Positions 1-64,000 of a DNA stretch of 64,000 nt are shown piece after piece. Each line of letters begins with the position of its first letter. The stretch's first letter is position 1. Made by a program: the position numbers and the translations under genes. The DNA lies in the IMG/VR virus record IMGVR_UViG_3300034954_001721. One strand, given 5' to 3'. Origin of the DNA: a virus. Under the pieces are notes generated by a model, which worked only from the letters and a program-made list of their open reading frames with translations, was not told the origin of the DNA and made no database searches.

Positions 1-365
1 TGGAAACTTATTCTAAAGTTTACGAAGAAAGAGAACCTCAAGCAATTGATGAGGGCATCATGGGTGCTCTTGCAAAGGTTGGTGAGGTAGTAGCAGAAGA
101 AAAAACTGCTGCTGATCCTGGTATGAAGGCAAGAATGGGTAAGGAAGCACCTAAAAAAGGTGGTTATCAACTTCCTAAGAGAACTCCTGAAAACGCAAAG
201 AACGTTGAGTATTATAAGGATGATGCAGACCTCTTTGATATCATCAAGGGTCACTTCATTGAGGAGGGTCTCACCGAAGAGGAAGCACTTGTTAAGATGT
301 TTGAACTTACTGAAGATGAGAAAATTGAAATTCTAAATAAAACCACTACGGAAGAAAACTCATGA
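1..365 (+). CDS. 5'-truncated putative internal head/virion protein
   Basis: Frame is open to the window edge (ETYSKVYEE...AIDEGIMG). The C-terminal DLFDIIKGHFIEEGLTEEEALVKM resembles the C-terminus of 29208..30224. Confidence 0.55.
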   Translation, partial: ETYSKVYEEREPQAIDEGIMGALAKVGEVVAEEKTAADPGMKARMGKEAPKKGGYQLPKRTPENAKNVEYYKDDADLFDIIKGHFIEEGLTEEEALVKMFELTEDEKIEILNKTTTEENS

Positions 366-613
366 GCAAATTCGGAGATTTGATGAGGGGTAATGCTCCT
401 GCAGCACCTACTCCTCCAGCACCAGTATCTGCACCAACTCCAGAAGCAGAAGATGTTGCACCCCCTGCACCAGTGATTAAAAAGGCACCTGTTCTGGAAA
501 ATATGAACAAGAAAGAACTTGAAAAGTATGGTAGAACTATTGGTATTGAACTCGATAGACGCCATAGCAAGGATTCTCTGATCAAAGAACTTAAAGATGT
601 AGAGAATGAGTGA
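362..613 (+). CDS. hypothetical Pro/Ala-rich protein with short C-terminal helical domain
   Basis: ATGA overlap with the upstream stop; LENMNKKELEKYGRTIGIELD helix-loop-helix-like segment. Confidence 0.6.
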   Translation: MSKFGDLMRGNAPAAPTPPAPVSAPTPEAEDVAPPAPVIKKAPVLENMNKKELEKYGRTIGIELDRRHSKDSLIKELKDVENE

Positions 614-636
614 ACCAGTTTATAAACTGGCACACG

Positions 637-660
637 GGGGGTCTTTGGACCCCCTTTTTT
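637..660 (+). terminator. intrinsic terminator
   Basis: gggggtc-tttg-gaccccc stem followed by a T-run. Confidence 0.75.
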
Positions 661-695
661 ATTGTATAATTACTTCAGTTAAAACAAACAACCCA

Positions 696-1760
696 ATGGG
701 ACTGTCCAAGCAAAACATCATTACCTCTCTCCAAGAGACTTATGGTGAATCTGTCACTAGTGCAGATATCCGTGCTTGGTGTGCAATGAACGATTGTAAC
801 TACCAAACCATCTCTAACAAGATTGCTGATTGCAAAGTTGGTCGTGGTAAGTGGAATCTGACTGTACAAGAGAAACTAGAACAAACTTATCAGGCACCTC
901 CTGCATTGCCTGCAACCGAGCAAAACCTTATCCCTACGAAAGATGATTCCTTCGTCAAGTTTGGCAATTTTGGTGACATTAAAAAAATTATTGAGACCCG
1001 TGTCTTCTACCCTACGTTTATCACGGGTCTCTCGGGTAACGGTAAAACGTTTTCTATTGAACAAGCGTGTGCCCAACTCGGACGGGAACTCATCCGTGTA
1101 AACATTACTATTGAAACTGATGAAGATGATCTCATTGGCGGTTTCCGCCTTGTTGATGGTGCAACCGTCTGGCACAATGGCCCAGTCATTGAAGCACTCG
1201 AACGAGGTGCTGTCCTGCTCCTTGACGAGGTTGACCTCGCCTCTAATAAAATTCTCTGTCTCCAAAGTATCCTTGAAGGAAATGGAGTCTTTCTTAAGAA
1301 AATTGGCAAGTTTGTCCGACCCAGTGCAGGTTTCAACGTCATCGCAACCGCAAACACTAAAGGCAAAGGTTCAGACGACGGACGATTCATTGGAACTAAC
1401 GTGCTCAATGAAGCCTTCCTTGAACGATTCCCAGTGACCTTTGAGCAGGAGTACCCCACCACTGCTACTGAAACTAAGATTCTCAACAAACTGTGTGATG
1501 ATGAGAACTTCTGTAAGCGACTTGCAGACTGGGCAGATATTATCCGTAAGACCTTCTATGATGGTGGTATTGAAGAAATCATCAGCACCCGCCGTTTGGT
1601 TCATATTGTGAAGGCGTATAGTATCTTTAAAGATAAGGCAAAGGCAATCCAGGTCTGTGTCAATCGCTTTGATGATGAGACTAAGCAGGCATTCCTTGAA
1701 CTGTATGACAAGGTAGATGCTGATTTCCAAATGCCCGTTGACGAGACCACTGTCTCCTGA
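696..1760 (+). CDS. cobS: CobS-like MoxR AAA+ ATPase (cyanophage core gene)
   Basis: Walker A GLSGNGKT, Walker B LLLDE, ATAN sensor, AFLERF arginine finger. Start moved to ATG 696, downstream of the terminator and TATAAT. Confidence 0.9.
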   Translation: MGLSKQNIITSLQETYGESVTSADIRAWCAMNDCNYQTISNKIADCKVGRGKWNLTVQEKLEQTYQAPPALPATEQNLIPTKDDSFVKFGNFGDIKKIIETRVFYPTFITGLSGNGKTFSIEQACAQLGRELIRVNITIETDEDDLIGGFRLVDGATVWHNGPVIEALERGAVLLLDEVDLASNKILCLQSILEGNGVFLKKIGKFVRPSAGFNVIATANTKGKGSDDGRFIGTNVLNEAFLERFPVTFEQEYPTTATETKILNKLCDDENFCKRLADWADIIRKTFYDGGIEEIISTRRLVHIVKAYSIFKDKAKAIQVCVNRFDDETKQAFLELYDKVDADFQMPVDETTVS

Positions 1761-1766
1761 TATAAT
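1738..1766 (+). promoter_or_regulatory. sigma70-type promoter
   Basis: TTGACG-17 nt-TATAAT. Confidence 0.75.
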
Positions 1767-1771
1767 AGATT

Positions 1772-2173
1772 ATGACTAATTCATGGTCCATGCTTTACGA
1801 TGAAATTTTGAAAATGGATGAAAACGATTTTACTGTTCATATGACGGACACCTCTACAGGTTCTATTGACCTAATCAATCCTAGAACACCTTGGAAGTAT
1901 AGTGAAGAGGAAATTCTTCAAGAACTTCTTGAATATGTTCGGGGAACTTACAATCAGCACTATTCTGCTGGTGACGACAAAATTCAGACACTTGATCTGA
2001 TTGAAGCATGTGGTGACGGTGAAGCATTTTGCCGTAGCAACATTCTCAAGTATGCCTCTCGGTATGATAAGAAAGGCACTGCCCGTCGTGACATTATGAA
2101 GATCTTGCATTATGCTGTCCTTCTGATGCACTTCAACGATAAAAACGCAAAACGCGAAACCTACCCCCAGTGA
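1772..2173 (+). CDS. DUF3310-like (T7 gp1.7-like nucleotide kinase family) protein
   Basis: HY...IQTLDLIE...FCRSNILKYASRYDKKG...DIMKILHY. Confidence 0.65.
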   Translation: MTNSWSMLYDEILKMDENDFTVHMTDTSTGSIDLINPRTPWKYSEEEILQELLEYVRGTYNQHYSAGDDKIQTLDLIEACGDGEAFCRSNILKYASRYDKKGTARRDIMKILHYAVLLMHFNDKNAKRETYPQ

Positions 2174-2859
2174 TGAAATTGAATCCCAATACTATGAAAC
2201 TATCCGACAACACTCTCACCGTTCTCAAGAACTTTGCTGGTATTAATAACTCTATTCTTGTGAAAGAGGGTAATCGTCTTCGTACTATCTCTGTTGCCAA
2301 GAACATTCTTGCCGAAGCAGATATTAAAGAAGACTTTCCTCGTGATTTTGCTATTTACGATCTTAATCAATTTCTAAATGGTTTGAGTCTTCATCAGGAT
2401 CCTGATCTTGACTTTAAAGAAGATTCTTACCTGAGTATTAAAGAAGGCAAGCGTCGTGTTAAGTATTTCTACGCTGATCCTAATGTCATCATTTCTCCTC
2501 CCGAAAAAGAGATTAACCTGCCCACTCAAGATGTCTGTTTTCAGTTAGATAGTGCATCTTTGGAAAAATTGGTAAAAGCGGCACAGGTTTATCAACTTCC
2601 TGATTTTTCTGCTGTTGGTGAAGCAGGTGTAATTAAACTGGTAGTTCGTGATAAGAAGAATGATACTTCTAACGAGTATGCTATCGTTGTTGGTGAAACT
2701 GATAAAGAGTTTACTTTTAACTTCAAAGTAGAAAACATCAAGATTATTCCTGGTGCCTACGATGTGGTTGTCTCCTCTAAACTTTTATCACAATTTATCA
2801 ATACCAAATATAATCTGACCTATTATATTGCTCTGGAACCTGATTCGACCTTTGGATGA
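2173..2859 (+). CDS. gp45: DNA polymerase sliding clamp
   Basis: MKLSDNTLTVLKNFAGINNSI N-terminus, YYIALE C-terminus, T4 gene order. Confidence 0.95.
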   Translation: MKLNPNTMKLSDNTLTVLKNFAGINNSILVKEGNRLRTISVAKNILAEADIKEDFPRDFAIYDLNQFLNGLSLHQDPDLDFKEDSYLSIKEGKRRVKYFYADPNVIISPPEKEINLPTQDVCFQLDSASLEKLVKAAQVYQLPDFSAVGEAGVIKLVVRDKKNDTSNEYAIVVGETDKEFTFNFKVENIKIIPGAYDVVVSSKLLSQFINTKYNLTYYIALEPDSTFG

Positions 2860-2872
2860 ACTATTAGTTAGG

Positions 2873-3067
2873 ATGCGAATTGCGGGCAGCATTGGAGTCA
2901 TTGTTGCCTACTTCGTTATTCTTCACGTCAGCTCTTTTTGGGGAGTTGCACTGCATTTCATTGCAGATCTAATTACAATTCCATACTTTATTAGAACAAA
3001 AGCATGGGATCTTGTTATAATGTTGACATTCCTACTATCCATCAGTGTTAGTAAACTTGTATTATGA
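2873..3067 (+). CDS. small membrane protein
   Basis: Two to three hydrophobic segments; stop overlaps the gp44 start. Confidence 0.55.
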   Translation: MRIAGSIGVIVAYFVILHVSSFWGVALHFIADLITIPYFIRTKAWDLVIMLTFLLSISVSKLVL

Positions 3068-4005
3068 GTGATTTTATTTGGGTTGAAAAATACCGACCTA
3101 AGACTATTGAAGAGTGTATCCTCCCTGAACAAACTAAGAAGACTTTTCAAGACTTCCTAGATAAAGGAGAGATTCCTAATATGCTCCTTGCTGGTCCTCC
3201 AGGTATTGGTAAGACTACAGTTGCAAAGGCTCTCTGTAATGAACTTGGAGCTGACGTTTATGTCATCAACGGATCCGATGAAGGACGATTCCTGGATACT
3301 GTCCGAAACAATGCGAAAAATTTCGCTTCGACCGTCTCGCTTACGGCAACTGCAAAACACAAAGTCATCATCATTGATGAAGCAGATAACACGTCCAATG
3401 ATGTACAACTCCTCTTACGGGCGTTTATTGAGGAGTTTGCTGGCAACTGCAGATTCATCTTCACCTGCAACTACAAAAACAAAATCCTTGAACCCCTCCA
3501 TTCCCGATGTGCCGTCGTTGAGTTTGGAATCAAAGGAAAAGAACGTCAAGGCATTGCCGCCCAGTTCTTCAAACGTATCCAACAAATCTTGGATACAGAA
3601 GGTGTTGAATATGATAACAAGGTCCTGGTAGAACTAATCAATAAGCACTTTCCTGATTGGAGACGTGTATTAAATGAGTGTCAACGATACTCTGTTAGTG
3701 GTAAAATTGACTCTGGCATTCTTGCTACCTTCTCTGATGTTGCTGTAAATGAACTTGTTAAAAACCTTAAAACCAAGAACTTTGCGGAGGTTCGTAAGTG
3801 GATCGTTTCTAATCTGGACAACGATACTACTGTACTTTTGCGTCGTATTTACGATGCTTGTTATGATGCCCTTGAAAACAATAGCATTCCTGCTGCTGTG
3901 CTCGTTCTTGCTAAGTATCAGTATCAGTCTGCATTTGTGGCAGACCAGGAGATAAATATGCTTGCTTGTTTAACCGAAATTATGGTGGAGTGTGAATTCA
4001 AATGA
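3064..4005 (+). CDS. gp44: clamp loader large subunit
   Basis: WVEKYRP, GPPGIGKT, IIDEAD, SRC motifs. Confidence 0.96.
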   Translation: MSDFIWVEKYRPKTIEECILPEQTKKTFQDFLDKGEIPNMLLAGPPGIGKTTVAKALCNELGADVYVINGSDEGRFLDTVRNNAKNFASTVSLTATAKHKVIIIDEADNTSNDVQLLLRAFIEEFAGNCRFIFTCNYKNKILEPLHSRCAVVEFGIKGKERQGIAAQFFKRIQQILDTEGVEYDNKVLVELINKHFPDWRRVLNECQRYSVSGKIDSGILATFSDVAVNELVKNLKTKNFAEVRKWIVSNLDNDTTVLLRRIYDACYDALENNSIPAAVLVLAKYQYQSAFVADQEINMLACLTEIMVECEFK

Positions 4006-4289
4006 ATGTTAAATTGATTCGTATGTGGTCTGGCGAAGATGTTGTTGCCGACCTGATTGAAGAAAAGGAAGACTCTATAGTCTTTTGTAATCCTATCGTT
4101 GCTGTGCCTGCTGGTAATGGTCAGATGGGATTTGCTCCTTGGTCTCCCCTTCTTAAAGAAAAGGGTGAAGAGTTAGAAGTAACTAAAAACTATGTGGTCT
4201 ACATTACTGATACGCAAGAACAAATTATTGAACAATATGAAAGTATGTTTTCTGTGATTCAGACACCTAGTAAAAAACTAGTATTATGA
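4002..4289 (+). CDS. conserved hypothetical phage protein (small beta-rich)
   Basis: Coupled ORF; KLIRMWSGEDVVAD...FAPWSP pattern typical of T4-like phages. Confidence 0.7.
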   Translation: MNVKLIRMWSGEDVVADLIEEKEDSIVFCNPIVAVPAGNGQMGFAPWSPLLKEKGEELEVTKNYVVYITDTQEQIIEQYESMFSVIQTPSKKLVL

Positions 4290-4495
4290 AAAATAAAAAA
4301 ACAAAGGTATTAGCACAAATGAAATCATCTCACTATTATATTTTTTGGGGAATTGCTACTACTGCAGTTGTCTTTGGTCAACTTTATGTTGGAACTGGGT
4401 ATCGTGTATTGCATCAGGATATGCAAGAACTACTTAATAAAGTTGATGGAGTTCTTCTACATAAAGACAATACTCCTTATGGAGATTTATTGTGA
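4286..4495 (+). CDS. hypothetical membrane protein
   Basis: Coupled ORF with one TM segment. Confidence 0.55.
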   Translation: MKNKKTKVLAQMKSSHYYIFWGIATTAVVFGQLYVGTGYRVLHQDMQELLNKVDGVLLHKDNTPYGDLL

Positions 4496-4728
4496 GTCTT
4501 CTCAAAATTGATACTAAAAATCTAGTAGAACCAAGAGTAAAGACCACACCTCAAAATGTTCAAGAGGCAAATGAAGCACTGTTCCGTGCTAAAATGACTC
4601 TACCCGCTGCTGCAAAGCACTGTGGAATGACCCATAAGGAAATGAAACTGACCTTCTGGGAATTTTTGAAATACAACAAACCTGATTATGAAATCCCTGA
4701 AAACACCATTGAGGTACCCAGGGGGTAA
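4492..4728 (+). CDS. hypothetical protein (possible HTH)
   Basis: Coupled ORF; MTLPAAAKHCGMT resembles an HTH. Confidence 0.55.
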   Translation: MSLLKIDTKNLVEPRVKTTPQNVQEANEALFRAKMTLPAAAKHCGMTHKEMKLTFWEFLKYNKPDYEIPENTIEVPRG

Positions 4729-5560
4729 ATCCCGTGCTTGTACCAAACTTGATCAATACATTCCTAATCTTGATGGATATAAGGAATACCGAGAACCATT
4801 TCTTGGTGGTGGTAGCGTAGCAATTCACATTACTAAGAAGTATCCACATCTGCAGATTTGGGTCAATGATCTATATGAACCTCTAATCAACTTTTGGAAG
4901 ACTCTGCAAGATGATGGATATGAACTTTACAAACGACTTCAAGAACTTAAGTCTCGTTACCCAGACCAAGAATCTGCAAGAGGTCTATTTTTAGAAGCAA
5001 AGGAACTTGTAAATGATGATTCCATTTCCCCTCTATATCGCGCTTGTAGTTTCTACGTTATTAACAAGTGCTCTTTTTCTGGTCTCACTGAGTCCTCATC
5101 CTTTAGCAGGCAAGCGTCTGACTCCAACTTCTCAATGCGAGGAATTGAGAAACTACAAGGATATTCTCAAATAATCAAAGATTGGAAAATCACTAACGAT
5201 AGATATCAACAACTTCTTAGTGATGATAAGTCGATCTTTACTTACCTTGATCCACCATACGATATCAATTCTAACTTGTATGGTAAAAAGGGTGATATGC
5301 ACAAATCATTTGACCATGACGGTTTTGCTACCATTTGTGATAGATTTATTGGACCACAACTCATATCTTATAATTCGTCTCAACTTATCAAAGACCGATT
5401 CAAAGATTATGAAGTTGGTGAGTTTGACCTGACTTATACCATGCGCTCCGTTGGGGAGTACATGAGAGAACAAAAAGAACGTAAGGAACTTTTACTTTTT
5501 AATTATGGAATTGAAGGATTGGTTGAACAGTATCAATCAGACGAAAGAGAATCTGATTGA
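4688..5560 (+). CDS. dam: DNA adenine methyltransferase (D12 class)
   Basis: LRYPGGKS, EPFLGGGS, NDL, YLDPPY. Confidence 0.92.
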   Translation: MKSLKTPLRYPGGKSRACTKLDQYIPNLDGYKEYREPFLGGGSVAIHITKKYPHLQIWVNDLYEPLINFWKTLQDDGYELYKRLQELKSRYPDQESARGLFLEAKELVNDDSISPLYRACSFYVINKCSFSGLTESSSFSRQASDSNFSMRGIEKLQGYSQIIKDWKITNDRYQQLLSDDKSIFTYLDPPYDINSNLYGKKGDMHKSFDHDGFATICDRFIGPQLISYNSSQLIKDRFKDYEVGEFDLTYTMRSVGEYMREQKERKELLLFNYGIEGLVEQYQSDERESD

Positions 5561-5885
5561 CGAAGATCCGTCACTTGAAAAAGAATATCCTCCTTATATT
5601 ATCAATCGCTGTTTCTCGGGACATCTTGATGCAATTATGTTCGCTAATGAAATGAATCAGCATCATTTCCTCCCGAAGAAACTTCAATATGATTTTTATC
5701 TAAATAGTCTGAGGAAAAAGAAGAGATTTTCTCCCTGGCTCCGACAAGATAAGGTCAAAGATCTTGATTATGTCAAACAATACTATGGTTATAGTAATGA
5801 GAAGGCAAAGCAAGTTTTGAAGATTCTTACAGAAGAACAACTTAATTTTATTAAAGCGAAATTTGAAACTGGAGGAAAACGATGA
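5505..5885 (+). CDS. gp62: clamp loader small subunit
   Basis: LNSINQTK, YPPYIINR, ANEMN, RKKKRFSPW; position. Confidence 0.92.
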   Translation: MELKDWLNSINQTKENLIDEDPSLEKEYPPYIINRCFSGHLDAIMFANEMNQHHFLPKKLQYDFYLNSLRKKKRFSPWLRQDKVKDLDYVKQYYGYSNEKAKQVLKILTEEQLNFIKAKFETGGKR

Positions 5886-6322
5886 GTGTCGTTCAAGAAC
5901 CCGAAGTTAAATGGGCACCTGAACAAATGGTTGAAGTGGTTCTGAACGAACCTGATGACTTTTTGAAAGTGCGTGAAACTTTGACTCGTATTGGTGTAGC
6001 ATCAAGGAAAGAGAAAAAAATCTATCAGTCTTGTCATATCCTACACAAACAAGGTAGATATTATCTCGTTCATTTCAAAGAACTATTTGCGCTGGATGGA
6101 AAGCACGCAAATCTTACAGTCAACGATGTCCAACGTCGTAACCGTATTGCTCAGTTACTTGCTGACTGGGGTCTTATTGGTATTGTAGATGTCACTAAGA
6201 TTCAAGATATCGCTCCGCTTAATCAGATTAAAGTACTTGCTTATAAAGACAAGCAAGACTGGATTCTTGAAACTAAGTATAATATTGGAGCGAAGAAGAA
6301 AAAAGCGGAAGTATCTGAATGA
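5882..6322 (+). CDS. regA: translational repressor RegA
   Basis: DDFLKVRETLTRIG, QSCHILHKQGRYYLVHFKELFALDG. Confidence 0.96.
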   Translation: MSVVQEPEVKWAPEQMVEVVLNEPDDFLKVRETLTRIGVASRKEKKIYQSCHILHKQGRYYLVHFKELFALDGKHANLTVNDVQRRNRIAQLLADWGLIGIVDVTKIQDIAPLNQIKVLAYKDKQDWILETKYNIGAKKKKAEVSE

Positions 6323-7140
6323 AATTGAAAAGTCTGGGTAAAGTCTTTGAACTTAACCCAGAACATAATTTTGTTTATAAAAAAAATAAGAAATTATCCA
6401 GAGTATTAATTGATTTCATTAATATCACTCTAGATTGTTTTGCTGTAAATTATAATATTGATGCTCATTCAATATACTTGAGAGGTTCATGTTTAGACAG
6501 AGATATTGTTGATAAAGATACCTTTGATATTGATTTGAATATTGTTCATGAGGATGAATCTGTAGAATCAAGTATGTGGTTGCATAGTGATTATCATCCA
6601 CAAATAATGCAGAAAATGGAAGAACTTCATGGGTTTTCAGTTTTTCCTGATGTTGATATAAGACATAAAAATTTTTTTCTTCATAAGACAGACACTAGAT
6701 TTTATTCTATGAAGATATGGGGAGAGGAAGATCTTTCTATATCAATAATCAGTCATAATAAAATTGTTAAGTATTTCGCTGACTTGTATGATGATGAAAC
6801 TAATCGTTCTATCTCGCAAGTGAGAATAGCAAAGGAAAAATCTAATCCAATATTGGTGAGAAGTGCTGCAAAAGTTTTTTACAGAAACTTTGGTTTAAAG
6901 GCATTACTTGAAAGGGGTAAGTTAAGTAGGAGTGTTTATCAATGTCATAATGCATTGATGGAAAAATATCCAAAGTATTCTAAAGAACTTACTAATATCT
7001 TGGATTTATTTTTAAATGTTGAAAGTTATTCGAGACAGCAAATAATAGACGTTCTTGATGAAATGCAAGCAGTAATTAAATGTTTATATCATGAAAAATC
7101 ATCTCCTCATATTGTGAAGGTGTGTTATGTGGATAAATAA
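6319..7140 (+). CDS. putative pol-beta-superfamily nucleotidyltransferase
   Basis: SIYLRGS...DIDLNIV (hG[S]-DxD motif), a third acidic strand (DVDI) and a helical C-terminal half. Confidence 0.55.
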   Translation: MKLKSLGKVFELNPEHNFVYKKNKKLSRVLIDFINITLDCFAVNYNIDAHSIYLRGSCLDRDIVDKDTFDIDLNIVHEDESVESSMWLHSDYHPQIMQKMEELHGFSVFPDVDIRHKNFFLHKTDTRFYSMKIWGEEDLSISIISHNKIVKYFADLYDDETNRSISQVRIAKEKSNPILVRSAAKVFYRNFGLKALLERGKLSRSVYQCHNALMEKYPKYSKELTNILDLFLNVESYSRQQIIDVLDEMQAVIKCLYHEKSSPHIVKVCYVDK

Positions 7141-7167
7141 AAAGAAGTAAAGGATTTTCCCTTTTTA

Positions 7168-8550
7168 ATGGGACGAAATAATTTTATTAGGGCAATAAGA
7201 CATCTTAAGGATGAAGGAGTAGATAAGAAGATAGATCATCTTGTTACTGAGATGATGAAAACTAGTGGTTTCTATAACTTGGTTCAGCAGGATGATGGAG
7301 ATCCTTATATTCCACCAACGTTTTCTCAGGCTCCATTAGGAGATTTTTCTGATTTATCTAATTTTGTTTGGAATAGTCAAGGTGATGGTAGTTCAAATTC
7401 TCATAATCTACAACAACTTCAGCATCAGGATGCTCAAGGTAACATAAAAAGTATTTTTTCGCTTCCAGATTTAGATGGATATAATGGAACTCCTTATGTG
7501 ATGGCTATTGGACCCAATCTTTCTGTTACTGGTAGTCCACTTGGATATATTAGTGATAATGGATTTAATGCTGTATTTCAAATTGGTAATGTCTTTAGTA
7601 ATCCAATGTCGGATTTCCAGAGAGCATTTGTAGAGGCATATGAAAATGGTAATTTCATTCAAAAATCTATACAACTATGGGGACCTTTATTGTATAGGGT
7701 AACAACACCAGTTACACCAGCTGCATTTTATCCATCTGGTAGAGATTTTAATACAGTTCCTAAAGCAGAAAAAGGTTTATACACATATAATATATTAATT
7801 CCAGTTACTCCTGGAACACAAACTCCTATACCTAACTCTGTAATGAGTGATGCTGGACAACCAGCAACACAACCAAGAGTAACTAATGTTATAAGTAGAA
7901 ATGATCTTGGTGATCCAAATTATTATCCTGGACCAGTAACAAATGTGAGTCCAGAAGCAATCAATTATCTATTATCGAGAATACCTCCTTACGTTGGTAG
8001 ACCACCCAGAAATTCTCCTGGTCCAGGTCCTCAAAATGTTCAGGGACCTCATCAACCAGTGAAGTATTATCCTGGTATGGGATTTGCACCTGTGGGACCT
8101 GTTCAACCTGGACCTTGGAGTCTTGCTAATAGTAACGAACCAAGAGGAGAAGTTCTCTCTGAAGAATATACTCTAACCAAGAATGATTTTGCTAGACTCA
8201 ATAAGTATGTGAAAGATCACCCAGAGGAACTTGAATATGCATTCAGCAGATATCCCGCATCAGATCCTAGACTTTCCAAGTTAAATTGGAAAATGGATTG
8301 TATGAATCGTGCAAATGAAGAATATTTGGAGATGCAGTTTCCAATTAATCAGAGTGTATTCAAGAGAACCCAGGAATCAATCAAGAAGAATATTAAACTT
8401 TCAGATCCAAAATCTTTTAAGGTAACTCCATCTCCAATTAGACATGAAGATGTTGTGGTAGAAAAAGTAAGATCTGTTAAAAAATATATGAAACCAATAA
8501 AGAAAATTAAACCAGCATTTCTTAGAAAGAAGGGTAAACCGAACTCCTGA
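7168..8550 (+). CDS. hypothetical protein, probable virion/internal protein
   Basis: 460-aa ORF after a GATAAATA late-like box; Pro/Gly/Asn-rich core, basic termini. Confidence 0.6.
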   Translation: MGRNNFIRAIRHLKDEGVDKKIDHLVTEMMKTSGFYNLVQQDDGDPYIPPTFSQAPLGDFSDLSNFVWNSQGDGSSNSHNLQQLQHQDAQGNIKSIFSLPDLDGYNGTPYVMAIGPNLSVTGSPLGYISDNGFNAVFQIGNVFSNPMSDFQRAFVEAYENGNFIQKSIQLWGPLLYRVTTPVTPAAFYPSGRDFNTVPKAEKGLYTYNILIPVTPGTQTPIPNSVMSDAGQPATQPRVTNVISRNDLGDPNYYPGPVTNVSPEAINYLLSRIPPYVGRPPRNSPGPGPQNVQGPHQPVKYYPGMGFAPVGPVQPGPWSLANSNEPRGEVLSEEYTLTKNDFARLNKYVKDHPEELEYAFSRYPASDPRLSKLNWKMDCMNRANEEYLEMQFPINQSVFKRTQESIKKNIKLSDPKSFKVTPSPIRHEDVVVEKVRSVKKYMKPIKKIKPAFLRKKGKPNS

Positions 8551-8565
8551 TTTTTAAAAGCGTGC

Positions 8566-8573
8566 TATAAATA
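8566..8573 (+). promoter_or_regulatory. T4-type late promoter
   Basis: TATAAATA upstream of hsp20. Confidence 0.75.
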
Positions 8574-8632
8574 TGTGTGATTGCCTTCGGGGATCACACA
8601 ACACAAACTCGCTTTTATAGGAGCTAATAACC

Positions 8633-9067
8633 ATGGGGAACTTAATGAAGTTTCATACGAAGGATCTGCCTGAGCTGATGGACCGTATAAATAGGTACAG
8701 TATCGGCATGGATGATTACTTTGATCGTCTTGGGACGCTGCACGAGACGCAAACTAACTATCCACCATACAACCTAGTTCAACTAAGCAATGTAGATTAC
8801 CGCTTAGAACTAGCACTTGCAGGTTTTAAAAAGGAAGAAATTAATGTCTACACACAAGACGGAAAACTTTTTGTCGAAGGGCAAAAAGAAGATACCGAAT
8901 CTGGAGCAACATATGTCCATAGAGGAATGGCTCAAAGATCTTTCACTAGATCATGGACCCTCAGTGACGAGACGGAAGTTAGATCAGTTAGCTTTGAGGA
9001 TGGGCTTTTAATCATTGAGTTGGGTAAAATTGTTCCAGAACATCATCAGAGAAAAGATTATCTCTAA
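8633..9067 (+). CDS. hsp20: small heat-shock protein (IbpA-like)
   Basis: NYPPYN, ELALAGF, YVHRGMAQRSF, FEDGLL. Confidence 0.95.
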   Translation: MGNLMKFHTKDLPELMDRINRYSIGMDDYFDRLGTLHETQTNYPPYNLVQLSNVDYRLELALAGFKKEEINVYTQDGKLFVEGQKEDTESGATYVHRGMAQRSFTRSWTLSDETEVRSVSFEDGLLIIELGKIVPEHHQRKDYL

Positions 9068-9092
9068 ATACTAACGAATATCGTCGCCGCAG

Positions 9093-9132
9093 GGGAGCAA
9101 CTGGCAAAATCCAGTTGACGCTCCCTTTTTTT
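9093..9132 (+). terminator. intrinsic terminator overlapping the next promoter
   Basis: gggagc-aactgg-caaaat-ccagtt-gacgctccc followed by a T-run. Confidence 0.7.
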
Positions 9133-9143
9133 ATTGCTATAAT
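9115..9143 (+). promoter_or_regulatory. sigma70-type promoter
   Basis: TTGACG-17 nt-TATAAT. Confidence 0.75.
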
Positions 9144-9165
9144 ATCTGGAGGAATATCTTTAAAA

Positions 9166-9534
9166 ATGACTGTTAAAATGATGCTCCTGAAAACAGGAGA
9201 AACTTTGATTTGTGATGCAAAAGAGGTTGCACGAGAAGAACAAGTTCGTGGGTATCTTCTTGAAAATCCACATTGTGTGAATACTCAGGAGAAGAATGTT
9301 CTTACTGAATCTGATACCGGAAATTCAAACTATGAGATTGATGTAGTCTTGACACCATGGTTGATTCTTTCTAGCGATCATAAGTTTGTTGTATCTGCAG
9401 ATTATATTGCAACCATTTGTGAACCTATTTCAAGTGTAAAGGAAATGTTTCTTAAGAAAACTGAAAATGCATTATCTGTAGAAGGAGTGCAAGACGAAAT
9501 CCCACTGTCCCCAACGGAGATTATCAATGAGTGA
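9166..9534 (+). CDS. conserved hypothetical cyanophage protein
   Basis: KMMLLKTGETLI...LTPW; GGAGG RBS upstream; usual position between hsp20 and gp43. Confidence 0.7.
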   Translation: MTVKMMLLKTGETLICDAKEVAREEQVRGYLLENPHCVNTQEKNVLTESDTGNSNYEIDVVLTPWLILSSDHKFVVSADYIATICEPISSVKEMFLKKTENALSVEGVQDEIPLSPTEIINE

Positions 9535-9784
9535 TAAGATTATTAAGTGCCTATTAGTTGATATTGACAATATTTTGATTAGTGAAGTTGAAGAGGTGGA
9601 TTCTGCCATTGGTGATCCCGATTGTAGACTTATCAAACCATATCGTTTTTATGTTGATGGTAAGATGGAACCATGGGTCAAAGCATCTAATCAAACAGAG
9701 TATATGATTCGCTCTAGCGATGTTTTTACGATTGCTGACCCCAGTCCTGAAGTAATTGCAAATTATCTCAAACTTACGGAATGA
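9527..9784 (+). CDS. conserved hypothetical cyanophage protein
   Basis: GDPDCRLIKPY...PW; coupled ORF. Confidence 0.7.
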   Translation: MSDKIIKCLLVDIDNILISEVEEVDSAIGDPDCRLIKPYRFYVDGKMEPWVKASNQTEYMIRSSDVFTIADPSPEVIANYLKLTE

Positions 9785-10530
9785 AGGTATTGAGTATTGA
9801 CCTGGACTATATTATGAGTCCAGTGATTGAATTATACAATAATACTTTTTTTGATCAAAATCCTACTTTGAGGTGGGAAAAATTATTTGATAATACATCC
9901 TTTAAAGAAAGTCATTTTTATATCGATCAGGGTAACCTTCTTTATTGTTTTAACACTTATTTGAAAGCATTAAAGCATTGTGATAGTGTTACTTTTGGAT
10001 ATGACCACGATGCTATTCTTTACACTTTGCATGATTGTGAGGATATAGAACTAATTAATATTGACCATCATGACGATATTTTTGGTGGAGATTATCTAAG
10101 AAGTTCTTCCTCACCCGAAAGAGCATATCGCAAAGAATTTGATGCTGCGATGGATCATGGGCGTGTTCATGAAGGCAATTGGGGATGTTGGTTAGGTGGC
10201 ATGGGTAAGTTAAAATCTTTTGTTTGGATTGGTAATAAAGAAAGCCAAAACAAATCAAGAAATAAGTACAATGAAAAAGTAGTTCTCAACTATCTGAATA
10301 CAGAAAGAGAGAACTATGAGTTTGAAGATTATAATTTTGACCATATATTCATTTGCCTCTCACCCCAATACATTCCCAAGCAGCACTGGCATTATTTTTC
10401 AATGTTCATCTCCACATTTGAGGAAATGACTGGAAAAGATGCTATAATACATACGGACAAATTCCAGTTTCATACCAACCTAGACAGAGTACATAATGAG
10501 ATTTTACACCAATGTTCAAATGGTCGGTGA
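9781..10530 (+). CDS. putative metallohydrolase (arginase/UPF0489-like motifs)
   Basis: LSIDLDY, DHD, NIDHHDD, EGNW, CLSPQY. Confidence 0.5.
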   Translation: MKVLSIDLDYIMSPVIELYNNTFFDQNPTLRWEKLFDNTSFKESHFYIDQGNLLYCFNTYLKALKHCDSVTFGYDHDAILYTLHDCEDIELINIDHHDDIFGGDYLRSSSSPERAYRKEFDAAMDHGRVHEGNWGCWLGGMGKLKSFVWIGNKESQNKSRNKYNEKVVLNYLNTERENYEFEDYNFDHIFICLSPQYIPKQHWHYFSMFISTFEEMTGKDAIIHTDKFQFHTNLDRVHNEILHQCSNGR

Positions 10531-12997
10531 CCACTTCTTGGTCCGAGGTTATGAGAACGGTAAGCACTTTGCTATCAGGGAAAAATTTTATCCAACTCTG
10601 TTTGTAGCATCAAAAAAACCCACAAAGTTCAAAACACTTGAAGGCGAATATGTTGAATCGGTTGAACCTGGAACTGTTCGTGATTGTCGTGAGTTTATCA
10701 AGCGATATGATGGTGTAGACAACTTTAAAATCTACGGGAACGACAGATACATCTATCAATATATTTCTGAGAAGTATCCCGAAGAAGAGATTAAGTTTGA
10801 TACTACCAAGATTAAAATCTCTACGATTGATATTGAGGTTAAATCTGAAAATGGATTTCCAGATGTTGAATCTGCCGCTGAGGAAGTACTCCTCATTACC
10901 GTGCAAGACTATACTACCAAACAGATCCGTACCTGGGGTCAAGGATCCTTCAATAATAAACAACAGAATGTTATCTATAAGGGGTTCAGAACTGAGTATG
11001 AACTTCTAAATGATTTCATTAACTGGTGGATGATTGAAGAGAATACTCCTGAGGTTGTAACTGGTTGGAACAGTGAACTGTATGATATGCCATACCTGGT
11101 GCGCCGTATTGACAGAATTCTTGGTGAGAAGTTGATGAAACGTATCTCTCCTTGGGGTCTTGTTACTGAACGTGAGACCATGATTATGGGTAGAAAACAC
11201 ATTTCTTATGATGTTGGGGGTATCACGCAACTTGATTACCTAAATCTTTATAAGAAGTTTACTTATAAAGCGCAGGAGTCCTATCGTCTGGACTATATTG
11301 CGAGTGTGGAACTTGGACAGAAGAAACTAGATCACAGTGAGTTTGATACATTCAAAGACTTTTACACAAATGGGTGGCAAAAGTTTGTAGAATATAACAT
11401 CATTGACGTAGAACTTGTTGACCGTATGGAAGACAAGATGAAACTGATTGAACTAGCAATCGTTATGGCGTATGACGCTAAGGCGAACTATGCTGATGTG
11501 TTCTCCCAGGTTCGTATGTGGGATACGATTATCTACAACTATCTCAAAAAGAGAAATATCGTTATTCCACCAATCGTTCGTTCTGATAAAGACTCTAAGT
11601 ATGCAGGTGCATATGTCAAGGAACCGATTCCAGGAAAGTATGATTGGGTGGTTAGTTTTGACCTTAATAGTCTCTACCCTCACCTTATTATGCAGTACAA
11701 TATCTCGCCAGAGACCCTACTGGAGGAACGCCATCCCTCGTCAACAGTTGATAGAATCCTTAATGAGGAAATAAATTTTGAACTCTATAAGGATAATGCT
11801 GTTTGTGCTAACGGTTCAATGTACCGTAAGGATAAGCGTGGATTCCTTCCAGAGTTGATGGATAAGATCTATAAAGATCGCACCATCTATAAAAAGAAGA
11901 TGCTTCAGGCAAAGCAAGATTATGAAAAGACTCCAACTAAGGCACTGGAGAAAGAGATTGCGCGATGCAATAACATTCAGATGGCTCGCAAGATTCAACT
12001 CAACTCTGCATATGGTGCTATTGGTAATCAGTACTTTAGGTACTATAAATTGGCCAATGCGGAGGCGATTACGCTTTCTGGTCAAGTCTCTATCCGTTGG
12101 ATTGAGAATAGGATGAACAAATACCTGAATAAGGTATTGAAAACTGAAGGTGAAGATTATGTTATTGCTTCTGATACCGATTCCATTTATCTTAATATGG
12201 GTCCTCTGGTTGAAAGTGTATACAAGGGAAGAGAGAAAACTACTGAAGGCATTGTCACGTTCCTTAATAAGATCTGTGAGGTGGAACTTGAAAAGTATAT
12301 TGACCGTTGCTACCAAGAACTGGCGGATTACGTCAACGCCTACGACCAAAAAATGTTCATGAAACGTGAGAACATTGCTGAACGTGGTATCTGGACTGCT
12401 AAGAAGCGATATATTCTCAACGTATGGGACAGTGAAGGTGTTCGTTATGATGAACCTAAACTGAAGATGATGGGTATTGAGGCAGTTAAATCTTCCACTC
12501 CTGCTCCTTGTCGTAAGATGATTAAGGAAGGTCTTAAACTCATGATGAATGCTACAGAAGAAGATGTTATTAACTTCATTGATAAGTGTCGTGCGGAATT
12601 CAAACAACTTCCTCCAGAAGAAATTGCATTCCCCAGATCTGTGTCAGATGTGGTAAAGTACCGTTCTTACTCAGACATTTATGCAAAGGGAACTCCCATT
12701 CATTGTCGTGGTGCTCTTCTCTTTAATCATTATATTAAGGAGAAAAAACTCACCAATAAATATTCACTTATCAACAACGGTGAGAAAATTAAGTTTCTCT
12801 ACCTGAAAAAACCGAATATCATTCAAGAGAATGTTATTTCTTTCATTCAAGATTTCCCGACAGAACTTGGTCTTGACAAGTACATTGACTATGACCTACA
12901 ATTTGAAAAGAGTTTTGTTGAACCACTTAAATCAATTCTTGATGCGATTGGATGGAATGTTGAAAAAACTGTAAACTTGGAACTATTTTTTGGCTAA
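10496..12997 (+). CDS. gp43: family B DNA polymerase
   Basis: DIE exonuclease motif, SFDLNSLYP, KIQLNSAYG, SDTDS; no intein. Confidence 0.98.
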   Translation: MRFYTNVQMVGDHFLVRGYENGKHFAIREKFYPTLFVASKKPTKFKTLEGEYVESVEPGTVRDCREFIKRYDGVDNFKIYGNDRYIYQYISEKYPEEEIKFDTTKIKISTIDIEVKSENGFPDVESAAEEVLLITVQDYTTKQIRTWGQGSFNNKQQNVIYKGFRTEYELLNDFINWWMIEENTPEVVTGWNSELYDMPYLVRRIDRILGEKLMKRISPWGLVTERETMIMGRKHISYDVGGITQLDYLNLYKKFTYKAQESYRLDYIASVELGQKKLDHSEFDTFKDFYTNGWQKFVEYNIIDVELVDRMEDKMKLIELAIVMAYDAKANYADVFSQVRMWDTIIYNYLKKRNIVIPPIVRSDKDSKYAGAYVKEPIPGKYDWVVSFDLNSLYPHLIMQYNISPETLLEERHPSSTVDRILNEEINFELYKDNAVCANGSMYRKDKRGFLPELMDKIYKDRTIYKKKMLQAKQDYEKTPTKALEKEIARCNNIQMARKIQLNSAYGAIGNQYFRYYKLANAEAITLSGQVSIRWIENRMNKYLNKVLKTEGEDYVIASDTDSIYLNMGPLVESVYKGREKTTEGIVTFLNKICEVELEKYIDRCYQELADYVNAYDQKMFMKRENIAERGIWTAKKRYILNVWDSEGVRYDEPKLKMMGIEAVKSSTPAPCRKMIKEGLKLMMNATEEDVINFIDKCRAEFKQLPPEEIAFPRSVSDVVKYRSYSDIYAKGTPIHCRGALLFNHYIKEKKLTNKYSLINNGEKIKFLYLKKPNIIQENVISFIQDFPTELGLDKYIDYDLQFEKSFVEPLKSILDAIGWNVEKTVNLELFFG

Positions 12998-13162
12998 ATG
13001 GAACTGCCTATCAACGACAAAGAACTGGACACCATCATCAGTGCATTGCGACTGGGTGGTGATGTAGCACTTTATCAAAAACTCAATAATGTTAAAGCAA
13101 CTCGTCAGATGAATTCTATCAAGACTGAAGTTGATACTGAAAAATTTGGATTTGTATTGTAA
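12998..13162 (+). CDS. small hypothetical protein (54 aa)
   Basis: MELPINDKELDTIISALRLGGD...; exactly fills the gp43-uvsX gap. Confidence 0.65.
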   Translation: MELPINDKELDTIISALRLGGDVALYQKLNNVKATRQMNSIKTEVDTEKFGFVL

Positions 13163-14169
13163 TGGATTTTCTAACTGAAATTGTAAAAGAGATTGGTGAT
13201 GACTTTACCAAACTCGCTTCTGATATTGATGAAAGTGAAAGTTTTGTGGACACGGGTTCGTACATTTTTAACGCCCTCGTTTCAGGTAGTCTATTTGGTG
13301 GTGTATCTGGGAATAAGATTACTGCCATTGCTGGCGAGTCTAGTACTGGAAAAACTTTTTTCAGTCTCGCCGTTGTCAAGAACTTCTTGGATTCTAATCC
13401 TGATGGGTATTGCCTATATTTTGACACTGAAGCCGCTGTTAATAAGTCTCTTCTCGCAAGTCGGGGTGTTGACCTAGATCGCACTGTTGTGGTGAATGTG
13501 GTTACTGTTGAGGAGTTTCGTAGTAAGGCACTGAAGGCAGTTGATCTTTATCTAAAAAAACCTGAAGATGAACGCAAACCTTGTATGTTTGTGTTAGACT
13601 CTTTGGGAATGCTTTCCACTGAGAAAGAGATTACTGACGCACTCAACGACAAACAAGTTCGGGACATGACCAAATCCCAACTTATCAAAGGTGCCTTCAG
13701 AATGCTCACACTCAAGTTGGGTCAGGCAAACATTCCAATGATTGTTACTAACCACACTTACGATGTCATCGGTGCATACGTTCCAACTAAAGAGATGGGT
13801 GGCGGCAGTGGTCTTAAATATGCGGCGTCCACGATTATTCATCTTACTAAGAAAAAGGAAAAAGATGGAACAGAAATCGTTGGAAACCTTATCAAGGCAA
13901 AGACTGCTAAGTCGCGTCTAAGTAAAGAGAATCAAGATGTTACGGTTCGTCTTTTCTATGACGAGCGTGGTCTTGATCGCTATTATGGTCTGCTAGAATT
14001 GGGAGAACTTGGCGGTCTTTGGAAGAATGTCGCTGGGCGATATGAGATGGATGGGAAAAAGGTTTACGCGAAAGCAATCCTGAAAGACCCTGATACATAT
14101 TTCACCCCTGAGGTGATGGAAAAACTGGACACCATTGCAAGAGAAACTTATTCTTATGGAGCGAATTGA
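13162..14169 (+). CDS. uvsX: RecA-like recombinase
   Basis: GESSTGKT, FDTE, LDSLG, NHTY, MGGGSGLKY. Confidence 0.96.
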   Translation: MDFLTEIVKEIGDDFTKLASDIDESESFVDTGSYIFNALVSGSLFGGVSGNKITAIAGESSTGKTFFSLAVVKNFLDSNPDGYCLYFDTEAAVNKSLLASRGVDLDRTVVVNVVTVEEFRSKALKAVDLYLKKPEDERKPCMFVLDSLGMLSTEKEITDALNDKQVRDMTKSQLIKGAFRMLTLKLGQANIPMIVTNHTYDVIGAYVPTKEMGGGSGLKYAASTIIHLTKKKEKDGTEIVGNLIKAKTAKSRLSKENQDVTVRLFYDERGLDRYYGLLELGELGGLWKNVAGRYEMDGKKVYAKAILKDPDTYFTPEVMEKLDTIARETYSYGAN

Positions 14170-15535
14170 GACAACTATTCTGCGAAACCTTGTTTTCAAT
14201 GAAGAGTACTCTCGCAAAGTAATTCCGTTTATTGAACCTGATTATTTTGAACAGAGAACCGAGAAGATTATCTTTGAGGAGATTACTCAGTTTATTGTGA
14301 AATATGGCAATGCTATTACAATTGAAGCACTTGCCATTGAATTAGAAAATCGTACTGATCTCTCTGAAACAGAGGTCAAAGAGTCCCGTGAGATTACTTC
14401 ATCTCTGACGGATGCTCCCGCAGATAGTAAATGGTTGGAAGATACTACTGAGAAGTGGTGTCGTGACCGTGCAATTTATCTTGCTTTGATGGAATCTATT
14501 GGCATTGCCGATGGTGGAGACAAAGAAAAGAACCGTGACGCTATTCCTTCAATCTTGTCGGATGCACTCGCGGTTTCTTTTGATAATCATATTGGACACA
14601 ATTACTTAGAAGACTATAAAGAACGATATGAGTCGTATCATAAGAAAGAAGATCGTATTCCGTTTGATCTTGAGTATTTCAATAAGATTACGAAAGGTGG
14701 TCTTCCTAACAAGACTCTTAATGTCGCTCTTGCTGGGACAGGTGTTGGTAAGTCTCTTTTCATGTGTCATATGGCTAGCTCCGTTTTGCTTAACGGACGT
14801 AACGTGCTTTACATTACAATGGAGATGGCAGAGGAGAAAATTGCTGAACGTATTGATGCAAACCTTCTGAATGTTCCTATTCAAGATCTGGCAGACCTTC
14901 CCAGAACTTCATTTGAAAACAAAGTAACTAGTCTTAGCAAAAAAACACAGGGTCAACTTATAATTAAAGAGTATCCTACTGCAAGCGCACACAGTGGACA
15001 CTTTAAGGCACTTCTTAATGAACTTGCACTTAAGAAGTCTTTTAAACCTGACATCATATTTGTGGATTATCTCAATATTTGCGCCTCGTCGCGTTACAAA
15101 GGATCTGCCAATATTAATTCCTATACTCTTGTTAAGTCTATTGCAGAGGAACTTAGAGGATTGGCTGTCGAGGCCGAGGTCCCTATCGTATCTGCCACCC
15201 AGACCACTCGTTCTGGTTATGGTAGCTCTGATGTTGACCTTACTGATACTAGTGAATCCTTTGGTCTCCCTGCTACTGCTGATCTTATGTTTGCCCTTAT
15301 TAGCACGGAAGAACTGGAACAATTGGGACAGATTATGGTGAAGCAGTTGAAGAATCGTTATAATGATCTCTCAGTTTTCAAGAGATTTGTTGTTGGTATT
15401 GACCGTGCCAAGATGCGTCTTTATGATTGTGAACAGTCTGCACAAGACGATATACTTGACTCTGGACGAGAAGCAGAGTATAATTACGAAGAAGAACAGA
15501 AACCTAAAAAATCATTCGACGGATTTAAATTCTAA
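14156..15535 (+). CDS. gp41: replicative DNA helicase
   Basis: AGTGVGKS, EMAEE, IKEYPT, VDYLNI, SESFGLP, QLKNRY. Confidence 0.96.
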   Translation: MERIETTILRNLVFNEEYSRKVIPFIEPDYFEQRTEKIIFEEITQFIVKYGNAITIEALAIELENRTDLSETEVKESREITSSLTDAPADSKWLEDTTEKWCRDRAIYLALMESIGIADGGDKEKNRDAIPSILSDALAVSFDNHIGHNYLEDYKERYESYHKKEDRIPFDLEYFNKITKGGLPNKTLNVALAGTGVGKSLFMCHMASSVLLNGRNVLYITMEMAEEKIAERIDANLLNVPIQDLADLPRTSFENKVTSLSKKTQGQLIIKEYPTASAHSGHFKALLNELALKKSFKPDIIFVDYLNICASSRYKGSANINSYTLVKSIAEELRGLAVEAEVPIVSATQTTRSGYGSSDVDLTDTSESFGLPATADLMFALISTEELEQLGQIMVKQLKNRYNDLSVFKRFVVGIDRAKMRLYDCEQSAQDDILDSGREAEYNYEEEQKPKKSFDGFKF

Positions 15536-15945
15536 TGACAAAGCAAGTTGATTTTGAACGCTACGAAAAGTTTGTTGATGCTGTCACCTCTGATGCATCT
15601 ACTGATTTTGTTGCTCTTTCTGACCGTCTGGTTGAATTGGACGAAAAGGGTGCAAACATTGAACGTCTCCTGACTGCTGGTGTTGGTATCAATGCAGAAG
15701 GTGGTGAGTTCCTTGAAATTATCAAGAAGATGATTTTTCAAGGTAAACCTTGGGATACTCACAACAAAGAACACCTTGTTATTGAACTTGGTGACCTGAT
15801 GTGGTATGTTGCCCAAGCATGTATGGCGCTTGGTGTTTCTTTCGATGAGGTCGTTGCCCGTAATGTGAAGAAACTGGAAGCACGTTATCCTGGGGGATCT
15901 TTTGATGTATACTATTCTGAGAATCGTGCGGAGGGAGACCTGTGA
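15535..15945 (+). CDS. mazG: MazG-like NTP pyrophosphohydrolase
   Basis: EGGEFLEIIKK, ELGDLMWY, NVKKLEARYP. Confidence 0.92.
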   Translation: MTKQVDFERYEKFVDAVTSDASTDFVALSDRLVELDEKGANIERLLTAGVGINAEGGEFLEIIKKMIFQGKPWDTHNKEHLVIELGDLMWYVAQACMALGVSFDEVVARNVKKLEARYPGGSFDVYYSENRAEGDL

Positions 15946-16124
15946 TTAATATAGAACTGGAATTGAGACAAGCAGCGGCAGTGCGCGAAGCACTGTTCCG
16001 CTCTACCTCTCAAGATAGTTATGAGTTTCCTTCTCAACGGACTATCGAAATTAGAGAAGCAATTGTTATTTTAGATGAACAAATTAGTAAGAAAGTATCT
16101 GAAACTAGTAAAGAAGATTCCTGA
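15942..16124 (+). CDS. hypothetical protein
   Basis: Coupled ORF with GGAG RBS. Confidence 0.55.
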   Translation: MINIELELRQAAAVREALFRSTSQDSYEFPSQRTIEIREAIVILDEQISKKVSETSKEDS

Positions 16125-16413
16125 ACGCCACTATTGGCCACTCTTTATCTTCCTCTCATTATACTTTGTTGTTCCGTATAGTGAGTTTGTAGTCACCATT
16201 CTTGCACTTGGATACTTCAAGTTTGAACAGCAATATCGTAGATTATTCGATAAAATAGTTTCGCCACTACCTGATATAATTAAGTATGGTGCTTCTGTTA
16301 TATTTTTTCTAGTGATGCTAGATGACACTCTTTTCTACGCTGCTATTATTCTCGGTGCTTTGTGGACTAATAGGGAAGTTAAAAAATTGAAAGATGATGC
16401 TAACAATAATTAA
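16075..16413 (+). CDS. hypothetical membrane protein
   Basis: Several hydrophobic segments. Confidence 0.6.
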   Translation: MNKLVRKYLKLVKKIPERHYWPLFIFLSLYFVVPYSEFVVTILALGYFKFEQQYRRLFDKIVSPLPDIIKYGASVIFFLVMLDDTLFYAAIILGALWTNREVKKLKDDANNN

Positions 16414-16588
16414 TTACTTGACATCATTTTGGACAGTGGTTATAATGAATTGTATTCAACCCGTTAATTGGAAATACTGTTATCGGGTTGACCAGTGGTT
16501 GATTCCTGAGATTGTTCATGGTATCAAACTCAAAACTGGTGAAATAGTTCCTTATCAAACTGAGAAGGACTATCTCAAGGGGTTATAG
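16394..16588 (+). CDS. hypothetical protein whose stop lies inside tRNA-Ala
   Basis: FWTVVIMNCIQPVNWKYC; the TAG is tRNA positions 8-10. Confidence 0.6.
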   Translation: MMLTIINYLTSFWTVVIMNCIQPVNWKYCYRVDQWLIPEIVHGIKLKTGEIVPYQTEKDYLKGL

Positions 16589-16651
16589 CTCAGTTGGTAG
16601 AGCGCCTGCTTTGCAAGCAGGATGTCAGCGGTTCGAGTCCGCTTAACTCCA
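16579..16651 (+). tRNA. tRNA-Ala(UGC)
   Basis: Cloverleaf with G3:U70, anticodon TGC, GTTCGAG T-loop. Confidence 0.95.
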
Positions 16652-16666
16652 TAAATATTCAAAAAG

Positions 16667-16882
16667 ATGAATCCCTACATTAAAGAACTCATAGAAGATT
16701 TCAATGGGACAAACTATGAGCAGTTTGTGAAATACATTTATATGACTCTTCAAAGGGAAATTGATTCCTGTAGGGGCAAGGAAAAGAATAAATATATAAA
16801 GATAAAAAACGACATGCTCAGATACGTTACCTCAAACCGAGGTAGTGTTTCTCTTGCTCTTAGTAGAAATAGATATCAATGA
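16667..16882 (+). CDS. hypothetical protein
   Basis: ORF after a CATAAATA late-like box, coupled to the next gene. Confidence 0.55.
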   Translation: MNPYIKELIEDFNGTNYEQFVKYIYMTLQREIDSCRGKEKNKYIKIKNDMLRYVTSNRGSVSLALSRNRYQ

Positions 16883-18150
16883 AATCCTTTTTTCAATTTT
16901 TAAACGAATCTGCAACTCAGCAGGCACAACGTCTTGGTCTTGAAGGAGATGGTCATGGTGGTTGGTATGACCGTCAGACGGGTGAGTTTGTGGCAAAGAC
17001 TGAAAAGGGAAGATTAAAGTTTTATAATAAGCGTCAGAAAGTTGGTGGGGATGACCCTAACCAAACTGAATTAGAAAAAAATATATCTGATCCAAACTTC
17101 AATGACCCTGGTTTGCAGCAAGATGTTCCTCCTGAACAGCAGGCAGCACCAGTGCCAGAGGAACAACCACAAGTTGAAATTAGTCCTGATTTGGAAGCAG
17201 GACCACCACCAGTTCCCAAAACTAAAGGAACTTTGACTGTTGCATTTGGTAGATTTAACCCACCTCACGCAGGACATTTGCAGTTGATGGATACTGCAGC
17301 TGCAGTTGCTGCTGAAGAAGATAGTGATTATTTAATTGTTCCTTCACGTTCAAATGATCCTAAAAAGAATCCTTTGGATGCTGATACTAAGGTTGCATTT
17401 ATGAGAGGTATGTTCCCTCTTCATAGTTCTAGAATTCAGAACGATGTAAATACAAGAACTATCTTTGATGTGCTGAAAAAAGCACATAATGATGGATATA
17501 CTAATGTAAGAATTGTTGGTGGTGCTGATAGAGTAAAGGAGTTTGATAAACTTGCCAATAATTATAATGGTGCTCTCTATCAGTTTGATAATCTTGAGGT
17601 GTTATCTGCTGGTGATAGAGATCCTGATGCTGATGGAGTTGAAGGGATGTCTGCATCTAGATTGAGACTTGCTGCATCAGAAAATGATTTCAGAACTTTT
17701 AAATCTGCAATGCCTGAGGGTATGAGACCAAAAGATGCAAGAGAATTGTTCAATACTGTCCGTGCATCAATGGGTATTAATGAAGAGTGGGGTATCTGGG
17801 AAATGGCACCTAAGTTTGACCAACAAACTCTTCGTGAAAATTATGTCTCTAAGACTATCTTTAAAATTGGTCAGTTAGTTGAAAATATGAATACTGGTCT
17901 TATTGGTCGTATCATCCGTAGAGGTGCTAATCATCTTATTTGTGTTACTGAAGATAAGATTATGTTTAAGGCATGGATTAAAGATGTTAATGAATCAGTT
18001 GTCAATGGTACGAAAAGGGGTGGTGTACCTGCAAATCAAAGAGAAGTTGGTACAGACTCTCACTTTAGATATGTGCAGTCTATGGTTCCAGGATGCACTA
18101 TGTCTAGCGGAAAGGACTTTATAAATAAATATAAGATAAGGAAATCGTAA
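16879..18150 (+). CDS. cytidylyltransferase-like (HxGH nucleotidyltransferase) protein
   Basis: FGRFNPPHAGH, KKNPL, VGGADRV, GMSASRLR; N-terminal MKSFFQFLNE. Confidence 0.85.
   Translation: MKSFFQFLNESATQQAQRLGLEGDGHGGWYDRQTGEFVAKTEKGRLKFYNKRQKVGGDDPNQTELEKNISDPNFNDPGLQQDVPPEQQAAPVPEEQPQVEISPDLEAGPPPVPKTKGTLTVAFGRFNPPHAGHLQLMDTAAAVAAEEDSDYLIVPSRSNDPKKNPLDADTKVAFMRGMFPLHSSRIQNDVNTRTIFDVLKKAHNDGYTNVRIVGGADRVKEFDKLANNYNGALYQFDNLEVLSAGDRDPDADGVEGMSASRLRLAASENDFRTFKSAMPEGMRPKDARELFNTVRASMGINEEWGIWEMAPKFDQQTLRENYVSKTIFKIGQLVENMNTGLIGRIIRRGANHLICVTEDKIMFKAWIKDVNESVVNGTKRGGVPANQREVGTDSHFRYVQSMVPGCTMSSGKDFINKYKIRKS
18120..18127 (+). promoter_or_regulatory. T4-type late promoter
   Basis: TATAAATA. 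Confidence 0.65.
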
Positions 18151-18165
18151 TCGTAAAATCTTCCG

Positions 18166-19431
18166 ATGACTAAAAAGATATTTGAAGAACTTCCAGCACG
18201 TAAGCACTCCCCTGCTGCAGCACCTGTTGCTGCAAAAGGTAGTGATAGAAAAGAAAGTGGTGAGGGAGGTTCTGAGAAGAGAATCCGTCAAGCAGTGTAT
18301 GATATCCGATATCGTGCTAGAAGAGAGGGTATTGACTTGAGAGCAGCATACTCTCAGTATATGCAAAATAGTAATTTGAGTGCTCCCGAGCAAGCAGCAG
18401 TTAGAGCAAAACTGTTTGGCAAAGATGGTGGTGGTGATAAGAAAGAATCTTATACTCCATTAATGACTGACGGTGCAACTACATCAGTCGCTAATGCATT
18501 ATTCAAGGTTTTCGTTGAAGATCAACAAGAACAAGAATTTGTCTATGAAGATGAAGGTAGTGATAGAAAGTATAAGGTAAGAGTTACTGATGAGAAGACT
18601 AGTCGTTCGTATGTAAGATACGCTGACCGTGCAAAGATCAATGCTTTAAGAGCAAAAGGTCTTAAAGTTGAAATGACTGAGCACGGTGAACCTGTAGGTG
18701 AGCGTGGTAAGAAAGGAAAGATGGATCCTGTTGCTAAGAATCCAGCACAGAGAGATGGTGATGTAAACAACGATGGTAAGAAAGATGGTACTGATAAGTA
18801 CATCTATAACCGTCGTGATGCAATCAATGCAGCAATTGCTAAGAAAAAAGCAATGAAAGAAGAGTTGATTGTTGATGGAACCACTTCAACTGAAGGTCAA
18901 AACAAAGGCAAGATTACTGGCACTGGTGTAGATAACTATTCTACTGGTGTTGTTAAAGTAATGCCTGAAAATGGTGCTGATATTGATAAAATGAATAAAG
19001 TACGTAAAGGAATTTACGCACATACTGAAGTTGAAATGTCTATTTCTCAGCGTCGTTTGATGGAAATGATTGCGGAGAAGAAAAAGGCAGATGCTTGTGC
19101 TCACAGTGGTGAAGGTAAAGACTGTGAAGTACATGGTATGAAAGCATGTCCTGATTCTGTTTCTGAAGGAATGGGTGGGGACTGTGGTCCTGAAGAAAAG
19201 AAAAAAGAAGATACTAGAGCAGATAAAACTTACCGTGAAGTTCTTAAGAACAAATTGAGATCAATGGGTAAAAAAGTTCTTGCTGCTACTGGTGATGATG
19301 CAGAAGATTCATACGAAAAGATGGCGACTGCTTCTTTCGTTAAGATGGATAAAATGACTGGTAAGATGGAACCTGTAAGTCTTTATAAGGAAGGTTACAG
19401 TAAAAAAAAGAAAAAAAGTAAAGGAAAGTGA
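18166..19431 (+). CDS. hypothetical highly charged virion/internal protein
   Basis: QAVYDIRYRARRE, DGDVNNDGKKD loop, CAH...CEVHG...C motif. Confidence 0.65.
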   Translation: MTKKIFEELPARKHSPAAAPVAAKGSDRKESGEGGSEKRIRQAVYDIRYRARREGIDLRAAYSQYMQNSNLSAPEQAAVRAKLFGKDGGGDKKESYTPLMTDGATTSVANALFKVFVEDQQEQEFVYEDEGSDRKYKVRVTDEKTSRSYVRYADRAKINALRAKGLKVEMTEHGEPVGERGKKGKMDPVAKNPAQRDGDVNNDGKKDGTDKYIYNRRDAINAAIAKKKAMKEELIVDGTTSTEGQNKGKITGTGVDNYSTGVVKVMPENGADIDKMNKVRKGIYAHTEVEMSISQRRLMEMIAEKKKADACAHSGEGKDCEVHGMKACPDSVSEGMGGDCGPEEKKKEDTRADKTYREVLKNKLRSMGKKVLAATGDDAEDSYEKMATASFVKMDKMTGKMEPVSLYKEGYSKKKKKSKGK

Positions 19432-19436
19432 GGGAT

Positions 19437-19952
19437 ATGAAAACATTTCAACAGTTTGCCGAACAGGCATATTCATCAAAGCAGATTGATGAAGGTCTTC
19501 TTAAACAGCTTGGTGTCAAAGCATTAGAATATGGTACAAGAAATGCACCAAAGGTTATTAGAGCGGTTAAAGGTCTATTCTCAAAAGGTAAACCGAAGCC
19601 AATTCCTGCCGGTGATATTGGTGCTATGAGACTTCGCCAAGGTCAAGCAACAGATGCTGTGAATAGACTCAATAAGAGTACTGCAGCATCAAAGGCAAAT
19701 GATGCTACTCGCGCTGCAACGAGGGAAAGAACTAGATTGAATAATCTAGATCCTCGTGCTGTTAGTGACGCTAATAAGCGTAGAGAAGCTGCTCAAGTTA
19801 TGCAGAGAAATGTGGAAAAAGGTAGACCATCTTTTGCAGGACCACAACCAGTTGATAGATTAGACTACAGACCTGGTGATCCTATGTTTACAGATGCTCT
19901 GAAGAGATATTATGCTGCTAAGAGGGCAGGAGTAAAGGGACTTCCAAAATAA
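19437..19952 (+). CDS. putative internal head protein with capsid-targeting-like leader
   Basis: MKTFQQFAEQAYSSKQIDE followed by basic cargo. Confidence 0.6.
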   Translation: MKTFQQFAEQAYSSKQIDEGLLKQLGVKALEYGTRNAPKVIRAVKGLFSKGKPKPIPAGDIGAMRLRQGQATDAVNRLNKSTAASKANDATRAATRERTRLNNLDPRAVSDANKRREAAQVMQRNVEKGRPSFAGPQPVDRLDYRPGDPMFTDALKRYYAAKRAGVKGLPK

Positions 19953-19993
19953 AAGATTAAGTCGCTATATAGAGTATTGTATGCTCTAAAGCA

Positions 19994-20200
19994 ATGTTAG
20001 CATTTCTCCTTCCGCTCGCATCAAAAATCATCAAAGATGCTGTCGCACAGATTCCTGAAAACGAAGAACTCGGTGAGAAGATGGTTGAGATCTGTCTTGT
20101 TATCCTGGGTAAAGCGGTTAAGCTGACTAAGACAGATATGGATGACCAATTACTGGAAGTTGTCAAGAAGGCAATTGCCACCCGTGAAGGTGAGGAGTGA
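19994..20200 (+). CDS. conserved hypothetical protein
   Basis: LLPLASKII...TKTDMDDQLL. Confidence 0.7.
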   Translation: MLAFLLPLASKIIKDAVAQIPENEELGEKMVEICLVILGKAVKLTKTDMDDQLLEVVKKAIATREGEE

Positions 20201-20220
20201 TTCCTCACTTTTTATAAATA
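20190..20220 (+). terminator. terminator hairpin followed by late promoter TATAAATA (20213-20220)
   Basis: gtgaggag-tga-ttcctcac, T-run, then TATAAATA. Confidence 0.6.
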
Positions 20221-20249
20221 TCTTTATAAAGATTCACAGGTAAGGAAAC

Positions 20250-20543
20250 ATGTCTCTTTGGGGAAATACTGATACTTCTGGTGACGAGCCAAAGTTCACA
20301 ACCCATCACCAAGGTATGGATGCATCCAACTTTGATATTTTTGGTGTAGACGCAACTGAACTTGGTGTAGCAAATGCAGCATCTGGTGATGCTCGTAAGT
20401 ATGCACCTACTCACGAAGGATGGGTTGGTATCACAACTTACATGGATATGCACGGCAATCTCAGAGTTAAGTCTGAAACTGTTGTTGCACTGAACATTGC
20501 ATCTGGTGACCAGTCCGACGACACCATCTTCCCAGACAGCTGA
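20250..20543 (+). CDS. conserved T4-like late protein
   Basis: MSLWG...HEGWV...RVKSETVVA; late promoter upstream. Confidence 0.7.
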   Translation: MSLWGNTDTSGDEPKFTTHHQGMDASNFDIFGVDATELGVANAASGDARKYAPTHEGWVGITTYMDMHGNLRVKSETVVALNIASGDQSDDTIFPDS

Positions 20544-20559
20544 TAACATGGGTTAATAT

Positions 20560-20931
20560 ATGAGATTTGATGAATTGAACGAGAGTAACTATCTACTCTT
20601 TGCTATAAAATTTTATAACAACCCACAATCAGTTACTAGGGATGATTTTGAGTCTGACCTAAAACGGATTCGTTATATTAAAAGACTGTTGAAGAGATAT
20701 AAAAATACAGGTGAACTTAAGATTCACCTGATATTGAATCACCTTATTATATTGTTTAACGTCTTTGATGAAGCGGCAGTGCCGTTGTTGTTTTATCACT
20801 TGGAGGAGGAACTCTGGCCATCAATAAAGAGTTTCCTTGTCTTTCTGAAAAGAATACCAGAGTATCCAAAAAGTGATATTACAGGAATTCCTTTAGATTA
20901 TGACTGTCTAAAGCAATTAGAAGAACTTTAA
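20560..20931 (+). CDS. conserved T4-like hypothetical protein
   Basis: LFAIKFYNNP...DLKRIRYIKRLL...LILNHLIILFNVF. Confidence 0.8.
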   Translation: MRFDELNESNYLLFAIKFYNNPQSVTRDDFESDLKRIRYIKRLLKRYKNTGELKIHLILNHLIILFNVFDEAAVPLLFYHLEEELWPSIKSFLVFLKRIPEYPKSDITGIPLDYDCLKQLEEL

Positions 20932-21140
20932 TGGACATCGATAAAATTATTGACATCATTCGCAACCAAAAGTTGAACGAAATGATGGGTGCTGGTGCCG
21001 TTAGTGGTCCAACAAATAATGTTGGCGATGGTAAGATAGCTGGAACAGTTGAGGCAGGAGATGATCCTCCTGTAAGAAAGAAGAAAAGATATGTTTATGG
21101 AGGAAAAGGATCACGTAAGATGTGGATGAAAAATGGATGA
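20931..21140 (+). CDS. conserved hypothetical protein
   Basis: PTNNVGDGKIAG...DDPPV; coupled ORF. Confidence 0.65.
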   Translation: MDIDKIIDIIRNQKLNEMMGAGAVSGPTNNVGDGKIAGTVEAGDDPPVRKKKRYVYGGKGSRKMWMKNG

Positions 21141-21519
21141 CGCTGGGGTTAATGCTGCTATACTAGAAAGATTGGAGAGGGTAGTAGAATCCTTACAGGA
21201 TAATTCTGTAAAGATGGGACAACTCCTAGCGGTTCATAATGAGAAATTAGATAAACAAGATAGAATTGATGCTGTACTCTTTGAGAAGGTAGAAAGCGTA
21301 CACAGAGAAGTTAATCGTAGAGCGGAAGAAATAAAGAAAGGTTGTGAAAGGGATATAAAAAAAATTGACGAGAGACTCAGGATTATGGAGAAGAAGATGT
21401 GGACCATTGCCGGTGCTTTGACAGTCATATCATTTTTTGTTAGTTTGCCAGGTCAAAAATTGATACAAAGTTTCTTGACTCCCGAACCACAGCAGGTTAT
21501 AATAGAGAGACAAAAGTGA
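21133..21519 (+). CDS. coiled-coil protein with C-terminal TM segment
   Basis: LLAVHNEKL coiled coil, WTIAGALTVISFFV. Confidence 0.7.
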   Translation: MDDAGVNAAILERLERVVESLQDNSVKMGQLLAVHNEKLDKQDRIDAVLFEKVESVHREVNRRAEEIKKGCERDIKKIDERLRIMEKKMWTIAGALTVISFFVSLPGQKLIQSFLTPEPQQVIIERQK

Positions 21520-21528
21520 TCTGTTGTA

Positions 21529-22500
21529 ATGGATCTGATTGATTCCAAGTACGTTGGATTGATTTCGTCACGCCTACAAAAATTCAAGAAGGTCAAATCT
21601 GACCTGTACAACTTCCGTTGCCCTATCTGTGGAGACTCACAGAAGAACAAGAACAAGTGTCGTGGGTATATGTATGTTGTGAAGAACAATACCAACTTTA
21701 AGTGTCATAACTGTGGTGCTAGTTTGTCGTTGAATAATTTTATCAAGAAACTTGACACAACTCTGCATAAGCAATATACACTTGAAAAGTTCAAGGAGGG
21801 TCATACTGGACGTAGTTTTGTTGTTGATGAACCAGAGTTTACTTTCAAGAAACCAGTCTTCAAGAAAAAATTAAATCTACCAAAAGCATCAGAAAATCTC
21901 ATTGCGAACGATTACTTAGTAAAAAGAAAACTCAATCCAGAAAAGTTTTATTACACTGACAAATTTAAAGAGTGGTCAAATACACAAAAGCAAACCTTTG
22001 ACTCCACATATAGGGACGAACCGCGTATTATCATACCAATGTACAATACGGGCAAGAATCTTATTGGTTTTCAAGGAAGAAGTCTAACTCCAAACTCTGT
22101 TAAATATATCACTGTGATGTTGGATGATGATTCTCCGAAACTATACGGACTTGAAACCATCAATGAAGAAGAACCGATTTACATTGTTGAAGGACCCTTT
22201 GACTCCACGTTCGTGGAAAACTCTGTTGCTATGTGTGGGTCCGATGTTGATATTCGGTCGTTTGGTTGGGGCGATCATATTTGGGTTCTTGATAATGAAC
22301 CACGTAACCGAGAAATCGTCAACCGAATCGCCAAACTCATCGATAGAGGAGAGAAGGTAGTAATCTGGAGAAACAACATTGTAGAGAAAGACATCAACGA
22401 TATGGTCCTTGCTGGACATGACGTTATGTCTATGATAAAATTGAATACATATTCTGGTTTAGAAGCAAAAGTCAAATTTAACAGTTGGAAAAAAGTATGA
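21529..22500 (+). CDS. gp61: DNA primase
   Basis: CPICGDS...CHNC zinc finger, FQGR, VEGPFDS, DNE, KDINDM. Confidence 0.96.
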   Translation: MDLIDSKYVGLISSRLQKFKKVKSDLYNFRCPICGDSQKNKNKCRGYMYVVKNNTNFKCHNCGASLSLNNFIKKLDTTLHKQYTLEKFKEGHTGRSFVVDEPEFTFKKPVFKKKLNLPKASENLIANDYLVKRKLNPEKFYYTDKFKEWSNTQKQTFDSTYRDEPRIIIPMYNTGKNLIGFQGRSLTPNSVKYITVMLDDDSPKLYGLETINEEEPIYIVEGPFDSTFVENSVAMCGSDVDIRSFGWGDHIWVLDNEPRNREIVNRIAKLIDRGEKVVIWRNNIVEKDINDMVLAGHDVMSMIKLNTYSGLEAKVKFNSWKKV

Positions 22501-24794
22501 GTAACGGGACAAAAGTAGTCAAGAGAAATGGAAATACTGAACCTCTTGATTTAAATAAACTTCACGTTATGGTGGAGCAAGCATGTAAAGACCTTGCAGG
22601 AGTTTCAGCATCACAGGTTGAAATGCAATCTGGTATTCAGTTTTATGATGGTATCACTACAGCAGAAATTCAAGAAATTCTAATTCGTTCTGCATCAGAT
22701 TTGATTGACCTTGACCATCCTAACTATCAGTTCGTAGCAGCGCGTTTGCTGCTGTTTGCGCTCCGTAAGCAACTGTTTGGTCGTATGCATGAGAATCCCT
22801 CTGTTAAGGAGCATATAGAGGCATGTGTAGAGAGGGGAGTTTATGATCCAGAAATCCTGAATCTATACACTGAGGAAGAGTTTACTAAACTCCAGTCATT
22901 CATTGACCATAGTAGAGATTATTTGTTTACATATGCTGGTCTTCGTCAGGTTGTAGATAAATATCTTGTCCAGGATAGAAGCAGTGGTTCTGTTTATGAG
23001 ACACCTCAGTTCATGTATCTGTTGATTGCTGCTACCATCTTTTCAAAGTATCCCAAAGAAACACGTCTCGATTACGTAAAGAAGTACTATGACGCAATCT
23101 CCAGGCACAAAATCAACATTCCCACACCTATCATGGCGGGAGTGCGAACTCCACTTCGACAATATGCTAGCTGTGTTCTTGTTGATGTTGATGACTCCCT
23201 CGATAGCATCTTTACTTCTGATATGGCTATTGGCAGATACGTTGCACAAAGGGCGGGAATCGGCATCAACGCAGGTCGCATCCGTGGCATCAACGCTAAA
23301 ATCAGAGGCGGAGAAGTACAACACACAGGCGTCGTCCCATTTCTCAAAAAGTTTGAGGCAACTGTCCGATGCTGCACTCAAAACGGCATCAGAGGTGGAA
23401 GCGCGACAGTCCATTTTCCCATTTGGCATCAAGAAATAGAAGACATTATTGTCCTAAAGAATAATAAAGGTACAGAAGACAATCGCGTAAGGAAACTTGA
23501 CTATTCGATTCAAATCTCAAAACTTTTCTACGAAAGATTTATTCGGAACGAAGAAATCTCCCTCTTCAGCCCTCACGATGTTCCAGGTCTGTATGATGCT
23601 TTTGGTACTGATGCGTTTGATGACCTCTATGTGGGTTATGAATCTGATGGATCAATTCCTCGTAAAACGCTTAAAGCGCAAGACCTGTTCCTAGACCTCT
23701 TGAAAGAAAGGGCAGAAACTGGTAGACTGTATATCATGAACATTGATCACTGCAACTCTCACTCTTCTTTTATGGATAAAGTTGAGATGAGCAATCTATG
23801 TCAAGAGATTACTCTCCCCACCAAACCACTCAAGCATATTGACGATGAAAACGGAGAAATTGCTCTCTGCATACTTAGTGCTATCAATATCGGAAAAATT
23901 AGGGATCTTGAGGATCTTGAAATTCTTTGCGATCTTGCTGTTCGCAGTCTTGATGAACTTATTGATTTCCAAAACTATCCCATCAGAGCAGCAGAAATTG
24001 CCACAAAAGCACGCCGTTCACTTGGAATCGGTTACATCGGTTTAGCACATTATCTTGCTAAGAATGGTGTAAACTACAGTGATACCGAGGCATGGAAACT
24101 TGTTCATGACTTAACCGAGGCATTCCAATACTATCTCATTCAGTCCACTGTGAATCTTGCAGAAGAGAAGGGTGCCTGTGAGTATAGCAGCCGAACAAAA
24201 TACGGTAACGGAATTCTGCCAATCGATACATATAAACATGACGTAGATGAAATAGTTCCGAATGAGCTTCACTATGATTGGGAGAATCTTCGATCGCGGG
24301 TTATTGCCCACGGAGTTAGGAACTCAACATTGTCCGCTCAGATGCCATCGGAAAGCAGTTCCGTTGTGTCAAACGCAACAAATGGAATCGAACCACCTAG
24401 AGGATATTTGTCCATTAAGAAGAGCAAAAAAGGACCACTCAAACAGATTGTTCCTCAGTATGCATCTCTTAAGAACAATTATACGCTCCTCTGGGATATG
24501 GAGTCTAATCGTGGTTACATCAATATTGTTGCTGTTATGCAGAAGTTCTTTGACCAAGCAATCAGCGGCAACTGGAGTTATAACCCAACCCAGTATCCAG
24601 AAAATGAAGTCCCCGTCTCCGTAATGGCGCAGGATCTTCTAACCACCTACAAATATGGTTGGAAGACTTCATACTATCAAAACACATACGACTTCAAGAC
24701 TGATGAGGTTGAAGAAACCAAAGAAAGTCTTGACAATCTAATCGCTCAACTAGAACAAGCAGAGGAGGAAGAGTGTGAGTCTTGTAAGATTTAA
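22497..24794 (+). CDS. nrdA: class Ia ribonucleotide reductase alpha subunit
   Basis: ATP cone, PTP, SCVL, SNLCQEI, MPSESSS, C-terminal CESC. Confidence 0.98.
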   Translation: MSNGTKVVKRNGNTEPLDLNKLHVMVEQACKDLAGVSASQVEMQSGIQFYDGITTAEIQEILIRSASDLIDLDHPNYQFVAARLLLFALRKQLFGRMHENPSVKEHIEACVERGVYDPEILNLYTEEEFTKLQSFIDHSRDYLFTYAGLRQVVDKYLVQDRSSGSVYETPQFMYLLIAATIFSKYPKETRLDYVKKYYDAISRHKINIPTPIMAGVRTPLRQYASCVLVDVDDSLDSIFTSDMAIGRYVAQRAGIGINAGRIRGINAKIRGGEVQHTGVVPFLKKFEATVRCCTQNGIRGGSATVHFPIWHQEIEDIIVLKNNKGTEDNRVRKLDYSIQISKLFYERFIRNEEISLFSPHDVPGLYDAFGTDAFDDLYVGYESDGSIPRKTLKAQDLFLDLLKERAETGRLYIMNIDHCNSHSSFMDKVEMSNLCQEITLPTKPLKHIDDENGEIALCILSAINIGKIRDLEDLEILCDLAVRSLDELIDFQNYPIRAAEIATKARRSLGIGYIGLAHYLAKNGVNYSDTEAWKLVHDLTEAFQYYLIQSTVNLAEEKGACEYSSRTKYGNGILPIDTYKHDVDEIVPNELHYDWENLRSRVIAHGVRNSTLSAQMPSESSSVVSNATNGIEPPRGYLSIKKSKKGPLKQIVPQYASLKNNYTLLWDMESNRGYINIVAVMQKFFDQAISGNWSYNPTQYPENEVPVSVMAQDLLTTYKYGWKTSYYQNTYDFKTDEVEETKESLDNLIAQLEQAEEEECESCKI

Positions 24795-25959
24795 GACGAA
24801 CAAAGAGGAGAGACCAGTGGTTAACTCCATGACAGTATTCAACTCAGAAGAAGTTGATACCAAAAAACAACCAATGTTTTTTGGTAAACCATTAGGAATT
24901 CAAAGATATGATTCTTACAAGTATCCAATCTTTGACAAACTCACAACACAACAACTAGGATATTTTTGGAGACCTGAGGAGGTCTCCCTACAGAAGGATC
25001 GCAGTGACTATCAGACATTACGCCCAGAGCAAAAGCACATTTTTACCAGCAATCTTAAGTACCAGATCATGTTGGATAGTGTACAAGGGCGCGGTCCTGG
25101 GATGGCTTTTATCCCTTACTGCTCACTACCTGAGTTAGAGGCGTGCATGGAAGTCTGGGGATTCATGGAAATGATTCACAGTCGTTCATATACTCATATC
25201 ATCAAGAACATTTATCCAGACCCTTCAGATGTGTTTGACCACATTCTGAATGATGATCGTATCGTAGAACGTGCCATGAGCGTGACTCAGGCATATAATG
25301 ATTTTATTAATGCTGCACATTTTTATGATAATTCTACTCAGTGGCAGCAAGCACTAGAACAAGTTCCCTACGCACTCGACGAAAGGTATGAACTCAAGCG
25401 CAAACTCTTCAGAGCAGTTGCAAACGTTAATATTCTTGAAGGTATTCGCTTTTACGTATCATTTGCTTGCAGTTTTGCATTTGGCGAACTCAAACTTATG
25501 GAAGGAAGTGCAAAAATCATCTCTCTGATTGCTCGTGATGAGAATCAGCATCTTGCTATTACTCAGAATATTCTGAAAAAGTGGCGTGAAGGTGATGACC
25601 CTGATATGAAGAAAATCTTCAAGGAAGAGGAGCAATGGTTGATTAACACATTTGAAAACTGTGTTAATCAGGAAAAACTTTGGGCAGAATATCTGTTCAA
25701 GGATGGTTCAATGATTGGTTTAAATGACAAACTGTTACAACAGTATGTTGAATGGATTGCCAATCGTAGAATGAAAGCAATCGGACTTAAACCAACTTAT
25801 GATATACCTGCAAAGAATAATCCACTTCCTTGGACAGAGCACTGGATCTCTTCTAAAGGTCTTCAAGTGGCACCACAAGAAACAGAAGTTGAATCCTACA
25901 TCGTTGGAGGAATCAAGCAAGATGTTAAAGCAGACACTTTCTCAGGATTCAGTCTCTGA
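24775..25959 (+). CDS. nrdB: class Ia ribonucleotide reductase beta subunit
   Basis: FWRPEE, DSVQ, EMIHSRSY radical Tyr, EGIRFY, RDENQH, APQETE. Confidence 0.97.
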   Translation: MSLVRFKTNKEERPVVNSMTVFNSEEVDTKKQPMFFGKPLGIQRYDSYKYPIFDKLTTQQLGYFWRPEEVSLQKDRSDYQTLRPEQKHIFTSNLKYQIMLDSVQGRGPGMAFIPYCSLPELEACMEVWGFMEMIHSRSYTHIIKNIYPDPSDVFDHILNDDRIVERAMSVTQAYNDFINAAHFYDNSTQWQQALEQVPYALDERYELKRKLFRAVANVNILEGIRFYVSFACSFAFGELKLMEGSAKIISLIARDENQHLAITQNILKKWREGDDPDMKKIFKEEEQWLINTFENCVNQEKLWAEYLFKDGSMIGLNDKLLQQYVEWIANRRMKAIGLKPTYDIPAKNNPLPWTEHWISSKGLQVAPQETEVESYIVGGIKQDVKADTFSGFSL

Positions 25960-26047
25960 TTCATATGCAGCATACAGAGAGGCGGCGAAATCAGACGCCT
26001 TTCTGTTTGGTGATTATGATGGATATCAAGCATTTGAAGATTTGGAT

Positions 26048-26081
26048 AAGGAGGGGTAATTCCCTCCTTTTTTTATAAATA
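26048..26081 (+). terminator. terminator fused to late promoter TATAAATA (26074-26081)
   Basis: aaggagggg-taat-tccctcctt, T-run, then TATAAATA. Confidence 0.75.
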
Positions 26082-26100
26082 CTAAAAAAGTCCGACTAAG

Positions 26101-26898
26101 ATGAAGACCTATACTCAATTTATTGAAGAATCCCATTCTGCTAGGGAAAATATTCAAGAAGCAATACCTCTGGCACTGATAGGTGCTGCAAAGTTAGCGA
26201 GTATGGGACTGAGTGCATATTCTGCTTATAGTGCAGCACAAAACTTAAAGAAAGGAAAGTATGGTGATGCTGCATTAGACGCTCTGGGAGTGGTTCCTGG
26301 AGGCGTTGCGTTTAAGGGTGCAAGAGCACTCGGTGCTAGTAGAAACCTTGCAAGAGGTGCTTCTGCAACTCAGAGTGTTGCAAGAAACTTTTCTCCAAAC
26401 GCCAGAAATCGTGCCATTGAAGGTGGAATCGATATGGCAACTAAGGCAGCACTTGGAACTGGTACTGCATCTGCTTCACAAACAGAACCATCAAAGACTC
26501 AACCAGCATCATCAACTCAACCATCTCAACCATCTCAACCATCTCAACCAGCACCTAGACCCAAACCTTCAAGTGTTGTTCTGGCACGTAAAGGTGGTGT
26601 AATGGGTAAGTTGGATAAAGCAACTGGAAAGTGGACTAAGGGTGATTGGACTAAACAGGAATCTGATAGATATAAGAGAGTTGCTGCTCAGAAAGCAGCA
26701 CCTAAACCAGCACCTGTTGTTAAATCTAACAACATAAATCTTCCTTCTGCAGTAACAGCAAAATCCGCTGTAAAAAAATCGGTACCAGTAGGTGATACTG
26801 TAAAGACAAAAGTGAATCCAGATAGTAGTCTTCAAGTAACTCAAAGAAGAAGTAAGGAGGCTACTGAGAAGATTAAGAAGTCTCTTGATATCAATTGA
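26101..26898 (+). CDS. putative internal head protein with capsid-targeting-like leader
   Basis: MKTYTQFIEE leader; Ala/Gly hydrophobic segments; SQP repeats; basic tail. Confidence 0.7.
   Translation: MKTYTQFIEESHSARENIQEAIPLALIGAAKLASMGLSAYSAYSAAQNLKKGKYGDAALDALGVVPGGVAFKGARALGASRNLARGASATQSVARNFSPNARNRAIEGGIDMATKAALGTGTASASQTEPSKTQPASSTQPSQPSQPSQPAPRPKPSSVVLARKGGVMGKLDKATGKWTKGDWTKQESDRYKRVAAQKAAPKPAPVVKSNNINLPSAVTAKSAVKKSVPVGDTVKTKVNPDSSLQVTQRRSKEATEKIKKSLDIN
26516..26550 (+). repeat. 9-bp coding tandem repeat (ctcaaccat, about 4 copies; SQP)
   Basis: Direct inspection. Confidence 0.85.
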
Positions 26899-26905
26899 AG
26901 CACTT

Positions 26906-26913
26906 TATAAATA
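26906..26913 (+). promoter_or_regulatory. T4-type late promoter
   Basis: TATAAATA. Confidence 0.7.
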
Positions 26914-26932
26914 TTTAAAAACAAAGTAGATA

Positions 26933-27322
26933 ATGAAATCGTATAAGGACTTTGTTGGAGAGTCTTACTCCGCTAGAGAAAACTTAGATGAGGGACTCGG
27001 TTCTCTTGCCGCCAAACTTATTCGTGGTACTGGAAAATTAGCATGGAAGGGTGCAAAGGCCACTCTTGGAAGTGATCGTGGAAGAAGAATTGTTGGTGGC
27101 ATTGGTGCTTATGATGCGGGTCAGAATGTTATGAAGGGTGAGAAAGGAGAAAGAAATAAAGGACATATGGGTTCTGTAGCGACTGGTGCTGCTGCAGCAT
27201 TGATGCCTAGAAGAGGTTTATTCCCTTATGCTGGTGCTGCTGCTTTAGGTCTTCATCTTGGCGATTATGTTTACAGACAAATGCGTCTGAGAGATAAAGA
27301 AAAGCAACTGAAGGGAAATTGA
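26933..27322 (+). CDS. putative internal head protein with capsid-targeting-like leader
   Basis: MKSYKDFVGESYSARENLDE leader, paralogous to the 26101 leader. Confidence 0.7.
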   Translation: MKSYKDFVGESYSARENLDEGLGSLAAKLIRGTGKLAWKGAKATLGSDRGRRIVGGIGAYDAGQNVMKGEKGERNKGHMGSVATGAAAALMPRRGLFPYAGAAALGLHLGDYVYRQMRLRDKEKQLKGN

Positions 27323-27323
27323 A

Positions 27324-29183
27324 ATGTCTACATTTAAAAGAATTCTATCAGAAAAAACACGTGGAGACTACGGTAGAAAGGGTGGTCAAGGTGGTGTTAA
27401 AGGAACTCGTACCACTCCTTTTGATAAAAGAGAAGCAAAAGCAAAAATAGATAATCCTCAGAAATATCAAACTCCAGCACGAGGTTCTAGGCAGGTAATT
27501 CCATCACCTCAACAAGGTATTGGTTTTGAAACTAATGCTCCTAGTGGAACTGTTCTTGGAGATAAAACACCAGAACAAGCATTTCGTGAAGTAGATACAA
27601 AACAGAAGAGAAGAGGAACTCAACCATCTTCTTTAAGGACACAACGTCAAGTAAGAGGATTTGGTAAACCAGATCCTGAAGTACAAAAAAAAGTTGCTGA
27701 TGACCTTAGGGGTCGTAAAGGAGCGGATCCTACAGCTAGAAGAGCAGCATCCAATATTCTTAGTGGTGGTAAAGCTCCTGATGCTGCCGATGAATTAATT
27801 GGTGGAGAAACAGCTAAAGAAAAAACAGGTCAAAGATATCGTCAAAGAAGACCAGCAGATGTAAGAGCATCTGGTGTTAAAAGTAGTGCTTATGCAGATT
27901 GGCAAAAACAAGCAGTTCGTACAAGGCAGCAATTAAAAGCATCTGGAACAAAATTCTTTGGTAAACCAACAGGTGTTGATGCACAAGGAAAACCAACTTA
28001 TGTTCCACCAAAGGAAACACCAAAAGGTGAGACTGGAAGAAGAGCACAAAGACAAGCATCTCCACGTTCATATGCATCTGTAAAAGCAGATCTTGAAGCA
28101 AAGACAAAAATAAAAGAATTAAAGGTTAAACCTAAAGCATCCACTAAACCGCCAGTATTAAAACCATCAACTAAAGTATCAGCACCACAACCAACAAGAG
28201 GATTTTCTACTTTTACTCAAGATGTGATGAGGGGTAAATATACACCTCAACCTCAACAACAACCCAACTTCCGAGCACCAACACCAACTAAACCAACAGT
28301 TTCAAAAGCAAAAGTTACTGGCGGAACTACTAGAGTAACTGATTTATCTCCTACTAAGAGACCTACAGGAACAAAAACTTTTGCACAGTTTGCAACTAGT
28401 GGAAGAACTGCGGCACAAAAACAAGCAACTTTAAAGGCATTAAGAACTTCACCTAAACCTGCTGTACAACCTAAAGTTACTGCCCCACCTAAACCTCAAG
28501 CACTTACTAAAGCAGCAGTTGCACCTAAAGTAAAAGTACCTAAGATAACTGCTGGTGGAGTTGCTGGTGGTGCTCTCAGTGCTTTAGGTGCTGGATTCGA
28601 CGTTGTACAAGGTCGTGAGGACGCTAAAAAGGCGGGTGCTAGTGACACTAGAGCGTGGTTGAGAGGTGCTGCAAGGGCAGCTGGAGGTCTTGTAGGAGGT
28701 GCTGTAGGTGCTAGTGGCGGTCTTGTCGGTGGCGTTGCTGGTTATTCTGTAGGTTCTGCATTGGCAGATAAGACCTTTACAGCACTTGCTGGTGCTACAG
28801 ACGCACAAAAGAAATGGATGAAACAAGCAAATCTTGCTTCTCAAAGAGGCACTGCTGTAGATAAAGTCAAATATAGAAAAGGCAATCAAGCAGTCATCTA
28901 TGATCCTAGAGTCAAGAAAGAGAGGATTGGAACTTTTGATCCAACGAGTGGAACATTCAAAGCTGGTAATTTGGCAAAATCTAAAGCATATACTGCGAAA
29001 AATCCATTTGAAAGACTTGGAAGACAATTCTCAAGATCAAATGAAGGTTCTGGACTGTTTGGTTTAAATATTGTAAAAGGTCATGGTCTCGCTGATATGG
29101 CGAAAAAATATTATGCTGATAGAGATGAGAAAGCGCGTATTAAGAGAGTTTCGGACTTCAAGAAATCTGCCTCCGCTAAATAA
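27324..29183 (+). CDS. large basic low-complexity protein with glycine zipper
   Basis: MSTFKRILSE start; Lys/Pro/Thr-rich; GGLVGGAVGASGGLVGGVAG. Confidence 0.7.
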   Translation: MSTFKRILSEKTRGDYGRKGGQGGVKGTRTTPFDKREAKAKIDNPQKYQTPARGSRQVIPSPQQGIGFETNAPSGTVLGDKTPEQAFREVDTKQKRRGTQPSSLRTQRQVRGFGKPDPEVQKKVADDLRGRKGADPTARRAASNILSGGKAPDAADELIGGETAKEKTGQRYRQRRPADVRASGVKSSAYADWQKQAVRTRQQLKASGTKFFGKPTGVDAQGKPTYVPPKETPKGETGRRAQRQASPRSYASVKADLEAKTKIKELKVKPKASTKPPVLKPSTKVSAPQPTRGFSTFTQDVMRGKYTPQPQQQPNFRAPTPTKPTVSKAKVTGGTTRVTDLSPTKRPTGTKTFAQFATSGRTAAQKQATLKALRTSPKPAVQPKVTAPPKPQALTKAAVAPKVKVPKITAGGVAGGALSALGAGFDVVQGREDAKKAGASDTRAWLRGAARAAGGLVGGAVGASGGLVGGVAGYSVGSALADKTFTALAGATDAQKKWMKQANLASQRGTAVDKVKYRKGNQAVIYDPRVKKERIGTFDPTSGTFKAGNLAKSKAYTAKNPFERLGRQFSRSNEGSGLFGLNIVKGHGLADMAKKYYADRDEKARIKRVSDFKKSASAK

Positions 29184-29207
29184 TAAGATAGAATAGAAAT
29201 AGTAAAA

Positions 29208-30224
29208 ATGCATATCTATATCTCTCAACATGCCCTTGAAGAGGGTGTGAATGCGATTGTAGAAGAGATGGTTCCTTTCTTATACATGATGTTGAGAGAG
29301 GGTTATGATGTAGAGTCAATCATTCAGTTTCTTGAAAGTGCTGAAGATGAAGACTTTGAATTTATCTACGAGCAGGCAGATTCTGAAATGCTTTCAGAGA
29401 GTGTCGTAGATGAAATGTCTGATGAGGAAGTTCTTTTGTATGAAGAGCAAATTGAACTTATCGTAGAGAATGTTCTCGCAAAGATGTTGAGTAAGATGAG
29501 TCCTGCTGCATTGAAAAAGTTTATAAAAAATAATGCTGCAGCAAGAAGACTTGCAGAAAGATTAGGTCTTCTTAAGAAATCTGCTCCTACTCCAAAACCA
29601 CCCAAATCTACTGCTCCAAAACCAAAGAGTAGTAGAACATCTCAGCAGCAGCAACAGACTGCAAGTCAACCACCCAAACCTACAAAACCAACTAAACCCA
29701 CAAAACCAGGTGGACCAGGTGGACCAGGTGGAATTCTCAAGTCTAAACCAGGAAAATTAACAGCAACTGCTCTTGTTGCTGCTGGTCTTGGTTATGGTTT
29801 AAATCAGGCAGGATTGTTCCCAGGTGCTAACGATCCAAAGATTGGAAATGATGGTCCAGGACAATCTGATTCACCTGCGGAAACAAAACCTGCAGAAACA
29901 AAACCTGCGGAAACAAATACTGATACTGATAATAAAAAACCACCAAAAGAAACAAAACCGTCAAGCAAAGGAACAGGTCGTCCTTGGTGGGTTGCATTAG
30001 ATAAGAAATTATTAACTAAACCATCAACTTTTAGAACTGATGTTGCTTTAAACAGATTTAGAAATCCTAGTGGTGGAATGATGACTCGCATCAACTCTCA
30101 TTATGAATATATGGTGGATTATCTTATCGCTGAAGGTCATGCAGAGACTGTAGAAGAAGCGACTTACGTTATGCAACAAATGGGTGAAGAAGCATCGATG
30201 AAAATTTTAAGTGAAGTCATTTGA
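29208..30224 (+). CDS. putative internal head protein with acidic pro-region, basic repeats and TM segment
   Basis: About 88-aa acidic N-terminus with many [L/I]xE sites; KPT/GGP/PAETK repeats; C-terminal YLIAEGHAETVEEA. Confidence 0.7.
   Translation: MHIYISQHALEEGVNAIVEEMVPFLYMMLREGYDVESIIQFLESAEDEDFEFIYEQADSEMLSESVVDEMSDEEVLLYEEQIELIVENVLAKMLSKMSPAALKKFIKNNAAARRLAERLGLLKKSAPTPKPPKSTAPKPKSSRTSQQQQQTASQPPKPTKPTKPTKPGGPGGPGGILKSKPGKLTATALVAAGLGYGLNQAGLFPGANDPKIGNDGPGQSDSPAETKPAETKPAETNTDTDNKKPPKETKPSSKGTGRPWWVALDKKLLTKPSTFRTDVALNRFRNPSGGMMTRINSHYEYMVDYLIAEGHAETVEEATYVMQQMGEEASMKILSEVI
29874..29917 (+). repeat. 15-bp coding tandem repeat x3 (PAETK)
   Basis: cctgcggaaacaaaa units. Confidence 0.85.
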
Positions 30225-30237
30225 AGATTTCAAAAAA

Positions 30238-30582
30238 TTATCTAGTAATTGATTTTTTAACCAAAACAGTTCCTTCCACAACTCTCTCTTTAATTCCTTG
30301 TGGATCTTGAAGTACAACGTCATAAAAATATTTCCCTGCTTTTAACTGTGAAGTATCAGTTGATCCCATTGATACTGTTAATCTTCCATTACTTCTATCT
30401 TGTGTAAAACTTACTGTAAAATCTTTTGTCTTACTAGAAGTTTCATATCTTCTAAGTTGTGCACAAGCATTATAATCTGAAAGATTTTTAAGTGAATTTG
30501 AAATAGAATCCTCCAATATAAAGGTAACAATAAAATCTGTTCCTGTATGAAGAACTAAGTCGTTTACAAATACTTCTGCCAT
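30238..30582 (-). CDS. small beta-sandwich virion-type protein (BppU_N-like), paralog 1
   Basis: GTDF...AQLRR...GRLTVSM...T..LKAGKYFYDV...RVVEG. Confidence 0.7.
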   Translation of the reverse strand: MAEVFVNDLVLHTGTDFIVTFILEDSISNSLKNLSDYNACAQLRRYETSSKTKDFTVSFTQDRSNGRLTVSMGSTDTSQLKAGKYFYDVVLQDPQGIKERVVEGTVLVKKSITR

Positions 30583-30609
30583 TACTTTTTAATTTCGTAA
30601 AAATATTTA

Positions 30610-30954
30610 TTACGGGCAACCCGTTGTTACACCAGATCTAACTAAAACTTGACCTTCTACTGCGATTAATTTTTCATTATTTGTTTTTGTAATCATTACA
30701 TCATAAAGATATCTTCCAGGTTTTATGCTTGAGGTAATAGTGTCATCCATTGACAATGTTATTTTACCTTCTGTAGAACTTGTAATGCCGACAGTAAAGT
30801 TATAAGCAGTAGAACTATCTGGATGCTTTCTAACTTGAGATTCTAATGTGAATCCAGTTATATCGGTTGGAGTTCCATTAATCTGAAGAAGTTCAAGATT
30901 TTCGGAAAAATCAACGTGAGTATTAACGGTCAGATTTTTTACATATACTGACAT
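30610..30954 (-). CDS. small beta-sandwich virion-type protein (BppU_N-like), paralog 2
   Basis: SQVRKH...GKITLSM...IKPGRYLYDV...AVEG; same length as paralog 1. Confidence 0.7.
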   Translation of the reverse strand: MSVYVKNLTVNTHVDFSENLELLQINGTPTDITGFTLESQVRKHPDSSTAYNFTVGITSSTEGKITLSMDDTITSSIKPGRYLYDVMITKTNNEKLIAVEGQVLVRSGVTTGCP

Positions 30955-31068
30955 CTTTAGTATAACTCTTTATTGAGTATTTATCAAGGGCTTGACATAA
31001 ACACTATTGATGAATAGACTAGGTTTGTCAGGGTTAAAGATAAATAATAGCTCATAGAATTATATAAT

Positions 31069-31518
31069 ATGAGTTATGAAAACCCATGGGTTTTTAAAGG
31101 TAAAACTTTTTTATCTGAAAATATTAATGACTTCTATGGTTTTGTCTATAGGATTACTAATTTACAATCAGGTAAAAAGTATATCGGTAGAAAATACTTC
31201 TGGTCCTTCAGAAAACCGCCAGGAAAAAAGCGAAAGGTAAAGCAAGAATCAGATTGGCAGAAGTATTATGGTTCTTGTCCTGAATTAAAGGAGGATATAA
31301 AAAAGTATGGCAAAGAGATCTTCAGTAGAGAAATACTGAGTCTTCACGGAACAAAGGGAACTTGTAACTTTGAAGAAACAAAACAATTGTTTCTCAATAA
31401 TGTGTTGTCGGAAGCACTTGACGACGGATCACCAGCATACTATAATAGCAACATTCTAGGACGCTATATGCGAAAAGACTATGGTAACTTTAGAGTCAAC
31501 TCTGAGGAAAATTCATGA
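31069..31518 (+). CDS. GIY-YIG endonuclease
   Basis: GFVYRITN...KKYIGRK, YYGS, conserved E, YYN. Confidence 0.8.
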   Translation: MSYENPWVFKGKTFLSENINDFYGFVYRITNLQSGKKYIGRKYFWSFRKPPGKKRKVKQESDWQKYYGSCPELKEDIKKYGKEIFSREILSLHGTKGTCNFEETKQLFLNNVLSEALDDGSPAYYNSNILGRYMRKDYGNFRVNSEENS

Positions 31519-31699
31519 ATGGTCTATAGACCGTATGCATCAGTTGTCTGAGAATCATCCAGGTTCTGAATTATATGAAAATCTGGAAGATGCACATGCT
31601 ATTCATCAGGAATTTGCTGAGTGGTTAGATCCTAACAAAAAAAATCACGATGTAATTTCACTAGAATACATAGGAGATGAAGATGAAAGAAACATCTAA
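31481..31699 (+). CDS. hypothetical protein
   Basis: AIHQEFAEWLDP; overlapping ORF. Confidence 0.6.
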   Translation: MVTLESTLRKIHEWSIDRMHQLSENHPGSELYENLEDAHAIHQEFAEWLDPNKKNHDVISLEYIGDEDERNI

Positions 31700-31799
31700 G
31701 ACTTTTAGACTAAAAATTCTAGATAGAATCAAATACCTTACCAATCATGGTAAGCATCTTGAAGCATTTGCTCTTTACAATAAGTATTTTAAAGTATGA
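31683..31799 (+). CDS. small hypothetical protein (38 aa)
   Basis: MKETSKTFRLKILDRIK...; AGGAG RBS; stop overlaps the next start. Confidence 0.5.
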   Translation: MKETSKTFRLKILDRIKYLTNHGKHLEAFALYNKYFKV

Positions 31800-32476
31800 A
31801 CAAAATTATTCTCGCTATGCTAGCAGCAGTTTCTTTAGGAACTCCTGTTTTTGCTGATCCAATCAAAGAAGATGAGTACTTCACTCATCATGCTCAAGGG
31901 TGCATGTTACTTCAAGAATGTACCGATCATGTTCAAGAACTTAAAACAGTTACTGACCTCAATAAACACGAGGAACTGGCTGATATTGATTATGGTATTG
32001 TTGCTGATGAGTTTAACTCTCTCGTCCGATCACTTAATAAGGTCGGAGCTAAAGTTTTTCTAGCAGATATGCGATACTTCCCAGTTGGTCATCGTGGTGT
32101 CTATCATACCGTAAGTAACAACTTCTTTTTGAATGTTGCTCATATGCATCGTCCTGGAGTGATGATGTCAGTAATGCGTCATGAAGGATGGCACGCTGCT
32201 CAGGACTGTATGGCAGGAACTATCAATAATAACTTCATTGCTATTATTAGAAATCAAGAAGATGTCCCAAAGATGTATCAGGCAATCGCAAAGAGTGCTT
32301 ATGCGTCTCAACCACATGCTATTCCTTGGGAGAAAGAAGCATACTGGGCAGGTCACACTGAGGGTATGACTGCTGCAGCACTTGAATCTTGTGCGGCAGG
32401 AACGATGTGGACTGATTATGAACCTACGCCAATGACCCGTGAATGGTTAGTTGAAAATGGATTCATTGCTAAATAA
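31796..32476 (+). CDS. secreted zinc metallopeptidase-like protein
   Basis: Signal peptide ending in VFA; RHEGWH (HExxH); downstream EKEAY. Confidence 0.7.
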   Translation: MNKIILAMLAAVSLGTPVFADPIKEDEYFTHHAQGCMLLQECTDHVQELKTVTDLNKHEELADIDYGIVADEFNSLVRSLNKVGAKVFLADMRYFPVGHRGVYHTVSNNFFLNVAHMHRPGVMMSVMRHEGWHAAQDCMAGTINNNFIAIIRNQEDVPKMYQAIAKSAYASQPHAIPWEKEAYWAGHTEGMTAAALESCAAGTMWTDYEPTPMTREWLVENGFIAK

Positions 32477-32586
32477 TATCATTCGCTGCAGATAGCGAAC
32501 AAAAACCACCCAAGACAAATCCTTTGAATTAATCCCCTCTAAGTCTTATAATGTAGGGGTTTGTTGTTGGAAAACTATTCTTACAT

Positions 32587-32781
32587 ATGACACATTTAAC
32601 GAGAGATGTGTTAATCAAGAAAATCGTTGCCGATGAAATGGTCGGTCTCGGTGGAACTGATTACCTCCAAAACTTAAAAAGTGCATATCACAAATGGGAA
32701 CATCAAGGCAGTGATGTTCTTTGTCAAAGATACAATCAAATAAACGATACAAATATCTCTGTAGAAATTCTTGACCCCTAA
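32587..32781 (+). CDS. hypothetical protein
   Basis: ORF after TTGAAT-18 nt-TATAAT. Confidence 0.55.
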   Translation: MTHLTRDVLIKKIVADEMVGLGGTDYLQNLKSAYHKWEHQGSDVLCQRYNQINDTNISVEILDP

Positions 32782-32805
32782 ATAAAGCTGCCTTGTACGC
32801 AACCA

Positions 32806-33270
32806 ATGCCAGAAGAAGTTAAGAAGGACGAAGTTAAAAAGGAAGAACCGAAAAAGAAGAGTGCTCTTGAAAAACTGAAGGAAAAAGCAGGTGACTCTGA
32901 AGAGCATCTTGCAATTCTTTCAACCTTTGTTCGTTTAGGTATTCTGGTTTGGTCTGGTGGAATTTTAACATTGAACTATGTTACTATTCCTGGTTTCCCA
33001 CAAGGAAAGATTGATCCCACGTTTATAGCTAGCGTTTTTACTGGAGTTTTAGCTACCTTCGGGGTTCAGACTGCTAAGAACAAAAATGGTAACGGTAGTA
33101 GTGCCCCTTCTGGTGGTGTGAGCAAATCCGACCTGGAGAAACTAATCAATGCAGCCGCTCAAACTGCACCTGCTCAAACGATTAGGATTGAACAAGCACC
33201 ACTCCAAATCGGAGGAAATCCACCAGCACCTCAAGGACCAGCAAAATCTGACGACACCTACAAGATGTAA
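32806..33270 (+). CDS. two-TM membrane protein
   Basis: VRLGILVWSGGILTL; DPTFIASVFTGVLATFGV. Confidence 0.7.
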   Translation: MPEEVKKDEVKKEEPKKKSALEKLKEKAGDSEEHLAILSTFVRLGILVWSGGILTLNYVTIPGFPQGKIDPTFIASVFTGVLATFGVQTAKNKNGNGSSAPSGGVSKSDLEKLINAAAQTAPAQTIRIEQAPLQIGGNPPAPQGPAKSDDTYKM

Positions 33271-33274
33271 TGTT

Positions 33275-33829
33275 ATGAATATGAAGTGGGCGACATTGAC
33301 AGTGGGAGCATTATTTGGATTTGCTCATATTGGAATTCTTGGACATATTCTTACCAAACCACAATATCCTGTAATTAATTTTCCAGATGGTGATTATTCC
33401 TCATTTACGGTTAAATCTGGAAAAGATGGTTATCATATTGAATATAAGGCAAACGATCCTACTGTATTAGAATCAACTAGATCTTTGAATGTTGATAAAG
33501 ATAAACGTGGTTTATTTGGTCCTACTACTGAAATGCGTCGTGAGTTCCGCAATGATCAATACACGATGGACGGGACTCGTAATATAGGAGGTGCTGTAGA
33601 CTCTGAGGGAAAGTCCCTTGCAAAAAGCGAAGAGTGTATCAGGGCGGACGCTGGAGCACGGTCACAAGGTGCAATGGCAGGGACCGCAATTAGTGCTGGT
33701 GTAGTAGTGCCTGCTGTTGCTAGTATTCCTTATATTGGATGGTTAGCATCTGGTTGGGCATTATTGCTAGGACAGAAGGCAGGAGAAACTATTGGATCTG
33801 AAGTTGGTTCTTCATTCAGTGATTGTTAA
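33275..33829 (+). CDS. membrane protein with C-terminal glycine zipper
   Basis: N-terminal TM; GAMAGTAISAG...IPYIGWLASGW. Confidence 0.65.
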   Translation: MNMKWATLTVGALFGFAHIGILGHILTKPQYPVINFPDGDYSSFTVKSGKDGYHIEYKANDPTVLESTRSLNVDKDKRGLFGPTTEMRREFRNDQYTMDGTRNIGGAVDSEGKSLAKSEECIRADAGARSQGAMAGTAISAGVVVPAVASIPYIGWLASGWALLLGQKAGETIGSEVGSSFSDC

Positions 33830-34035
33830 TGAATTTATTTCTTCGTCCTTTAGAAGATCCTAACGGAGTAACGTGGAGTATTATCTGGTCATTGGTAATA
33901 CTTCTTATTGGCGTTTCTTATTACATATATACAATTATGAAACTGGCTTACCAGGAGTTAGAAGATGCCAAATCAAATTCAGATGAAGGACGCAGAACAG
34001 GATCAGGAGATAGTACTTCTGAAACATCGCATTGA
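33829..34035 (+). CDS. small single-TM protein
   Basis: LRPLEDPNGVTWSIIWSLVILL. Confidence 0.6.
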   Translation: MNLFLRPLEDPNGVTWSIIWSLVILLIGVSYYIYTIMKLAYQELEDAKSNSDEGRRTGSGDSTSETSH

Positions 34036-34231
34036 AGAGTCTGAACAAAAATCTGAAGAACTTCGTCAAAGAGTTCGTAAACTTGAAAGGTGGGTCTGGG
34101 GTGCTGGTGCTGTTATATCAGCAGTAATTACAATTATCGGATTAGCAATGGCGGCAGACGCCAAGGAGATGAATTATGGGAGCAATGACCCCACCAAGCA
34201 GGAAGTCGTGTTACAACTTTCGTGTAGTTGA
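33965..34231 (+). CDS. coiled-coil plus TM protein (XhlA-like architecture)
   Basis: RVRKLERWVWGAGAVISAVITIIG. Confidence 0.55.
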   Translation: MPNQIQMKDAEQDQEIVLLKHRIEESEQKSEELRQRVRKLERWVWGAGAVISAVITIIGLAMAADAKEMNYGSNDPTKQEVVLQLSCS

Positions 34232-34634
34232 AATCAACAGAGTTGTTGATGGAGATACCATTGATGTTACAATTGATTTAGGATTTGATCTTTTTAAAAA
34301 AGAGAGAGTCAGAGTTGCTGGTGTTGATACACCAGAAAAACGTACAAGAGATCTTGAAGAAAAGGAATTAGGTTATGATGCAACAAATTGGATTAAAGAA
34401 CATCTTGACTCAGCTATTGCTGGAGAAGAAGATCTTGTTATCCGAACTGAGCTTGTGGGTGGAATGGGCAAGTACGGCAGACTCCTTGGATGGTTGTACA
34501 TTGGAGACCAAGAAACTTCCCTTAATGAGCAAATGATTGAAGAAGGTTATGCCTGGGCATATGATGGAGGAACAAAACAGAAAAACTTTGAAGAACTAAG
34601 AGAAATTCGTCGTACCAAAGGTACGTTAATCTAA
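34176..34634 (+). CDS. thermonuclease (SNase-like)
   Basis: RVVDGDT, RVRVAGVDTPE, KYGRLL, NEQMIEEGYA. Confidence 0.9.
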   Translation: MGAMTPPSRKSCYNFRVVEINRVVDGDTIDVTIDLGFDLFKKERVRVAGVDTPEKRTRDLEEKELGYDATNWIKEHLDSAIAGEEDLVIRTELVGGMGKYGRLLGWLYIGDQETSLNEQMIEEGYAWAYDGGTKQKNFEELREIRRTKGTLI

Positions 34635-34885
34635 TGCAAAAAGTAATCAATGTACTCGCACTTGCGTCTTTTGCTGTATCTGGTGCCATCGTTGCTGGTG
34701 GTGCTTATGTATATCTTAACAAAGATGCAATGATTGAAAGTGCTAAAGCAGCAGCAACTAAAGCAGCAACCGAAGCAGTTGCAGGAGCACTCCCTGGAAT
34801 GTTAGATGCTGCCATGCCTGAGATGCCTGAAGTAACTGGTGGTGCAATTGGTGTGCCTGGTGGTGGTTCTGCTCTTCCTTTCTGA
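34634..34885 (+). CDS. membrane-anchored hypothetical protein
   Basis: N-terminal TM, Ala/Pro-rich tail. Confidence 0.65.
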   Translation: MQKVINVLALASFAVSGAIVAGGAYVYLNKDAMIESAKAAATKAATEAVAGALPGMLDAAMPEMPEVTGGAIGVPGGGSALPF

Positions 34886-34928
34886 GAACTCTATGAGACC
34901 TGATATATAATGCAGTTATTATATTGAT

Positions 34929-35045
34929 ATGACTGTATCTAAACCTAGAAGAAGAACTAAACCTCAGGGTGATAATAGATTTTTTCTTTATGTAATGTTC
35001 TATCACTTCTTCGGTGGACTTGCTGGTATTTTTAAAGATGATTGA
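34929..35045 (+). CDS. small hydrophobic protein (38 aa)
   Basis: MTVSKPRRR...FFLYVMFYHFFGGL; stop overlaps the next ATG. Confidence 0.5.
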   Translation: MTVSKPRRRTKPQGDNRFFLYVMFYHFFGGLAGIFKDD

Positions 35046-35812
35046 TGGCAGAAATCCCTGAAATTAGAGTCCGATCTGTGGATGTTCCACGGGTTCCTGA
35101 TTATTTGATGGCACCACCACAGGCAATTCCAAATTCTGTTCCTGTTACGGTTCAGATAGGATTTCCTGTGGTGGATCTTCCTGGTTGTGTTGAATCACAT
35201 GAAACAAAGAATGCTAAAAATAATCAAATTAAGAATGATGATAGGAGGGGAGTTTTAACTTTTTGTGATGGACAAATCCCATCATTCAATCCAATAAATT
35301 TTAATGAGGAAGTAGAGTTACCAACTCCCAAACCATCTATTCCTCCATATAAGGCACCAGAACTTCCTGGAGTACCAGAAATTCCTAAAGATGCCATACC
35401 AAAACCAAAAAAGGAAGAGGTGCCTTGTCCTGGTCCTAATGCACCTAGGATAGGTGATGTAGCACAAAATAAGAAAGAGAAGGTTTCTGGATTTGAATTG
35501 CAGACTGTAAATGGTCAGCAGATATGTGTAACTCTCTACGAACCAATTTCATTTACAGAGCAATATCTACCAGCACCACAAGTTGTAGCAACAACTGCTG
35601 GTATTGCTGCTGTCGCAACTACATCTGCTTTATTAGCAAAACCAGTAGCAGACCTTTTACTTAAGGTAGTAAAACCACTGGTAAAGAAAACAATTAAAAA
35701 AATTACTGCCAAGTTGGGTAAAAAACAAAAAGTTTTGAGTGTATCTGAGAGGAAAGAAGTTCAGAGAGAACTATCTCAGGCAGTTAGAATTATGAAAAAT
35801 ATGAAGAGATAA
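35045..35812 (+). CDS. Pro-rich membrane protein
   Basis: GFPVVDLPGCVE; TM TTAGIAAVATTSALLA; basic tail. Confidence 0.7.
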   Translation: MAEIPEIRVRSVDVPRVPDYLMAPPQAIPNSVPVTVQIGFPVVDLPGCVESHETKNAKNNQIKNDDRRGVLTFCDGQIPSFNPINFNEEVELPTPKPSIPPYKAPELPGVPEIPKDAIPKPKKEEVPCPGPNAPRIGDVAQNKKEKVSGFELQTVNGQQICVTLYEPISFTEQYLPAPQVVATTAGIAAVATTSALLAKPVADLLLKVVKPLVKKTIKKITAKLGKKQKVLSVSERKEVQRELSQAVRIMKNMKR

Positions 35813-36688
35813 TTATTCGATTGCACCACCAAGGTCTTCTGCTTTCCTTGATGTTCTTGTAGGTTTAGGAATAGTATGAACGTGTGGTTTAATATGATTT
35901 ACGTTCTGAACTACCACGTCTGCACATATTTTATAATAAGGACTTCTTGGATGAAAAGTTATTCCCTCCTTTATCAACTGGCCACAATTTTTGAGCCTGG
36001 CGATCTCAAAATCTAATCTCTTATTGGCTGCTGCCTGTCTCATTAAATCAATGTTTGCCGCGGCCGCTTCTTTACATTGATCTTGTAAAGTCTTATCTAA
36101 TGGTGAACTCCAAGTCATAGAGAAACCAATACTTAAATTATAATTATCCTTCTGTCCAGTTCTTACCGGAACTTTATATAAAATATCGCCAGGATTGTCT
36201 GGTGCGCCATCCCCGATTGCTTCTCCATCATCATCAAAATCTCCGGACAAATCTCTCATATCATAAACATTATCATAGTATTGTCCCTGAAATGGTTTTT
36301 GGGCGGATACTGCTCCTGTTACATACGGCGTAAAGTTCATAGTGGGACCTTGACACTGGATCCCTCCGCCGTAAGTATTAGTGATATATGGGCCTTGTAA
36401 AACCTGAATTGCCTGATTAGTGACTGAGCCTGAACTATTCGCCACAGGCGCAGCAGTCGCACTTACACCTCCGACTTCCGCACTTGCAGGTAGGGCATTC
36501 GCAATACTTGTTAGACATAAGATTACTGGGAGAAAATACTTGTTGTAGTTGTTATACTTTCTACTTCTGTCGTCCTTTGGATAATCGTCTGGTTGCTTAA
36601 TCCTGGGCCTTGATAGGTTTCCGTGAACTGGAAGGCATTTCCAGGATTTGTTTGTGTAAAGGATGGTTTGCTCGTCACACCTGTCCAT
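35813..36688 (-). CDS. secreted-type protein, start uncertain
   Basis: Signal-like FLPVILCL...ASA at residues about 50-70; NSSGSVTNQAIQV, GGGIQCQG, RLDFEIARLKNC. Confidence 0.65.
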   Translation of the reverse strand: MDRCDEQTILYTNKSWKCLPVHGNLSRPRIKQPDDYPKDDRSRKYNNYNKYFLPVILCLTSIANALPASAEVGGVSATAAPVANSSGSVTNQAIQVLQGPYITNTYGGGIQCQGPTMNFTPYVTGAVSAQKPFQGQYYDNVYDMRDLSGDFDDDGEAIGDGAPDNPGDILYKVPVRTGQKDNYNLSIGFSMTWSSPLDKTLQDQCKEAAAANIDLMRQAAANKRLDFEIARLKNCGQLIKEGITFHPRSPYYKICADVVVQNVNHIKPHVHTIPKPTRTSRKAEDLGGAIE

Positions 36689-36960
36689 GTTGAAGTCACT
36701 CCGTCAATAGTTACTGTATTTGTTCCAGTTCCAGGTGAAAGATTTCCTGATGCTGTAACTCCACTTCCTGTAGCAGAATATTGATATCCTGTATTATAAT
36801 CCATCGAATTGATGGTTTCAACAACTTTAGATTTGGTCTCAGTTGTGCTGGTCATTGATCCCTGAGTAAAATTTGGGACCACTGGAACTGCATTTGCAGC
36901 AGTCCCTTGCAATACACCAAGAATCAACCCTAAACCGATTGCTTCCTGTAATCTAGTCAT
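36523..36960 (-). CDS. secreted Ser/Thr-rich beta protein
   Basis: Signal peptide ending ANA, then VPVVPNF. Confidence 0.75.
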   Translation of the reverse strand: MTRLQEAIGLGLILGVLQGTAANAVPVVPNFTQGSMTSTTETKSKVVETINSMDYNTGYQYSATGSGVTASGNLSPGTGTNTVTIDGVTSTWTGVTSKPSFTQTNPGNAFQFTETYQGPGLSNQTIIQRTTEVESITTTTSIFSQ

Positions 36961-36972
36961 TGTTATTTAACC

Positions 36973-37470
36973 TCAGTCAATAACCGTGATTTCCGAAACG
37001 AATTGTCCTATTGCCGTAGAACCAGCTCCGCCAGCCGTCACCGTAAGAACATTTGCCGAGGTTACAGTACCAGCAAGATCACCAGTAGTACCAGCAGTAT
37101 AAGATGTCTGACCCGTCAGATTACCAACAGTTCCTACAGTAGGAGCACTAGTTGGGATTGCATCAGCCTGGGTATAAGATTGACTGAAGGAGAATGCTGC
37201 TCCAGGAGTATCCTGAGTTGCTGCAATCGTTCCTGGTGAATAAACACCATTAGTGATAGTACCAGCAGAAACTGTGTTTGCAGTTGATCCGTCCGTGGTG
37301 TCAATATTTGTTCCGGAAATACTGAACGATGAACCAATTCTTGATGCGGTAGTTTTTGCAGCATCAACTGAAAGTTGAACACTTGATGCATGTTTGCTAA
37401 CCAAACCACCTGCATTTGCTACAGAAGTGGTCATCAAAACCATACCAAAAGCAAGTAATGCTTTTTTCAT
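36973..37470 (-). CDS. secreted Ser/Thr/Gly-rich beta protein
   Basis: MKKALLAFGMVLMTTSVANA signal peptide; start moved to 37470; CTAAATA upstream on the minus strand. Confidence 0.75.
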   Translation of the reverse strand: MKKALLAFGMVLMTTSVANAGGLVSKHASSVQLSVDAAKTTASRIGSSFSISGTNIDTTDGSTANTVSAGTITNGVYSPGTIAATQDTPGAAFSFSQSYTQADAIPTSAPTVGTVGNLTGQTSYTAGTTGDLAGTVTSANVLTVTAGGAGSTAIGQFVSEITVID

Positions 37471-37505
37471 AAATTTGTAGTATAATTCTATGGCTTTATT
37501 TAGTA

Positions 37506-38072
37506 TTGGGTAAATTGTATCATAACGTACTAGACAAAAATATATTTCCAAGTTTTGTATGCTCATGCATTCCACAGATTGATATGATGTCTGTACTTGA
37601 AGAGGCATATGTTATTGAAAATAGATATCCATCAGAAGAAGTATCTAATGAGGGAGGATATCATTCCCCAACTTTTGTGGGAACTTCTTTTTCTTCATTA
37701 TATGATGTTGTTAAACAGTTTTCTAACGATGTCCTTCAGCAAAAAAATCTTGGATTGACTGTAGAAAATATTGAATATTGGTGTAATATCAATAAGTGTT
37801 ATAACTATAATGTAATGCATTCTCATGGTCGTGCTGATTTAATTGGCATTTACTACGTTAAAGTTCCTCCACAATCTGGACAATTTGTAGTTTTGAGAAA
37901 TGATGGATCGCAATATTGTAATCTTTACGAAAACCGTAATGACATGTTAGAATATATTACCGAACCTGAAGAAGGTCGGTTGTATATTTTACCTGGACAC
38001 TTTTGGCACTATGTAACTGGTAACAACAGTAAAGAAGATAGAATTTCAATCTCATTTAATATCTACACATGA
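37506..38072 (+). CDS. 2OG-Fe(II) oxygenase-like protein
   Basis: SNEGGYHS, WCNIN, HSH, GIYY, HYV, RISISFN. Confidence 0.8.
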   Translation: MGKLYHNVLDKNIFPSFVCSCIPQIDMMSVLEEAYVIENRYPSEEVSNEGGYHSPTFVGTSFSSLYDVVKQFSNDVLQQKNLGLTVENIEYWCNINKCYNYNVMHSHGRADLIGIYYVKVPPQSGQFVVLRNDGSQYCNLYENRNDMLEYITEPEEGRLYILPGHFWHYVTGNNSKEDRISISFNIYT

Positions 38073-38509
38073 TTAAAAAATTTGCAGAACTTCTTGGTAT
38101 CTCTAAAGAACAACCAAAAATGGAAGTAGAAACTCAAACTACACTTCTTCAGAAAAAAGCAGGTACTTATAAAGAAAAGAAAGAAGAAGGGGAAGCATTT
38201 AAACAAGATGCTATCAATTATTACACAGGTGTTCCTGCTCCTGCATATTTGGAGGATGATCCCTGGTTTGGTCCTGCTCCCAATTTAACTGAAAAGCAGC
38301 AAGATTATATGGAGCAAGAAACGCTAATCAAGCAACAGGAAGAACAGGAACGTTCTGAAGATACTTGCGAATCACACGATATTCATGCTAAGATGTACGA
38401 GATTGCAACTCAGAACTGGACCACCGTAGCGGAAACCCAAGGCGGTTCCGAAAACTTTCAAGAAGGTCCTGGTGGTTGGAATTCTGGAACTGGTTTAGCA
38501 CAGTTTTAA
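38069..38509 (+). CDS. hypothetical protein
   Basis: DDPWFG, GGSENFQEG; coupled ORF. Confidence 0.6.
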   Translation: MIKKFAELLGISKEQPKMEVETQTTLLQKKAGTYKEKKEEGEAFKQDAINYYTGVPAPAYLEDDPWFGPAPNLTEKQQDYMEQETLIKQQEEQERSEDTCESHDIHAKMYEIATQNWTTVAETQGGSENFQEGPGGWNSGTGLAQF

Positions 38510-38511
38510 CG

Positions 38512-38540
38512 TTGACAATCTACGCCCTGTAGTGTAGAAT
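38512..38540 (+). promoter_or_regulatory. sigma70-type promoter
   Basis: TTGACA-17 nt-TAGAAT. Confidence 0.8.
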
Positions 38541-38546
38541 ACTTTT

Positions 38547-38936
38547 ATGATTTTAGAAACCATTTTGGCATTAACGCCACTTGATTATGATCATCTTGCT
38601 CGTGCCGTTCAGGTAGAAGCAGCACCCAATACTCGTGATGAGTTTTGTGTTGCTGTTTCAATTTTGAATCGTGTTCGTTCTCCGCATTTTCCAAATACGG
38701 TAGCGGATGTTGTTTATGCGCCTGGACAGTATGAGGGATTCCGCTTTTGGAATCCTGTAGCAAAGAAAAGTGTTGTTGAGCGTCTCAAGAAAAATGAGAA
38801 CTTGCTTGCAGCATACTCGGTGATTGGTGATCGAACTGATTTCAAAGGTCAATCGCAACTCCCATATAGAATTATATCCGAGGATCCAATGTGTGATCCA
38901 AAGGGAAACTTCTTCCATTATCATTGGCAGGGGTGA
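38547..38936 (+). CDS. SleB/CwlJ-like cell-wall hydrolase (Hydrolase_2)
   Basis: LARAVQVEA, VAVSILNRV, FPNTVADVVYAPGQY. Confidence 0.8.
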   Translation: MILETILALTPLDYDHLARAVQVEAAPNTRDEFCVAVSILNRVRSPHFPNTVADVVYAPGQYEGFRFWNPVAKKSVVERLKKNENLLAAYSVIGDRTDFKGQSQLPYRIISEDPMCDPKGNFFHYHWQG

Positions 38937-38944
38937 CCCTCCTT

Positions 38945-39018
38945 GACTCAATAGCTCAGCTGGATAGAGCAACTGCCTTCTAAGCAGTCGGTCGTAGGTT
39001 CGAATCCTACTTGAGTCG
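38945..39018 (+). tRNA. tRNA-Arg(UCU)
   Basis: Cloverleaf; anticodon TCT. Confidence 0.95.
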
Positions 39019-39032
39019 TTTGTCTTCTTACT

Positions 39033-39203
39033 ATGGACCCAGTTAAAATATTACTTCTACTATCTGAATTAGAAGGCAGTTCTGCTCATTTGGGCAACTT
39101 GGGTTTTGAAGAGGACAAAGAAGTTCTTAACGAAATGAAGGGTAGGTACTACAAACTATACTTCAAACTCTGTAAAGAACAAGGGAGAAATCCCTACGGA
39201 TAA
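39033..39203 (+). CDS. small hypothetical protein (56 aa)
   Basis: MDPVKILLLLSELEG...YYKLYF; fills the gap between tRNAs. Confidence 0.6.
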   Translation: MDPVKILLLLSELEGSSAHLGNLGFEEDKEVLNEMKGRYYKLYFKLCKEQGRNPYG

Positions 39204-39275
39204 TCCTCTGTAGCTCAGCGGTAGAGCCGACGACTGTTAATCGTCTGGTCGCAGGTTCGAATCCTGCCGGGGGAG
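39204..39275 (+). tRNA. tRNA-Asn(GUU)
   Basis: Cloverleaf; anticodon GTT. Confidence 0.93.
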
Positions 39276-39524
39276 TTAGGAACTTGAGACGTTCCAACCA
39301 AGGTGCTCATCGGTTCGGATATACCGAAACCCTGTAGGTGAGGGTAAACCCCCTTGGATATTCACAACGGAAATTGTGTCTTACTCCATTACAAACTGTC
39401 AGAATGTTGGGTTGAGTGCCCCGTCCTCAATCAGGCGCTTGGTTGAGAAACACATTCGGATAAGTGTAATGTATTATATAAGACCATGGAGTAATCCTAA
39501 ACTACAGGTTGGTTCACCTGTATT
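39276..39524 (+). ncRNA. large structured RNA, probably the manA RNA motif
   Basis: Non-coding tRNA spacer with long-range pairs ttactccat/atggagtaa, cctgtag/ctacagg, gaatgt/acattc. manA RNAs are known from cyanophages next to tRNAs. Confidence 0.6.
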
Positions 39525-39597
39525 GCCTCCGTAGCTCAGCTGGTAGAGCAGGTCTTTTGTAAAGATCAGGTCGCAGGTTCAAGTCCTGTCAGAGGCT
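39525..39597 (+). tRNA. tRNA-Thr(UGU)
   Basis: Cloverleaf; anticodon TGT. Confidence 0.93.
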
Positions 39598-39625
39598 TGA
39601 CAATCTGAAATGATTGTTATATTAT
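39597..39625 (+). promoter_or_regulatory. sigma70-type promoter
   Basis: TTGACA-17 nt-TATTAT. Confidence 0.7.
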
Positions 39626-39673
39626 AGGTTCATCCGTGTGAAGGATGTGTCTGGGGATTAATCCCCACCACCT

Positions 39674-39745
39674 GCGGGTGTAGTTCAGTGGTAGAACGTC
39701 AGCCTTCCAAGCTGAATGTCGTCGGTTCGAACCCGATCTCCCGCT
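39674..39745 (+). tRNA. tRNA-Gly(UCC)
   Basis: Cloverleaf; anticodon TCC. Confidence 0.93.
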
Positions 39746-39780
39746 TTCTGGTTAACCGTAAAACCAGAATTTATACCTAG

Positions 39781-39788
39781 TATAAATA
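39781..39788 (+). promoter_or_regulatory. T4-type late promoter
   Basis: TATAAATA. Confidence 0.65.
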
Positions 39789-39893
39789 TTACACCTTTTG
39801 AAGATTTACAACAAAAGGTAACAACAGGGAGTTGTCGATTCCCTTTCCATCTGCGGGTAATCATTCCGCAAGTAAAAAACGAGGTTTAAACAA

Positions 39894-40259
39894 ATGATCA
39901 AATCTGTATTCGCAGCAACTGCTGCTCTGTCTATGTCCGCAGGCGCTGCCCTTGCAGGTCCCTACGTCAACGTGGAAACGAATGCCGGTTGGGTAGGCGA
40001 CGATTATTCCGGAGCAACCACAGATCTTCATATTGGCTATGAAGGAGAAGTTGGTGCTGCCGCATACTACGTCCAGGCGGGTCCAGCAGTCGTTTCTGTT
40101 GATGGTCAAGAGTCCGAAACTCAATTCTCTGGTAAAGCAGGTCTTGGCGTTCCCGTTAGCGATGCTATCGGAGTGTATGGAGAAGTTTCCTTCCTGACTG
40201 CAGACGATAAGGATGATCTGGGTCTTGGCGGTAAGTTGGGTGTTAAGTACAACTTCTGA
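39894..40259 (+). CDS. small outer-membrane beta-barrel-like protein
   Basis: Signal peptide ending ALA, amphipathic strands, C-terminal KYNF. Confidence 0.75.
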   Translation: MIKSVFAATAALSMSAGAALAGPYVNVETNAGWVGDDYSGATTDLHIGYEGEVGAAAYYVQAGPAVVSVDGQESETQFSGKAGLGVPVSDAIGVYGEVSFLTADDKDDLGLGGKLGVKYNF

Positions 40260-40292
40260 TCCCATTTTTCTAGTTAATAAGGATATCCTAAC

Positions 40293-40317
40293 AACCTCCC
40301 TAAAGGGAGGTTTTTTT
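40293..40317 (+). terminator. intrinsic terminator
   Basis: aacctccc-taaa-gggaggtt followed by a T-run. Confidence 0.85.
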
Positions 40318-40371
40318 ATGGTTTAATTTGGATTAACCATGTTAAAATAGTAAGGTCATTTGACAAAACCG

Positions 40372-40566
40372 ATGAAAAAGTATTTAAGAGCATTCTTAAA
40401 TCCAATAACTCAGATTAATATAATGATTCTGGGTTTTTTAATACTTGTTCAGGTTATACATACCAGAGCACATCATACTCTAGAGACTGATGTCCATGGG
40501 CATGTTCATAGAGCACTAAAAGCAAACCCAGAAATGGCACGATCTACCTGCTACGAACTTGACTAA
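40372..40566 (+). CDS. small membrane protein, His-rich
   Basis: TM followed by IHTRAHH...VHGHVH. Confidence 0.55.
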   Translation: MKKYLRAFLNPITQINIMILGFLILVQVIHTRAHHTLETDVHGHVHRALKANPEMARSTCYELD

Positions 40567-40805
40567 TGAAGAAGAAAGTAAAAAAAATGATGGAATGGTT
40601 CTATGATGAATCATATAGAGGAGGACAAAACATTGCAGAATGCAAAAATCTTTATGATCTTGTAGAAAAACTGCAGTGTCGTCTAGAAGATGTGGAAAAT
40701 GATTATCTGCACTTATGTCGTGAAATTGCTATACATCGACGTGAAATTGGTAGATTACAAGGTATACTAGATACGTTAGAATCTCGGTTACCTGATGAAG
40801 ATTAA
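40566..40805 (+). CDS. hypothetical coiled-coil protein
   Basis: Coupled ORF. Confidence 0.55.
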   Translation: MKKKVKKMMEWFYDESYRGGQNIAECKNLYDLVEKLQCRLEDVENDYLHLCREIAIHRREIGRLQGILDTLESRLPDED

Positions 40806-40980
40806 TCTGTGGTATTCAAAGAGTATGTCTCAGTGGCGTTGGACACTTGTGGAAGAGTGGAGAAACGGCGTCACTAAGACCGAACAACACTCTGGACAAC
40901 AACCGATGTTGCGTGATGCAATGGAAGATGTTGCCAAAACTGTAGAGTATATGTTAAAATATGAGGAGAAGGGCGATTAG
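40795..40980 (+). CDS. hypothetical protein whose stop lies inside tRNA-Val
   Basis: MKINLWYSKSMSQWRWTL...LRDAMEDVAKTVEY. Confidence 0.65.
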   Translation: MKINLWYSKSMSQWRWTLVEEWRNGVTKTEQHSGQQPMLRDAMEDVAKTVEYMLKYEEKGD

Positions 40981-41042
40981 CGCAGCGGTAGCGCAGCTGC
41001 TTTACACGCAGTTGGTCATTGGTTCGAATCCGATATTGCCCA
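40971..41042 (+). tRNA. tRNA-Val(UAC)
   Basis: Cloverleaf; anticodon TAC. Confidence 0.93.
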
Positions 41043-41050
41043 TATAAATA
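41043..41050 (+). promoter_or_regulatory. T4-type late promoter
   Basis: TATAAATA immediately after tRNA-Val. Confidence 0.65.
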
Positions 41051-41094
41051 GATGTGGAAAGACTTCTGTGAAGGAAGGAACACATTATAAAAAC

Positions 41095-41349
41095 ATGGAT
41101 AATGTTAAAATAAGATGCCGCTCCTGTGGTAAGGAGTTAATTGGGCATCCAAGTAGGACTGTTTGTTGTGGTTGCCCAAATATGACAACTATTCGTGGAG
41201 ATAGAATCTCTGCAGTTGACTTAGGTCAAGTTATCATGTTAAACTCTTATACAAGTAAAAAAGAAACCGTTCTTACTCAGCAAGATATTGAGTGGCAAGA
41301 ACAAAGAAGACAACGCAAAGTTCGTAAAATGAATTTTGAAGTTCGTTAG
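41095..41349 (+). CDS. zinc-ribbon hypothetical protein
   Basis: CRSC...CGC. Confidence 0.65.
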   Translation: MDNVKIRCRSCGKELIGHPSRTVCCGCPNMTTIRGDRISAVDLGQVIMLNSYTSKKETVLTQQDIEWQEQRRQRKVRKMNFEVR

Positions 41350-41420
41350 GAAACTCACACATTAGTGCATGATTAGAAGTACTTACTATAATAGCTAGTA
41401 TGTATTTTAAACTAAAACAA

Positions 41421-41582
41421 ATGGACAAAACATCCTATGAAAATTGGGTGAGAGTCAAAGAATCTTTAGAAGAGTCAGGAAGTACGGACAATTTCTATTA
41501 TAGGAGAGCTTGTGCTATAGTATCGGGAGGACCCGATCCAATGGAAAATCTGCCCAATGTCGCACAGGATGGATCAAATTAA
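41421..41582 (+). CDS. hypothetical protein
   Basis: ENWVRVKESLE...FYYRRA. Confidence 0.6.
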   Translation: MDKTSYENWVRVKESLEESGSTDNFYYRRACAIVSGGPDPMENLPNVAQDGSN

Positions 41583-41778
41583 ACCAGCTCACTATGTCAC
41601 TCGCGAAGAGTGTCAGGAGATGATAGATGCTGCAATAAGACAACATAATCGTAATGCTTCAATTATTTCAATGTGTGTTGGATGGGTTGTTCTTGCACTT
41701 TTTGCTGAGGGTTTACTTCGACTCATCGGCGTGATTGATCCAATTTTTCCCTGGTTAAAAATCACACTACAGTCTTAA
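41557..41778 (+). CDS. small membrane protein
   Basis: AIRQHNRNAS followed by a TM segment. Confidence 0.6.
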   Translation: MSHRMDQIKPAHYVTREECQEMIDAAIRQHNRNASIISMCVGWVVLALFAEGLLRLIGVIDPIFPWLKITLQS

Positions 41779-41901
41779 ATGAACGCTGACGAAAAAAGAG
41801 AGTTCTATAAAGGACTCCGCGAGCGCATCAAACAACTTAGAATAGAACACTTATTTGAAGAACCTTGTCCTTTATATGAGGATACAGATGAAGAAACTTA
41901 A
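41779..41901 (+). CDS. small hypothetical protein (40 aa)
   Basis: MNADEKREFYKGLRERIKQL...FEEPCPLYE. Confidence 0.5.
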   Translation: MNADEKREFYKGLRERIKQLRIEHLFEEPCPLYEDTDEET

Positions 41902-42493
41902 TACGTTTACATTAAATATCACAGTTGCTATCTTAAACTTCCTGTATCAAGGTCGTCACTTTCAGAGATTCTGGGTACTTGAGGAGATAGCACGGGCACC
42001 ATACTTTGCTTTTTTAAGTGTGCTTCACTTACGTGAATCATTAGGTTTGCGTGGACAGTGGCACATTTATTTGATGAAACAGCACTTCGAGCAATCGGTC
42101 AATGAAACAGAACATCTGGAAATCATGGAATCTAGGGGCGGTAATGCTTATTGGATTGATCGCTTTTTTGCCAGACACCTCGTACTTGTCTATTATTGGA
42201 TCAACGTGGTTTATTATTGGTTATCTCCTCGCGCTGCTTACCATCTCTCCTACGAAATAGAACTTCATGCTATGGAAACCTATGCAAAGTATCTTGCAGA
42301 GATTGATGGATCTGATATAGATATATGCAGTGTGATGAATGATGAATTGCATCACGCTCAAGAATTGTATGAGGCAATGAATATCATTGATCCTGATCAT
42401 TTAACAGTAAGAGAGGAAAATCGCAAACCATTTCCACCGGATATAAGTGATTTAAGTTCAGTAAAATTAGTATCATCAGTAGAACAACAATGA
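41888..42493 (+). CDS. ptox: plastoquinol terminal oxidase (alternative oxidase family)
   Basis: RFWVLEEIARAPY, NETEHL, EIELHA..TY, DELHH diiron ligands. Confidence 0.92.
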   Translation: MKKLNTFTLNITVAILNFLYQGRHFQRFWVLEEIARAPYFAFLSVLHLRESLGLRGQWHIYLMKQHFEQSVNETEHLEIMESRGGNAYWIDRFFARHLVLVYYWINVVYYWLSPRAAYHLSYEIELHAMETYAKYLAEIDGSDIDICSVMNDELHHAQELYEAMNIIDPDHLTVREENRKPFPPDISDLSSVKLVSSVEQQ

Positions 42494-43536
42494 AAGTAGG
42501 AATTATTGGTTTAGGTAGAATGGGTGAGGGTATGTCCCGCCGTATGATGAAAGAAGGTATTGAAGTTTGGGGTTATAGACGAAATTATGAAAAAGCACAA
42601 GAGGCATTTGAAAAGGGATACGTAAGTGGAGTTGCTACCACTTTAGAAAATCTTGTTCAGATAGTTAAAACAGATGGAAAGATGTATACCAGTGGTGGTG
42701 AAGTTCCTGGTATTTTTCAACTTGTTATTCCTGCAGAATTAGTAGAGGACACATTAAATGAGTTACTACCATTACTTGGCGACGGGGATATTATTATTGA
42801 TCATGGCAATAGCAACTTTAAGGATTCTAGACGGAGAGCAGAAAGGCTTGCTAAGTTGGGTATCCAATATCTTGACTGCGGTACTAGTGGTGGAGTTTAC
42901 GGTCTGGAGCGTGGATACTGTCTTATGGTTGGTGGTGCAACTGGAGCAGTATCTGTCTGTGCCCCCATTTTCAGGGCACTTGCACCTGGTATTACCGCTG
43001 CAACCCGCACAGACCCCCGCACTAGGGCAACCAGTGCTGAGTATGGTTGGTTACACTGCGGAGGTCCTGGAGCAGGTCATTTCGTAAAAATGGTTCACAA
43101 CGGAGTCGAATATGGAATCATGCAAGCGTATGCAGAAGGGTTTAATATTCTCCATCATGGTAATCTTGGTTCCAAATATGTTAAGGAAGGGGATGCTGAG
43201 GTTGCTCCGATGGAAAATCCAGCAGACTATCAATATGATGTTGATGTTGTTGAAGTTGCTGAGCTCTGGCGTCGTGGTTCTGTTGTTGGTAGCTGGTTAC
43301 TTGACCTTACCGCTGATGTATTACGGCATGACCATGACCTTAGCAAGTTCGATGGGGGAGTATCAGACTCTGGTGAGGGTCGTTGGACTCTCCACGCTGC
43401 TGTGGATCTTGGTGTACCCACACCTGTTATCTCTGCCGCACTATTTGAACGGTTTAATTCTCGCAGACTGGGGGAGTTTGGAAACAAAATCTTGAACGGA
43501 ATGCGTTACATGTTCGGAGGTCATCATGTTCGCTAA
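42490..43536 (+). CDS. gnd: 6-phosphogluconate dehydrogenase (decarboxylating, short type)
   Basis: GLGRMG, DHGN, SGG, GHFVKMVHNGVEY, DSGEGRW, FGGH. Confidence 0.96.
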   Translation: MKVGIIGLGRMGEGMSRRMMKEGIEVWGYRRNYEKAQEAFEKGYVSGVATTLENLVQIVKTDGKMYTSGGEVPGIFQLVIPAELVEDTLNELLPLLGDGDIIIDHGNSNFKDSRRRAERLAKLGIQYLDCGTSGGVYGLERGYCLMVGGATGAVSVCAPIFRALAPGITAATRTDPRTRATSAEYGWLHCGGPGAGHFVKMVHNGVEYGIMQAYAEGFNILHHGNLGSKYVKEGDAEVAPMENPADYQYDVDVVEVAELWRRGSVVGSWLLDLTADVLRHDHDLSKFDGGVSDSGEGRWTLHAAVDLGVPTPVISAALFERFNSRRLGEFGNKILNGMRYMFGGHHVR

Positions 43537-43654
43537 TGTACTTCTTTGGATAGCAGTTCCCTTTGTATGCACAACTGTATTCTTTGGGTTCTTCAAAGGA
43601 GAAAATGTCTATTATGAATCAGATAAGTATGACGGAAATGGAACCGCACACTAG
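43526..43654 (+). CDS. small single-TM protein (42 aa)
   Basis: MFANVLLWIAVPFVCTTVFFG...YYESDKYDGNGTAH; overlaps the gnd stop and zwf start. Confidence 0.55.
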   Translation: MFANVLLWIAVPFVCTTVFFGFFKGENVYYESDKYDGNGTAH

Positions 43655-44972
43655 TGGAATAGTGATCTTCGGAGCAACGGGAGACCTTTGTAAGAAGAAA
43701 CTAATACCAGCACTTTACAATCTTTGGAAGAAAGATTTACTTCCAGAAAATTTTTTAATTACTGGTTCTGCTAGAAGAGAACCAACACCAGAGCAGTGGA
43801 AACAAAGTTTGGGTGATTATCCATCCGAATTCTTGTGGCATTTAGATTATGTTTCTACAGATCTTTCAATGCCAAACACTCTGATGCATTTGCCAAATGA
43901 TCTGGAAGACACGACTTATTTCTTATCTGTCCCACCAGAAAGGTATGAAAATGCAATCATCAATCTTAAAGAAGCTGGTTTCTTGGATGACCCTGAGCAC
44001 TCCCGAGTGGTTATCGAGAAACCCTTTGGGCACAATTATAAATCTGCTGATCATTTACAGTCAGTGGTGGAGCGACATCTACGCGAAAAGCAAGTCTATC
44101 GCATTGATCATTATCTCGGCAAAGATACTGTTAATAACATCCTTGCCACCCGCTTTAGCAATATTTTATTGGAACCACTTTGGAATAGGCAGTACATAGA
44201 AGAAGTGCAAATCTTTGCAACTGAAAAAATCAGTTGTGATGGTCGATCACAATACTATGAGACTGCTGGTGCAGTTCGTGATATGTTGCAGAACCATATT
44301 CTTCAGGTTCTTGCACTAATCGCTATGGAACCACCTTGCAAAATGGATGCAAGAGAAGTTCGTCGTGAAAAGACAAAAGTTCTTGCTGCTACTCGTTTAG
44401 GGGAGGATACGATCTTTGGACAATACGAACAATACCGCACTGAAGAGGGTGTTGATCCTCACAGTAGCACTCCTACCTTCGTTGCTGGTTCTCTTTATGT
44501 CGATAACTGGCGTTGGGAAGGAGTTCCTTTTCGCGTTCTGACAGGTAAATGTATGCCTTATGGGTGTGTAGAAGTTGTAATTAAATTTAAATCACCACCA
44601 AGACAGTTGTTTGATGGTGAAACAAACGATCGCATTGTGATAAGACTTCAACCACATGCACATTTGGATATGAGAATTGATATTAAAGCGCCAGGATTAA
44701 CAGATCATGTTGAAACTGCAACACTAACTCACAGATATCCTGATTGGTTGGGTGTTGATGGATATGAGAAACTTCTTTTTGATGCTATTAATGATAATCA
44801 ATCTAATTTTGTTCACGCTGATGAAGTGATGGAGTCTTGGCGTATTGTTGAGGATTTACTTTGTACTGGTGATGAGTGTACTATTTGTACTACTCCTCAC
44901 ATTTACTCTTCTGGTAGTTGGGGACCTAGAGAAGAGGTAAATAAAATTACTGATTGGGATTTTCCAGCATGA
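43629..44972 (+). CDS. zwf: glucose-6-phosphate dehydrogenase
   Basis: GATGDL, EKPFG, RIDHYLGK, DMLQNH, RWEGVPF. Confidence 0.96.
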   Translation: MTEMEPHTSGIVIFGATGDLCKKKLIPALYNLWKKDLLPENFLITGSARREPTPEQWKQSLGDYPSEFLWHLDYVSTDLSMPNTLMHLPNDLEDTTYFLSVPPERYENAIINLKEAGFLDDPEHSRVVIEKPFGHNYKSADHLQSVVERHLREKQVYRIDHYLGKDTVNNILATRFSNILLEPLWNRQYIEEVQIFATEKISCDGRSQYYETAGAVRDMLQNHILQVLALIAMEPPCKMDAREVRREKTKVLAATRLGEDTIFGQYEQYRTEEGVDPHSSTPTFVAGSLYVDNWRWEGVPFRVLTGKCMPYGCVEVVIKFKSPPRQLFDGETNDRIVIRLQPHAHLDMRIDIKAPGLTDHVETATLTHRYPDWLGVDGYEKLLFDAINDNQSNFVHADEVMESWRIVEDLLCTGDECTICTTPHIYSSGSWGPREEVNKITDWDFPA

Positions 44973-45172
44973 GAATACAAATTTTAGAAGCACTCAAAGC
45001 AGATGCTAAAGGCAACATTGAAAAAGCAAGATTAAATATTGAAATTTATCTAAAGAATCCTGTGGGTATTGGGGAGCATCCAGATGTTCTCGCTGCTATT
45101 CAAGATCAAATTGATATTATTGCCCATGAAGAAGAGCGTATTGAAGTATTAGAAAAGTATTTTGATTCATGA
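44969..45172 (+). CDS. conserved hypothetical protein
   Basis: NIEIYLKNPVGIGEHPD. Confidence 0.7.
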   Translation: MRIQILEALKADAKGNIEKARLNIEIYLKNPVGIGEHPDVLAAIQDQIDIIAHEEERIEVLEKYFDS

Positions 45173-45256
45173 TTACATTTATGTTTGTATTTGCTTTTAT
45201 TTCGTTGCTTGTTTTTGGTATGGAGTTAACCTGGCCAATAAAACAACATAAGTAAA

Positions 45257-45418
45257 ATGATCCATAAAGTTGCACATTTTGCTGCATGGACTTTAAACAA
45301 TCCTTGGACACTAGGACCAATGTGTTTGGCACTAGTGTTTGTTCCTATTTTGGGAATGCATCTGGTTCATAAGTATGGATGGGAACACTGGGAACCGTTT
45401 GCCAAACCCCACAAATAG
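45257..45418 (+). CDS. small membrane protein (53 aa)
   Basis: LALVFVPILGM...HKYGWEHWEPF. Confidence 0.55.
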   Translation: MIHKVAHFAAWTLNNPWTLGPMCLALVFVPILGMHLVHKYGWEHWEPFAKPHK

Positions 45419-45427
45419 TGCTATACT
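45399..45427 (+). promoter_or_regulatory. sigma70-type promoter
   Basis: TTGCCA-17 nt-TATACT. Confidence 0.65.
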
Positions 45428-45431
45428 AAAC

Positions 45432-45499
45432 GGGTTGAGACACAACTCAACTGCGGTGACCTCCTTGGTAGTTCAGGGTTAGCGGCGATAGGAACTACC
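45432..45499 (+). ncRNA. unassigned structured RNA leader of tRNA-Pro
   Basis: gttgag/ctcaac hairpin; ggtagttc/gaactacc 8-bp stem; possible pseudoknot. Confidence 0.45.
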
Positions 45500-45503
45500 A
45501 CAA

Positions 45504-45577
45504 CGGGGTGTAGCGCAGTTTGGTAGCGCGGTGCTTTTGGGAAGCATAGGTCGCAGGTTCAAATCCTGTCTCCCCGA
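45504..45577 (+). tRNA. tRNA-Pro(UGG)
   Basis: Cloverleaf; anticodon TGG. Confidence 0.93.
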
Positions 45578-45600
45578 TCGCCAGATTCTTATCTGGCATC

Positions 45601-45629
45601 TTGACTATATAAAGTCAAAACCTTATAAT
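45601..45629 (+). promoter_or_regulatory. sigma70-type promoter
   Basis: TTGACT-17 nt-TATAAT. Confidence 0.8.
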
Positions 45630-45652
45630 ACAAGGGTAAACCAAACACAACA

Positions 45653-45871
45653 ATGGCACTGACTGAAAAATTCAAAAAAGACATTAGCACTCTTCGTGCT
45701 GCTGCGACTGGCGAAATTTTCCTTGATGTAAAGAATCCGAAACTTTTCAAAAAGGTACGCCGCTTCTACGAAAAAGAAGGAGTGGTGTTTTCAGGAGAAC
45801 CACTAGATGATTATGAAATGTTGATGGAACAGATTTACACTGATCTTGAAACTGTTGAGGTTACTCAATGA
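45653..45871 (+). CDS. conserved hypothetical cyanophage protein
   Basis: LDVKNPKLFKKVRRFY...FSGEPLDDY. Confidence 0.7.
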   Translation: MALTEKFKKDISTLRAAATGEIFLDVKNPKLFKKVRRFYEKEGVVFSGEPLDDYEMLMEQIYTDLETVEVTQ

Positions 45872-46131
45872 GTATTATGAAAAAACCAACTGTTCTTTTT
45901 GAGCGGTTTCCTTATCGTTATGTTGAGTGTGGCACATTGGAAATCAACGGTATGCCAGACTATCGTATTCAAAAAGCAAATGAGTATACCAAGCGTTACT
46001 CCGACATGTATCTTCTAGACAATCAGATGCAACTTTTGACTGCTATAGAAGACTTTGAATACACTAAATGGTTGGACCCTGAAGGTGTTCCTGCCTATAT
46101 CAAAGACACAGTATCTTCAACTCACAATTGA
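45868..46131 (+). CDS. conserved hypothetical cyanophage protein
   Basis: ERFPYRYV...YRIQK...DMYLLDN. Confidence 0.7.
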   Translation: MSIMKKPTVLFERFPYRYVECGTLEINGMPDYRIQKANEYTKRYSDMYLLDNQMQLLTAIEDFEYTKWLDPEGVPAYIKDTVSSTHN

Positions 46132-46697
46132 TGGTAACAGATATACAGAAAATTCATGAACGTCAGAGTATCATCGTAATTGATGATTACTTATCAAAAT
46201 CTGAGTTGGAAAAATTTCAAAAGTATTTCTACGAAAAAGTTGGAGATGTTTTTGGCAACAAGATGGAGAAACCTTCAAGTCGTCAATGGTTTGATTGTTG
46301 GGACGAACATAAATTTTCTGATATTTGTAAGGACTTATTTTTACTTAGTTCACAATATTTTGATACTTCCAAATGTATTGGATATGAGTTCTGGGTAAGA
46401 AAGAATAGTAGACCAGATTCTTGGCATTTTGATATTGATGAAAAAGCAGAAGAACTTGGTAAAACATCATATCCTGTATGTACTATAATCTTTTATCCAG
46501 AAGTCAGTCATTTAAATGGTGGTCGCATTCACATTGAAGATACTATCATTACACCTAAAACAAACAGGGTAATTATTTTCTCTGCAAATGTCGAACACTT
46601 TGTTGAAGAGTTTACTGGTAAAAGATGTGGTATACTAATTCTTCCTAGAGAAATATCTCTAATTAAGAAGGAGATATTTATTGAAGACTGTGATTAG
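46131..46697 (+). CDS. 2OG-Fe(II) oxygenase
   Basis: WHFDIDE (HxD), GG, PKTNRVIIF, H...R. Confidence 0.8.
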   Translation: MVTDIQKIHERQSIIVIDDYLSKSELEKFQKYFYEKVGDVFGNKMEKPSSRQWFDCWDEHKFSDICKDLFLLSSQYFDTSKCIGYEFWVRKNSRPDSWHFDIDEKAEELGKTSYPVCTIIFYPEVSHLNGGRIHIEDTIITPKTNRVIIFSANVEHFVEEFTGKRCGILILPREISLIKKEIFIEDCD

Positions 46698-46750
46698 TCG
46701 CGGAGTGACTATAAACCTGCCCTGGTCGGTGAAGGATCCCCTTCAATCCC

Positions 46751-46897
46751 GAAGTTTCCTAGTTCTTAAAACTAGGTGGTGGAGTCATTAGACCCTCTTA
46801 GAGTTTCTTGTTTCTTTCAAAAGCAAGTGGTGCGGATGGGGTTTTATACTCCCGCTCTGTTTCTTGCTTCAGAACAAAGAGCAAGTGGCGTGCATGT
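46751..46897 (+). ncRNA. wcaG-like RNA motif (three tandem units)
   Basis: Three GTTTC-hairpin-GTGGYG units upstream of gmd/fcl(wcaG). wcaG RNAs are known from cyanophages in this context. Confidence 0.7.
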
Positions 46898-46908
46898 AAA
46901 GACCTAAT

Positions 46909-46936
46909 AGGATGGTTGCATAAACCGTCCTTTTTT
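46909..46936 (+). terminator. intrinsic terminator overlapping a promoter
   Basis: aggatggtt-gcata-aaccgtcct followed by a T-run. Confidence 0.75.
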
Positions 46937-46944
46937 AGTATAAT
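46916..46944 (+). promoter_or_regulatory. sigma70-type promoter for the glycan locus
   Basis: TTGCAT-17 nt-TATAAT. Confidence 0.65.
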
Positions 46945-46964
46945 AGTAAAAAGTATTATTGTAG

Positions 46965-47966
46965 ATGAAAGTTGCTTTAATTACAGGAATTACAGGACAA
47001 GACGGGTCATATTTGGCAGAACTTCTTCTTGAGAAAGGATATGAAGTTCATGGTATTGTTCGTCGTGCTTCTCTGATTAATACACATCGTATTGATCACA
47101 TCTACGATCAACTGCATCTTCACTATGGTGATTTGACTGATTCTACTAACCTTGTGAGGGTTATTCAGCAAGTTCAACCAGATGAAATCTATAACCTTGG
47201 TGCTCAGAGTCACGTCAAGGTATCTTTTGAGATGCCTGAATATACAGGACAGACTGATGCTTTGGGAACTCTTCGTGTTCTGGAAGCAGTTCGTCTTCTG
47301 GGTATGGAAGATAAAGTTCGTATCTATCAGGCATCTACCAGTGAACTCTATGGTCTGGTGCAAGAAATTCCTCAGAAAGAGACAACACCTTTTTATCCAC
47401 GTTCTCCATATGGTGTAGCAAAACTTTATGGTTATTGGATTATCAAGAACTATCGTGAAGCATATGGAATGCATTGTAGTTCTGGTATTCTCTTCAATCA
47501 CGAATCACCACGACGGGGCGAGACTTTTGTAACTCGTAAGATTACTCGCGGTCTGTCACAAATTTCTGTTGGTCTTCAAGACTGTCTGTATCTTGGTAAT
47601 CTTAATGCTAGGAGAGACTGGGGTCATGCAAAAGACTTTGTGGAAGCAATGTGGTTGATGCTCCAACAAGATGAACCTGATGATTATGTGATTGCCACTG
47701 GTGAGCAGTATTCTGTTCGGGACTTTGTTGATGCTGCTGCACCCATCTTTGGTATGAAGATTGAGTGGATGGGTGAAGGTCTCAATGAAGTTGGTTATGA
47801 TTGGAATACAAAGAGACCAGTCATTAAAGTAGACCCTAAATATTTCCGACCTACTGAGGTTGAAACTTTGTTAGGTGACGCCACAAAGGCGAAGGAAAAA
47901 CTGGGTTGGGAACCCAAGACTTCTTTTAAAGAATTAGTTGAGGATATGTGTATCTATGGACAGTGA
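46965..47966 (+). CDS. gmd: GDP-mannose 4,6-dehydratase
   Basis: [40 protein letters not shown]. Confidence 0.97.
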
Positions 47967-48912
47967 AAGTCGTGTATACGTCGCTGGTAACACAGGACTA
48001 GTAGGATCAGCAATTGTTCGTATGCTCCATCGGAAGGGGTATACAAACATCTTTTCAACTCCATCAAGTCATTTTGACTTGCGGCGACAAGATGATGTTG
48101 AAAGGTTTTTCAAGAATAACGAACCTGAATACGTCTACCTTGCTGCTGCGAAGGTTGGTGGTATTGGTGCAAACAAAGATTATCCTGGACATTTCATCTA
48201 TGATAATCTGATGATTCAGTCAAACATCATTCACGCTGCAAGAAAGTTTGGTGTTAAGAAACTCTTGTTCCTTGGGTCTTCCTGCATCTATCCAAAGATG
48301 TGCGAACAACCTATTAAAGAAGAGTATCTGATGACAGGTCCTCTGGAACCAACAAATGATGCCTATGCTATCGCTAAGATTGCTGGTATCAAAATGTGCC
48401 AGGCATATCGTAAGCAGTATGGATTCAATGCAATCTCTCTGATGCCTACGAATCTATATGGTCCTAATGATAACTTTGATCTTGAAACGTCACACGTTCT
48501 TCCTGCATTAATTCGTAAACTTGATGCTGGGAAATCTAATATTGGTCACGATCTTGGTGGTTCTTATCAGTATCCAGTAACCCTTTGGGGTGATGGTTCT
48601 CCGATGCGTGAGTTTCTTCACGTTGATGATTTAGCAGATGCTTGTTTTACTGCTATGTTGAATTATGATGGATCAGAACCTATTAATGTAGGAACTGGTG
48701 AAGATGTGACTATTAAAGAACTTGCGAACATTATTTCTAATGTTGTTGGATTCACTGGAGGTATTGATTGGGACACGTCAAAACCAAATGGTACACCACG
48801 TAAAGTTCTCAATGTGGATAAGATGAAGTCACTTGGTTGGCAACCTAAGATTAATCTTAAAGAAGGTATTAAATCAACTTACGAATGGTATAAAGATTAT
48901 GCTTGCAAATGA
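47956..48912 (+). CDS. fcl: GDP-L-fucose synthase
   Basis: [40 protein letters not shown]. Confidence 0.96.
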
Positions 48913-49702
48913 TGATATTGGAAATCTAGGTAGACTTGGTAACCAAATGTTCCAGTACACTGCACTTCGTGGTGTTGCCGATAGACATGGATATGGTTAC
49001 TGTCTTCCACCTAGAGAGATTGTTGGTACTAGAGATTTGAATTGTTCAAACTCTGATATTAGTATCTTTGAATGCTTCAAACTTCCTGATGCTCCAAGAG
49101 GCGTATCTAATTATCCAAGGGTTCAAGAATCTTGTGGATTCAACTTTGATACAAATATTTGGAATGGATGTCCTGATAATGTATCTTTGTATGGATACTT
49201 TCAGTCTGAAAAATACTTCAAGCACATTGAACATGAGATTCGTGAGGCATTTACTTTTGCTGATGATTTCCGTGTTCCTACAGAGGAAGCATTTAAATCA
49301 AACTTTGGAGATACTGAAGTAATTGCTATTCACCTTCGACGTGGTGATTACTTGAAGTATCCTCATCATCCTGTTCAGGAACTTTCTTATTACCAAAAGG
49401 GACTTGCAGAACTTCCCTCTGATATTCCTGTTATGATTTTTTCTGATGGGATTGATTGGTGTAAAGAGCAAGAAGAATTCAAAGACGACAGATTTATTTT
49501 TGCTGAAGGCAACCACACTGGTGTTGACCTCTGCCTTATGTCTCTCTGCACATATCATGTAATTGGCAACTCTTCTTTCTCTTGGTGGGGTTCTTGGTTA
49601 GCAAAGAGTAAGAAGACTATTGCCCCTAGTGTTTGGTTTGCTGGACCTGATGCACATAAAGATCTTAGTGATCTGTATCTTCCTGAGTGGACAATAATAT
49701 GA
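48899..49702 (+). CDS. alpha-1,2-fucosyltransferase (GT11)
   Basis: GRLGNQMFQY, GYFQS, HLRRGDY, FSD, NSSFSWWG. Confidence 0.92.
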   Translation: MLANDDIGNLGRLGNQMFQYTALRGVADRHGYGYCLPPREIVGTRDLNCSNSDISIFECFKLPDAPRGVSNYPRVQESCGFNFDTNIWNGCPDNVSLYGYFQSEKYFKHIEHEIREAFTFADDFRVPTEEAFKSNFGDTEVIAIHLRRGDYLKYPHHPVQELSYYQKGLAELPSDIPVMIFSDGIDWCKEQEEFKDDRFIFAEGNHTGVDLCLMSLCTYHVIGNSSFSWWGSWLAKSKKTIAPSVWFAGPDAHKDLSDLYLPEWTII

Positions 49703-50433
49703 GAGTAGCAGTATTCATCTCTGGTAGACTCAAGTGCTACGAGCAGAGACTTTTACCTTTCCTAGAAAAGGTTGATTATGATGTTGACCTCTTTATCTCT
49801 ATCAATGGTCATAGAGATGCTTATCATAATCAGGCGATTGAAAAACTATCTAAGTGGTTGAAAGGAGACTATATCAATCCATATATTGTCCCTCAGGATT
49901 ATGTGGATATTTTTATCAATATGAATAGTGGTACTAATGAACCACTTCCGTATAATCAGATGTCTTGCTTCTACAATGATAGAAAGGCATTTGAACTTGC
50001 TACTGAATATGCTGATAGAAACGGATTTGAATATGATGCCTACATGAAGTATCGTGCAGATATTATTACTGACAGTTATCCTCATGTTCAAAAGAGTGAT
50101 GAATATAAGTTGTTCTCAGTAGTTCCACAGTGCAATCATCATTCTCCGATTATTGATAAGTCAAAACCAACTATTTACAATAAACCTGGAGATTGGAGAC
50201 TTCCCGATACTAGAATAGTTCCTTGGGTGTCAGATGCTATAATCTATGGTAATAGAAAGTCTATGGATTCCTATACAAAAACTTATGAATATTGTGTAGA
50301 AATGAATAAACTTTGGAACGGACTTTATCCGATTGCATTTGAACCGTCGGTTACTCAAAATGCCTATGATAAAGGTGTGGAGATAGAATATTTTTCTATG
50401 TCATACTCCCATGACCCTGGTCGCCATAACTAA
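49699..50433 (+). CDS. hypothetical GT-like protein
   Basis: VAVFISGR...YDAYMKYRAD...SDAIIYG; similar to 60059..60898. Confidence 0.6.
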   Translation: MRVAVFISGRLKCYEQRLLPFLEKVDYDVDLFISINGHRDAYHNQAIEKLSKWLKGDYINPYIVPQDYVDIFINMNSGTNEPLPYNQMSCFYNDRKAFELATEYADRNGFEYDAYMKYRADIITDSYPHVQKSDEYKLFSVVPQCNHHSPIIDKSKPTIYNKPGDWRLPDTRIVPWVSDAIIYGNRKSMDSYTKTYEYCVEMNKLWNGLYPIAFEPSVTQNAYDKGVEIEYFSMSYSHDPGRHN

Positions 50434-50453
50434 ATATCTAAAAAATATAATCA

Positions 50454-52004
50454 ATGAAAGTCGTTATTCCAATGTCTGGCATGAGCAGCAGGTTTGTTGC
50501 TGCTGGATATGAAATCCCAAAGTATCTGATAGAAATTGATGGTAAAAAAGTCATTGAACATATTGTTGAATTGTACCCAAAAGATTCTGACTTTGTTTTT
50601 ATTATCAATGATAAGCATGAGAAAGAAACCAATATTGTTGAAGTTTTAGAGGGTATTGCTGAAAACAAAGAGATTGTTACTATTCCTCGCCATAAGAAAG
50701 GTCCAGTATTTTCTGTATCTCAGTTTGAAGATTTGATTGATGATGATGAGGAAGTCATTGTTAATTACTGTGACTTCTCAATCTTTTGGGACTATAGGCA
50801 TTTCAAGGGATATGTTGATGATGTAGAATGTGATGGGTGTGTAATCTGTTATACGGGGTTCCATCCTCATATGTTGGGTAGTGATAACTATGCTTTCTGT
50901 CAGACTGATGATGAAAATAAAATTTTAGAGGTTAGGGAGAAGCAACCATTCACAGACGATAAGATGTCTGAGTTTGCTTCTGCTGGTAACTACTATTTTA
51001 GGAAAGGAAGTTATATCAAGAAATACTTTAAGCAGTTAATGGATGAAGATATTAATATCAACGGTGAATACTATGTGAGTCTGATTTATAATCTGATGGT
51101 TCAGGATAATCTGGACAATCGTGTTTATGAGGTCCCTTATATGTTGCAGTGGGGAACTCCTGGTGATCTTGATATTTACAACAGTTGGTCCAACTATTAT
51201 TGTAAAGCACTGGAGGGGCAGAAAGAAGTTAAGATAGAGAACTGTACACTTGCACTTCCTATGGCAGGTGCTGGTAGTCGTTTTGCCAAGCAGGGATATG
51301 CACATCCTAAACCATTTATTCCTGTGAATGGGAAGAATATGGTTGACCAGGCAGTTCGTTGTCTTCCCAAGACTGACAGAACCATCTATGCTTGTTTGAA
51401 GGGACATCAAGCACCTGGTGATGATGTTGTATGGATTGATGAGGTTCTAGAGGGTCAAGCTTGTACTACAGAAAAGATTGTAGAACAATGTGAGGATGGT
51501 TCAATTCTTGTATCTGCGTGTGATAATGGTGTCTTTTATGATGCAGATAAGTTCTTAGAGTTGGTAAATGATGAAAGTAATGATATAATAGTATGGACCT
51601 ATAGAAATAATTATACCAGTCAACTTCAACCAAATGCATATTCATGGGTAAACTGTGATGAAGATGGTAATGTTTCTAGTGTTGATGTAAAAGATTTCAA
51701 AGGAACTAATCCTGTAGAAGAGTTTGCAATTACAGGAACAATGTTCTTCCGATCAAGAGAAATTTTTGCACAGACTCTGAGTTCTCTTTATGATCATGAT
51801 GTAAGAACAAATGGTGAGTTCTATGTTGATAGTATGCTTAATGAAGCAATCAATATGGGATTCAAAGTAAAAAACTTTGAGATTGATAATTATATTTGTT
51901 GGGGAACACCTAACGATTTAAAGACTTATCAATACTGGCAAAGATTCTTTAATAAAGTTGATTGGCACGATTATTGTTATGCAGAAGACTACTTTACAAA
52001 ATAA
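50454..52004 (+). CDS. tandem double sugar-nucleotidyltransferase
   Basis: Two domains: IPMSGMSSRF..PK and LPMAGAGSRF..PKP, each with GEYYV/GEFYV and WGTP. Confidence 0.85.
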   Translation: MKVVIPMSGMSSRFVAAGYEIPKYLIEIDGKKVIEHIVELYPKDSDFVFIINDKHEKETNIVEVLEGIAENKEIVTIPRHKKGPVFSVSQFEDLIDDDEEVIVNYCDFSIFWDYRHFKGYVDDVECDGCVICYTGFHPHMLGSDNYAFCQTDDENKILEVREKQPFTDDKMSEFASAGNYYFRKGSYIKKYFKQLMDEDININGEYYVSLIYNLMVQDNLDNRVYEVPYMLQWGTPGDLDIYNSWSNYYCKALEGQKEVKIENCTLALPMAGAGSRFAKQGYAHPKPFIPVNGKNMVDQAVRCLPKTDRTIYACLKGHQAPGDDVVWIDEVLEGQACTTEKIVEQCEDGSILVSACDNGVFYDADKFLELVNDESNDIIVWTYRNNYTSQLQPNAYSWVNCDEDGNVSSVDVKDFKGTNPVEEFAITGTMFFRSREIFAQTLSSLYDHDVRTNGEFYVDSMLNEAINMGFKVKNFEIDNYICWGTPNDLKTYQYWQRFFNKVDWHDYCYAEDYFTK

Positions 52005-52821
52005 AGATATTGATGCTGTATTGATGCTGCATTGGGGATGGACTGATCTTCTCCAGCACGTTGGTATGGTTAGATATTATAAAGAACAATATAAATCTGT
52101 TTCTTTAGTTTGCTTACCTCATCAGAAAATATTTCTTGAGGCATTGTTTCCAGACTTTGAGTTAATTTTTGTTCCGTGTCCTGATAGGGGTCAAATTGAT
52201 TTGGAAGTTAGGAGATTATTTGATGATGATTACTTGTTCCTATTTGACGGTCATCAGTGCTCTCAAAATCTTACTCTTTCATTTGGTAGACAAAAATTCA
52301 AACCAAAAACTGAGATACAGCAAATGAACTGTGAGGCATATAGGAAGAGTGCCTTACATAGAATGCAAGAAATCAAAGATTTGGATGCCAATGATCCTAC
52401 TTTTGATGAAAGGATTGGTTTCTACACTTTGTCTGGTTTAGAACATTCTATTGCTTTTGACTATTTTGATATTGTTAGAGATAAGGAAAGTGAAGATGCA
52501 AAATATTCTGAATTAGTTTACTCTGAAGGACACTCTGTGGTTCATCATACTTATGGTATGGATATTTCAAAAGTCAAAGAACCACTAGTATATCTTAATG
52601 ACAACTCGCATAAAATTGTTGATATGATGAAAATCATTGAGAATGCAAATGAGGTTCATCTTTATGATAGTCTCTATGGAGTTCTCTGTTATTTTGCATA
52701 CTTCTCTGGTAAATTGAAAGGACCAAAGTTTTATTTCCACAAGTATGCTAGATTGAAGATACCTAAATTTTTCAATTATGAGTGGATGGAAAAATCTGAT
52801 GATTGGGTTATCTTAGAATGA
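51979..52821 (+). CDS. hypothetical GT-B-like protein
   Basis: GWTD at the N-terminus; IIENANEVHLYDS; similar to 55310..56092. Confidence 0.55.
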   Translation: MQKTTLQNKDIDAVLMLHWGWTDLLQHVGMVRYYKEQYKSVSLVCLPHQKIFLEALFPDFELIFVPCPDRGQIDLEVRRLFDDDYLFLFDGHQCSQNLTLSFGRQKFKPKTEIQQMNCEAYRKSALHRMQEIKDLDANDPTFDERIGFYTLSGLEHSIAFDYFDIVRDKESEDAKYSELVYSEGHSVVHHTYGMDISKVKEPLVYLNDNSHKIVDMMKIIENANEVHLYDSLYGVLCYFAYFSGKLKGPKFYFHKYARLKIPKFFNYEWMEKSDDWVILE

Positions 52822-53921
52822 AAAAAACCATATTACCTATTTCATACTGGGATTCTGGGCAGACAAGGAGAGTTGCACCTGTAGATGAAAATCATAGAAT
52901 ACTTGAAGTTGCTTATTTTGAACAGATAAGATTTGTAGGTCATTCAAAGCATTATCCACAACCTTTGATGTGGTCCACTAAAACAGAAAAACTTATTCTG
53001 CCAACAATTGAAAAATTTATGTCTCTTGACAGGGGAACTGTTTATGAAGAGACGATGGAATATGAGATGTGGACTCCCGTAAGATTCACTCAGTTTTGTG
53101 ATATTCCAGTATTTTATTTCGTCTATAATATGGCGAACTATTATCATTTCATTTACGATACTCTTCCATATCTTTATCATTTCTTCAACGAAAGAAAGAT
53201 TCATCCCAATCTAAAACTACTTGTCAGTCCACCTGAAGGTAGAGCAGATCTCTATCCATTTGTTTGGGAATGTTTGCTACTTTTAGGCATCACTCAGAAC
53301 GATGTGATATTTTTGAATCAAAATACCTTATATAATAAGGTCTGTGTAGGTTCTTCTCTCACTCATAATCGTCTTTCTAACTCACCACCACATAATAAGG
53401 TGTTTGAAGTTTTGAATCGCATGAAGGGTGAAAGTAAAGGACCAGAGAAGATTTATATTTCTCGCCGTACTTGGTTGCATAATAATCTAGAAAATATTGG
53501 AACAAATTACACAGAACGCAGACGTTGTGTGAATGAAGATGAGGTGGCAGAACTTTTTATCTCTCAGGGATTTGAAGAAGTGTTTTGTGAAAACTTGTCA
53601 ATGAGAGAAAAGATTGCTATGTTTAGTAACGCTAAAGTCATAGCAGGTCCAATCGGTGGAGGTATGTGTAATGTAATCTTTTCTCCACCAGAGACAAATG
53701 TAATCTCAATTAACAGTCCAAAGTTTTTTGATGTTAATAGTAGATTTGAATACTCAATGTCTCATACTAATCTACATCACTTTGACCACACAGAGTTTGT
53801 TGATGAGATTGAAGAGAGTGTAGAAAGCAAAGGATCACTTTCTATTTCTGGTGGATTAAATTCACCTTGGAAAGTAAATATAGATAAACTGACCAAATTC
53901 TTAAAAGCATGTCTGACTTGA
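52818..53921 (+). CDS. glycosyltransferase family 61 (DUF563)
   Basis: NYYHFIYD.LP, KIYISRR, R..VNE, AKVIAGPIGGGMCN. Confidence 0.8.
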   Translation: MKKTILPISYWDSGQTRRVAPVDENHRILEVAYFEQIRFVGHSKHYPQPLMWSTKTEKLILPTIEKFMSLDRGTVYEETMEYEMWTPVRFTQFCDIPVFYFVYNMANYYHFIYDTLPYLYHFFNERKIHPNLKLLVSPPEGRADLYPFVWECLLLLGITQNDVIFLNQNTLYNKVCVGSSLTHNRLSNSPPHNKVFEVLNRMKGESKGPEKIYISRRTWLHNNLENIGTNYTERRRCVNEDEVAELFISQGFEEVFCENLSMREKIAMFSNAKVIAGPIGGGMCNVIFSPPETNVISINSPKFFDVNSRFEYSMSHTNLHHFDHTEFVDEIEESVESKGSLSISGGLNSPWKVNIDKLTKFLKACLT

Positions 53922-54568
53922 TTGAACTGGCACGGACGGTAAGTCCATATACTATTGTTGGGGAGGGGAATGTATCCAAAAGAACTAAAGATGGATTTGT
54001 TGTAAAGGCAAGTGGTGCAGATTTAAAATCCATGAATGATGAGGATTTAGTTCCTTGTAATTTTGATGGTGAACAGATTGGTAACTTTGATAGAGTTCCT
54101 AGTATTGAAGTTTGTTTTCATGCTTGGTTTATGGAAAAATTTCCATTAGTGAATTACGTAGCTCATACACATCCTGTAGAAACTAATAAAATTTTATGCT
54201 CCCATGATGTCTTCACATTTGCTACGACTAGATTATTTCCTGATCAAATTGTAAGGAATGGCGCAAAATCTTGTGTTGTTCCATACGCAACACCAGGTGC
54301 TCCATTAATGAAAGAGATTGAAAATTCTGTTTATCATCATATAAATTTTGAAGGATACTTTCCAAAATTGATTCTGCTGCAGAATCATGGTATAATTGTT
54401 GCATCTGCATCTATAAAGGAATGTATTGCTTCTACAATGATGTGTGAAAAGTCTGCTGAAATTTATATTGGTGCTAAGTCACTAAGTATGAAGTGTTTAA
54501 CTAAAGAAAATGTTATGGAAATTGACACATGTCCAAAGGAAGAATATCGGAGAAAGATTTTAAAATGA
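53909..54568 (+). CDS. class II aldolase/AraD-type sugar-phosphate epimerase family protein
   Basis: GEGNVS, PSIE..FH, AHTHP, LLQNHG. Confidence 0.85.
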   Translation: MSDLIELARTVSPYTIVGEGNVSKRTKDGFVVKASGADLKSMNDEDLVPCNFDGEQIGNFDRVPSIEVCFHAWFMEKFPLVNYVAHTHPVETNKILCSHDVFTFATTRLFPDQIVRNGAKSCVVPYATPGAPLMKEIENSVYHHINFEGYFPKLILLQNHGIIVASASIKECIASTMMCEKSAEIYIGAKSLSMKCLTKENVMEIDTCPKEEYRRKILK

Positions 54569-54876
54569 AAGTCATTTATGTAGATATTGATGAAACTATT
54601 TGTCACCGTGAAACATCAGTAGACTTTGGTACTACACACGATTATACAAAAGCAAAACCAATTGTAGAGAATATTGAAAAAATCAATAAACTTTATGATC
54701 AGGGAAATACTATTGTGTATTGGACTGCTCGTGGTAGCAGGAAGCAAATTGATTGGACAAATCTGACGAGACAACAACTTGATGATTGGGGTGCTAAGTA
54801 TCACGAACTTAGAGTTGATAAACCTTTTTATGATTTGTTTATTGAAGACAAATCACTTCGCATTGAGGAAGTATGA
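54565..54876 (+). CDS. small HAD phosphatase (capsule-biosynthesis type)
   Basis: DIDET, WTARG, KP..DLFIED. Confidence 0.85.
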   Translation: MKVIYVDIDETICHRETSVDFGTTHDYTKAKPIVENIEKINKLYDQGNTIVYWTARGSRKQIDWTNLTRQQLDDWGAKYHELRVDKPFYDLFIEDKSLRIEEV

Positions 54877-55313
54877 AAATTATTTCTCATCGGGGAAACA
54901 TTCGTGGTCCCGTTCCTGGTAGGGAGAATGCTCCTAGTTACATTGATTGTGCCATTGGTAATGGGTACGATGTAGAAATTGATGTTCGCTCAGTGAATGG
55001 TGAATTGTGGTTAGGTCATGATGAACCTCAATATAAGATAACCTGGAACTGGATTTTTCATAGACAGTTTAATTTGTGGTTGCATTGTAAAAATCTTGAA
55101 GCAGCTAAAATGTGTCAAATTTTTCAATCTTTTTGTCATGAGGGGGATGCATTTACATTTACTTCGAAAAAGATGATTTGGTTGCATGATCTTTCTCAAA
55201 CAGTTGATGACAAAACAGTCATTCCTCTTCTATCAAAAGAGGATTTAGAACAACAGTCTAATCTCATTCAAGATTGTTATGGAGTTTGTACTGATTATCC
55301 TTCATTAATATGA
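54873..55313 (+). CDS. GDPD/PLC-like phosphodiesterase
   Basis: ISHRG, EN, EIDV, LGHD, WLHCKN, VCTD. Confidence 0.75.
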   Translation: MKIISHRGNIRGPVPGRENAPSYIDCAIGNGYDVEIDVRSVNGELWLGHDEPQYKITWNWIFHRQFNLWLHCKNLEAAKMCQIFQSFCHEGDAFTFTSKKMIWLHDLSQTVDDKTVIPLLSKEDLEQQSNLIQDCYGVCTDYPSLI

Positions 55314-56092
55314 AATCTCTTTTCGTTAAACAGTATGATGCCTTTGGTGATTGGGTGTCTGCAAATGGACTGATTCGTCATCTGATTGAAGAGCAGTCCT
55401 ATGACAAGGTATATCTGGTTTTGGAGTATAACGAAAGCAGGAAACACTTCATCAATATGTTATATGGTGATGATACTAGAATCACTACCATTATGGATAC
55501 TCAAGTTGATAATACCTGCACACCTAATGATGATGTGATTGATCTAAGATTTGAAAATAATCCACGAACTCGCAGTCATAACCATTGGTGTAATCAAAAT
55601 CTGTATGGAAATTATGTCCATATTGGAGAAGAATCTAACTCCGATAAGTTTTATACTAGACTTGGTATAGATCCGAAAATTAAAAATGATAAATTCTTCT
55701 TCTCAAGAAAGCATGATTTGGAAGAAGAACTTTTTGCTAGTTTAGATGTTGAAGAACCCTATTCGGTCGTATGTGACTATGGTGAAAACCTTATAGATAG
55801 GAAGTATGTGAAGCATAAAAAGATTATCAATCTCCATAATATTTCTCCAAATTTGGTTGATATATTAAAGATTCTTGAGAACTCGGACGATATACATTTG
55901 ATAGAAAACACCGTAGGACTATTTGTATATCATCTACAGTCTGCTAACCTGCTTGATAGATTTAACGTGAATCTTCATGCGTATGCTAGAAAAGAATCTC
56001 ATCGCAAATGTGATGGACCAGATTGTAATAATCCTTATCTAAACATGCTACTTCTACCTAAACTGGATAACTGGGAGGTCGTATGGAATTGA
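55310..56092 (+). CDS. hypothetical GT-B-like protein
   Basis: AFGD at the N-terminus; ILENSDDIHLIEN; HAYAR. Confidence 0.55.
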   Translation: MKSLFVKQYDAFGDWVSANGLIRHLIEEQSYDKVYLVLEYNESRKHFINMLYGDDTRITTIMDTQVDNTCTPNDDVIDLRFENNPRTRSHNHWCNQNLYGNYVHIGEESNSDKFYTRLGIDPKIKNDKFFFSRKHDLEEELFASLDVEEPYSVVCDYGENLIDRKYVKHKKIINLHNISPNLVDILKILENSDDIHLIENTVGLFVYHLQSANLLDRFNVNLHAYARKESHRKCDGPDCNNPYLNMLLLPKLDNWEVVWN

Positions 56093-56418
56093 AACCATGG
56101 GGTTCTTATACTAATATTCTTGATGAAGAATATACTAAAGTAAAGAAGATTGTAATCAAGTCTGGTGAGTCACCAAGTTATCAGTATCATTTCAAGAGAA
56201 GTGAAATCTGGGTTATCGTAAAAGGGTCTGCAGAGGTCAAGATTGACGATAACATCATGACTCACGGTGTTGGTGATGTTATTAGAATTCCTAAGGAAGC
56301 AAAGCATCAAGTAACAAACATTTCAAATGAAGATTTAGTTTTTATTGAAGTACAACTTGGTGAATACTTTGGTGAAGATGATATTGTGAGGTTAAATGAC
56401 AAGTATGGCAGAGTATAA
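56083..56418 (+). CDS. mannose-6-phosphate isomerase type II cupin
   Basis: KPWG, SYQYH..RSEIW, IEVQLG, EDDIVR. Confidence 0.85.
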   Translation: MELKPWGSYTNILDEEYTKVKKIVIKSGESPSYQYHFKRSEIWVIVKGSAEVKIDDNIMTHGVGDVIRIPKEAKHQVTNISNEDLVFIEVQLGEYFGEDDIVRLNDKYGRV

Positions 56419-57952
56419 GGTATTACTTACAACAAGTGGTCTTGGTTCAAGGTTAGGCAATCTAACCAAATTTACGAATAAGAGTTTGGTTCGCGTTGGT
56501 GATAAACCAGCAATCTCTCATATCATTGAATCATATCCAAAGGATGTTGAGTTTGTAGTGACTATAGGTCATTACGGATCTCATGTGAAGCAGTATCTTT
56601 CTATGGCACACGCTGATAGAAAGATTCAGTTTGTTGAAGTTGATAATTATATGGGTGAGGGAAGCAGTCTCCTTTACTCAATTTCTTTATGTGAAGAGTA
56701 TCTTCAGTGTCCTTTCGTCTTCCATGCATGTGATACTATTCTTCCAAAGAACTATATTAAAGACATAGATTTTTCATCTAACTGGTCTATTGGTGGTGGA
56801 GGAGAGAATAGTCAGGCATATAGAACTCTAAATTGTGTCAATGGTAAGATTGCTTCTATTAATGAGAAAGGGGAGCAAAACTTTGACTATGTTTATATTG
56901 GAGTCTCTGGATTCAAGAACTATATTGAATTCTGGGAAGTATGTAATGAGATTCTAAGTGCAGTCAAGACTAGTGAATTGAGTGATTGTCACGTCATCAG
57001 GAAAATGTCTGACTTCTCTGTGGTAGAAGTTAGTGATTGGTATGATATTGGTAATATTGATTCACTGAAGAAAACTAGAAGTGTTATCAAAGGTACGGTT
57101 CATGTCTTGGATAAAGAAGATGAGAACATCTTTGTCTTTGAAGATTATGTCATCAAGTTTTTCTACAACAAAAAGATTTGTTCTGACAGAGTTGCTAGAA
57201 CTCAGAGTCTGTCTGGATTGGTTCCTGAACTGGTTGCAAGTTCAGAGAACTTCTACAAATACAAGTTTGTAAAAGCAGACCTTCTAGCAGACACTGTAAA
57301 TATCACACGCTTCATTAATCTTCTTCAGTGGGCAGATAAAAAACTTTGGATTCCTAAAGAAGATGAATCCTATAAAGATAATGCACTTTCTTTCTATAAG
57401 GACAAAACTCTGAAGAGAATATCTAAGTTCTTGGATAAGTATAATCTTGAGGATGAGTCTGATGTTATCAATGGTGTTCAGGTTCCACCTGTCAGAGAGA
57501 TGATAGAACAGATTGATTTTGATCGCTTAATTGGATCTAAACCAACTGGATTTCACGGAGACTTCATCTTAGATAATATTCTTGTTAATGAAGAAGGATT
57601 TACATTAATTGACTGGAGACAAGATTTTAATGGTAGTATAGATGCTGGTGATATGAATTATGATATTGCCAAGTTGAATCATAATCTAACTCTCAATCAT
57701 CAAGTTCTTTCTAATAATCTTTTTACAATCAACTCTAAGGATGAAATTACTTGTGATGTCTATGTGAAGAAATCTCACCTAGATTGTAAGGAGTATCTCA
57801 AACACTTCTGTCAATTTAGGGGAGTATCACACGACGATATTCAAATATTGACTTCCCTTATTTGGATAAACATGGCTCCATTGCACGAGCATCCTCTTGA
57901 TATGTTCTTATATTATTTTGGTAAACATAATTTGTTCTTGAACCTTATATGA
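56405..57952 (+). CDS. nucleotidyltransferase fused to APH/choline-kinase-like domain
   Basis: SGLGSRL..NKSL at the N-terminus; HGDFILDNIL, LIDW, GD..YDIAKL at the C-terminus. Confidence 0.85.
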   Translation: MAEYKVLLTTSGLGSRLGNLTKFTNKSLVRVGDKPAISHIIESYPKDVEFVVTIGHYGSHVKQYLSMAHADRKIQFVEVDNYMGEGSSLLYSISLCEEYLQCPFVFHACDTILPKNYIKDIDFSSNWSIGGGGENSQAYRTLNCVNGKIASINEKGEQNFDYVYIGVSGFKNYIEFWEVCNEILSAVKTSELSDCHVIRKMSDFSVVEVSDWYDIGNIDSLKKTRSVIKGTVHVLDKEDENIFVFEDYVIKFFYNKKICSDRVARTQSLSGLVPELVASSENFYKYKFVKADLLADTVNITRFINLLQWADKKLWIPKEDESYKDNALSFYKDKTLKRISKFLDKYNLEDESDVINGVQVPPVREMIEQIDFDRLIGSKPTGFHGDFILDNILVNEEGFTLIDWRQDFNGSIDAGDMNYDIAKLNHNLTLNHQVLSNNLFTINSKDEITCDVYVKKSHLDCKEYLKHFCQFRGVSHDDIQILTSLIWINMAPLHEHPLDMFLYYFGKHNLFLNLI

Positions 57953-58941
57953 ATTTCCCCAAATATTATATTGGTCCAATGAGTAAGAATGTGGTTGATT
58001 GTGTAATCGACCATAAGTATCCTATTGGATTTATTCCTTCAAGACGACAGGTTGATTTTTGTGGAGGGTATGTAAGTGGGTGGGACACAAAATCATTTTC
58101 TGAATATGTAAGAGAAAGAAATTCATCTGTTCTTCTCTGCAGGGATCATGGTGGAGAAAATCAAGGTCAAGAGATGGATGATGGAAATGAGTCTTTTTCA
58201 AATGACTGTGATAACTTTGACTTGATACATATTGATCCTTTTAGAGTGTCTGGCAGTATGTTAGATGCTGCAGAGAAAACCAAATCAATCATAGAAAATC
58301 TTTGGACTAAAAATCCAAATATGATGTATGAGGTTGGAACTGAAGAAGCAATCTATAAGTATCAACCAGAAGAACTAAAGTGGTTCCTTGAGTATCTCAA
58401 GATGGGTTTGACTGTAGAACAGTTTAATCAAATCAAATATGCTGTAGTTCAGTCTGGAACCAGATTAGATTTATCTACAAGAACAAATACTGGCAACTTC
58501 AACAATAGAAGACTCAAGAGTTTTATTCGTGTTGTTAAAAAGTATGGACTTCTTAGTAAAGAACATAATGGTGATTATCTGATTGATTCTTTTGACGTTG
58601 AGATGAGATTTGAATCTGGTCTTGATGCTATTAATATTGCTCCTGAGTTTGGACAGATTGAATCTGAATATTACTTAGAAGAGTGTAGAAAGGATAAAGA
58701 AATATTTGAACGTCTTTATGAATTATGTTATAATTCTGGAAAGTGGAAGAAGTGGGTTAAGGATGTAAAGAGAGTTTCTAAAAGTCAACTCATAATGACT
58801 TGCTGCCATTACATTTTGAGTAATCAAGAATTTATTAATTCAATTAAATCTCACTTTCCAGATTCTGATTCCATCATTAAAAAAAGGATTAATTCTCAAC
58901 TTAAATTATTAAATGAGCAGACAAAAAACTATCGCATTTGA
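57949..58941 (+). CDS. GatZ/KbaZ-like (tagatose-6-phosphate 4-epimerase-like) TIM-barrel protein
   Basis: RDHGG, IHID, EVGTEE, VVQSG, EHNGDY, NIAPEFG parallel the GatZ motifs. Confidence 0.65.
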   Translation: MNFPKYYIGPMSKNVVDCVIDHKYPIGFIPSRRQVDFCGGYVSGWDTKSFSEYVRERNSSVLLCRDHGGENQGQEMDDGNESFSNDCDNFDLIHIDPFRVSGSMLDAAEKTKSIIENLWTKNPNMMYEVGTEEAIYKYQPEELKWFLEYLKMGLTVEQFNQIKYAVVQSGTRLDLSTRTNTGNFNNRRLKSFIRVVKKYGLLSKEHNGDYLIDSFDVEMRFESGLDAINIAPEFGQIESEYYLEECRKDKEIFERLYELCYNSGKWKKWVKDVKRVSKSQLIMTCCHYILSNQEFINSIKSHFPDSDSIIKKRINSQLKLLNEQTKNYRI

Positions 58942-59293
58942 TTTGGATGATGTTATTTGTTGGAGACCCAAAGGATATGAGGACTTGGGTCCATTCAAGT
59001 ATGATCATTGCCAACCAATTCAAGAAACAATTGACTTGGTAAATGAACTTCACGATGACGGACATAAGATTGTGGTTTATACTGCAAGAGGAATGTCTCA
59101 ATACAAAGGTGATGTGAATTTAATTTATTCAAATTTATATTGTAGAACGATATCACAACTTGATAAATGGGGTGTTAAGTATGATCAGTTAGTGATGGGT
59201 AAGATTCATTTTGATGTTCTAGTTGATGATAAGGTTTGGAACTCTCGTAAGATTACAAAGAAAGCAATTGAGAATTTGTTAAATGAAAACTGA
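58913..59293 (+). CDS. small HAD phosphatase (capsule-biosynthesis type)
   Basis: DLDD, YTARGM, MGK, DDK. Confidence 0.85.
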   Translation: MSRQKTIAFDLDDVICWRPKGYEDLGPFKYDHCQPIQETIDLVNELHDDGHKIVVYTARGMSQYKGDVNLIYSNLYCRTISQLDKWGVKYDQLVMGKIHFDVLVDDKVWNSRKITKKAIENLLNEN

Positions 59294-60062
59294 TATCGTT
59301 ATTTCAATCAACGTTCATGAAAAACCAGAATATTTGCTGAATCAGATTGAAAATATAAACAAGCATGTAAAACTCAACAAAAAAATCATTTTGAATTGTA
59401 ATGATTATATGTTGAAGGAAATGAGCTCTAGAAATATTACTGATGTTGAAGTTTTTCCTGAAGCAATATCGAAGAGACCCTTTCATGGTTCTCTGATGCA
59501 TGGTATTACTTGTAATATGTCACATGCAGTTAATAAGTATGACTTTGATTATTTTCTTGTTCTCTCATCTAGGGAGTTTTTCTATAGGGATCTTACAGAA
59601 ATTTCACAGATAGAAGAGTGTCTTGTCATAAAGCAGAGTGGAGACATTGATTTTAGATTTCCAAATCTATATGAGTCTGGCAACTACTGTAAAGTATCTG
59701 GAGACCATGCTGATTGGTTAGGAGCAAATGAAGATTCTGATTTAGTCAGTATGTGGTGGTGGCCAAAGTTTAGTAGAACAGAATTATATCAATACATCAA
59801 AACGTATAATATGAAGTTCGCTCATTCCATGCACGAGGGTGTGTGCTTTAGAAAGGATGGTTGTGACTATATAATGAACTTCTTTGAAACAAATGAAGAT
59901 ATGATGTATGAACTATTTGATTTTGATGGTTGTGTAGAGGAGTTTGCACTACAATCGATCGCAGCAAATCATGAAGGTTTTTACTATCTTGGGAATGGAT
60001 GTGATACCAAATCATTAGAAGAAGTTAATCCAGATAAGTTTACTCATAAGAAAACCAGATGA
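59283..60062 (+). CDS. hypothetical GT-like protein
   Basis: INVHE..QIENI; HEG; VEE; within the glycan operon. Confidence 0.55.
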   Translation: MKTDIVISINVHEKPEYLLNQIENINKHVKLNKKIILNCNDYMLKEMSSRNITDVEVFPEAISKRPFHGSLMHGITCNMSHAVNKYDFDYFLVLSSREFFYRDLTEISQIEECLVIKQSGDIDFRFPNLYESGNYCKVSGDHADWLGANEDSDLVSMWWWPKFSRTELYQYIKTYNMKFAHSMHEGVCFRKDGCDYIMNFFETNEDMMYELFDFDGCVEEFALQSIAANHEGFYYLGNGCDTKSLEEVNPDKFTHKKTR

Positions 60063-60898
60063 AAAAGTGTTTATTTGTAATCACGGGAGACACCTTTCGT
60101 ATCGGCGGACAACGTTCTACAGGAAAGGGTGGTGATGAATCTTTCAGGAGACAGAACTTAGCAACAGATTCTCACTTAAGATTTTTTGAGAGTATTGAAA
60201 AAAAATTTGATATTCAATGCGATGTCTTTCTGAATATCTACAAGTGTAATGATGAGTATGATAAGCAACTGTTTGAATGGTATGGTGATAGAGTAGTTCA
60301 AAGTAAGATTCATCCAGGTAGATTGGGTAGTGAATTTGAAATGATCTATGATACAATCGGTAGACTTATAAATTCAAAAATTGATGACTATGAGTTCGTT
60401 ATGTTCATCAGACCTGATTGGTATCTGAAGAAGTATTTTGATGAAGTATTCAGACCAGACCCTGAAAGAGTTCTCTACGCTCATCTAGACGCTGGATATA
60501 AATTAGTTGAGAATCCTACTGGATTTATTGATGGAGGTGGTAGAAGGAGAGATATACCACACGTATGTCATTGTATTACCTATTGTCCTAAAAAGCATTA
60601 TAGATGGTTGTTGGAAAACAGAGTTTGGCATTGGCACGATTCCCTTCTTAGATTGGAACAACATCTTCCAAGAACTCAGTTTGGATTCTTCATAGATACC
60701 GTTCATTGGTGTTGCAGTAGTCTTGATTGGAATCCTCTTTACTCTCTAGTTGGTAGAGACGAACATCTTGAATACAAGTTTCCTAACATCTCATATGATA
60801 TTGAAACGCACACGGTACACCATGTAGACACACTTGAAAGATACAAGGATGTGTTGTATACTGATACGATAGAGGAGAACTTGAAATCCTATGGATAA
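60059..60898 (+). CDS. hypothetical GT-like protein
   Basis: ITGDTFR...YEFVMFIRPD. Confidence 0.55.
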   Translation: MKKCLFVITGDTFRIGGQRSTGKGGDESFRRQNLATDSHLRFFESIEKKFDIQCDVFLNIYKCNDEYDKQLFEWYGDRVVQSKIHPGRLGSEFEMIYDTIGRLINSKIDDYEFVMFIRPDWYLKKYFDEVFRPDPERVLYAHLDAGYKLVENPTGFIDGGGRRRDIPHVCHCITYCPKKHYRWLLENRVWHWHDSLLRLEQHLPRTQFGFFIDTVHWCCSSLDWNPLYSLVGRDEHLEYKFPNISYDIETHTVHHVDTLERYKDVLYTDTIEENLKSYG

Positions 60899-61634
60899 AA
60901 TCACGCTGGCGATACCTTTTTATAATACGTCCAGATATTTCAAAGAAGCAACTGAACTCGCACTCAAGTCTGATTTTGTGCGAGAGATTGTTGTGAGTGA
61001 TGATTGTTCTACAGACGAAGAATCAAATAATCTGAAGAACATTGTTTCTGAACTTGGTAGTGATAAAATTAAAGTTTATCGTAATGAAAAGAATCTTGGT
61101 GGATTCAGAAATAAGTACACTGCAGTAGGACATGCTACTTCTGAGTGGGTTTATCTCCTTGATAGTGATAATAATCCAGCAGAAGATACTTTGAGTATTA
61201 TTGAATCTATTGAGGACCCAAATCCAGACCTTTGCTATGTTCCACAAACACTCAAGCTTCACAAGGTTGGTGAAGAAAGTTGGGAGATTAGTTATAATTT
61301 TAGGTATGATGAAATTGGTATTGATGAAGCACAGGATGCTCTTCTCAAGAAGACAAAACACTTTGATTGGTTGTTGAATACTGGTAACTTTGTTTTCAAC
61401 CGAGAGAACTATCTTGAAAGACTATCTGGTGGATATGCTAATCTGGATGAACCAGTTTACGCTTGTAGTATTGCATTCTCATATCATTGGTTGGATAATG
61501 GTGGACGATATAAGGTTGTTCCTGGAATGAGTTACTATCATCGCTTGAGAAATGATAGTTATTGGAACAGTTGTGGAAGCAACTCTGATTTGTCCGCTAG
61601 ATATTATCATGAGAGGATTATTAACTTACAATGA
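60891..61634 (+). CDS. glycosyltransferase family 2
   Basis: IPFYN, SDDCSTD, NLG, LLDSD. Confidence 0.88.
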   Translation: MDKITLAIPFYNTSRYFKEATELALKSDFVREIVVSDDCSTDEESNNLKNIVSELGSDKIKVYRNEKNLGGFRNKYTAVGHATSEWVYLLDSDNNPAEDTLSIIESIEDPNPDLCYVPQTLKLHKVGEESWEISYNFRYDEIGIDEAQDALLKKTKHFDWLLNTGNFVFNRENYLERLSGGYANLDEPVYACSIAFSYHWLDNGGRYKVVPGMSYYHRLRNDSYWNSCGSNSDLSARYYHERIINLQ

Positions 61635-62353
61635 TTACAGTCTCTATACCTTTTTACAATACAGTTGACTATCTTGAATCACTTCTTGAAGAGATAGTTG
61701 ACTCTTTTTTCATTGATGAAATTGTAATCAGTAACGATGCCTCTGATTATAGTGTTGAGATCGATCATCCTAAGATTAAAATATACCATAATGCAGTTAA
61801 TCAAGGTGCTTTTCGGAACAAATATTTAAGCGTTGCCCGTGCATCAAACGATTGGGTTTACCTTTTAGACAGCGATAATAAGCTTCCCGAAAGTTCTATA
61901 GATATACTAGAGAATATTCAAGATCTAGATCCTGACACATATTATTCTCCTATTCAACTGAACTTGGTAAATGATGGTCTAGACGAATCGCTTGATGGAA
62001 AAACAGTTGTATATGATTTTCCAGAAAGAACGATAGATTTAGAACTAGCAAAAGAATACCTGGCAAATGATACGGGTCAAATTCAATGGTTTTTGAACAC
62101 GGGTAATTTTCTTGTCAACAAGAAAACTTATCTTGAAACCATGAAGTTTATCTTTGATAATCCCAATCATAAACACCTTGAGGCGGATGCTATGGCATTC
62201 ACCACGCATTGGTTGAGAAAAAATAAAAAGATTCAAATCGTTCCAGATCTTTGTTACGAACACAGAGTTAGACCACAAAGTTACTCCCATGCCTTTGGTT
62301 CAAGAGGTTCTGAGTCCCTGCATTATCATAGAAAACTATTATTACAATCATGA
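61631..62353 (+). CDS. glycosyltransferase family 2 (paralog)
   Basis: IPFYN, SNDAS, FRNKY, WVYLLDSDN, LNTGNF. Confidence 0.88.
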   Translation: MITVSIPFYNTVDYLESLLEEIVDSFFIDEIVISNDASDYSVEIDHPKIKIYHNAVNQGAFRNKYLSVARASNDWVYLLDSDNKLPESSIDILENIQDLDPDTYYSPIQLNLVNDGLDESLDGKTVVYDFPERTIDLELAKEYLANDTGQIQWFLNTGNFLVNKKTYLETMKFIFDNPNHKHLEADAMAFTTHWLRKNKKIQIVPDLCYEHRVRPQSYSHAFGSRGSESLHYHRKLLLQS

Positions 62354-63222
62354 TTAGAATTGCTGACGTGCCGGAGAAGTTTCTCCCTTCAATGCCTGTT
62401 CAATATCCTCCTCATCAAGGATATAATCCAATGATTGAAGAAAGGGCATACTCTTTCTTCAAGACTCAAGAAGTTGAGTCTGACTATATCTACATTCCAA
62501 TTCAATGGACTGCTTGGCACATTAATCCTAGTGGTGCATATGGTCAAAATACTCAACCACTGATTGATTATTGTAATGAACTAACCTCAAAACATCCAGA
62601 TGAGAAGTTCTTTACTGTAGTTCAGTATGATGGTGGAACTTTAGTTCCTATTGATAACTGCACAATCTTTGGTTCTTCTGGTGATTTCAGTTCTCCTGTT
62701 GGAAAGAACTCTAAGTATGAACCTATTCCACTTTTGTGTGATGCACATGGTGGTGCTCCTAATCCTGTGAGAGAATATAAGGTTGGATATGCTGGTCGTG
62801 ACACTCACCCAATCAGGGAGCGTATGAATCAGTTGATGGCACATCTTCCACAGTATAAGTTTGCTATCAACTTAAATCATAATCATACGAGTGTGTTTAG
62901 AGATATTCTTTATAACTCTGTTTTCGCACTTGCACCTAGGGGATTTGGACCTGCATCTTTTAGAATGTATGAAGCAATTCAAATGCAGTGTGTGCCCATT
63001 TACATTAGTGACGTAATGTGGCTTCCCTTTACAGATTATATTGAATGGGATAAAATGTGTCTGTTAGTTCATCCAGATGAAATGGAATCCATCCCTCAAA
63101 AAGTTGATGAACTTCTTGAGAGTGGTAAGTATCAAGACATGGTTGACTACGGTCAAGAAATTTATGAGAAACACTTAACCTGGGATGGTTGCCTGAGAAC
63201 AATTGCTAAAATGGTATGCTGA
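62350..63222 (+). CDS. exostosin-like glycosyltransferase (GT47)
   Basis: SVFALAPRG..SFRMYEAI..CVPI..D..LPF...IEW. Confidence 0.85.
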   Translation: MIRIADVPEKFLPSMPVQYPPHQGYNPMIEERAYSFFKTQEVESDYIYIPIQWTAWHINPSGAYGQNTQPLIDYCNELTSKHPDEKFFTVVQYDGGTLVPIDNCTIFGSSGDFSSPVGKNSKYEPIPLLCDAHGGAPNPVREYKVGYAGRDTHPIRERMNQLMAHLPQYKFAINLNHNHTSVFRDILYNSVFALAPRGFGPASFRMYEAIQMQCVPIYISDVMWLPFTDYIEWDKMCLLVHPDEMESIPQKVDELLESGKYQDMVDYGQEIYEKHLTWDGCLRTIAKMVC

Positions 63223-63842
63223 TTAATTTTACTAACCTGTATAGGAAATATAAAATGGACGTGAAAGGTATCGTCCATATTGGAGCTCACTATGGTGAGG
63301 AAATTCAAGAATATGTTGATAATGGTATTCAAAAGATTACTGTTTTTGAACCACTTTCTGATAACTTTGATGTTTTATCTGAGAGACTGAAAGATGTTAA
63401 TGCTGACATCGAAGGTTATCAGGTTGCTCTCGGCAGTAAGAAAGGTACTGCAACCATGTTCCTCAGCAGCAATGAAGCACAGAGTAGTTCCATCTTGAAA
63501 CCAAAAGATCATTTAGAGCATCATCCTGACGTGTCTTTTGATGGAACTGAAGAGGTTGAAGTAGAAACGCTTGATAGTTACAATATTGGTGAGGCAAATT
63601 TCATCAATATTGATGTTCAAGGATATGAACTTGAAGTATTCAAGGGTGCAAAGAAGACACTCAAGAAAGTTGATTATATCTACTGCGAAGTCAATCGTGG
63701 TGAGATGTATGAAAACAATGCAATGGTTGAAGAATTAGATGAATATCTTGGTAAATATAACTTTCAACGGGTAGAAACTCACTGGCCAGAGACCTGGTAT
63801 AAATGGGGTGACGCACTTTACATCAAAAACAAGGGAGAATAA
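63216..63842 (+). CDS. FkbM-family methyltransferase
   Basis: HIGAHYG, FEP, ALG, SSS, TLD, IDVQGYE. Confidence 0.9.
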   Translation: MLINFTNLYRKYKMDVKGIVHIGAHYGEEIQEYVDNGIQKITVFEPLSDNFDVLSERLKDVNADIEGYQVALGSKKGTATMFLSSNEAQSSSILKPKDHLEHHPDVSFDGTEEVEVETLDSYNIGEANFINIDVQGYELEVFKGAKKTLKKVDYIYCEVNRGEMYENNAMVEELDEYLGKYNFQRVETHWPETWYKWGDALYIKNKGE

Positions 63843-63845
63843 TCA

Positions 63846-64000
63846 ATGCCTAAAACTAAAAAACAATCAGTTCCAGACCCCACTAGAGGGAAAAGTCTCA
63901 TGTATTGGGAACCAACTTATGTTTGGACTACCAAATTTCTGAATGAACATCCAGAACTTAAAATTGGTGCTGAAATTGGTTGTGCCGCAGGTCAACACAT
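63846..64000 (+). CDS. 3'-truncated probable SAM-dependent methyltransferase
   Basis: GAEIGCAAG motif I at the window edge. Confidence 0.55.
   Translation, partial: MPKTKKQSVPDPTRGKSLMYWEPTYVWTTKFLNEHPELKIGAEIGCAAGQH

Follow-up and report, generated by a model that had tools for sequence, protein, structure and literature searches.

We have found a leader of the T4 capsid-targeting type that is borne by at least five late genes of this phage, otherwise unrelated apart from two weak paralogues (26101 and 26933; genes are named after their first position in the window, i.e., the whole stretch of 64 kb analyzed). In our opinion the products of these genes are very probably internal proteins of the head of a T4-like cyanomyovirus, which would be packaged along with the DNA and processed by the head protease. 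A previous sequence-only reading had already proposed a capsid-targeting leader here, and all the ORFs and N-termini that it quoted were found in their places (Table 1).

Table 1. Genes and transcription signals of the window related to the leader (↓, predicted cleavage site).
Position	Strand	Feature	Remarks
3..365	+	Gene truncated at the window edge, 3' end	Internal ...AIDE↓G junction, then amphipathic stretch; C-terminal acidic module (DLFDIIKGHFIEEGLTEEE...)
16651..16657	+	ATAAATA late-promoter-like box	Precedes the pair 16667/16879
16879..18150	+	Leader MKSFFQFLNE↓ on cytidylyltransferase-like protein, 423 aa	Motif, PF01467, orthology
18120..18127	+	TATAAATA late promoter box	Upstream of 18166 and 19437
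18166..19431	+	Basic protein, 421 aa, N-terminus MTKKIFEE	phrog_3326, T4-GC191-like; P-SSM2 PSSM2_195
19437..19952	+	Leader MKTFQQFAEQAYSSKQIDE↓, then basic cargo, 152 aa	pI 11.0, net charge +20
26048..26069	+	Intrinsic terminator	9-bp stem, 5 G-C pairs, T run; closes nrdA-nrdB unit
26074..26081	+	TATAAATA late promoter box	Start codon of 26101 is 20 nt downstream
26101..26898	+	Leader MKTYTQFIEE↓SHSARENIQE↓, then basic cargo, 245 aa	Cargo N-terminus Gly/Ala-rich, moderately hydrophobic
26906..26913	+	TATAAATA late promoter box	Upstream of 26933
26933..27322	+	Leader MKSYKDFVGE↓SYSARENLDE↓, then cargo, 109 aa	pI 10.7; weak paralogue of the 26101 N-terminal domain
27324..29183	+	Variant leader MSTFKRILSE↓, then cargo, 609 aa	Net charge +75
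29208..30224	+	Acidic N-terminal region, 87 aa, ending LIVE↓N, then basic region	Net charge -25, then pI 10.0; conserved acidic C-terminal tail

The leader motif MK[TS][YF]xxF was scanned as the DNA pattern ATGAARWCNTWYNNNNNNTTY on both strands of the 64 kb. Four copies were found versus 0.06 expected, a number that none of 100 shuffles reached. All of them (16879, 19437, 26101 and 26933) were on the + strand, which is the coding one, and at true ORF starts with five or fewer open codons upstream. The last three had been pointed out before and are strict matches, while 16879 is a fourth strict copy outside that claim, described separately by the same reading. The common N-terminus might instead be a remnant of paralogue descent or a by-product of A/T-rich start regions that favor translation (ATG AAA ...), and starting with MK is indeed very common (16 other ORFs of the window do). 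However, among the seven ORFs beginning with MK[ST] four combine a [YF] in position 4 with an F in position 7. Besides, the tag is shared with T4 and KVP40, and the tagged cargoes, a nucleotidyltransferase-like enzyme versus basic disordered proteins, have no detectable homology to each other. Paralogy does appear in the pair 26101 and 26933, which by BLASTP (E = 1e-9, residues 1-70 vs 1-87) have AY.A.QN..KG..G in common beyond the leader, after an insertion; the leader is thus common as had been claimed, but the two products do not diverge completely after it. Their leaders are identical at 12 of 20 residues, seven of which are encoded by different codons, indicating that constraint on the protein, and not recent copying of the DNA, maintains the likeness. 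These data, together with the agreement of unselected positions with the T4 processing rule (see below), make an origin without any targeting signal very improbable.

When the same pattern was applied to phage T4, the scan returned ipI, ipII, ipIII and gene 61.1, and just one further ORF of at least 40 aa. Targeting by the T4 capsid-targeting sequence (CTS) depends on its residues 4 and 7, and processing on residues 8 and 10 (PMC9026906). We compared 30 leader ORFs from 10 phages and metagenomic contigs, chosen on positions 1, 2, 4 and 7 alone, with 86 control ORFs. Position 10 was Glu in 19 of the leader ORFs versus four of the controls, and position 8 was L/I/V also in 19 of the 30, neither position having been used in the selection. 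A [LIVF]xE ending at residues 8-24 was present in 29 of the 30, but it also occurs in 34 of the 86 control N-termini, so that its presence alone is weak evidence. Against the internal protein interpretation, 19437 does not have Glu at position 10, its site being at residue 19 instead. The proposed cleavage by a prohead protease agrees with what we found, since each leader ends in an [L/I]xE-type site and the junction Glu is invariant in the 26101 family (M1, K2, F7 and E20 are invariant in its 45 members). Both capsid targeting and prohead processing are therefore well supported as an extension of the known T4 system.

The tags of the T4 internal proteins IPI, IPII and IPIII (MKTYQEFIAE, MKTFKEFTSTTTPVSTITE) and those found here (MKTYTQFIEE, MKSYKDFVGE, MKTFQQFAEQAYSSKQIDE, MKSFFQFLNE) are of the same kind. 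In both cases the tag ends in [L/I]xE, the late promoter TATAAATA is upstream, the protein is basic once mature, the genes lie at scattered places away from the head-gene cluster and a constant tag is followed by a variable cargo; the comparison extends to other T-even phages, whose polymorphic internal proteins also bear a CTS. Unlike the T4 proteins, some of the cargoes here have conserved glycine zippers and one is an enzyme-like core gene product, the P1' residue is often Gly instead of Ala, and a marine cyanobacterium serves as host. In sequence, the mature parts have no similarity to the T4 internal proteins, and several of them greatly exceed these in size (up to 609 aa) and are disordered for the most part. 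Actually, the T4 precursors have 95-193 aa, and the size of the 27324 (619 aa) and 16879 (423 aa) products speaks against considering them internal head proteins. In the literature searched there was no paper linking the CTS with cyanophages.

The transcription signals point to late expression. The canonical T4 late promoter TATAAATA appears eight times in the window, always on the + strand, versus ca. four expected on both strands, and the cyanomyovirus consensus is NATAAATA (PMC2984593). The box at 26074 is located directly after the nrdA-nrdB terminator, and the one ahead of 26933 probably serves 27324 and 29208 as well. Late boxes had been described before three of the four genes of this cluster, which is right for 26101 and 26933, both with the canonical box. 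The candidate for 29208, a CTAAATA at 29176, was rejected: it is not NATAAATA, it falls within the final codons and the stop of 27324, and CTAAATA shows no enrichment (nine copies vs 12.6 expected).

Evidence of presence in virions comes from two cyanophage proteins of this type. By its sequence, 16879 is the orthologue of the cyanophage core gene T4-GC190 (70% identical to the P-SSM2 copy, PSSM2_194; 32 bits against PF01467, cut-off 21), to which the other leader genes here are not homologous. All the T4-GC190 copies inspected that had an intact, correctly placed start (P-SSM2, S-SM1, Syn9, P-SSM4, P-TIM68 and AG-345-F15) begin with MK[SK]F..F[LF].E, and so does the S-SKS1 copy, seemingly broken in the record. 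The published S-SM1 virions contained T4-GC190 (N-terminus MKKFSAFLNE, 25 peptide counts) and T4-GC1455, the gene at the position of 19437 (N-terminus MLSFKELQE, seven counts), together with gp21. The protease itself has to be inferred from relatives, since neither head genes nor protease were found in the 64 kb window; a gp21-type protease was found in P-SSM2 and AG-345-F15, and FLTE↓A, where T4 gp23 is cut at maturation, corresponds in the alignment to FLSE↓A of cyanophage gp23.

Among the clustered genes, the 26101 family has at least 220 clusters in marine metagenomes, and in a member with a 13-residue leader IHE is still found directly before the same cargo. The orthologue of 26933 in another locus (L058) retains the leader. 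The product of 27324 has a disordered middle and a conserved C-terminal domain with a glycine zipper; conservation is 0.88 in the leader versus 0.2-0.5 in the middle. A distant relative begins with MKSFKGFLKE, and MSTFKRILSE is a conserved variant of the same leader. In 29208 the best-conserved part is residues 1-80 (0.87-0.96), and the junction varies (LIVE↓N, LIIE↓N, ...GLME↓G) but retains a [LIV]xE site. Cultured phages provided no homologues of these four genes, save for a partial one of 26101. The predicted mature cargoes are mostly disordered. Their pI values of 10.0-11.0 and net charges of +13 to +75 are those expected for internal proteins embedded in DNA. The AlphaFold models were poor (mean pLDDT 46 and 54) and give no structural support to this assignment.

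If these are internal head proteins, they would be made late from the TATAAATA promoters with a leader of the type M-K-[T/S]-[Y/F]-x-x-F-[L/I/V]-x-E, sometimes lengthened to 13-20 residues, that would dock them on the scaffolding core during prohead building. The gp21-type protease (Peptidase_S77) would then cut at one or several [L/I/V]xE sites, on the C-terminal side of the Glu, and the strongly basic, largely disordered cargo would remain in the head with the DNA and exit with it at infection. The long conserved acidic domain of 29208 would replace the short leader. Cargo is modular: the tag that precedes a nucleotidyltransferase-like enzyme in 16879 also precedes unrelated basic proteins, and cargo domains occur split, fused and recombined between related phages.

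Both 29208 and 16879 resemble T4 Alt, SPN3US gp47, gp50, gp53 and gp54 and the phiKZ head proteins, which are likewise cases of an enzyme or a large protein that enters the head and is cut after Glu by the prohead protease. Those have N-terminal propeptides of more than 100 residues with several internal sites, and paralogues with an identical N-terminus and the rest diverged. There is no sequence homology, the SPN3US cleavage motif (A-x-E) is different, and a distinct inner body or ejection bolus sets the giant phages apart.

The layout of 29208 also recalls a scaffold. Its N-terminal region is acidic, helical, very conserved and rich in [LIV]xE sites, with a basic region next, and T4 gp68 has the same overall layout. 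The genes 67 and 68 have no homologues in the cyanomyoviruses P-SSM2 and P-SSM4 (PMC1079782). Some or all of the proteins, 29208 above all, could then be prohead core components replacing gp67/gp68, cut up at their internal sites and expelled before packaging, with nothing delivered. The acidic module found between the domains of related fusion proteins, which contains F[IL]xE↓G, would be in line with it. However, the HMM of this module did not match T4 gp67 or gp68 (locus L062 included), and there were no PHROG or Pfam scaffold matches. Besides, [LIV]xE sites are few in the basic cargo regions, where there are also conserved domains, arguing for survival of these regions, and T4-GC190 and T4-GC1455 are present in mature virions. 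We consider a scaffold role improbable.

The idea of a modular system was confirmed as far as modularity is concerned. Leader-bearing genes are gained and lost at the 26101-30224 locus among relatives, and the 19437 cargo domain, free here, is found again at the C-terminal end of larger proteins (454-656 aa). One metagenomic protein (P0278) fuses an 18166-like part, the acidic module and a 19437-like part, and the module HMM, built from metagenomic fusion proteins, matches residues 75-107 of the product at the window start (independent E-value 2e-8). Sequence comparison thus supports a leader-cargo system whose genes come and go, and cargo domains that are mosaic, fused or split and parted by a recurrent acidic module, which is new here. 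Processing of the 18166 product is a conjecture.

Packaging and processing could also serve an attack on the host envelope, with the cationic amphipathic N-termini and glycine zippers inserting in cyanobacterial membranes at DNA entry or blocking superinfection. The 18-residue hydrophobic moments near the predicted mature N-terminus were 0.70 in 19437, the top of the window's proteome, 0.57 in 26933 (99th percentile) and 0.52 in 29208 (98th percentile); high moments, which would suit the helices proposed by the sequence-only reading, were found in three of five cargoes. Relatives have unrelated cargoes in which an E↓G junction again precedes an amphipathic stretch rich in Lys/Arg, and each of the four clustered genes has a segment that is rich in Gly/Ala and moderately hydrophobic. 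There is precedent in SPN3US, where some processed head proteins have predicted transmembrane helices (PMC5694885). As to the zippers or transmembrane segments also proposed, the six invariant columns of the 27324 C-terminal domain are all zipper glycines, and weak C19orf12 matches were found in nine of 29 family members. However, these and all the Gly-zipper Pfam matches were under the curated cut-offs (17 bits vs 30 for the latter), and the hydrophobicity usual for transmembrane segments is not attained anywhere, with one borderline stretch of 26101 coming closest (mean Kyte-Doolittle 1.53 over 19 residues). Masking by an acidic propeptide would be possible in 29208 only, since short leaders with charges of +1 to -2 cannot mask cargoes of +13 to +75. 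Basic amphipathic helices bind DNA too. In T4-like myoviruses the envelope is crossed by the tail tube and baseplate, and no internal protein is known to be needed for it. Overall, we regard this membrane activity as unlikely, albeit less so than a scaffold.

The strong positive charge and the Pro/Lys/Ala-rich disorder suit DNA-bound internal proteins at least as well. For the role after ejection we would rank a DNA-bound, charge-neutralizing or protective function first and membrane insertion via the glycine-zipper segments second. The presence of T4-GC190 in virions has been published without an explanation, and the leader described here gives a mechanism for it.

The window, which derives from a T4-like cyanomyovirus, carries a replication module (clamp, clamp loader, DNA polymerase, UvsX, gp41, MazG, gp61, NrdA and NrdB), and auxiliary metabolic and sugar-modification genes come after it. 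At the DNA level its NrdA shares 79% identity with that of Synechococcus phage S-SKS1, and the closest relatives of other genes are found in Prochlorococcus phage P-SSM2 and in the single-cell virus contigs AG-345 (genus Salacisavirus). The capsid targeting sequence (CTS) of T4 is MKTYQEFIAE, with propeptides of 10-19 residues (PMC9026906). We have scanned the six frames of the window with the regular expression MK[TS][YF]xxF and found it at exactly four places, all of them on the plus strand and all at real ORF starts (see the table, where genes are named by their start coordinate). As DNA, the motif would be expected 0.06 times against these 4 matches, a number not reached in any of 100 shuffles. 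Every ORF and N-terminus quoted in the sequence-only reading was found in the sequence. The leaders of 26101 and 26933 have 12 of 20 residues in common, 7 of these 12 being encoded by different codons, which indicates that their likeness is kept by selection at the protein level and is not due to a recent DNA copy. Gene 27324 starts with MSTFKRILSE, the best-conserved stretch of its first 400 residues among 76 metagenomic relatives, and a distant relative has MKSFKGFLKE in its place, so that we take this start to be a variant form of that tag. The window therefore contains four strict copies and one variant that have the form of a T4-type propeptide (10-19 residues, MKT[Y/F]xEF). Judging from the sequence, these leaders would end in a site of the type cut by the prohead protease gp21, [L/I]xE and then a small residue. 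M1, K2, F7 and E20 are the leader residues that never vary in the 26101 family, and in a relative with a shortened leader of 13 residues I-H-E still stands directly before the same cargo, i.e. the part remaining after the predicted cleavage.

Features of the window; cargo values were computed after removing the predicted leader
Feature	Position	Strand	Length (aa)	Predicted cleavage site	Cargo pI	Cargo net charge	Remarks
ORF cut by window start	3-365	+					acidic module at C-terminus
Leader gene 16879	start 16879	+	423	LNE10	6.2		strict motif
Leader gene 19437	start 19437	+	171	IDE19	11.0	+20	strict motif
Terminator	26048-26069						strong; closes nrdAB unit
Leader gene 26101	start 26101	+	265	IEE10 and IQE20	10.5	+25	strict motif
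Leader gene 26933	start 26933	+	129	VGE10 and LDE20	10.7	+13	strict motif
Gene 27324	start 27324			LSE10	10.7	+75	variant leader
Gene 29208	start 29208				10.0	+18	acidic N-terminal region
114-aa paralogue, first	30238-30582	-	114				ATAAATA before it
114-aa paralogue, second	30610-30954	-	114				ATAAATA before it
SegE-like GIY-YIG homing endonuclease	31069-31518	+					PF19835, E = 7e-56

As a positive control we scanned the complete T4 record with the relaxed pattern M-K-x-[Y/F]-x-x-F, which retrieved ipI, ipII and ipIII (as annotated), gene 61.1, one other ORF of at least 40 aa and nothing else. Gene 61.1 (NC_000866, 18966-19130, minus strand, 54 aa, hypothetical) starts with the CTS-like MKTFKEFIKE, including an IKE site, and adjoins the primase gene 61; in the window, leader genes 16879 and 19437 are likewise located just upstream of gene 61. 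The same scan of nine further phage records gave eight real leader ORFs in AG-345-F15, three in P-TIM68, two each in P-SSM2, S-SKS1 and KVP40, one each in S-SM1, Syn9 and P-SSM4, and none in the S-PM2 record. We pooled 30 leader ORFs, selected on positions 1, 2, 4 and 7 only, and took the 86 other ORFs of the window as controls. Position 8 was L, I or V in 19 of the 30, Glu was found at position 10 in 19/30 leader ORFs versus 4/86 controls, and [LIVF]xE ended at residues 8-24 in 29 of the 30. In T4, residues 4 and 7 of the CTS serve targeting and residues 8 and 10 serve processing (PMC9026906). These unselected positions are the same that matter for cleavage in T4. The specificity of the protease looks conserved between T4 and cyanophages. 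Actually, T4 gp23 is cut after Glu65 (FLTE/A, the slash marking the junction here and below), and the aligned stretch of cyanophage gp23 reads FLSE/A. A gp21-type protease gene is absent from the 64-kb window and from a 31-kb related fragment of the same region; the corresponding Peptidase_S77 was found in P-SSM2 and AG-345-F15. Besides, Table S8 of PMC3037559 has the gp21 gene in all of its 16 cyanophages, and gp21 was among the proteins found in S-SM1 virions.

Evidence from virions bears on gene 16879. It codes for a cytidylyltransferase-like protein (PF01467) and is the orthologue of P-SSM2 PSSM2_194, in cyanophage gene cluster T4-GC190. This cluster is a cyanophage core protein that was found in purified S-SM1 virions with 25 peptide counts (Sullivan et al., 2010, PMC3037559, Table S8), and the presence of such an enzyme-like protein there was left unexplained in that paper. 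The T4-GC190 copies of S-SM1, Syn9, P-SSM4, P-SSM2, P-TIM68 and AG-345-F15 all start with MK[SK]F..F[LF].E, and the leader would account for the presence of the protein in virions. The next S-SM1 genes, T4-GC1454 and T4-GC1455, are also virion proteins (PMC3037559). T4-GC1455 of S-SM1 (S-SM1_192, 162 aa) starts with MLSFKELQE and occupies the position of 19437; no sequence similarity was found between the two, and the correspondence is by position only. Two copies of T4-GC190 depart from this picture. In S-PM2, p142 is annotated from V F L A T... onwards, well upstream of an internal MKRF... to which the starts of the other orthologues align; its start was probably mis-called. In S-SKS1 (record 71984-73234) the gene seems broken: tblastn matches in two pieces, the ORF from MKSFFQF has only 111 codons and no CDS is annotated there.

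The T4 late promoter TATAAATA has eight copies in the window, all on the plus strand, and fits the cyanomyovirus late consensus NATAAATA (PMC2984593). It was found 20-45 nt upstream of 26101, 26933 and 18166, the copy before 26101 following directly on the terminator of the nrdAB unit, and an ATAAATA box stands ahead of 16667. These promoters suggest that the leader genes would be transcribed late. The third late box claimed by the sequence-only reading for the cluster (CTAAATA at 29176, before 29208) did not hold, as it lies within the final codons of 27324, is off consensus and is a word not enriched in the window. Transcription of 29208 is more likely read-through from the promoter at 26906.

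Cargo sizes range from 109 to 609 aa, above those of the T4 internal proteins. Five cargoes are strongly basic and rich in Gly/Ala or in Pro/Lys/Thr; that of 16879 is not basic. All five are common in marine metagenomes, where at least 220 clusters were found for 26101, at least 86 for 27324 and at least 66 for 29208. Among 50,697 phage records, a near-identity DNA search with the gene cluster and tblastn of 27324, 29208 and 19437 gave no match, and tblastn of 26101 gave a single partial one, in AG-345-F15. For 26101, 26933, 27324, 29208 and 19437 nothing in Pfam or PHROGs exceeded the cut-off; the only matches, to YL1, C19orf12 and T3SSipB, were below it and composition-driven. In 27324 leader conservation (0.88) is far above that of the next 400 residues. 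In 26101 the leader (0.83-0.86) equals the best cargo block, and conservation dips just past the junction. In 29208 the most conserved part is the acidic N-terminal region of 80 residues (0.87-0.96), and the junction varies (LIVE/N, LIIE/N or a shifted GLME/G), with an [LIV]xE site kept in all sequences. AlphaFold2 models of the 29208 family (52 sequences, mean pLDDT 45.6) and of the 27324 C-terminal domain (29 sequences, mean pLDDT 53.5) allowed nothing to be read beyond "helical plus disordered". In a VIA-align comparison of the latter model with 48,161 PDB chains the best Z was 7.5, for generic helical hairpins in the low-confidence part, and hence no fold was assigned; the ESM Atlas feature search returned unnamed clusters only.

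It had been proposed that the mature cargoes are membrane-active and act at the host envelope, a reading that we consider unlikely. High helical hydrophobic moments were indeed found near three predicted mature N-termini, an E/G junction followed by an amphipathic basic helix recurs, all four clustered genes have a Gly/Ala-rich segment, and the six invariant columns of the 27324 C-terminal domain are all zipper glycines. However, just one hydrophobic stretch exists, and it is borderline: outside 26101 no window of 19 residues reaches a mean Kyte-Doolittle hydropathy of 1.4. Matches to the glycine-zipper families (Gly-zipper_Omp, Gly-zipper_YMGG, C19orf12) do not attain the curated cut-offs; the C19orf12 profile matches 9 of 29 relatives at E 8e-4 or weaker, with 16-17 bits at best versus 30. 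The charge of the short leaders is too weak for masking anything, and the cargo composition is equally consistent with DNA-bound proteins.

The modularity extends past what the sequence-only reading had observed. On syntenic 240-kb metagenomic contigs the four clustered genes recur, together with an additional leader gene (MKSFEEFQQDTLTE/G, then a Lys/Arg-rich helix) and two further late genes after nrdB. In one of them (L058, 1289-3979, syntenic with window 25960-26100) a 646-aa Peptidase_S8 gene, preceded by a TATAAATA box, and a 243-aa fibre-like gene, preceded by the word CTAAATA, lie between nrdB and the 26101 homologue; both genes are missing from the window. As the C-terminal domain, the 19437 cargo is found again in proteins of 454-656 aa. 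In P0278 (589 aa, from a metagenomic relative) it is fused to an 18166-like protein, and in P0274 it is combined with the C-terminal motif of the 26101 family. Window 18166-19952 holds as two genes what is one in P0278, by fission or fusion, and the free-standing second half, 19437, has its own MKTFQQF leader.

In the fusions an acidic module, DLFDI.KGEF..EGYSEED..., stands before the cargo and replaces the N-terminal leader, its core being itself an [IL]xE/G site. The pattern DLFDI[IV].G.F[IL].EG[YL][ST].E[DE]... is present in P0274, P0276, P0278, P0279, P0280, P0283 and P0284, where it separates the domains of mosaic basic proteins, and an HMM built from the module matches the C-terminus of the ORF cut by the window start (independent E-value 2e-8). 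The module corresponds to no Pfam or PHROG family. We looked for homology to gp67 and gp68, proteins of the T4 prohead core: the HMM gave no match at E ≤ 1 in the T4 region 67-68-21-22 translated in six frames, nor was there a PHROG or Pfam match. A likeness of the C-terminal tail of 29208 to the acidic module of the window-start ORF was also considered and rejected (the two are reciprocal best BLASTP matches, but at E ~1, and the HMM fails to reach 29208).

Address and cargo modules seem to be shuffled among these proteins, and the large ones may be processed like polyproteins. A wider scheme would have cyanomyoviruses shuffle interchangeable address modules, namely the short MK[TS]FxxF leader, the long acidic N-domain and the internal DLFDI.KG.F..EG[YL][ST].E module with its [IL]xE/G site, with cargo domains to be released by the prohead protease in the head, several of which, glycine-zipper or amphipathic proteins, would insert into the host envelope on ejection. 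We regard this complete scheme as unlikely. If true, such combinatorial envelope-inserting cargo would represent a way of delivery that is not known from T4-like myoviruses.

The 114-aa paralogues, in tandem next to the cluster, are likely late structural genes that bound a variable locus; one of them has a weak match to an LtfC-like beta-sandwich (21 bits versus a cut-off of 27). The homing endonuclease that adjoins this variable internal-protein locus may promote its turnover. Its S-SKS1 homologue carries the label "NAD synthetase", apparently through an error of annotation.

The mechanism proposed for the leader genes is the one known from the T4 internal proteins. Related phages carry further basic proteins with tags resembling the CTS (PMC9026906), and cyanophage genome papers (including PMC1079782) describe the prohead core genes 67 and 68 as missing and do not mention internal proteins. 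In the openly accessible literature that was searched we found no paper that pairs "capsid targeting" with any cyanophage name; subscription papers lay outside this search, so novelty is not proven. The finding extends well-known T4 biology and for that reason its surprise is moderate; the interesting part is the cargo set and its mosaic architecture.

T4-like cyanomyoviruses are among the most abundant marine viruses, and yet, to our knowledge, hardly anything has been learnt of what enters the host with their DNA. The injected proteins of T4 are anti-restriction weapons. With a simple rule, the presence of the leader and of an [LIV]xE site, proteins that are packaged and delivered would become predictable straight from genomes and metagenomes. 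The rule would also indicate a set of injected proteins that changes fast, and this supplies concrete candidates for a role in early takeover of the host or in counter-defence among the phages of Prochlorococcus and Synechococcus.
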